DNA from: a virus
Taxonomy: Duplodnaviria > Caudoviricetes
DNA: 28,516 nucleotides
Reading direction: 5' to 3' (one strand)
Virus record (IMG/VR): IMGVR_UViG_3300017747_001699
Span: 1-28,516 of that record
A program made the translations under genes and the position numbers. This document shows, piece by piece, positions 1 to 28,516 of the stretch. Below the pieces are notes generated by a model. The model saw only the letters and a program-made list of their open reading frames with translations. It searched no databases and had not been told where the DNA came from. Position 1 is the first letter of the stretch. Each line of letters begins with the position of its first letter.

Positions 1-123
1 GATGCATCAGTCAAAGACATATCTACAACTTTAACTTCTGCGAAGTCGCTATTGGCATCTACACCAACAAACAAGTTGTCAACTTTAGATACAACGATAG
101 TACCTGTAGTCATTCCAGGACAA
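1..123. repeat. Terminal direct repeat, left copy (circular assembly overlap)
   Basis: 1-123 (GATGCATCAG...CCAGGACAA) is identical to 28394-28516, and the capsid ORF reads through the junction in frame. Confidence 0.97.
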
Positions 124-821
124 ACATAAATGTCATATCCATCAACTTGCATATTGAACTCTTTGAACGCGTTGTACTCGAATGCATATCCCGCTTTTGC
201 GATTGCTTGACGATACAATTGCGCAGTAGCGCGGTTCATATAAACCTTTGTATCGGGGTTACCAATCAAAGCCTCTGGCAACAAAGCCAAAACCGATTGA
301 ATGTTCTCGATAACATTGTCTACAGTCATTGTACCATAAGTAGCCTCCAAAGTTGATTGAGCCTTGATGATTTTTTCAAATCCATCAAATCCTTGATAAG
401 AACCTGTAGTTGTATCACCTTGCCAAATTGTGAACTCAATGTTTTGAGCAACTTGAGCAGCAGCGTAACCAATCAAGAAATCAGAGAAGTTAGCAGGAAC
501 AACATCGTTAGCAAATCCACGACCTGTAGAAGCGGCTTCCCAATCCTTTGCGAATTGTGATTTACAAACTTCCAAATTAACTTTCAAATCTTTAACCTCA
601 AGAACTGCCTCGTTCAAAGTCAATGCAGTTGGATCTTCGAATGCGCAAGTGAAATCTTGAACCAAGTTAGCAGAAGACAATTTCTTCAATACTGCCTTGT
701 ATTTAACACCCTCTTTAAGTGTTACGTATCCTTTCGCCAAAGTGTCTCCACTCAATAATGCAGCGTGAATATATGGTAATGCTAATTCACCTGCGTATGT
801 ACCGTTAATAGTAATAGCCAT
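1..821 (-). CDS. Major capsid protein, 5' part (continues across the junction to 28309; 301 aa total)
   Basis: Hand translation from ATG at 821 gives MAITINGTYAGELALPYIHAALLSGDTL...NIEFTIWQGD...YVCPGM with no stop. It joins the 28309-28506 ORF, follows the protease and scaffold genes, and is followed by a terminator. The YAGE/AALLS/IWQG motifs resemble Bacteroidota siphophage capsids. Confidence 0.9.
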   Translation of the reverse strand, partial: MAITINGTYAGELALPYIHAALLSGDTLAKGYVTLKEGVKYKAVLKKLSSANLVQDFTCAFEDPTALTLNEAVLEVKDLKVNLEVCKSQFAKDWEAASTGRGFANDVVPANFSDFLIGYAAAQVAQNIEFTIWQGDTTTGSYQGFDGFEKIIKAQSTLEATYGTMTVDNVIENIQSVLALLPEALIGNPDTKVYMNRATAQLYRQAIAKAGYAFEYNAFKEFNMQVDGYDIYVCPGMTTGTIVVSKVDNLFVGVDANSDFAEVKVVDMSLTDA

Positions 822-825
822 TTTT

Positions 826-1425
826 TTATTTTTTAGAATTAATTATTTGATATGCGCGTGAACGTGCATCCATTGCTTTGAATGGTGTAGGTTCTGCGCT
901 TTGTTTTTGTGCAACTGGATTAGCCTTCTTCACTGACTCGGTAGCAGGTGCTTTGGACATTTTCTCAATAGTTGCAGATAGGTTTTGCTTTTCAGCAGTC
1001 AACTCGTTAATCTTGGCTTCAAAGCCTTCGATTAATTTGCTGATAGTGTTTTCGAACTCCTCGCGTGAAACTCCATCGAAAGATGATTGCTCAACTTCTT
1101 CGATTTCAATCTCAACCTTTGGTTCTTCTTCTTCTGGCTTGTCTTTTACTTCGCTGATTTTGCCTTCTACTACAACCAAGATTTTACCTTCGGCGGTTTC
1201 GTGTTCTCCATCGGGAGCAGGGGTAGGATTACCTTCTGCATCCATAACAAAGATTTCAGAACCAATACCAAATTCAGCATCGGGTGAGTAGATTTCAGTA
1301 CCATCCGCGAGTACAGCCATAGCCATTTGTTTTTGCTCTACCGCCTCCTCAACTGCTGACAAACTAACCCCAAAGGATTTTAGCTTCTCTGCGTACTTGG
1401 AAACGATTTCGTTAACTTTACTCAT
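826..1425 (-). CDS. Capsid scaffolding protein (probable start MSKVNE at 1425)
   Basis: Acidic protein with a PAPDGEHETAEGKILVV motif and a C-terminal coiled coil, located between protease and capsid. The track start at 1458 overlaps the candidate promoter. Confidence 0.75.
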   Translation of the reverse strand: MSKVNEIVSKYAEKLKSFGVSLSAVEEAVEQKQMAMAVLADGTEIYSPDAEFGIGSEIFVMDAEGNPTPAPDGEHETAEGKILVVVEGKISEVKDKPEEEEPKVEIEIEEVEQSSFDGVSREEFENTISKLIEGFEAKINELTAEKQNLSATIEKMSKAPATESVKKANPVAQKQSAEPTPFKAMDARSRAYQIINSKK

Positions 1426-1450
1426 AGTGTTGATAATTACTTTGTATAAT

Positions 1451-1475
1451 AGACGCATAAACTCAAATTTGTTTT
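1451..1475 (-). promoter_or_regulatory. Candidate late (ECF-type) promoter for scaffold-capsid
   Basis: Minus strand AAACAAA-N12-CGTCTATTA. The TGCGTCT core (1451-1457) lies 25 nt upstream of ATG 1425. Confidence 0.6.
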
Positions 1476-1539
1476 TACTTTTGTGTCATCCCATTCGGGT
1501 AATGTTTGTTCATTTTTCTAATTGTTTTTAAGTTCACAG

Positions 1540-1567
1540 AAAAGCCACCCTAACGAGAGTGGCTTTT
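1540..1567 (-). terminator. Intrinsic terminator after the prohead protease (possibly bidirectional)
   Basis: Minus strand GCCACUCU-CGUU-AGGGUGGC-UUUU with one U-G pair; A/T runs on both sides. Confidence 0.75.
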
Positions 1568-1609
1568 TTGTTTGTCGGGTAAACAATACACCTGCACGGG
1601 TGTAATCTA

Positions 1610-2197
1610 TTACAACGCGCTCAATTCATCGGCTAATGCCTTCATAATTTTCTCAATCTCCTGCTCTGCTAAATACTCTTCACTCATTTCAGTAAAGAAT
1701 CCTTCAAGTGAAAACCCTTTAACATTACCTTGTTTGATGTCACTCCACACTTCATCATTATCTACTTTCATACCAATACACCACGTTCCATCGGGAAAGG
1801 AGAAACCAAAGTTTTGGCTTTTGTCGTGTTCGCCTTCTTTGATCCACGATTCAACAACTACGCATCCTGCTACAGGCACTTGATGTTCCAAGTTAGAATT
1901 GTGGTGCATATTACGCTTTAAATACTCTTGCGCTATCTTGTTAATAGTGTCCTTTGAATATTTGCAATAGTAAGCCTCACCTGCACCATTAACGCGGTAA
2001 ATAAGTTGGTCGGGAATCATCACCGCACCATACAACATCTTGCGCTCACCTTCTTCTATTGCCGCTTGTTTAATTTGCGTTTTAGACAATGCCACGAAGT
2101 CAACTTCGATAGCAGGATTCTCAACTAATGAGATTGCATTTACTCCTAAATATCCACTATCATCAATAGTGTATTCGATTACTTTTACTTCTTCCAT
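1610..2197 (-). CDS. Prohead protease (XkdF / peptidase S78-like)
   Basis: Motifs AISLVENPAIE, GAVMIPD..IYR, NLEH, VESW, P.GTW and VKGFSLEGFF; upstream of scaffold and capsid. Confidence 0.85.
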   Translation of the reverse strand: MEEVKVIEYTIDDSGYLGVNAISLVENPAIEVDFVALSKTQIKQAAIEEGERKMLYGAVMIPDQLIYRVNGAGEAYYCKYSKDTINKIAQEYLKRNMHHNSNLEHQVPVAGCVVVESWIKEGEHDKSQNFGFSFPDGTWCIGMKVDNDEVWSDIKQGNVKGFSLEGFFTEMSEEYLAEQEIEKIMKALADELSAL

Positions 2198-3984
2198 TAT
2201 TTTATGATTTTTGATTGGTCTTTTATTTTTTGTTCCGCTTCTTGTGCGCTGCTCACATTGGTAGCTAAAACGTAGGCTTGTAAAGGTTGTGCTTTATTAC
2301 CATTTACATTTAAAAATGATAGGTCAACAGCAGGTGCGCCACCTCCACCACTATTAGAACTTGGTGCAGTTGGTGCGCTACCACCGCCATCGTATTTCAT
2401 AGCAGCAATTTTAGCCACGTTAGCAAAGGCACTAATCCCCGTAGCAATAGCCAAAGGAATCCTAACAGGAGTAGGTATAGTTAGATCCGCTAAAACAGCA
2501 TTGACTGACTGATAACCTGCTATAGTCGCTTGAGCAATTTGAAGGCTTTTATTTATCTTAAATGATTGCTTTGCGTTTACTATACCATTAGCAGTTAACG
2601 CATCATTTAAATCCATCAAAGATTGAGTGCCTTGAGATGCTAATAAAAACTTCTGCTCTTGATATTTTAATTCTCTTTCTTCTTGCTCTTTGCGGTCTTC
2701 TTGTTGTGCCTTCTTAATCTCATCTTCTTGAGCCTTAATTTGAAGGTCTAATTCTTGCTTCTTTTCAGCATAAGCTATTTCTGCATCAACTCGCGCCTGT
2801 GTTCCTACATTATAAGTATCAATTTGTTCCTGTAATCTTTTTAATTCAATCTCACGCTCTTGCATTGCAATATTTTTCAATGCTGTTAAACGTAAAACAT
2901 CCGATTTAATACGACCTGCGTAGAACTTTTGAGCCTCAAGGCTTAATCTATTTGTGGCTTCTGCTTGAACTCTTAATAATTCATTCTCTTCCTTACTTAA
3001 TGCAAGGTCATTCATCTGCTGCTCTGAACGCAATCCAGCAATCTTTGCCCTAACTCCATCGGCTGCTGCTAATGCTTGAGTCATTGCAACTTGGTCATCT
3101 ATTTTTTTAGTATGATTGTAGGTTGCTTCTGCTGCATCAACTTGCGCTTGTGCTGCTGCGAGTTCCGCTTTTTCTTGCTTATCTAAAACATCGGCAAGTT
3201 CATTATTAGCCTTAATTCTATCTGCAATAGATTTACGTTCATCGTCTCGCGTTTGTCTTAATAACTCTGCATCTCTATCGTATTTCTCTGCTAATCTTGC
3301 TTGTTCTGCTGCGGCTAACTTTGCATTATTTTGTAATTTGACTAAATTTTCATTTGCATTCCAAGTTTCTTTAGCATATTTACCAAATGCTTCTGCTGCA
3401 TTAGTAACCGTTTCAGCTACCTTATCTACCGTATCATCTACACCAGTTAAGACATCAATACTTTCTTTACCTGCTTCTTTAAGTGTTTCCCAAGATTTAC
3501 TAAAGTCACCTGCAAAGAATTCAGCAACTGCCTTACCTATTAAACCTAATGTCTCACCTAATGATACAAATCTTTCTATTAAGTTGTCTTGTATTGCTTG
3601 ACCGAGTGCTTGAATTGCACCTAAAGGATCTTGAAAAATTGCTTTGAAATAATTAACTACCTTTCCTGCATTTTCAGTAACATAGGTAAATAGGTCACGA
3701 ACCATATCTCCCAAAGTACCCATTGCAACACTAAAGAAGTCAACTACTTTTTGATTGCTGGCTAAAACATCCTTAACTACATTTAACGCGCTTGATACAA
3801 GGGTAATAATCCCAAGTGATTTTACCAAGTTACCAGCAAAAGCCTTAAAACTTTTCGCACCATTCTCTGCACTCTTTTTGGCATTCGTGCCAATCTTTTC
3901 TACTTTATCAGTAGCTTCATCGGCACTTTTCTTTAAGGGGTCAAGGTCTATATCTACCTCTATATTTACTTTACTATTTGCCAT
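2197..3984 (-). CDS. Tail tape measure protein
   Basis: 595 aa, Ala/Glu/Lys-rich helical protein with hydrophobic segments and a C-terminal AIATGISAFANVAKI...QPLQAYV tail. Confidence 0.8.
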   Translation of the reverse strand: MANSKVNIEVDIDLDPLKKSADEATDKVEKIGTNAKKSAENGAKSFKAFAGNLVKSLGIITLVSSALNVVKDVLASNQKVVDFFSVAMGTLGDMVRDLFTYVTENAGKVVNYFKAIFQDPLGAIQALGQAIQDNLIERFVSLGETLGLIGKAVAEFFAGDFSKSWETLKEAGKESIDVLTGVDDTVDKVAETVTNAAEAFGKYAKETWNANENLVKLQNNAKLAAAEQARLAEKYDRDAELLRQTRDDERKSIADRIKANNELADVLDKQEKAELAAAQAQVDAAEATYNHTKKIDDQVAMTQALAAADGVRAKIAGLRSEQQMNDLALSKEENELLRVQAEATNRLSLEAQKFYAGRIKSDVLRLTALKNIAMQEREIELKRLQEQIDTYNVGTQARVDAEIAYAEKKQELDLQIKAQEDEIKKAQQEDRKEQEERELKYQEQKFLLASQGTQSLMDLNDALTANGIVNAKQSFKINKSLQIAQATIAGYQSVNAVLADLTIPTPVRIPLAIATGISAFANVAKIAAMKYDGGGSAPTAPSSNSGGGGAPAVDLSFLNVNGNKAQPLQAYVLATNVSSAQEAEQKIKDQSKIIK

Positions 3985-4160
3985 TAGAATATAAATTTAA
4001 TTAGCATAATGATGCCTATAATTAAAGACGCAGAAATAGTGAAATTTATGAGGTTAGTTGTAAAATTTGACAACTTATTTTCTTTGCTCGGTAGGTCTTT
4101 GCCTATTCCAAGTTTCAACATTTCCTTGATATTTTTAAATGTGTCTTGTGGATTATTCAT
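3984..4160 (-). CDS. Small membrane protein, 58 aa (not in ORF track)
   Basis: MNNPQDTFKNIKEMLKLGIGKDLPSKENKLSNFTTNLINFTISASLIIGIIMLIKFIF. Its start overlaps the upstream stop and its stop overlaps the tape-measure ATG (TAATG). C-terminal transmembrane helix. Confidence 0.7.
   Translation of the reverse strand: MNNPQDTFKNIKEMLKLGIGKDLPSKENKLSNFTTNLINFTISASLIIGIIMLIKFIF
4026..4052 (-). promoter_or_regulatory. Candidate late promoter for the tape measure gene
   Basis: Minus strand CTCATAAA-N14-CGTCTTTAA, about 40 nt upstream of ATG 3984. Confidence 0.5.
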
Positions 4161-7125
4161 AATGATACTGTGTGTATGTTAATTGACCGCTAATGTTTAT
4201 TGAATTGTACGGATAAGAGGTTGCATCTTCTAAAGTTACAAGTATTGCAAACGTACTACCTACAATATCCAAAGTTATTATAAATCTACCATCTATATCT
4301 ATAGCGGTTTCATCTATTGTCGTTACATTCTTTAGGCTTATAGTACCACCACTTTGTACAATATGTAAGTTATATTCACCGCTTACTGAAGCATCAATTA
4401 ACGCACCCACTTGACCAACCATTAAACGCAACTTAACAAGCCAAACGGAATCATCTGGCATCTTCATGTAAGTTGATCCATAAGCCGCTAAACTGATTGC
4501 AGTTGTATTGTTAGTAAAGTCACCTTTACCCCAAACAGGAATCAATCCGTTTTGCATTTCTCCCGTATAAGCACCTGCGCTACCGATTGTAGCACCTGCA
4601 TTCAATACGTTTGCATTATAGCCCATTACAAAAACGGAATCTAAACCGCTATCTAATCTATTGCCACTACCTAACACTATAGAATTGTCATTACCAATGC
4701 CCACAAAGTTGTTATCAGTTACAACTAATCCCGATTTATCTTCTTGTGGTGGGTTGGCTAATATCTTTTCGCTTGTTAATTTTGCTGGTTTAGGTTTACC
4801 GCTTCCATCGGAATCCCGAGAGAATGCATAACAACCGCCATCAATCCAATTATAATTATATATCTCACAGCAAACTTGGGTAGCATCTGCAGGGTTTCCA
4901 TCTACATCTTCAAATAAAACCCTTCCAAATGCGCTAATTCCTGTTGGTGTTAAAAGACAATCGGGTTCTGCTGTCACTTGCTTAATCAAAGTAACTTTAA
5001 CCGTGTCTTGCGTACCTACTACATAATCACTAATTGACAAGATTCTCCAATAAGAATCTTTAATAAATATCTTATCATTGAAATTGAAGTTGTAAATGTC
5101 CGCAAATTCAAGTGAAAAGAATGCTTCTAATATACGCGCATCAGGTGCGTAGATATTCTCTATATATTCCTTCCAATAACGTGCGTATAATGTCTTATAT
5201 GGAATAGATGACACCTCACAAAGTGGTGTTTCCTGTCCAAAGTTTAAATCACGCGTTGTAATATCAGGCAAGAAATCCGAATAATGACTAAACATATAAG
5301 CGGTTACTTGGTTAACTCCCGTAGTTGTGTCATTATACACATTAAAGTTAATTGTTTCGCCTACTTTATACAATATACGCGGGTTAGGTGCGGTATATTC
5401 ATACTGTTCATTTACGAATTTAGGAATAGCATAAGATGTAGCCTTAATCGGCACTATCGGAGTTGAACCAAAAAACAACTCAATCTTTTGTTCATCCGTT
5501 GCAAAATCATTTTGTGGATCTACTAACTCTAATCTACCATATACGCGGTCACCTTGTGTATTATAAAGGTTATTAAATAAGTCAGAACTTGCCTTATAAG
5601 TCCATGTATTCTTTCGCGCTTGGTAGTCCGTTGTAGCAGTTAGTGTGATGTCCTTACTAATATCAAGTAATTGTGTCCAATCTTTAGAAACCCCTTGCGA
5701 GATGTACTCGGTAAATGGTATTAAATCAATTTCTTTTTGATTTATCTTGTTAGGTACTACCACCAAATTGTACATCTTAAACAATGAATCAATAAACTCG
5801 GTACACTTCATAATAGGCGCATTTGCTGACCAATCTATAACGTTACCATATAAAGGTTTTGTTATCTCATTGCTTTGGAATGTTACACTTTTAAGAGTAA
5901 ATGTACCCGTAAAACTTGTCCAAGATGTATTGAATGGTTCTGCTTGAATCAATACAGGCTCAATAGTTTCACCTGTTTCTAAAAATACGTTTGCAGTTTG
6001 GTTATTTCCAAACCTATCAGAGTTAGTATAAAATACATCATTACCTTGACTATCGTAGGTATAAAATGCAATATTACCAACCGAGTTAACAAATGTCTTA
6101 TTACCAAGTAAATCCGTTTTAACGAATCTTATTCCTATTGTCGAATTGGTATTTGTGTCAACTTGTGCAGTCAAGTAAATACCGAATTTATAATTACCGC
6201 TAAATGGTGCGGTATAAACGTTTGCAGTTATATTACCGCCTGGATTAGTTACATCGGTTAACGTTGGAAAGTGATAAACGGAGTTAGTATAACCGCCTAT
6301 TGTCTCATTTGCAAAGTCACCAACTACAAAAGTTTCATCGGGTGTATAACCTTCAACTTTAAACTTTGCAGTTTCGGGATTGCCTCCACCTTGTTGTATT
6401 TGTCCCGCTTCAGATGTCCAGGGAATGTACATAAAGTCAAGTTCACCTGTTAATGTACTTGAATTACTACCTAATTGAAAACCGCTTAAATCTATAATCT
6501 TATTAAAGATATACCGAGCCGATACAAATGGTGTTAACTCTCCAGCTTTTGCTGCTACGTTTTTATTTGTAGAATTGATACATCTTGAATTTGCATCATC
6601 TACATTACCTACCCAATTTTGCCCCCTATCGGTTAGGCTTAAGTAAATATCAGTTTCTGCGTTAAAGGTTGCTATATTGTCATATTCAACAACGTAGTTG
6701 TAATCGGTTTGAAGTTGTGTTGAAATATAACCTTTAAAATCATTATCTCCAATATTCTTAAAGAAGTCCACAACGTTACCAAAGAAAACTATTTCATATT
6801 CACTCACATCTCCATTACTTGTATAACAAGCCTTAAATTGGCAGTTACCTTCAAGAATCGGTATAGTGTCAACTGTGATAATTGCATTCAGTTTTCGCTT
6901 CGGGTTAAATGATGCGAATTGATATGTATTCTCTTGTATAAACCCGAATATTTTACTATTGGTTTGCGTTGCAGGAATGCGAAAAGTTCGCGAGTAAGAT
7001 CCACGCGGTTTTAAGTCCTTTATATCACTAAAGTTGAACTGTAGCGCAATAGTTTCATTTTCGTAAAGGTCAACTAACGTAGGTACGTTATCACCTTGAC
7101 TATAAATTATAAGTGCTGTTTCCAT
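4153..7125 (-). CDS. Tail tip / baseplate hub-like protein
   Basis: 990 aa. The N-terminus DLYENETI...SYSRTFRIPAT..N, the FIDSLFKMYNL and DKIFIKDSYWRI motifs and the position in the tail module fit Bacteroidota phage tail hub proteins. Confidence 0.7.
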   Translation of the reverse strand: METALIIYSQGDNVPTLVDLYENETIALQFNFSDIKDLKPRGSYSRTFRIPATQTNSKIFGFIQENTYQFASFNPKRKLNAIITVDTIPILEGNCQFKACYTSNGDVSEYEIVFFGNVVDFFKNIGDNDFKGYISTQLQTDYNYVVEYDNIATFNAETDIYLSLTDRGQNWVGNVDDANSRCINSTNKNVAAKAGELTPFVSARYIFNKIIDLSGFQLGSNSSTLTGELDFMYIPWTSEAGQIQQGGGNPETAKFKVEGYTPDETFVVGDFANETIGGYTNSVYHFPTLTDVTNPGGNITANVYTAPFSGNYKFGIYLTAQVDTNTNSTIGIRFVKTDLLGNKTFVNSVGNIAFYTYDSQGNDVFYTNSDRFGNNQTANVFLETGETIEPVLIQAEPFNTSWTSFTGTFTLKSVTFQSNEITKPLYGNVIDWSANAPIMKCTEFIDSLFKMYNLVVVPNKINQKEIDLIPFTEYISQGVSKDWTQLLDISKDITLTATTDYQARKNTWTYKASSDLFNNLYNTQGDRVYGRLELVDPQNDFATDEQKIELFFGSTPIVPIKATSYAIPKFVNEQYEYTAPNPRILYKVGETINFNVYNDTTTGVNQVTAYMFSHYSDFLPDITTRDLNFGQETPLCEVSSIPYKTLYARYWKEYIENIYAPDARILEAFFSLEFADIYNFNFNDKIFIKDSYWRILSISDYVVGTQDTVKVTLIKQVTAEPDCLLTPTGISAFGRVLFEDVDGNPADATQVCCEIYNYNWIDGGCYAFSRDSDGSGKPKPAKLTSEKILANPPQEDKSGLVVTDNNFVGIGNDNSIVLGSGNRLDSGLDSVFVMGYNANVLNAGATIGSAGAYTGEMQNGLIPVWGKGDFTNNTTAISLAAYGSTYMKMPDDSVWLVKLRLMVGQVGALIDASVSGEYNLHIVQSGGTISLKNVTTIDETAIDIDGRFIITLDIVGSTFAILVTLEDATSYPYNSINISGQLTYTQYHYE

Positions 7126-7135
7126 TTAATATAAA

Positions 7136-8932
7136 TTATGGGCAAGTTCCAAATCCAAGATATACTTTAATAACACCTGTATAAACACCTACAAAAGTTG
7201 GCAAGTTTAATCTGAAATAATTATTATAACCCCACACTAAACTAAATTCAATAGGTGCTGCAGTATCGGCAGCATTATAAGAAGTTACAAAATAACCTCC
7301 CAAACCATCATCACCATATCTAAAGTATCCAGTTCCTGCTCCGGGTATTGGGCTACTAAATTCTAATCTAACATAATAAGTATTACCATAAACAAAAAAT
7401 GGGGTAGTATCAGCATTATATGGGTATACTACTCTATATCTTCCTGAAGTTGTAGCTATAGCTGTTATTTCTACATAAGAACCAGTTGTATTAGTTAATG
7501 GTAATGTAGCACTACCTATATTACTTGCCCAGTTATCTGCATAAGTACACGCTATTGGTTCAGGTATTGGATACGGTGTATTATTAATATTTATAAAATC
7601 ATTATCATTAGCAATTTGCAATCTAATATTTTGATTGTATTTACGTGAATTTCTTTCTCGTCTCATTAAGTAGTTGTTATCTTCAACTACCACAGGAATT
7701 ACGGAATAACCATCTACGTTATCATCTACCATCCAAACGGATTTTGAACGGAATAAGTCCTTCATATATTTAAACTCACTTTCAGTTAACCAATTACTTG
7801 TAAGGTTTAAAAATGTTTTTACTATTGGCTCTCGTTCAGTAAGTGAACGTGAATAAGATTGTGTACTAAAAGGATTTTCAGTTGTGGCATTATTATAGTC
7901 GCCCAAATATTGCTTGTATCTTTTCTTTTCGACCTCTATGGATTTTTCGTTTTTCTTAATAAATGAATATGAATCTATGCCACCCATTTGATTAAGCCAG
8001 TACAAATGAACGGGGTTATACTTACAATCACTTTCAAGCCAATAACCATATTTAGCGGTTACTTCGTTATCTTCTGCATCAACTCCAACCAATGTCCAAT
8101 ACGCAGTATTGTCTGCGGTTGTTTCATCTATATATCCACCATTAACAAGGTTCTTTAATCCCGTTGGTAAATGAAATAATGAACGTTCATTTGTAGTAAA
8201 TGGAATAGATACTGATGTTTCAATAGTTCCTAATTCATTATATAACTCAAATAGAAAATTATCAATCGTTAAAAATGGATAGTTAGTATTTACAAAAGCT
8301 CCATTATCTGCAATCCAAGATAGTATTCTATATGCGCTATCTTCTTGCCCTGAAACATTTGAACGAGATATTTTTTGCCAGTTTATTGTTTCGCTTTGAA
8401 GTGATGCAGGAAGGTTAATTGCAGTAGCTACCGTTTCAGCATTAAATCCAAGTGTATTATCATAGGCTTGACAAAGTGCTAATGGCTTGGTGTCGTTTGT
8501 ACCCATCACGATAAAGTTTTGTTTACCGCTACCATATACTACCATTAATTGATATTCTACTCCATTGGTTTCATCCTCTGTAAACACGCCGCCTATCTCC
8601 CAACCTTCATAACATAGAATAACAAATCCTTTAACGTTTAAAAATCTTGATAATAATGGTTCTGATATGTGTACTAATACATCACTTGTATTATATACCA
8701 TAGGAGTAGGCGTCAACTGATTAAATATAGTTTTACAATTAAATACACCATTCAAAGCTGCATTTGGCGCAACGTAGAACTTGTAATCGTTAATAATAAA
8801 AATATATTTAAATCCTGGTTGGCTTACATTGTCTGAAGCCATTGTAATGGCTACATCATTATTACTAAATGCAAGACCATTAAACTCGGTAGGTCCTTGA
8901 GCCGAAAGTCCTGTAATCTTTGTCGTTATCAT
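7136..8932 (-). CDS. Minor tail protein (distal-tail-like) with C-terminal beta-rich extension
   Basis: CKYNPVHLYWLNQMGGIDSYSF and LNLTSNWLTESE..YMKDLFRSKSVW motifs; lies between tail completion and hub genes. Confidence 0.65.
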   Translation of the reverse strand: MITTKITGLSAQGPTEFNGLAFSNNDVAITMASDNVSQPGFKYIFIINDYKFYVAPNAALNGVFNCKTIFNQLTPTPMVYNTSDVLVHISEPLLSRFLNVKGFVILCYEGWEIGGVFTEDETNGVEYQLMVVYGSGKQNFIVMGTNDTKPLALCQAYDNTLGFNAETVATAINLPASLQSETINWQKISRSNVSGQEDSAYRILSWIADNGAFVNTNYPFLTIDNFLFELYNELGTIETSVSIPFTTNERSLFHLPTGLKNLVNGGYIDETTADNTAYWTLVGVDAEDNEVTAKYGYWLESDCKYNPVHLYWLNQMGGIDSYSFIKKNEKSIEVEKKRYKQYLGDYNNATTENPFSTQSYSRSLTEREPIVKTFLNLTSNWLTESEFKYMKDLFRSKSVWMVDDNVDGYSVIPVVVEDNNYLMRRERNSRKYNQNIRLQIANDNDFININNTPYPIPEPIACTYADNWASNIGSATLPLTNTTGSYVEITAIATTSGRYRVVYPYNADTTPFFVYGNTYYVRLEFSSPIPGAGTGYFRYGDDGLGGYFVTSYNAADTAAPIEFSLVWGYNNYFRLNLPTFVGVYTGVIKVYLGFGTCP

Positions 8933-9456
8933 ACTTTTATTTTCTTTTGAAGGTTATCTTCAATTACAATTTTTATTTCTTTACCTAAAGCATCCGCAAA
9001 TTGTGGTTCGTAAACATCAATTAAATCATTAACCGCATCGCGCCAATAATAAAGTGGAGGTATACCCCTGCGACCTATGGCACGTGCAATATTGAACGCA
9101 GCCGCTTCAATTCTTTCGGGTGTTTGCTTAACTATCTTGCCATCCAAAGAACGAACCTTAATAGGCTTTATCTTCATCCATTGTATAATGGCTTCAATAG
9201 GTGGTCGCTTTGAGTTTGCTCTACGACCTTGCTCAACTACATCAGCATATTGACTCGCTTTACCTTTCGCAAAGAACTCTAACTTACCTTTCTTCGCGTT
9301 GTAATAATATGCAAGTGATCTACGTAATGTATCCGATGCAACCGCACGTCTTTTCTTTCCTTTAACGGTACGATATGCACCGAGATTCTGCATTGCCTTT
9401 TCTACAACGTCAGCACCAAACTTATTGATTAAATCATTTAAAGGACTATTAGCCAT
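8929..9456 (-). CDS. Tail completion / neck protein (HK97 gp10-like)
   Basis: Basic protein with ASDTLRRSL, YADVVEQGRR..KRPP..I..W and AFNIARAIGRRGIPP motifs. Confidence 0.65.
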   Translation of the reverse strand: MANSPLNDLINKFGADVVEKAMQNLGAYRTVKGKKRRAVASDTLRRSLAYYYNAKKGKLEFFAKGKASQYADVVEQGRRANSKRPPIEAIIQWMKIKPIKVRSLDGKIVKQTPERIEAAAFNIARAIGRRGIPPLYYWRDAVNDLIDVYEPQFADALGKEIKIVIEDNLQKKIKV

Positions 9457-9646
9457 TTATGAAAGTTAAGAATGCTGTGTTTGAATCATCTGCCAATAAT
9501 TGAGCAAAGGCTTCTATCCCCTTTTCCTCTAACTTCTGCATAAATAATCCATAGTTATCTATGTCGTTTGGATTCCAAGCAAAAAATATATTGTTATTTA
9601 CTACAATACAAGGAATGCCATTCTTTTCTATTAGTTCGTATATCAT
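9449..9646 (-). CDS. Hypothetical protein (possible fibre assembly partner)
   Basis: 65 aa, translationally coupled to both neighbours, directly downstream of the fibre gene. Confidence 0.55.
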   Translation of the reverse strand: MIYELIEKNGIPCIVVNNNIFFAWNPNDIDNYGLFMQKLEEKGIEAFAQLLADDSNTAFLTFING

Positions 9647-11094
9647 ATTTCTACCATTACTGAAACTGCTACTATTGCCCCCGATGTAGTCGAAGCGTTG
9701 TTAACTGCTTTAAAAGTAATTGTTGACATATTAGCAACGCTCAAAGATGTTGATGTATTTTGAAAAACAAATGCAGAACTTCCTGCTGCTATTGTTAATG
9801 TATAAGCTGTATCTACTGCATCCATACGCATTGTCAAAACCAAACTACCCGTAGCAGGTTGCACTCCTACGTTAGCTGTAAAATTTCTAAATGTACAAGC
9901 TGAAGGCATTATAGTTCTCATCTGAAACTCATTACCAATAGTTTGTAAATTTGACTTTACAAATCCTCCAGATAATGTCCCAAATGCTGAAACTGCACTA
10001 CTTCCAAAATTACCTACTAAAAAAGATTTAGATACTGAAGGTTTACTATTTAACTGCGTTTGAATATTGGAAGTTACCCCACTCAAATAGCCTATTTCAG
10101 TTGATGTAGTTGCAGCTACCGCTACTTTACCACCACCATCAGAAACTAAAGCGCGATAGTTAGTAAGGTTTGAACTTGTAATAGAAGAAGCCGCGCCTGT
10201 TATTGTATCTTGTTTAGTAGATAATGCATTACTTGTCTCCCAAAGTGAAGTGCTTGTATTGTACTTTAATATATCATTGTTGTTAGGAGATACCGCGCTA
10301 ACGTTGTGTAGTTCATCCATCTCGTAACCATTCTGCACACGAACATACATTCGACCTGCTGAACCATTACTTGCGGTGGTCACGAACCCCAAATATACTA
10401 AGTGATTAGGTGCTAATGGTTTAGTGTGACTAAAACTACCTGGAGTTGCACCCAAGTACACCGCATCTCCATCCGCCCAAGTTGAAGTAGGGAATAAACT
10501 CAAGCCATCAATTTGACCTTGCATGATAATTAAACCCTTCTGATTTGCACCTATTGAAGTTGACAAAACAACACCTATTGTTTGAGCTGAAGTTGAATCG
10601 CCTGTATTATAAGCTAACTTAACTTTTAAACGGTCTCCTTGACCACCGAATGCGTAAACCGCTTGTCCTTTGGTTATGGTTGTAGCTTCTGCATTTGTCA
10701 CATATGACAATAATGTATTTGGCGCAGTTCCTATAACTTGAAATGCATCAGTTGTTGAATTATAAACGCACAACATCTCTGCACCGTCTACAATATCCCC
10801 ACCGATTAATGCGCCATCATTATTTCTATAAAGTGTTTTAGCACCAAGTGAATTAATGTTTAACGTGCAACCTGTAGTATTGCCAGTAACGAATCGAATT
10901 AAGAACGCATCTCCATCGCTTAATGAAGTTACCCCGCTTATTGTCGTGGTGTAGGTATCAGTTCCGCTTGTAGATCCGTGAGGAATGCCACTACCACCCG
11001 AACCGCCCGAATAAGGCTTCCAAGTATTGTCAGCAGCCAAGTAATCAGTTGAGCTACTTGGTTGGTTGGTTGTGTATTGTACCTTCTTTGCCAT
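9643..11094 (-). CDS. Tail fibre / receptor-binding structural protein
   Basis: 483 aa, S/T/G-rich and modular: NTTGCTLNINSLGAK domain, TITKGQAVY module, ELHNV..NDILKYN..W repeat, and EIGYLSGVTSNIQTQLN fibre repeat. Confidence 0.75.
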   Translation of the reverse strand: MAKKVQYTTNQPSSSTDYLAADNTWKPYSGGSGGSGIPHGSTSGTDTYTTTISGVTSLSDGDAFLIRFVTGNTTGCTLNINSLGAKTLYRNNDGALIGGDIVDGAEMLCVYNSTTDAFQVIGTAPNTLLSYVTNAEATTITKGQAVYAFGGQGDRLKVKLAYNTGDSTSAQTIGVVLSTSIGANQKGLIIMQGQIDGLSLFPTSTWADGDAVYLGATPGSFSHTKPLAPNHLVYLGFVTTASNGSAGRMYVRVQNGYEMDELHNVSAVSPNNNDILKYNTSTSLWETSNALSTKQDTITGAASSITSSNLTNYRALVSDGGGKVAVAATTSTEIGYLSGVTSNIQTQLNSKPSVSKSFLVGNFGSSAVSAFGTLSGGFVKSNLQTIGNEFQMRTIMPSACTFRNFTANVGVQPATGSLVLTMRMDAVDTAYTLTIAAGSSAFVFQNTSTSLSVANMSTITFKAVNNASTTSGAIVAVSVMVEI

Positions 11095-11567
11095 TAGTCG
11101 CCAATGTATGGTATATCACAAGCATCCCACAAATAGTCAACAGCCAATTCAATGGATAACTGAACACCTGTTAAAACATGGCTAAATTCTTCTACAAAAG
11201 GACTTCCGCTTATTGGTGTGGTCAACACTACCGATTCATCGAAGATATTACCAAGCTCAAGCATATTAACAAAGTCGGAAGCAAGTAAAATGCAATCGCT
11301 TATCGCTTGTTTTTGGTACTCGGTCTTTTCGTCTTTATCTCTTGGAAGGTCAGCAAAGAACACATCAAAAGTGTATGAAAGTTGCCCTTTATCAAAACTT
11401 ATTCCTGTAGGTGTAACGTGCATCCACGGATACTCGGTCTCTTTCTCCAAGTCCGCTTGTGCGATTTGTCCGTGAGTGAACCTTCTTATTAACGCGTGTT
11501 GTTCAGCAAATTGCTGAAACTTGCTTACCACGACATTATATGTATAGAGTGAAGATGCTGTAGCCAT
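11094..11567 (-). CDS. Tail terminator-like protein
   Basis: 157 aa, acidic, with EYPWMHVTP, PFVEEFSHVLTG and a C-terminal CDIP; tail module position. Confidence 0.6.
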   Translation of the reverse strand: MATASSLYTYNVVVSKFQQFAEQHALIRRFTHGQIAQADLEKETEYPWMHVTPTGISFDKGQLSYTFDVFFADLPRDKDEKTEYQKQAISDCILLASDFVNMLELGNIFDESVVLTTPISGSPFVEEFSHVLTGVQLSIELAVDYLWDACDIPYIGD

Positions 11568-11574
11568 ATCTTAA

Positions 11575-11601
11575 AGACGCAAAAGGTTACTTTTTTAGGA
11601 G
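11575..11601 (-). promoter_or_regulatory. Candidate late promoter, probably giving a leaderless mRNA
   Basis: Minus strand CTCCTAAA-N14-CGTCTTTAAGAT-ATG; the core ends 7 nt before ATG 11567. Confidence 0.6.
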
Positions 11602-11865
11602 TTGTTTTTGAAAAGAAAAATAATCTATCCGGTACGATAGGTGAGCAAAGATTGTACTGGCTTGAGTTTCTGTGATAGTATCAAATTTAGTTACATCACG
11701 ATCCGCTAATTCTTCTATAACGTGAAACCAACCGTAACGTTCACTTAAGTCGTTTGTTGCGCTACCGCTTCCTTCATCATCGTTATCGCTGTCTCCATCT
11801 CCCTCATCATCGTTGTATCTAAAAACTCGAGGGAAGCTGTCAGTAATTCGTTTTCGATATTCGAA
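11587..11865 (-). CDS. -1 frameshift extension of the tail assembly chaperone (GT-like product, 246 aa total)
   Basis: After GTT TTT TTT (T9, 11864-11872) the -1 frame stays open for 92 codons: FEYRKRITDSFPRVF...ERYGWFHVIEELADRDVTKFDTIT...QKQLLKK. It fills the gap to the next gene. Confidence 0.85.
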   Translation of the reverse strand, partial: FEYRKRITDSFPRVFRYNDDEGDGDSDNDDEGSGSATNDLSERYGWFHVIEELADRDVTKFDTITETQASTIFAHLSYRIDYFSFQKQLLKK

Positions 11866-12326
11866 AAAAAAACCAGCGCACCATTAGCGACTGATAGCGG
11901 CATATCATCAAATACTTTCGCATTGCCTAAATGCTCTGCGGTATAAGGCTCAATTTTGTACTTTGAACCAATCTCCGAGTGGATAGGTCGGTAAAGGATT
12001 GAAAGCAGTTTATTAAGGTTCTTTGGAAAGTCCTTGCAGTTGCTTTCAAGGTCTAACCATTCACCAAAAGAAATCTTGTTGATGTCGGGAACAAACCCAT
12101 ACTTATTCCACTTATACTTGTGTTCTGCTACAGGATTCTCGATTACCGATTTAAAAGCCTCAATTACCTTCGTTATATCTTCGGGCGATAATTGCCTAAC
12201 GTAGTCCTTTGGTTGTCCCATAATAGCGGACACTTGACCAATCTCATTGCCTTCATTGGTAATAAAGTCAACGTATTGCTTAACCGTAATGGTCGAATAG
12301 TCAAGGGTAAGTTTTACTTTACTCAT
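11745..12326 (-). CDS. Tail assembly chaperone (G-like)
   Basis: YGFVPDINKISFGEWLDLE, LLSILYRP and GALVFF at a slippery T9 run with an open -1 extension. Confidence 0.8.
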   Translation of the reverse strand: MSKVKLTLDYSTITVKQYVDFITNEGNEIGQVSAIMGQPKDYVRQLSPEDITKVIEAFKSVIENPVAEHKYKWNKYGFVPDINKISFGEWLDLESNCKDFPKNLNKLLSILYRPIHSEIGSKYKIEPYTAEHLGNAKVFDDMPLSVANGALVFFSNIENELLTASLEFLDTTMMREMETAITMMKEAVAQQTT

Positions 12327-12501
12327 CTCCTAATTGGTTGCTGATTAACTCAATCCATTCTTGGAATAGGTCGGTCATTGATCCTTTGGCTAACCTCTTT
12401 CTTTGTGCAGGTTGTTGTAGCCACATACCAAACATTACGCATAGTCGGTAAGTGTGGTGCATTTGTTGTTCTCTTGCTTCTTCCATATTATAGTTTATCA
12501 C
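12319..12501 (-). CDS. Hypothetical protein
   Basis: 60 aa, overlaps both neighbours on the same strand. Confidence 0.55.
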   Translation of the reverse strand: MINYNMEEAREQQMHHTYRLCVMFGMWLQQPAQRKRLAKGSMTDLFQEWIELISNQLGDE

Positions 12502-12778
12502 TTATTATTATTTGTACTGGTGCGTCAGCATCGCCTACTATTGTATTCCGTGCCTGTTTAGGTTTGAAGTATTCAAGTGTCTTTAAATACAACTCGGAAG
12601 CTATCATCTTATCTTGGTCATCACGTGACTTCCATAGCTTATCCAAGAACGCATTGAACTGTTCCGCTTGTTGTCCTGTGATTGATTCACCAAGTGCCTC
12701 CCATTGTTTGGTCTTTTCAGACTTTGAGCCAACGGGTCGCCCGTTTGGATTGTTGGTTTGTCCTTTTGGTAATCCCAT
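12488..12778 (-). CDS. Terminase small subunit (DUF5681-like)
   Basis: N-terminal KGQTNNPNGRPVGSK, then LEYFKPK and a C-terminal beta-strand tail (PVQIII). Confidence 0.7.
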   Translation of the reverse strand: MGLPKGQTNNPNGRPVGSKSEKTKQWEALGESITGQQAEQFNAFLDKLWKSRDDQDKMIASELYLKTLEYFKPKQARNTIVGDADAPVQIIISDKL

Positions 12779-12779
12779 A

Positions 12780-13418
12780 TTAAAAAAGTTTTTGTTGAGC
12801 CATATGGTTTTTAATTCGCTTTATTGCGTTATCGTAGTATTCCTTATCCAACTCACACGCGGTTAACTCAAAGTCGTAATCGTGACAGGCTATTGCTATT
12901 GAACCTGAACCAAGATGAGTGTCAAGTATCTTATCGCCTTGCTTTGCGTATTTGTCAAGTAGCCATTTGTAAAGCGTAATAGGTTTTTGTGTAGGGTGAA
13001 ATCTATTTAAATCTGTACTTGTACCTTCGTATAATCTTGCAACTGCATCAAATGAAGTCCAAGCAAACTCTATTCTACTAAATGTAGGCATATATTGTTT
13101 TTTATCCCAACAAATAATACCACGTGTACTCGGTAGAAATTCCAAATAATAATTAGCTCCCCAAATAATTTGATTTTTTGATACTCTAAAAACCTCTTGA
13201 AAATATTTTTCATTAGGTGTTTCATTATCCCATTGGGAACTATTTTCATATAATACTGCAAACTTTGTATTTTTATGTTTACCACCTCTTTGAGAAAGTC
13301 TTTTACCTAATCCATAAGGTGGATCTACTATTGCCAAGCCGAAATAGTTATCAGGATAACGAGCCATTAAAGCCATATTATCTTCGTTGGTAATTGTTAT
13401 CTTGTCGCTCAACTTCAT
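12780..13418 (-). CDS. Solitary DNA amino-methyltransferase (N6_N4_Mtase, beta class)
   Basis: Motif IV DPPY precedes HPTQKP and motif I LDTHLGSGS; no cognate endonuclease next to it. Confidence 0.93.
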   Translation of the reverse strand: MKLSDKITITNEDNMALMARYPDNYFGLAIVDPPYGLGKRLSQRGGKHKNTKFAVLYENSSQWDNETPNEKYFQEVFRVSKNQIIWGANYYLEFLPSTRGIICWDKKQYMPTFSRIEFAWTSFDAVARLYEGTSTDLNRFHPTQKPITLYKWLLDKYAKQGDKILDTHLGSGSIAIACHDYDFELTACELDKEYYDNAIKRIKNHMAQQKLF

Positions 13419-13422
13419 TTTT

Positions 13423-13791
13423 CTAAACTTTTGATGTTAACAAAATATTCTTAAGATTTGGCTTAAAGTACAAATCGCTTTTCATAACCTTGCCATCAGC
13501 ACGATAGATAGGCTTTCCATCCTTATCTAACTTACTCATATTAGAACGGTGTACTTCATCGAATAAAACCTCTAATTTGTCCTCTATTTGAAGGTTACAA
13601 GCATAACCGATAAGTAAGTACATTTGGTCTATAATCGCGTCTGCTATTTCAACGTGATTATTTGCTTGGATCATCTCTTCAAGTTCCTCAGTAACCAGAG
13701 CCTGATGCAATTCCTTATCGCAGTCGTGAACGTTATTCGATAAACCAAACGCAGTTCGGAACTCTTTTACTTGTTGTACTTGTTTAAACAT
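13423..13791 (-). CDS. MazG-like / PRA-PH NTP pyrophosphohydrolase (probable start MFKQVQ)
   Basis: V.EF..AF, EELEE, EIADAIIDQMY and EVHRSNMSKL..GKPIYRADGKVMK. Confidence 0.88.
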   Translation of the reverse strand: MFKQVQQVKEFRTAFGLSNNVHDCDKELHQALVTEELEEMIQANNHVEIADAIIDQMYLLIGYACNLQIEDKLEVLFDEVHRSNMSKLDKDGKPIYRADGKVMKSDLYFKPNLKNILLTSKV

Positions 13792-13984
13792 AACACATTT
13801 TTTTTGATTCGTAACCTTTTGGAATTTCAATCAATTCAATTATTTCAAAATCATCAATTCCAATTCCACATTCCCAAGGACCGCACACTTCAAAATTATT
13901 ACGAAATAACGCAATAACTAATATTTCATCCCCACTAATTGCCCAAAAGTGTTGACCTTCTTTTATATCATCTTTATTTATCAT
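13784..13984 (-). CDS. Hypothetical protein
   Basis: 66 aa, coupled by overlaps to both neighbours. Confidence 0.6.
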   Translation of the reverse strand: MINKDDIKEGQHFWAISGDEILVIALFRNNFEVCGPWECGIGIDDFEIIELIEIPKGYESKKMCYV

Positions 13985-14337
13985 ACATCTAACTTGGTTT
14001 TAAAGTGGTTTATCAGTTGTTCCATTTTGTGGTCGTAAAACTTAGCAAAGGTTAAGAACCCTTCCTTATCTTGTTCCCATAGTTTATATAGCACGTTGCG
14101 TAATCTTTGACCATTGCTTTTCTTTTCTATTTCAAAGTCGGCTTTTAACTCATCAAGAACCTCTTTCTCTTTAGACGCAAACTCTTCTTCTTTTAGAGCG
14201 CAATAGACAAACGAGTTTTGTAAACTGAAGATTTGCCCTGCTTGGTCGGGTGTTAATTCATTTGTGCCTATTACAATGGCTGTAGTTCGGTCTTTACGAC
14301 TTTTGATAGATTCGATTTGTGCAGGTAGTATTATCAT
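13981..14337 (-). CDS. Conserved-looking phage hypothetical protein
   Basis: KSNGQRLRNVLYKLWEQ...FY..KMEQLI.HFK.KLD; preceded by a TATATTTG element. Confidence 0.7.
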   Translation of the reverse strand: MIILPAQIESIKSRKDRTTAIVIGTNELTPDQAGQIFSLQNSFVYCALKEEEFASKEKEVLDELKADFEIEKKSNGQRLRNVLYKLWEQDKEGFLTFAKFYDHKMEQLINHFKTKLDV

Positions 14338-14352
14338 TGTTGTTATCTATTA

Positions 14353-14360
14353 CAAATATA
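14353..14360 (-). promoter_or_regulatory. Bacteroidota primary-sigma -7 element
   Basis: TATATTTG 15 nt upstream of ATG 14337; the -33 element is poor. Confidence 0.55.
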
Positions 14361-14384
14361 ATCATTTTTCAATTAACTCCATAG

Positions 14385-14717
14385 TTAGGTTTTTAGGTGA
14401 ATAAAGATTTAAATCAAATAAATCAAAATTCAATCCTATTTAATTATCTCTTTAACTATAATTGATAATTACTCATTGTCCAAAAGTTCCAGTTAGGCTC
14501 TGGCATTAGTAAGGATTCTTTAACTTCCTCTCACCACTACGTTGCACCTCTGCATTGCGTAGATTTATTATTACTAATGTTATTCGCTATCCAAGAAATC
14601 TCACTTGCGTTACCAACTCGGAATAGCGGTTCTTTTCACAATCGCTTTTATTAGTCGCTTAATTATAGTTACACGACAAGGGATTAAAACGGGAAAAAAC
14701 CTTATTGACCTACCTAA
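14385..14717 (-). ncRNA. Large structured non-coding element (~333 nt), family unknown
   Basis: No ORF of 60 aa or more. Nested inverted repeats: 14394-14406/14700-14712, 14453-14463/14661-14671 (11 bp perfect), 14475-14486/14632-14642, 14504-14512/14571-14579 (9 bp perfect), 14537-14541/14558-14562 and 14585-14595/14617-14628. Confidence 0.65.
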
Positions 14718-14767
14718 AAAAAATCCCCCAATGATTTAAACGTGTTGAGTGTCCAAATCAAAGGGGG
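14716..14767 (-). terminator. Long terminator/attenuator hairpin with U8 tail
   Basis: Minus strand CCCCC-UU-UGAUUUGGAC-ACUCAACAC-GUUUAAAUCA-UU-GGGGG-AUUUUUUUU; two G-U pairs fix the strand. Confidence 0.75.
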
Positions 14768-14829
14768 AAACCTTAAGAATCACTCAACGTTACAAAGATG
14801 CACTAAAATACAATCGGTTGCCTTAATAC

Positions 14830-15012
14830 TTATTCACGATTCTTCAACAACCCAAACCACCATAGAGGAAAGGTAAAGGAAGTGAATAGCATACCTACTA
14901 TGTTATCAGTTGTGAAACGAATGGAGTGATAACGCATTAGAGTCAGGAAGAATCCAATATGTAGTAATACGGTCGTCAAATACGACATAAAAAAGAAATG
15001 TAGCAGGCTCAT
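14830..15012 (-). CDS. Small membrane protein
   Basis: 60 aa with two hydrophobic segments; ATGA overlap with the upstream gene. Confidence 0.65.
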   Translation of the reverse strand: MSLLHFFFMSYLTTVLLHIGFFLTLMRYHSIRFTTDNIVGMLFTSFTFPLWWFGLLKNRE

Positions 15013-15512
15013 TGAGTTCTTCGTTTTCTTCCACGTTTTTTTGGTTGTGGGTGTTCAACTTCATTTGTACTATCTAACAACTCGGAATCTTCGCGCTTAA
15101 GTTGGTGCGTTAATTCGTCAACTATTTTCGTTACGCATCCAATACAATGTCTCAACTTAATAGGCTTTGTGTCTCCATTGATAATGGCTTTTAACTTGCC
15201 GAGAACGGATCGTTGCTCACCTGTAACTACTCCCGACTTCTTAATGGTTGCAATCAATTCCTTTGCTTCTTCGATTGTATCATTGTCAGTTTGTGCTGTC
15301 CACATCTTTGCAGGACATTCTTGGAGTGCCATTCTTGCTTTAACATCCATAAAACACCCGCAAGGCTTAAACTTAACTCCGTTCATCTCCTGCCATTCGT
15401 TAAATGGATTGAGTTTGGATAACGCAGTACCACAGGTGCGGGTTGTGTGATTAAAAATCGGACAGGCTTTACAAATGCTCATCCGATATTCGAACATCTC
15501 TTTATTCGTCAT
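15009..15512 (-). CDS. Cys-rich metal-binding protein (DUF6171-like N-terminus)
   Basis: R..ICKACP...C...CGCFM.VK......CP..W plus HCIGC and a basic tail; coupled to the sigma gene. Confidence 0.7.
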   Translation of the reverse strand: MTNKEMFEYRMSICKACPIFNHTTRTCGTALSKLNPFNEWQEMNGVKFKPCGCFMDVKARMALQECPAKMWTAQTDNDTIEEAKELIATIKKSGVVTGEQRSVLGKLKAIINGDTKPIKLRHCIGCVTKIVDELTHQLKREDSELLDSTNEVEHPQPKKRGRKRRTQ

Positions 15513-15999
15513 ACTTAATACATTTTTTTATTTCCTCTTTGGCACGTTTGACCGTGTCGTATAAATAGCTTACAGGTATGCCAGTCTCATTTGATAGTTC
15601 GCGGTAACTAAAACCATTCATAACGTATAGATTGAATACCTCACGTTCAAAGAATGGAAGCCTACTCATTAGGATGTCAAGTTGCTCATTGGTAATTCTT
15701 GCCCCTATCCAACTTTCACGGGCGTTGTGTACTTCTATTTCAAATTGATGCGGTTCTAAATCAGTCCAATTAGCTTGAAAGTCACCAATCAACTTCTTAT
15801 AACGTGTACGTGGTCTTATATATTCCCACTTAAGAGAACAAATAACGTAGGAATCAATGTCATTAATCTTGGATGTGTCAGTTTCAAGGATGTTTAAAAG
15901 TGTAGAGTGTAAAAGTTCATCCCCCTCAAATTGTGATGCGGTTATATTCCTCGCAAAAATGCGGTATTTATTATATTGTTCCTGCGAAATAACCATCAA
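15502..15999 (-). CDS. ECF-like (sigma-70 family) RNA polymerase sigma factor
   Basis: 165 aa. Region-2-like ARNIT...GDELLHSTLLNIL and region-4 LPFFEREVFNLY..GFSYRELSNETGIP..Y..TVKRAKEEIK. Confidence 0.85.
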   Translation of the reverse strand: MMVISQEQYNKYRIFARNITASQFEGDELLHSTLLNILETDTSKINDIDSYVICSLKWEYIRPRTRYKKLIGDFQANWTDLEPHQFEIEVHNARESWIGARITNEQLDILMSRLPFFEREVFNLYVMNGFSYRELSNETGIPVSYLYDTVKRAKEEIKKCIKYDE

Positions 16000-16366
16000 T
16001 TACTTTTTGCGCTTCGTCAAATCCTTTACATATAGACGCATAATAACCCCTTTTGTTTAGTTGTTTGATCCATTCCTTCTGCTCTTTGCTTACCACACCT
16101 TTCTCGGTCTTTAATTCAATAAATAACCCGTGATACTTTTCGTTTGGTTCGCATATCTGCAAATCAGGAAAGCCTTTTACGTACCCAGTAGCCTTCATTT
16201 TTATGGCTTGTTTCATCGAAGTAAACATTCCACCTGCTGAAGCACAATAAATAGCAGTAGGATAAGCCATTTTAAGATACTGAATAACCGCAATTTGTAC
16301 ACCCGCTTCACCTGAATATGGTTTTTTAGCACGTGGTTTAAGACTATTTACTATCTTTTGCTTCAT
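15971..16366 (-). CDS. VRR-NUC domain nuclease (PD-(D/E)XK, possible resolvase)
   Basis: E..VQ, GYVKGFPDL, GLFIELKTEKG.VS.EQ.EW..L...GY. Confidence 0.92.
   Translation of the reverse strand: MKQKIVNSLKPRAKKPYSGEAGVQIAVIQYLKMAYPTAIYCASAGGMFTSMKQAIKMKATGYVKGFPDLQICEPNEKYHGLFIELKTEKGVVSKEQKEWIKQLNKRGYYASICKGFDEAQKVIDGYFAGTI
16034..16058 (-). promoter_or_regulatory. Candidate autoregulatory promoter of the sigma gene
   Basis: Minus strand AAACAAA-N13-CGTCTATAT inside VRR-NUC, about 35 nt upstream of the sigma start. Confidence 0.5.
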
Positions 16367-16371
16367 CTATT

Positions 16372-16390
16372 ATTTAGAATGCGTCTAAAT
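16372..16390. promoter_or_regulatory. 19-bp palindromic operator, Fur-box-like
   Basis: ATTTAGA-ATGCG-TCTAAAT, 5 nt upstream of the VRR-NUC ATG, in the divergent control region. Confidence 0.55.
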
Positions 16391-16465
16391 TACTATTTAA
16401 TAACGTTCTGAAACCCGCGTAAAATCAACAAAAATGAAAAAAGTTTTATTTTTCTTTAAAATTTA

Positions 16466-16498
16466 TTTGGAATAAAGAAAGAAGTTTACATATATTTG
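16466..16498 (+). promoter_or_regulatory. Early promoter (Bacteroidota -33/-7)
   Basis: TTTG-N21-TATATTTG upstream of ATG 16524. Confidence 0.85.
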
Positions 16499-16523
16499 CT
16501 CAACAAACAAAAACAAAGAACAA

Positions 16524-16706
16524 ATGAAAAACGAACAACAACTACTTGCAGAATTCAAAGCATTCTTTGAACAGGCTCAAATCGAAGCTAATAAAAAAGT
16601 TGAGATATGTTTGAATGTTGAAGCTGTAAACAAATTGAAATCAGTTACAGCAGAATTAAAATCTTATAGCATTGAAGATGTCACTCCTAATGGATATGGC
16701 ATATAA
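16524..16706 (+). CDS. Early hypothetical protein
   Basis: 60 aa, directly after a consensus promoter and an A-rich leader. Confidence 0.7.
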   Translation: MKNEQQLLAEFKAFFEQAQIEANKKVEICLNVEAVNKLKSVTAELKSYSIEDVTPNGYGI

Positions 16707-16721
16707 AACTGAAAAAGAATT

Positions 16722-16759
16722 GAGTGTAATGAGTCGAATTGAAATGGCTCATTACATTC
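16722..16759 (+). other. Intergenic 14-bp RNA hairpin without U-tract
   Basis: GAGUGUAAUGAGUC-10 nt loop-GGCUCAUUACAUUC, with two G-U pairs on the plus strand. Confidence 0.65.
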
Positions 16760-16799
16760 TAGAGATAACGCAAACTGAAATTTGTAGAAATAAAAAGTA

Positions 16800-16827
16800 T
16801 TGCGATTTATTATTAAAGTTATATTTG
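16800..16827 (+). promoter_or_regulatory. Second early promoter
   Basis: TTG-N17-TATATTTG upstream of ATG 16853. Confidence 0.7.
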
Positions 16828-16852
16828 AAAAACAACTTAAAACAATAAAAAA

Positions 16853-17065
16853 ATGTATCAAGTAATCATTCACGAATCAGGAACTCAAGCGAAGGTGTTT
16901 GACTTTCCAACTTTAGAACTCGCTAACCAAGCGGTAGAACATCATGCAAATGAAATGAGCCTAACCTGTAACGAAGATCAAGATGGCTTTGCTTATGCCT
17001 ACGATTTGGAAGTTCCCGCTACTTCACCATTCAGAAGTGAAATATATATCTTTGAAATTGCTTAA
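16853..17065 (+). CDS. Early hypothetical protein
   Basis: 70 aa, acidic, A-rich leader. Confidence 0.75.
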   Translation: MYQVIIHESGTQAKVFDFPTLELANQAVEHHANEMSLTCNEDQDGFAYAYDLEVPATSPFRSEIYIFEIA

Positions 17066-17067
17066 CT

Positions 17068-17229
17068 ATGGAAAAGTTTTGGATATTACAACTGACATCA
17101 AGCGAACTTACCATTGTTAAGTTAGCAGTTGAAAGATACGTTAAGCAATACGCAAATGATGTATTCACTCCTCAAGAATTAGAATCTACTTTAAACGCAG
17201 TTAAAAACGTAAAACATAGAAACTTATGA
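17068..17229 (+). CDS. Hypothetical protein, 53 aa (not in track)
   Basis: MEKFWILQLTSSELTIVKLAVERY...KHRNL; starts 2 nt after the previous stop and has an ATGA overlap with the next gene. Confidence 0.65.
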   Translation: MEKFWILQLTSSELTIVKLAVERYVKQYANDVFTPQELESTLNAVKNVKHRNL

Positions 17230-17396
17230 AACTGAACTTAACTTACCCGAAAAAATTTGTATGCGTACAATCTTCAAGTTATCCAAGCGAACAACTTGAT
17301 TACAACGCACTGGCTCAACATATCGCCAATAGTGTACCGCGTAGCCCACTTGAAAGAATGGAAGACCTACTAACCGAGCGCACCTATGTACGATAA
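17226..17396 (+). CDS. Hypothetical protein, 56 aa (not in track)
   Basis: MKLNLTYPKKFVCVQSSSYP...ERTYVR; fills the gap with coupled overlaps. Confidence 0.65.
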   Translation: MKLNLTYPKKFVCVQSSSYPSEQLDYNALAQHIANSVPRSPLERMEDLLTERTYVR

Positions 17397-17613
17397 TATA
17401 AACCCACCAACAAGTATCTTCGATGGTGAACGTTGCGAAAGATGTTCCGAGATGCACTACGAAACCGAACTTTACGCGGTATGGACATCAATCGAAGATT
17501 ATGAATCATGGTGCGACAAGTGTATAAATAACCACGCAAAAGAACATCCAACCTTAAAAGAACTTTGGGCGATAGGATCAACAGACACCGAAAACAATTT
17601 AACAATTAAATAA
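17386..17613 (+). CDS. Small zinc-ribbon protein
   Basis: CERC...WCDKC. Confidence 0.7.
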   Translation: MYDNINPPTSIFDGERCERCSEMHYETELYAVWTSIEDYESWCDKCINNHAKEHPTLKELWAIGSTDTENNLTIK

Positions 17614-17621
17614 ATAAAAAG

Positions 17622-18074
17622 ATGGCTACATCAAAAATCACACACGTGCAAGGCGCGGGAACTTGGAACGACATGTTTAAATTCGAAGTTACAATGGAAA
17701 ACGGAGACACAGGTACTGTGTTCAGCAAATCACAACAACCACCCTTCGCGGTTGGTGACTCAAAGAGTTACGAGATAACCCCAAGTGGTCGCGGTCACAA
17801 GATTAAATGGGTACAGGAACAGCGTTCATTTACTCCGAGTTCCACAGGCGGGAACTACCAAGCGAATAACTCAAAGGACAAAGAGGAATCAATCGCACGT
17901 GCAGTAGCATTGAAGGCTTCAGTTGATATGAACCATTCCGAGAACCCAGCTAAAGTTATTGAGGTTGCTCAATTATTCGAAAAGTATCTATTGACTGGAG
18001 TTGGTTTAACCGATGATGCGAAAGATAACGCGAATAGTAACTCTAAAATGGATAATGACGATTTACCATTTTGA
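17622..18074 (+). CDS. Single-stranded DNA-binding protein-like
   Basis: OB-like beta N-terminus (FEVTMENGDTG, FAVGD..YE), G/S/N-rich linker, and an acidic DNDDLPF C-terminus. Confidence 0.7.
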   Translation: MATSKITHVQGAGTWNDMFKFEVTMENGDTGTVFSKSQQPPFAVGDSKSYEITPSGRGHKIKWVQEQRSFTPSSTGGNYQANNSKDKEESIARAVALKASVDMNHSENPAKVIEVAQLFEKYLLTGVGLTDDAKDNANSNSKMDNDDLPF

Positions 18075-18109
18075 ATGCACGAAACAATTAAAATTTTAAA
18101 ACCCTTATT

Positions 18110-18241
18110 ATGAACAACAAATTAGAGCAAATCTTAAAGTGTACTTTAACACAACAACAGTTACATTCTTACGATCCGCATATAGCGGAACTATTTAACC
18201 CAATCATTAACTTAATTGACAAATTAAACGATGAAAAGTAA
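18110..18241 (+). CDS. Hypothetical protein, 43 aa (not in track)
   Basis: MNNKLEQILKCTL...DKLNDEK; overlaps the next start. Confidence 0.5.
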   Translation: MNNKLEQILKCTLTQQQLHSYDPHIAELFNPIINLIDKLNDEK

Positions 18242-18464
18242 ATGGGAATTATTTGTTTTCGCTTGGTTCGGCACTACACCGAGCCTTGCGAAAGCAATGA
18301 ACATCAGTTATCCACAGGCGCAAAAGTGGACACGTTATCCGATGCTAATGCACGTGTGCGACATTACCAAGATAAGCAAGTATACTGGCATCAGTTCAAA
18401 GGAAATCGTAGAACTAATCTTGGAAAGCGAAAAAAAAACAATTAAAAACGAAGGCGATGAGTAA
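18231..18464 (+). CDS. Cro/XRE-like helix-turn-helix protein
   Basis: FGTTPSLAKAMNISYPQAQKW..YP pattern. Confidence 0.65.
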   Translation: MKSKWELFVFAWFGTTPSLAKAMNISYPQAQKWTRYPMLMHVCDITKISKYTGISSKEIVELILESEKKTIKNEGDE

Positions 18465-19080
18465 TTCTTTAATACAATTTCTTGACCGTTATAGGATTAA
18501 GAACTACCGCGAATTTCTTAACGTGTTCACCAATGAAAACGCGAAAGAACTACAACGGATGATTATTGAGAAGGAAGAAAACTACGTTTATTCCTTTGAA
18601 GATAAGGTAATTGACTTATTGTGTCGTACCCACGATGTCACACGTAAGCAGTTTTTTTCTCGGTCACGTGAACGGTTTATAATAGATGCGCGTTATATTG
18701 CGACACTTTTAATTTATGCAGGAACAAACTATTCGCTATCAAAGATTGGGCAGTTAATAGGCGGCAAAGACCACGCGACTATTTTACACGCGGTTAAAAA
18801 AATGGTTGACCTTTACCAAGTTGATTCCATCTACCGAGCCTATATAGATGAGGCGATGTTGTTACTGGATAAAGAATATGACTGTGGAACTTTAAAACAA
18901 CGATTAAATGAACGAAGAGCAATTAGAACAAGCGTTAAAATCCTTGACCTTAAGGGTACAATCACTCGAAGAGCAACTGATGTTATCGAAGTGCAAGACA
19001 CCGCGAATATCGTTTTCGCCCCCGACAATGGAGGAAGTGGCGGAATACTTTTTGGAGCGCATTCCGTTTGCGTGTTCTGA
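18457..19080 (+). CDS. DnaA C-terminal (domain IV) DNA-binding protein
   Basis: SRSRER.IIDARYIA..L....YSLSKIGQLIGGKDHATILHAVKK; no AAA+ domain. Confidence 0.9.
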   Translation: MSNSLIQFLDRYRIKNYREFLNVFTNENAKELQRMIIEKEENYVYSFEDKVIDLLCRTHDVTRKQFFSRSRERFIIDARYIATLLIYAGTNYSLSKIGQLIGGKDHATILHAVKKMVDLYQVDSIYRAYIDEAMLLLDKEYDCGTLKQRLNERRAIRTSVKILDLKGTITRRATDVIEVQDTANIVFAPDNGGSGGILFGAHSVCVF

Positions 19081-19285
19081 TGATGCGCTTAACTTTGCAG
19101 AAGTATTTATAAGCCATTACACTAATACTAATTGGTACTATGGCAAAAAGAAAATGAAAGATTGGAAGGCGGCGATGAGATCCGCTTGGAAACTTCACGA
19201 ATTTGTAACAACTAAAAACAATAACTATGAATCAAAACTTGGTAGAGTACAAAGGGCAGACCTACAACAATGGCTTGACAGTTGA
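18908..19285 (+). CDS. Replication initiator-like protein (DnaD-like C-terminal domain only)
   Basis: FSPPTMEEV..YF...AEVFISHY...NWYYGKKKMKDWKAAMRSAW, with an N-terminal coiled coil. Confidence 0.75.
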   Translation: MNEEQLEQALKSLTLRVQSLEEQLMLSKCKTPRISFSPPTMEEVAEYFLERIPFACSDDALNFAEVFISHYTNTNWYYGKKKMKDWKAAMRSAWKLHEFVTTKNNNYESKLGRVQRADLQQWLDS

Positions 19286-20000
19286 CGAGAAAGCCTATTT
19301 ACACGCACTTGAACAAACGCAAATCCAAGACAGCACGTTACCGATGTTCAAAGCTTTAATTGCCAAAGGAATTGTAATCAGTGGAATCAAAGAACTACCT
19401 TCAGCAGAAGAAACGCAGTTGCTATACGACACAACGCAGCAGTTCTACAGGTTCTTTACCATTGGCGAACTTGGTTTAGCCTTCCAACTTAACGCAGTTG
19501 GGCAAACGTGGAAACGTGTGGAACATTATGGCTTGATGTCCATTCAATTCTTAAGTGATGTCTTGAATGCGTATAAGATTCACAAGATGCAAATGAACTT
19601 GGACATCGAAAGAAAGAAAGCAAAGTTGGTAATCGGTACAACAACGCAAGACGATGAGCCAGTAGATTTCAAAGAGATGTTCTTAACTGATATTCAAAGG
19701 TGGAAAGATGGAAAGAGAATCGAAGTTAGTTTACTCGCGCCTTCGATGATGCGGATGATGGAAAAAAGAGAACTGATAAATGTTGAATGGTGGAGTGATG
19801 AAGATTGGAAAAAGTTTAGATTCTTATCTTACCAAGAACTGACAAACGAAAGAAACCTATCGAACTTTGCGATTACCCGGATGAAGTCAAAAGAAAAGTC
19901 GGATTTCGAACACGATGTTAGACAAGGAATAATGCGCCATTTATATGCTGACATTATGGATAGTCATATACTACAACAACGAATAATTGAGAAGTTATGA
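19227..20000 (+). CDS. Putative replication protein (helicase-loader position)
   Basis: Follows the initiator; TIGELGLAFQL...EHYG.MS..FL..VL.AY pattern. Function inferred from position only. Confidence 0.5.
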   Translation: MNQNLVEYKGQTYNNGLTVDEKAYLHALEQTQIQDSTLPMFKALIAKGIVISGIKELPSAEETQLLYDTTQQFYRFFTIGELGLAFQLNAVGQTWKRVEHYGLMSIQFLSDVLNAYKIHKMQMNLDIERKKAKLVIGTTTQDDEPVDFKEMFLTDIQRWKDGKRIEVSLLAPSMMRMMEKRELINVEWWSDEDWKKFRFLSYQELTNERNLSNFAITRMKSKEKSDFEHDVRQGIMRHLYADIMDSHILQQRIIEKL

Positions 20001-20380
20001 GTGAAGAAGAATTGTATTACGAAGAAGATTTGAATGTTCAAAGTGATTTTGAATGGAATGAACACGGTGTGTGTGTGAATGAAAAGTTATGTACTTTCAA
20101 ATGCATTAAAAAATTTACCGCACAAGTTAAATGGGCTAAGAATACAAATAACCGTTGGGTGTATGGATTAACTTTTTCCGGAATGAATCAAGGATGGAGT
20201 GAGCCAGTGCTGAATCATTCAAACGGATATGAGACAGAGGATGAAGCATATTTTGCAAGTGTGAATCGATTGGTTTATTTGATTGGTAATAACAATGATC
20301 ACTGCAAATATGATGGTATTTTGCGGATGCTATGTGATGAATTGCCAACTGAAACAACCAACCAACTAACTTTATTCTAA
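19997..20380 (+). CDS. Hypothetical protein with C-terminal QLTLF
   Basis: 127 aa, coupled to both neighbours. Confidence 0.7.
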   Translation: MSEEELYYEEDLNVQSDFEWNEHGVCVNEKLCTFKCIKKFTAQVKWAKNTNNRWVYGLTFSGMNQGWSEPVLNHSNGYETEDEAYFASVNRLVYLIGNNNDHCKYDGILRMLCDELPTETTNQLTLF

Positions 20381-21669
20381 TGATACAATTCCACGATAAA
20401 CAAAAAGAAGCCTTGAACCACTTATCTATTGACTCGGATAAGTGGCAAGTGCTTTATGGCGGATCAGCAGGAAGCGGAAAAAGTTTTCTCGGTTGTGATT
20501 GGCAAATAAAAAGGCGGTTAAAGTACGCAGGTACTCGCGGTCTTATTGGTCGTGCGGAACTTAAGAAGTTGCGATTAAGTACAATGGCTACTTTCTTTGA
20601 GTTATGCGCTAACTATGGGTTAGTGCCTGGCAAACATTACACGTATAACGGTCAAGACCACGTTATAAATTGGTTCAATGGAAGTCAAACTATTCTAATG
20701 GATTTGGCTGATATGCCATCAGATCCAGAATTCCAGCGGTTCGGGTCGATTGAGGTTACAGACTACTTCGTTGACGAGGCAGGTGAGGTAAGTGAAAAGT
20801 GTATTGCTATTTTAGCTTCGCGCGTACGTTATAAACTAATAAACGATAAGCCGAAAGGATTATTAACCTGCAACCCACATAAAGGATGGTTATACAATGA
20901 GTTTTACGATGCTAAACGTAATGGTAGTTTAAGACAAGACCGAGAATTTATACAAGCCTTGCCAACTGATAATCCTCATATCTCACCTGTATATCTCGAA
21001 AACTTGCGAATGCTACCCGAGATTGACCGAAAAAGGCTTTTAGATGGGGATTGGGACTATGACGAAACGCAAGACAGGCTTTACCATTACGATGATTTGT
21101 TGAGGTGTTTTAGAGAACCACAACAAAAGAACACAACTAAATACATCACTGCGGATATTGCGCGTATGGGGGATGATAGAACTGTGATTGTACTTTGGGA
21201 TGGGTTACACGCGGATAAATTTGTAGTATTAAAACATAAGCCAATTAACGAAGTAGTGGACACGATTCGACAAATGGCTCAAAGCAATGGTGTGTTATTG
21301 TCCAATGTTTTGGTGGATGAAGATGGAATCGGTGGTGGTGCTGTTGACTTCTTAAAGTGCAAAGGGTTTCTTAACGGATCAAAATCAGTTCGTGAAAACT
21401 ACCTTAACTTAAAGTCCGATTGCTACTTTAAATTAGGTGAACTAATTACCAACAACTCAATCACATTTAACTCACAGCACAAGGACACGATTGTAAAAGA
21501 ACTTGAAATGATTAGGCGCGAGAAACTGGATAGCGACCAAAAACTGCGAGTGACTAACAAAGAAGATTTAAAGAAACGTTTTGGAATGTCGCCCGATTTT
21601 GCTGATGCCATTATGATGCGCTCGTTTTATGAATTAAAAAAGAATTTTGGAAAATATGCCTTCGCTTAA
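20380..21669 (+). CDS. terL: Terminase large subunit
   Basis: Walker A YGGSAGSGKS, Walker B YFVDEAGE, coupling motif TCNP, and RNase H-like ADIARMGDD, VDEDGIGGG and SPDFADA. Confidence 0.95.
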   Translation: MIQFHDKQKEALNHLSIDSDKWQVLYGGSAGSGKSFLGCDWQIKRRLKYAGTRGLIGRAELKKLRLSTMATFFELCANYGLVPGKHYTYNGQDHVINWFNGSQTILMDLADMPSDPEFQRFGSIEVTDYFVDEAGEVSEKCIAILASRVRYKLINDKPKGLLTCNPHKGWLYNEFYDAKRNGSLRQDREFIQALPTDNPHISPVYLENLRMLPEIDRKRLLDGDWDYDETQDRLYHYDDLLRCFREPQQKNTTKYITADIARMGDDRTVIVLWDGLHADKFVVLKHKPINEVVDTIRQMAQSNGVLLSNVLVDEDGIGGGAVDFLKCKGFLNGSKSVRENYLNLKSDCYFKLGELITNNSITFNSQHKDTIVKELEMIRREKLDSDQKLRVTNKEDLKKRFGMSPDFADAIMMRSFYELKKNFGKYAFA

Positions 21670-21678
21670 TTATATTTG
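21646..21678 (+). promoter_or_regulatory. Primary-sigma promoter at the end of terL
   Basis: TTTG-N21-TATATTTG, 5 nt before ATG 21684. Confidence 0.8.
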
Positions 21679-21683
21679 CAACT

Positions 21684-21833
21684 ATGAAAATGAATGAACT
21701 AATTAAAATGAAAGCCGAAATGTACGCGATGTACAACGGTGAACAAATGGACAATGCGCGTTATTTCGCGTTTATTGAAGGTGCGAGATATGCGCTTGAA
21801 CTATTAAAAGAACAAATTGAAGATGAACTTTAA
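21684..21833 (+). CDS. Hypothetical protein, 49 aa (not in track)
   Basis: MKMNELIKMKAEMYA...YFAFIEGARYALELLKEQIEDEL, directly after a promoter. Confidence 0.7.
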   Translation: MKMNELIKMKAEMYAMYNGEQMDNARYFAFIEGARYALELLKEQIEDEL

Positions 21834-21901
21834 AACAACACCCGAGCAGGTATAAAACATTTATAACAATCGGTATTATACCTTATAGGGTAAAAACTAA
21901 A

Positions 21902-22252
21902 ATGATGAACAACAAACTATCAAAGAGTGACCTTGAAAAAATCAAGGTTCTTAACCTGTTAATGTGGACACAGGCGACACTTTACGCATCCGATGAATGT
22001 GAACCGATTAAATGGTTCTACAACCATCAAACGAAGATGCTGATGAAACGGTTAAATGAGTCCATCCAACGTGAACACGGTAAGACAATAACAGCACTTT
22101 GGGAAACTGATGGAGCGACACTTCCCGATATCACTAAACACCTTGAAGATTTCACTTATGAAATGGCAACCTATGGTTACTGGATGCTACCCGAACTGAT
22201 TAAATTGATCCAAGATGCAAAAGAAAATCAACCAAAACTTGAAGTAATATGA
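21902..22252 (+). CDS. Hypothetical protein
   Basis: 116 aa, A-rich leader. Confidence 0.75.
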   Translation: MMNNKLSKSDLEKIKVLNLLMWTQATLYASDECEPIKWFYNHQTKMLMKRLNESIQREHGKTITALWETDGATLPDITKHLEDFTYEMATYGYWMLPELIKLIQDAKENQPKLEVI

Positions 22253-22461
22253 ATATAACACACGATTTCGACAACTGCCAAAGTGATGTCTATAAAGAAG
22301 TAATAACCGACCTTATCTCACGCGAGAAAATGGGCAGGGCTAAATACGGAACAACTGTAGACAAGGCGAATCTATCCGAGAAAGAATGGTTACACCACGC
22401 GTATGAAGAGGCACTTGATATGGCTATCTACTTAAAACGTATAATGTCGCTAAAAAAATAG
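22249..22461 (+). CDS. Small helical phage protein (possibly MazG/dUTPase-fold-like)
   Basis: R..MG..KYGTT.D..L...EWL.HAYEEALDMAIYL; the fold assignment is tentative. Confidence 0.6.
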   Translation: MNITHDFDNCQSDVYKEVITDLISREKMGRAKYGTTVDKANLSEKEWLHHAYEEALDMAIYLKRIMSLKK

Positions 22462-22801
22462 CATTTAAACCGATTGAATAAAGAGTGGCTTTTCGCCACT
22501 TTTTTTTATGCCTAATCTCTTTGTCTAATGATTCATTTAAAGTTGAAATTTGAGCCTCTTTTCGACCTAATTCAACCTCATTTAATTCTATTATCTGACG
22601 TTGTGAATTGATGACCTTGTTATTTATCTTATCCAAGCTTACGTAGTAATCAAGTGACTTTACACCTAATACAACAAGCCTACGTTCAATGCTTAAAGAA
22701 TCCAGAGCCTTCGAGTTGCTGAAGCCTATTGATTGCTTTTGTGTATGCGCTATCAATGGCAATGCTGTCAAGCAAATAAATAGTATCAATTTGTTTTTCA
22801 T
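22424..22801 (-). CDS. Spanin-like subunit: signal peptide, coiled coil, C-terminal TM (probable start MKNKLILF)
   Basis: MKNKLILFICLTALPLIAHT/Q, a heptad region, then KKKWRK and the hydrophobic ATLYSIGLNAIFLATLYVL; last gene of the lysis cassette. Confidence 0.55.
   Translation of the reverse strand: MKNKLILFICLTALPLIAHTQKQSIGFSNSKALDSLSIERRLVVLGVKSLDYYVSLDKINNKVINSQRQIIELNEVELGRKEAQISTLNESLDKEIRHKKKWRKATLYSIGLNAIFLATLYVLSR
22480..22507 (+). terminator. Intrinsic terminator of the rightward arm
   Basis: AGUGGC-UUUUC-GCCACU followed by U7, about 20 nt after stop 22461, embedded antisense in the spanin gene. Confidence 0.85.
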
Positions 22802-22994
22802 AAATCGTTTTGGTTTTGATCCGTTCCACCTCCAAAGTGTCAATGGTTGCCTTTAATACAACAACAGTATCCGAATAGGTTACAATTTGTACCCTGTTTG
22901 ATTTGCCTGAATTTTTCCAAAAATTACAACACCAACCGCTAATAAATGCGACCGTCATTAACGCGATAATTCTTAACGTGAAATTCTTTTCCAT
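22686..22994 (-). CDS. Spanin-like subunit with N-terminal membrane anchor / possible lipoprotein
   Basis: Hydrophobic IIALMTVAFISGW followed by CC, and DTVVV/DTIY repeats; overlaps the downstream subunit. Confidence 0.55.
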   Translation of the reverse strand: MEKNFTLRIIALMTVAFISGWCCNFWKNSGKSNRVQIVTYSDTVVVLKATIDTLEVERIKTKTIYEKQIDTIYLLDSIAIDSAYTKAINRLQQLEGSGFFKH

Positions 22995-23925
22995 TGCCTC
23001 TGGTTATTATTGCGAATCCGTGATTGTATTTTGAGTAAGGGTTATAATCGGGACTTAATTCACTTAAGCAACCCACACCCCAACAGGTTATCACCTTGCC
23101 ATTGACATCGCGTTCCGTGTGTTCCGCAGTTTGGTGATGATGTCCACACATTGCGTTTGCTTTTGTCTTTAAAAACAATCCACGCGCAACGTTTACACTT
23201 GGCAAAAATTGCTTACCGAATTCGTGACCGTGAAATAAAGACAAACCGCCAATGTTAATCTTGTTCTTTCCCTCAATCCATTTAATATCGTATTTATCTA
23301 AATGGCAAAGTGTAGCAAAATCGAACGCATCAATGTCGAATAGTTCGGGCGCTTTAACGCGCATATATCTCCAATACCTTTCTTCATGGTTGCCTTCTTT
23401 ATAGATTATCTCTGCATTTGGGAACGTTTGTCTCAACTCATAAACGAAGGTTCGCATTGCGTAAAGTTCATCTTTAAACTTGCGTTTCTTTGGATCCTTT
23501 ACAAAGTCACTAATCATATGACAATCGAGTGCATCACCATTCAAGATAACCGTATCAACTCCTTCCTGTAATCCCGTTTCAATGGCTACACTCAACGCAT
23601 CAATGTCGTGATAAGGAATATGGACATCTGACAATATCAAAATCTTTTTGCCTTTAACATCAATATGCTTTCGACCTTTCGCGTATGACTTCGGAAGTTT
23701 AAATGGGTTCTTTGGTCTTTCTTTTTCCATTACCAAAGATTTATCTTTTGGTGTATTACCATTCTTTCCCTCAATCCTGCGCAACGCATCACGCGCATCT
23801 TCAACACCTAAAAAAGTTTCAAAGTGTTCTTTGCTTAACTTCTTTGCAAGTGTTAGAGTTGGTGTGTTGGGAAACTTCGCGCGAACTTCACGCGCTAACT
23901 TTGTTTTTGCTGATTCTTTTGACAT
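22939..23925 (-). CDS. Calcineurin-like metallophosphoesterase with N-terminal HTH-like domain
   Basis: SDVH, GDALD, GNHE, HGH and GHHH motifs. Confidence 0.9.
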   Translation of the reverse strand: MSKESAKTKLAREVRAKFPNTPTLTLAKKLSKEHFETFLGVEDARDALRRIEGKNGNTPKDKSLVMEKERPKNPFKLPKSYAKGRKHIDVKGKKILILSDVHIPYHDIDALSVAIETGLQEGVDTVILNGDALDCHMISDFVKDPKKRKFKDELYAMRTFVYELRQTFPNAEIIYKEGNHEERYWRYMRVKAPELFDIDAFDFATLCHLDKYDIKWIEGKNKINIGGLSLFHGHEFGKQFLPSVNVARGLFLKTKANAMCGHHHQTAEHTERDVNGKVITCWGVGCLSELSPDYNPYSKYNHGFAIITRGNGKEFHVKNYRVNDGRIY

Positions 23926-23927
23926 AT

Positions 23928-24389
23928 TTAGAAGGGTTGGTAAACAGTTTTTCCGCCAATTTTAACCGCACGTAAAACCTGCTTTCTGTTGTTCCCTTCA
24001 TTGTAGCTTACGTGAACCCAATCAGGATGTTTTTCAGTTCCAAATTCCCAAATGAGTTGGTCGAAAGTACAACTTTTTCTAATATATTCAAAAATTAATT
24101 TGTTACTTATGCCCCCGAAGATGTCACCATCAATATCCAAAGCCTTGCCTTGACAATGCTGCGATGATTTACTACCACCGATTTTGGCATTTAATTCAAC
24201 TGACCTAAAGCCACTACTTATCCCGATAGGCTTTCCGAAGTGTTCGCGTAGTGGATCAAAGATTTTAGTACATACCAAACGTAAATTATTTAATTGCTCT
24301 GCGTTTGGAATGTTAGCCAACTTTAACGCAGTCGCTTGGTTGCTCTTTGTGACTTCTGCATAGGTCACGTACTTACTTATTTTTTCCAT
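23928..24389 (-). CDS. Endolysin, peptidase M15A family
   Basis: ISSGFRS..LN..IGG...SQH..G.ALD...WVHVSY. Confidence 0.92.
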   Translation of the reverse strand: MEKISKYVTYAEVTKSNQATALKLANIPNAEQLNNLRLVCTKIFDPLREHFGKPIGISSGFRSVELNAKIGGSKSSQHCQGKALDIDGDIFGGISNKLIFEYIRKSCTFDQLIWEFGTEKHPDWVHVSYNEGNNRKQVLRAVKIGGKTVYQPF

Positions 24390-24786
24390 CGGTCATTGCA
24401 TCGGTTATATCTTCGCTCTTTCTACCTATAATAGTTTTTATTCTACTCCAAAGGTCTTTGCCAGTAACCGATTCAATCGATTCAATGATTGACTTAAATT
24501 CGATTACCGCTATAACGGTTGCAACCAATTTAGTAATTGGTATAAGTTCAGCAATGATAAAAGATTCAATTAAGAACCCACTCATTATTGCGATTTGATA
24601 CAATAAAAGTTTTGTGATAGTATCACTCATCCTGCGTGAACGAATACGTTGTTTCAACTTCAATGCCTTCCAAATACCTACAACCATATCCGCACCAACC
24701 AAGAAACCAATGGTTAACATCAGTTCCTTAATTGGTAGGAATACCGCAAGACCTGCCAAAAACCAAATCTTACCTTTCAAAAACAT
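24373..24786 (-). CDS. Holin (Phage_holin_4_1-like; probable start MFLKGK)
   Basis: Three hydrophobic segments, D.VVGIWKA...I.SR.M..T..K and IEFKSI.E; immediately upstream of the endolysin. Confidence 0.85.
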   Translation of the reverse strand: MFLKGKIWFLAGLAVFLPIKELMLTIGFLVGADMVVGIWKALKLKQRIRSRRMSDTITKLLLYQIAIMSGFLIESFIIAELIPITKLVATVIAVIEFKSIIESIESVTGKDLWSRIKTIIGRKSEDITDAMTDGKNK

Positions 24787-24794
24787 AAACTCTT

Positions 24795-24902
24795 TCAACT
24801 CTTTTTAACTTTAGCTTGTTGTTTTTTAAGATAAACTTTTAACATTTTCTCGTACTGCTCTCGCTTTAGTACGTAGGTGGTAGGAAGTTTTGAATTGACC
24901 AT
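24795..24902 (-). CDS. Small basic protein, 35 aa (not in track)
   Basis: MVNSKLPTTYVLKREQYEKMLKVYLKKQQAKVKKS fills the gap between adaptor and holin. Confidence 0.45.
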   Translation of the reverse strand: MVNSKLPTTYVLKREQYEKMLKVYLKKQQAKVKKS

Positions 24903-25441
24903 TTATGACGTTGTGTTTTATAACTATCACTTACTAAAAAGTTACTCTTTCCATACGGGTTCATATCCGGGAAGATATTGTTATCCGTATTATTTGTATA
25001 TTCGGGGAAAAGATTTGTATTAAAACGCAAATAATCAACCATTCGCTTGGTGTAGAACCTCGCATTCTCACGCGCTTTCTCTTTTAAAGATTCCATCTCA
25101 CCTTTAGTTACAGGTGTAGTATCTTCGCTTTGTCTTGAAACCAAGTTTCCATTGTCGTGCTTATACAATAGTGATGGGTAAAGCTCTACCATAACCCACC
25201 AAATTAACAACTTAATCACGTAATCATTCAATAATGTTTCGTACTGGTTCTCTAAAGTTCCATTAGCGACATCATCCTTTAATTTGTTGGTTAAGTTAGT
25301 ACCTAAAAAGTTTTGTAGGTACATATCCTGCGCTACATAAATGCAAGGTCTGATGATATTAGGATCAACTGCATCAGTTAACGGAGTGTACTTCTTTAAA
25401 AGTTCCTCGTTAATCAAAAGTATTTCTTGTGGGATTGCCAT
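24866..25441 (-). CDS. Head-tail adaptor (DUF6712-like)
   Basis: VDP..I.P.I.VAQD.YLQ.FLGT.L and ARFYTKRMVDYL...FPEY; downstream of portal. Confidence 0.7.
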   Translation of the reverse strand: MAIPQEILLINEELLKKYTPLTDAVDPNIIRPCIYVAQDMYLQNFLGTNLTNKLKDDVANGTLENQYETLLNDYVIKLLIWWVMVELYPSLLYKHDNGNLVSRQSEDTTPVTKGEMESLKEKARENARFYTKRMVDYLRFNTNLFPEYTNNTDNNIFPDMNPYGKSNFLVSDSYKTQRHKWSIQNFLPPTY

Positions 25442-25453
25442 AATTTCAATTTT

Positions 25454-27265
25454 TTAGTTTATTCTACCGCCATTTGGAAAGTCCTTCATCGGCTTCTTTG
25501 CATCTTGGTAACCTACCGTTGTATCCATTGGTGAAAAGCCTTCCGCTTCTGCTTTTCTAACCGCTATCTTTACCTCATTATCCATCCCTTCATTAGGTAA
25601 GAATTTACCACCTTGTCGCTTTCTTTTATAAATTGCTCTCATCCAAAAATGATGACAATTAACACCGCCTTTATAGCGGAATATATTGTAAGTTGTTTTG
25701 CCTTGTTCAGCAAATTGACCATTTACACCTGCGGTACTCATTTCCTGAATATCCTCGTATCTCCATACAATTCCACCCTTCGAAAGACGTACCATTTCAC
25801 GACAAAACTCGCGTGACTTTTCACTTATCCAAGTTGAATATCTATAACGCACCTTATAAAGTCCTGCATCTAATTTACTCTTTTGGTCAGGGTCAGCATA
25901 CGAATCGAGCGCCTGGTTTACTTTGGTGAAGTTTTCTTCGTTATCATAATCACCAACCTCACATTCTTCAACAAGTTCCCACTCATCTAAATCAATCAAC
26001 TCACCACATTCGGCAAGGTGTTTTAGGAATTGCTTTCCTTCTTCATCCGTGAAATCATCGCTTGATGAACAGCAGACTTGAGAAATGCTTTGGTGTTCGC
26101 AGTTAACTTTTTTTTTTTCTTTTGACTGCGTTACAGGTGCTTCAGTTGTTTGTTCGGGAATAAACAAATCGTTAGGCGTAATCTTAACCCCCTGTGGAAC
26201 TCCGATAGACCTAAATAACTCATCTACTCCATCGCAGATAATACGTTGGAAAGGCTCAATAACTTGTTTGGTAAACAAATACATCGATGTCTTAAGTTCA
26301 TCGGTATTTGAACCCAACCCACCACCATCACGAATACCAAAAAGAAGCGGTGAAGTAACGCGGTGAGCAATCAAGATTTGGTTTGTACTTTCCGTACTTA
26401 AGAACTCATATTGTTTGTCGCTATCGGAAATTGGGAAAGCGGTAAACTCAACACCTCTATCTCTTTCTTCATTAAAAAATGTCAACACCTTTCCTGCATT
26501 TTCTGCACCTTGGATGCTTAATTGCAGTTGTTGTTTAATCATTCTTTGCTCTTCTAACGTAGGAATTCCGTTGTTAAATGATGCAATTAACGAAGGAAAG
26601 AAGCCATTTAAAATATTATTAACGTGATATTCTCCAATCTGACGAGTCAATTCAATCCAATTAATAGATCCGATGTAATCTGGCTTCGGGTAATACTCAC
26701 TACCTACCATCATCGAATGTTGAAACATAACTTGTTTCGGGTTTTCCTCTTTGGTATTTACGTCAAAGAAAGGAATATAATGAGGATTGTTTTTCTTTTT
26801 ACGAGTATCTGACCAATCGCGTGAATACCAAACGCCAGTCACATCATCGTTATCATCGGAACAAGCCAATCGGCAGTTCTCGTATGGTAAGTGATTGATT
26901 TGTGCAATGGTGCTTCTATCCATTGACCAAATTACCTCCCAATAGAATCCACCGTGCAACTTTAAATCAAGCGCAGTTGAATGCAAGACCTTATCTAATT
27001 TCAATCTTTGAATCTCGCGCAAGGTTACTTGTGATGGCGCAGTAAATTCCTTACCCGCAATCATAAACGCGATACTATTTACGAGCGCACCGTGAACAGG
27101 TGAAGTGTTATATAGTTCAATCAAGTATTGAGGAAAGTGATTACCTTCACCATAAGCCACCCATCCCTTCCTATCTTCAAACTCAATAGGCTCTATTTTA
27201 ACGTACTTGGCTAACTCTACTTGAGTTGCACTAAACCTGTCAACTATTGATTTATTTTTATCCAT
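25454..27265 (-). CDS. Portal protein with C-terminal MuF-like extension
   Basis: Portal motifs WVAYGEGN.FP.YL..LY..SP.H, YYPKPDY, GAENAGK and ILIAHRVTSPLLFGI in residues 1-370. C-terminal SREFC..M...R.EDI...YKGGVNCHHFW domain. Confidence 0.9.
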   Translation of the reverse strand: MDKNKSIVDRFSATQVELAKYVKIEPIEFEDRKGWVAYGEGNHFPQYLIELYNTSPVHGALVNSIAFMIAGKEFTAPSQVTLREIQRLKLDKVLHSTALDLKLHGGFYWEVIWSMDRSTIAQINHLPYENCRLACSDDNDDVTGVWYSRDWSDTRKKKNNPHYIPFFDVNTKEENPKQVMFQHSMMVGSEYYPKPDYIGSINWIELTRQIGEYHVNNILNGFFPSLIASFNNGIPTLEEQRMIKQQLQLSIQGAENAGKVLTFFNEERDRGVEFTAFPISDSDKQYEFLSTESTNQILIAHRVTSPLLFGIRDGGGLGSNTDELKTSMYLFTKQVIEPFQRIICDGVDELFRSIGVPQGVKITPNDLFIPEQTTEAPVTQSKEKKKVNCEHQSISQVCCSSSDDFTDEEGKQFLKHLAECGELIDLDEWELVEECEVGDYDNEENFTKVNQALDSYADPDQKSKLDAGLYKVRYRYSTWISEKSREFCREMVRLSKGGIVWRYEDIQEMSTAGVNGQFAEQGKTTYNIFRYKGGVNCHHFWMRAIYKRKRQGGKFLPNEGMDNEVKIAVRKAEAEGFSPMDTTVGYQDAKKPMKDFPNGGRIN

Positions 27266-27665
27266 TGTATTCGATGTCGCTTGGAATAATTATATTAGGT
27301 TGGTCGTAATAGTTTATTAATGTTTCCATTTGAATAAACCCTCTTTTAATCTCACCAACCACAACCGCGTTTTGTGGGTCAAGATTAGTAGTTGAGTTTT
27401 GACCATATATAATGAAGTTATACCGCCCACCATTAACAACATAGATAGAACCATTAGTTGGATCATCGTCATTTGTACTAATTGCCAAAGTCGTGACCCT
27501 ATCGTTCTCGCTGATTTGAGTGGGGATAACATAGTAAGTTTCTAAAGTAATTTCGTTTTGAATCATCAAAAGATAATCCGTATACGTTGTATCAAAAAGC
27601 AAAACCCCCTCCTTTAGAGAAAGGAGAAGGGTCTGCGATGCGGTATTCGTTTGAAGGTAATTCAT
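27258..27665 (-). CDS. Head closure-like structural protein
   Basis: GRYNFIIYGQNSTTNLDP..A..VGEIKRG; between major tail and portal genes. Confidence 0.55.
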   Translation of the reverse strand: MNYLQTNTASQTLLLSLKEGVLLFDTTYTDYLLMIQNEITLETYYVIPTQISENDRVTTLAISTNDDDPTNGSIYVVNGGRYNFIIYGQNSTTNLDPQNAVVVGEIKRGFIQMETLINYYDQPNIIIPSDIEYNG

Positions 27666-27673
27666 CCCTTAAA

Positions 27674-27681
27674 CAAATATA
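27674..27681 (-). promoter_or_regulatory. Possible primary-sigma -7 element
   Basis: TATATTTG 8 nt upstream of ATG 27665; no clear -33 element. Confidence 0.4.
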
Positions 27682-27683
27682 AG

Positions 27684-28229
27684 TTAAATAGTTGGTGCGA
27701 CTACAGTTATAGAAGCAAAGTTATCAAATGGAGTTGCACTAAATGACTCCAAGCGGTAAGCCTTATGGGCTTCTTCTGCAGTAAAGGTAATAGTGTAACC
27801 ATTCAAATCACCTTTAGCAGTTCCAGTTGAAGTTGAAGCAGCAGTAACTTCTGCACCATCAACTTTACCAACCATCCATATATTGTTGTTGTTATCTTGT
27901 ACAAATACGACAAGACGGTTTTTAGCAACTAATTCAAGTTGTTTTCTACGTGCAGCAGTCAACTTAAAGAATGTAGCGGTAACTGTTTGAGTGTAGAAAA
28001 TTGTTCCATTCTCAACAGATGAAGCCACCTCTTCGGTAAAGTTTCCTGTGTGCTTTGGTAGTGTGTATTGATACACGGAAGCGGTAGGCAAGCCATCAAT
28101 TTCTTCACTTGTAGCATCTACAGTAACTCCACTTTGGAAGTCAACTAATTGCTGCAAGAAGATAGCCTTAATACCGCCTACAGTTTCTTTGCAATCTAAT
28201 GCAAATCCTGCGGTTAATTCACAAGCCAT
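27684..28229 (-). CDS. Major tail tube protein
   Basis: MACELTAG..LDCKETVGGIK, S.ENGTIFYTQ and TGTAKGDLNGYTITFTAEE; directly after the capsid gene. Confidence 0.8.
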   Translation of the reverse strand: MACELTAGFALDCKETVGGIKAIFLQQLVDFQSGVTVDATSEEIDGLPTASVYQYTLPKHTGNFTEEVASSVENGTIFYTQTVTATFFKLTAARRKQLELVAKNRLVVFVQDNNNNIWMVGKVDGAEVTAASTSTGTAKGDLNGYTITFTAEEAHKAYRLESFSATPFDNFASITVVAPTI

Positions 28230-28262
28230 ATTATTATAATTTTAATTGTTATTATTTACAAT

Positions 28263-28294
28263 AAAAGGCAGGGGACTTATTCCCCCACCTTTTT
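28263..28294 (-). terminator. Intrinsic terminator after the major capsid gene
   Basis: Minus strand GGUGGGGGA-AUAAG-UCCCCUGCC-UUUU with tandem G-U pairs. Confidence 0.8.
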
Positions 28295-28308
28295 ACTTGT
28301 GTTTATTT

Positions 28309-28516
28309 TTAGTCAATGTAACCGATAGCAACATCAGAACCGAAACCGATTTGAGTTCCTACGCGGAATTTCATTGCCATACGAACCATATCAGATGCAT
28401 CAGTCAAAGACATATCTACAACTTTAACTTCTGCGAAGTCGCTATTGGCATCTACACCAACAAACAAGTTGTCAACTTTAGATACAACGATAGTACCTGT
28501 AGTCATTCCAGGACAA
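28309..28516 (-). CDS. Major capsid protein, 3' part
   Basis: ...VKVVDMSLTDASDMVRMAMKFRVGTQIGFGSDVAIGYID*, in frame with 1-821 through the overlap. Confidence 0.9.
   Translation of the reverse strand, partial: CPGMTTGTIVVSKVDNLFVGVDANSDFAEVKVVDMSLTDASDMVRMAMKFRVGTQIGFGSDVAIGYID
28394..28516. repeat. Terminal direct repeat, right copy
   Basis: Identical to 1-123. Confidence 0.97.

Follow-up and report, generated by a model that had tools for sequence, protein, structure and literature searches.

Cassette A (14380..14706, minus strand), a conserved structured core of about 330 nt in a phage genome, represents a real and new family of structured RNA, predicted to be read from the minus strand. 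The assignment is based on 15 syntenic loci, an alignment of 22 sequences, and counts of changed base pairs. In related phages, the same slot is occupied by exactly one of three unrelated cassettes, and A may be an RNA-defined, R-loop-primed replication origin, a tentative reading to which slightly less than an even chance is given here.

The window, i.e., the whole stretch of DNA analysed (28,516 nucleotides), is a complete virus genome of 28,516 bp with direct terminal repeats. Among the 41 proteins scanned, a portal, terminase, protease, endolysin, holin, VRR-NUC, sigma region-4, and DnaA_C helix-turn-helix protein were annotated, and no integrase, polymerase, primase, helicase, or reverse transcriptase was detected. 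A 257-aa protein gave a weak DUF6633 lead (11% of one cluster), and third-position skews did not clearly differ between gene blocks. The host is likely a Bacteroidetes bacterium, because the terminase has its nearest match in Flavobacterium phage 11b (42%) and the promoter motifs are of the Bacteroidetes type. A close relative with cassette B (L455) was found on a 4.9-kb contig in a bin labelled Rhizobium; this contig is probably mis-binned and names no host. The slot corresponds to the longest gap between called genes (14338-14829, 492 nt; the runner-up measures 232 nt), in agreement with the earlier note, which had described it as the only long non-coding stretch. Window positions 1-825 likewise have no gene call; they form the edge of the terminally redundant record, where a coding region appears to have been cut. 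The upstream anchors of the slot, the genes for the VRR-NUC nuclease (15971-16366) and the sigma-70 region-4 protein (15502-15999), are both located on the minus strand.

Homologues of the element were collected using the neighbouring 13981 gene as bait. In the best 80 of 140 loci, the element was present in 15, 14 of them near full length with ends at nearly the same positions, whereas pattern scans gave few further A homologues, all in the same setting; the alignment comprises 22 distinct sequences. The 99-pair structure is formed in 99.9% of cells across the 22 sequences, and 28 of the 99 pairs change on both sides (equalled in 0 of 500 shuffles, with slid controls pairing at 35-44%), pairing figures that are not probabilities, the structure having been derived from the same related sequences. 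One-sided changes in mostly Watson-Crick pairs yield 11 G-U and no A-C on the minus strand, a count tilted by the choice of the pairs on that same strand. An unannotated phage non-coding RNA, as proposed in the earlier note, is well supported as a predicted minus-strand transcript by this covariation in syntenic homologues, by the one-sided G-U changes, and by the discrete ends.

The fold is probably not a rod, two of its hairpins being joined by a kissing pseudoknot. All helices that the earlier note had listed are present in the sequence; the single closed rod that it had drawn from them is the minimum free energy (MFE) fold of one sequence, and in the 22 homologues the 11-bp helix (14453-63/14661-71) pairs two hairpin loops. 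These belong to hairpins 14679-73/14658-52 and 14471-64/14448-41, each of which covaries independently. Within the kissing helix, one of the 11 pairs has changed on both sides (11 vs. 11 sequences), which may be a single event, and one has changed from U-A to U-G. Hairpin P2/P3 (14643..14691, minus strand) carries the 5′ kissing strand (14671-14661) in its loop, and four of the seven pairs of P3 (14679-14673/14658-14652) are changed on both sides. The 3′ kissing strand (14463-14453) lies in the loop of hairpin P10 (14441..14471, minus strand; stem 14471-14464/14448-14441), in which three pair types occur at one position (GC 11, CG 9, AU 2). Between the two hairpins is the P4 domain (14475..14642, minus strand), whose closing helix (14642-32/14486-75) shows changes on both sides in two of 10 pairs. 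The P5 arm (14628-14585, minus strand; GCAA loop at 14608-14605) shows them in six of 11, and P6 (14579-73/14510-04, minus strand) in three of seven; P6 encloses P8 and P7 (GAGG loop), with three of five and three of four pairs changed on both sides recorded for P7. A GNRA loop is found in the window's clade. On the same strand, P9 (14503-14489) is invariant, and the 3′ hairpin P11 (14395..14437) differs in register between clades. The whole is closed by the basal helix P1 (14702-14695/14394-14387, span 14387..14702, minus strand), in which seven of eight pairs are invariant and one varies from G-C to G-U. This is the conserved register of the basal helix, which had originally been drawn longer; the extension at 14716-14712 and the pairing 14708-14701/14399-14406 are not conserved. 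The previously suggested AGUUA/UAACU pseudoknot was not borne out, as one position is broken or gapped in 18 of 22 sequences and another is broken in five of 22. Four pairs of an AATCC/GGATT helix are kept in 21-22 of 22 sequences, and this helix competes with others. A 7-nt direct repeat between a loop and the 3′ end of A is altered in seven of 22 sequences; no G-run was found in the A alignment and no mirror repeat in A.

Folding of the single sequence gives a different picture of the strands. The plus strand folds at -69.7 kcal/mol (z -4.12; 0 of 100 shuffles as good), and the minus strand reaches z -1.58 (10 of 100 shuffles as good), so that folding above chance is seen on the plus strand and not on the minus strand. 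In addition, the nested consensus without the kissing helix lies about 20-35 kcal/mol above the MFE in the four sequences tested. At the gathering score, none of 4227 Rfam families matches the element, three Rfam matches being at chance level (E 0.58-2.6), and neither ARAGORN nor Rfam calls a tRNA or tmRNA in it, in agreement with the earlier note, which had recognised no tRNA, tmRNA, intron, or riboswitch. Nucleotide searches of phages and plasmids with the element returned short chance matches only, and scans of viral, metagenome, and genome sets with short sequence patterns, which would miss remote structural relatives, found no A outside the phage group, the genomes giving three short hits. 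Two RNA runs from one study, compared with positions 13500-15600, contained contigs of relatives over the flanking genes; inside the element, there was only a 35-nt partial match, which is probably unrelated. In the literature searched, there was no account of the element, of the three-way slot, or of a phage mirror-repeat RNA. According to the accessible text of PMC10690425, IMG/VR has been mined for candidates of 29-151 nt, which may include fragments of the leader or of any of the three cassettes.

On the minus strand, a promoter motif at 14800 comes first; it is followed by a 75-nt leader and cassette A, and then by another promoter motif, at 14360. Both motifs are of the TAnnTTTG class, which we take to be the Bacteroidetes host-type -7 promoter. 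The first (14793..14800, minus strand), one of 11 matches in the window, directly precedes the leader in relatives and is the likely start of the non-coding unit. The second (14353..14360, minus strand) likely drives the 13981 gene independently of the cassette. No host-type motif was found on the plus strand near the cassette, and a scan for sigma-70 promoters, whose consensus does not cover this host group, remained at chance level. The leader (14716..14789, minus strand; repeats I23 and I4) is about 75 nt long. A terminator hairpin (14768-14755/14737-14724), followed by a U run, has in its loop the segment 14752-14745, with which the 5′ strand of the leader (14789-14782) pairs. A 5′-to-loop helix of 7-12 bp is possible in all 56 distinct leaders, with freely varying sequence; for the leader of the window, a 5′ helix of -14.4 kcal/mol may form first, and the terminator fold reaches -29.0 kcal/mol. 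The modelled folds are consistent with an antiterminator/terminator switch. In the window and in a relative (L211:5125-5216), the leader was also observed to be hypervariable in sequence with its structure kept and without an Rfam match, and it could be a separate small RNA.

With this promoter-like motif and terminator of its own, the element is separated from the sigma operon, downstream of which it had first been placed. The slot is probably outside the control of the phage sigma factor, because another motif, TGCGTCT, precedes structural gene blocks. Three of the six occurrences of this motif lie upstream of three such blocks, and the phage sigma factor likely uses it as its -10 element. 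TGCGTCT was noted at window positions 11581, 4032, and 1457 (minus strand) and 16380 (plus strand), in intergenic gaps ahead of structural gene blocks.

Relatives without A hold cassette B (about 280 nt) or cassette C (about 170 nt) at the same place. Across 63 distinct slots, derived from 114 spanning loci, A was found in 13, B in 26, and C in 24, and no slot was empty or double. Thirteen loci showed no cassette: 12 of them stop before or at the slot, and the remaining one, from a distant phage, shares the leader design and contains a B-like core. The profiles of A, B, and C do not cross-match, and the cassettes have no common sequence. A quick tree was made from 68 backbones, and each of its three large starred clades includes A, B, and C phages; the tree has 26 type changes compared to a shuffled mean of 31.3 (as low in two of 200 shuffles), and the type stays mixed in 21 protein trees. 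The trees of TerL and of the adjacent 14830 gene show some clustering by type (0 of 200 shuffles; for TerL, 16 type changes vs. 22.0 in shuffles), although the starred TerL clades hold two or three types; the trees of TerS, portal, and sigma alleles do not follow cassette type. Outgroup phages, with 50-56% identity in the 13981 protein, have no slot beside the 13981 gene.

Other components of the slot come and go, namely tRNAs and small ORFs, and the cassette is constant. A T-loop motif was detected in 12 of the 63 slots, all 13 A slots being without one, and tRNA genes are present in some B and C slots. In several B and C phages (L003:2259-2488; L013, L018, L064, L012), a tRNA, degenerate tRNA-like genes, and small structured inserts were observed between leader and cassette, most of the tRNA or tRNA-like inserts being missed by ARAGORN. 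No protein family is tied to one cassette type except a 78-aa ORF, which adjoins A in 33 of the 34 loci holding it (duplicates included) and is absent from the window and several other A phages. This ORF (e.g., L006:2743-2976) was seen only directly after cassette A and has been lost in many A phages. Its product has close homologues only (eight matches) and a confident alpha/beta model; comparison of folds (Mediator Med17, Z 9.7; frataxin, Z 7.3; viral matches, E >0.001) suggested no function. Because the slot is always filled, never doubled, and freely swapped, the cassette is suggested to be an essential cis-acting part, which fits with no protein family being needed by one type.

With regard to the sister cassettes, C is distinguished by its pyrimidine tract. 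All 36 tracts are mirror repeats with arms of 12-26 nt and differing sequences (0 of 200 shuffles each), a count that refers to the 36 stretches with a tract among 116 distinct stretches behind the C pattern, 80 without a tract having been set aside. A homopyrimidine mirror repeat is established as a signature of triplex formation, as also indicated in the accessible text of PMC12214015. In a C-type transcript, the purine partner of the tract would be its own template strand. In several loci (e.g., L046:618-799, L376, L399, L458:12055-12150), the mirror repeat was seen behind a small conserved bulged hairpin, and freshwater forms have an extra covarying kissing pair. Cassette C is widespread in flavobacterial phages. 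In more distant ones, it lies directly behind a promoter motif and is followed by genes for NinG, Erf, and a helicase-like protein; the window's initiator query matched none of five distant C-phage records (one complete), and 32 ORFs scanned from two such records included no initiator. A complete C-type phage (G001; L457:851-4353) was found to carry a queuine tRNA-ribosyltransferase-like gene, whose neighbours presumably resemble 7-deazaguanine pathway genes.

Cassette B covaries in 21 of 57 predicted pairs. In all three records, its 5′ domain matches the Rfam family Betaproteobacteria-1 (RF02932) at 26-35 bits, below the cut-off of 49.4; this family does not match A, and no function for it was found in the literature searched. 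Cassette B (L045:2644-2935; L211:5240-5520) measures about 280 nt, shows several apparent pseudoknots, and reaches far past the 120-nt Rfam model. Five genomes carry true Betaproteobacteria-1 RNAs. In three of these (G165:C1:10523-10641, G206:C3:4107-4224, and G227:C4:67743-67861), the RNA shares its strand and prophage region with an ORF whose match to initiator profiles is confined to their C-terminal part; in G206 and G227, positions 176-277 of a 298-position O-like profile are matched at residues 38-162, and in G165 the RNA lies inside a lambdoid prophage. The other two carriers gave no match with the initiator query, and 20 kb around the RNA of one genome (G133) contained no recognisable phage genes. 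The three prophages with truncated initiators are probably kin. Their combination of such a protein with a Betaproteobacteria-1 RNA is a suggestive parallel to that of truncated initiators with cassette B in this phage group.

The initiator-type protein of the window (18908..19285, plus strand; 125 aa) is composed of a short N-terminal segment and a C-terminal initiator domain only. Over residues 33-92, it resembles a 'replication initiation protein' from a Porphyromonas phage (E 1e-8), and, within a 228-position PHROG, the protein matches positions 121-196 only. A length of 119-126 aa is kept in 48 of 54 distinct rows of relatives; of the remaining rows, five have an earlier, alternative start codon, and the last is an aberrant one of 60 aa. 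In lambda O and other replisome-organiser origins, the initiator has an N-terminal DNA-binding part and the iterons lie inside its gene. The window's initiator keeps the C-terminal domain, without that N-terminal part and without in-gene iterons (a single repeated 10-mer was found in its region), and appears, from its domain content, to be truncated. It is the putative partner of the cassette.

The proposed RNA-defined origin would operate as follows. Host RNA polymerase would pass the leader only in some of its starts, in a regulated proportion, and the A RNA would fold into nested domains locked by the 11-bp loop-loop helix, as deduced from covariation rather than from probing. The folded RNA may then stay on its own template and hold the DNA open as an R-loop, a step modelled on cassette C and the truncated initiators. 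At this R-loop, host helicase and primase would be loaded by the C-domain of the initiator, a protein that itself lacks a DNA-binding domain, and A, B, and C would persist together because each is specific for itself, like plasmid incompatibility types. This reading is supported by the single cassette in 63 of 63 slots, the mixing of types, the C mirror repeat, the position of C in other flavobacterial phages, the truncated initiators, the lack of any primase, helicase, or polymerase among the 41 window proteins scanned, the Betaproteobacteria-1 match of B, and the three prophages that combine a true Betaproteobacteria-1 RNA with a truncated initiator; ARRPOF provides a precedent. A role as replication primer or origin, one of several that the earlier note had offered, thus gains indirect support from the triplex repeat of C and the truncated initiators, whereas no observation links A itself to DNA; the case for A would run via C and B and assumes that all three do the same job. 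Against it are the lack of a mirror repeat and of a G-run in A, the altered 7-nt repeat, the Rfam score of B below the cut-off, the probable kinship of the three prophages, the single pair changed on both sides in the kissing helix, the preference of single-sequence folding for the plus strand, and the position of the nested consensus above the MFE.

Among known systems, ColE1-type RNA II and its control RNA I provide one comparison. RNA II is a long structured transcript from a host promoter that acts in cis as a primer and is controlled by loop-loop pairing. Cassette A resembles it in the host promoter motif ahead of a long, ORF-free, structured predicted transcript (a likeness at the level of sequence only), in the loop-loop pairing, in the optional small protein beside it, and in the proposed mutually exclusive types. 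On the other hand, RNA II has a G-rich tract that seeds the hybrid, which has no counterpart in the A alignment, and A belongs to a phage with a truncated initiator and a terminator-switch-like control, with no antisense promoter of the host type seen and no match to plasmid sequences. The ARRPOF, GEBRO, and PAGEV motifs, as far as their available descriptions go, are like A in size (ARRPOF, 255 nt; averages of 223-349 nt for the three) and in having pseudoknots and kissing loops. ARRPOF is placed in a gene-free region sufficient for plasmid replication in the available text of PMC5737381, and its dimerisation via kissing loops is described in that of PMC12990946. A differs in having no Rfam match, in belonging to a phage and not a plasmid, and in being one of three interchangeable forms. 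By analogy, A would work like ColE1 RNA II or ARRPOF; it is a member of neither family.

The strongest objection to an RNA origin comes from the protein side. The gene for the DnaA_C helix-turn-helix protein (18457..19080, plus strand; Pfam PF08299, E 6e-16) overlaps the initiator gene by 173 nt, and a DnaA-box match is located at 18308, inside a 77-aa HTH gene. Because of this arrangement, DnaA_C and the truncated initiator may possibly be a split protein initiator acting at an ordinary DNA origin.

Alternatively, A might act in trans, as a decoy, a counter-defence RNA, or a multimeric scaffold similar to GOLLD and ROOL, with A, B, and C kept by a host-range arms race, which we regard as rather unlikely. 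Such balanced polymorphism would fit an arms race; the 78-aa ORF beside A (33 of 34 loci) and the tRNA genes that the slot also takes count in its favour. GOLLD and ROOL are reported, in the portions available of 10.1101/2024.12.08.627333 and PMC12990946, to occur near phage tRNA islands and to oligomerise via kissing loops; kissing loops are also predicted for A, and the slot takes tRNAs at B and C loci, in none of 13 A slots. However, accessory RNAs would be expected to be absent or stacked at times, which was seen in none of 63 slots, and the mirror symmetry of C would be left unexplained. The tRNA motif is missing precisely from the A slots. Moreover, A gives no Rfam match to GOLLD or ROOL, is shorter than these RNAs (550-830 nt in the descriptions available), and fills an apparently obligatory slot.

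It is distinctly unlikely that the origin works as folded single-stranded DNA or H-DNA, i.e., as a signal for primase or helicase loading opened by transcription, and not as RNA. Covariation cannot separate single-stranded DNA from RNA, as stated in the available text of PMC5737381, and the C mirror repeat can form H-DNA without RNA. Nevertheless, the 11 G-U vs. no A-C one-sided changes on the transcribed strand, the GNRA loop of the window's clade, and the position behind a promoter motif and attenuator speak for RNA.

A cis-acting RNA for processive antitermination, such as HK022 put, is still less probable for A. It would need no cognate phage protein, and the element does have a promoter motif close by and stands where a long leftward gene block on the same strand begins. 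But a second promoter motif follows the cassette, the structural genes have their own TGCGTCT, A is placed after the terminator and not before it, and the long U tract of C should stop the polymerase.

A protein-binding scaffold, also among the roles listed in the earlier note, is conceivable as well. Two further roles suggested earlier fare worst. A packaging RNA forming a ring through loop-loop pairs, as in phi29 pRNA, is highly improbable: the complementary loops could pair between molecules, but cassette type does not follow the TerS or portal trees (TerL shows some clustering, with mixed starred clades), the promoter motif is of the host type, a body like that of A is missing from C, the phi29 pRNA model gives no Rfam match to A, and the window has a TerL-type terminase and a portal. 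A 6S-like polymerase decoy aiding the switch to the phage sigma is scarcely credible despite the adjoining sigma gene and the rod-shaped plus-strand MFE, since 6S RNA forms one rod, about 180-200 nt long, without branches and with a bubble in its middle, whereas the covarying fold of A is multi-branched, pseudoknotted, about 330 nt long, and without a match to the Rfam 6S model, sigma alleles do not track type, and B and C are not rods. Retron msr-msd elements also differ, there being no reverse transcriptase among the 41 proteins of the complete record.

Taken from the sequence evidence, the function of A is likely tied to replication. In many small environmental phages, neither an origin nor a primase nor a complete initiator can be recognised, and ornate RNAs of bacteria include several with a structure and no assigned function. 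The slot is a natural swap system, in which three unrelated cassettes are exchanged among near-identical phages. If the reading of A as an RNA-defined origin is true, truncated initiators would be linked to RNA-defined origins. A broader and more doubtful proposal is a widespread class of phage replicon built on an initiator that lost its DNA-binding domain, with structured RNA supplying the specificity of the origin, and with the kissing-loop cassette A, the Betaproteobacteria-1-like B, and the triplex-clamp cassette C swapped as self-recognition types; if true, RF02932 would gain its first function, and a natural RNA-DNA triplex clamp would be at hand. If the origin reading fails, A would still be a new kissing-loop RNA family under long-term balancing selection.
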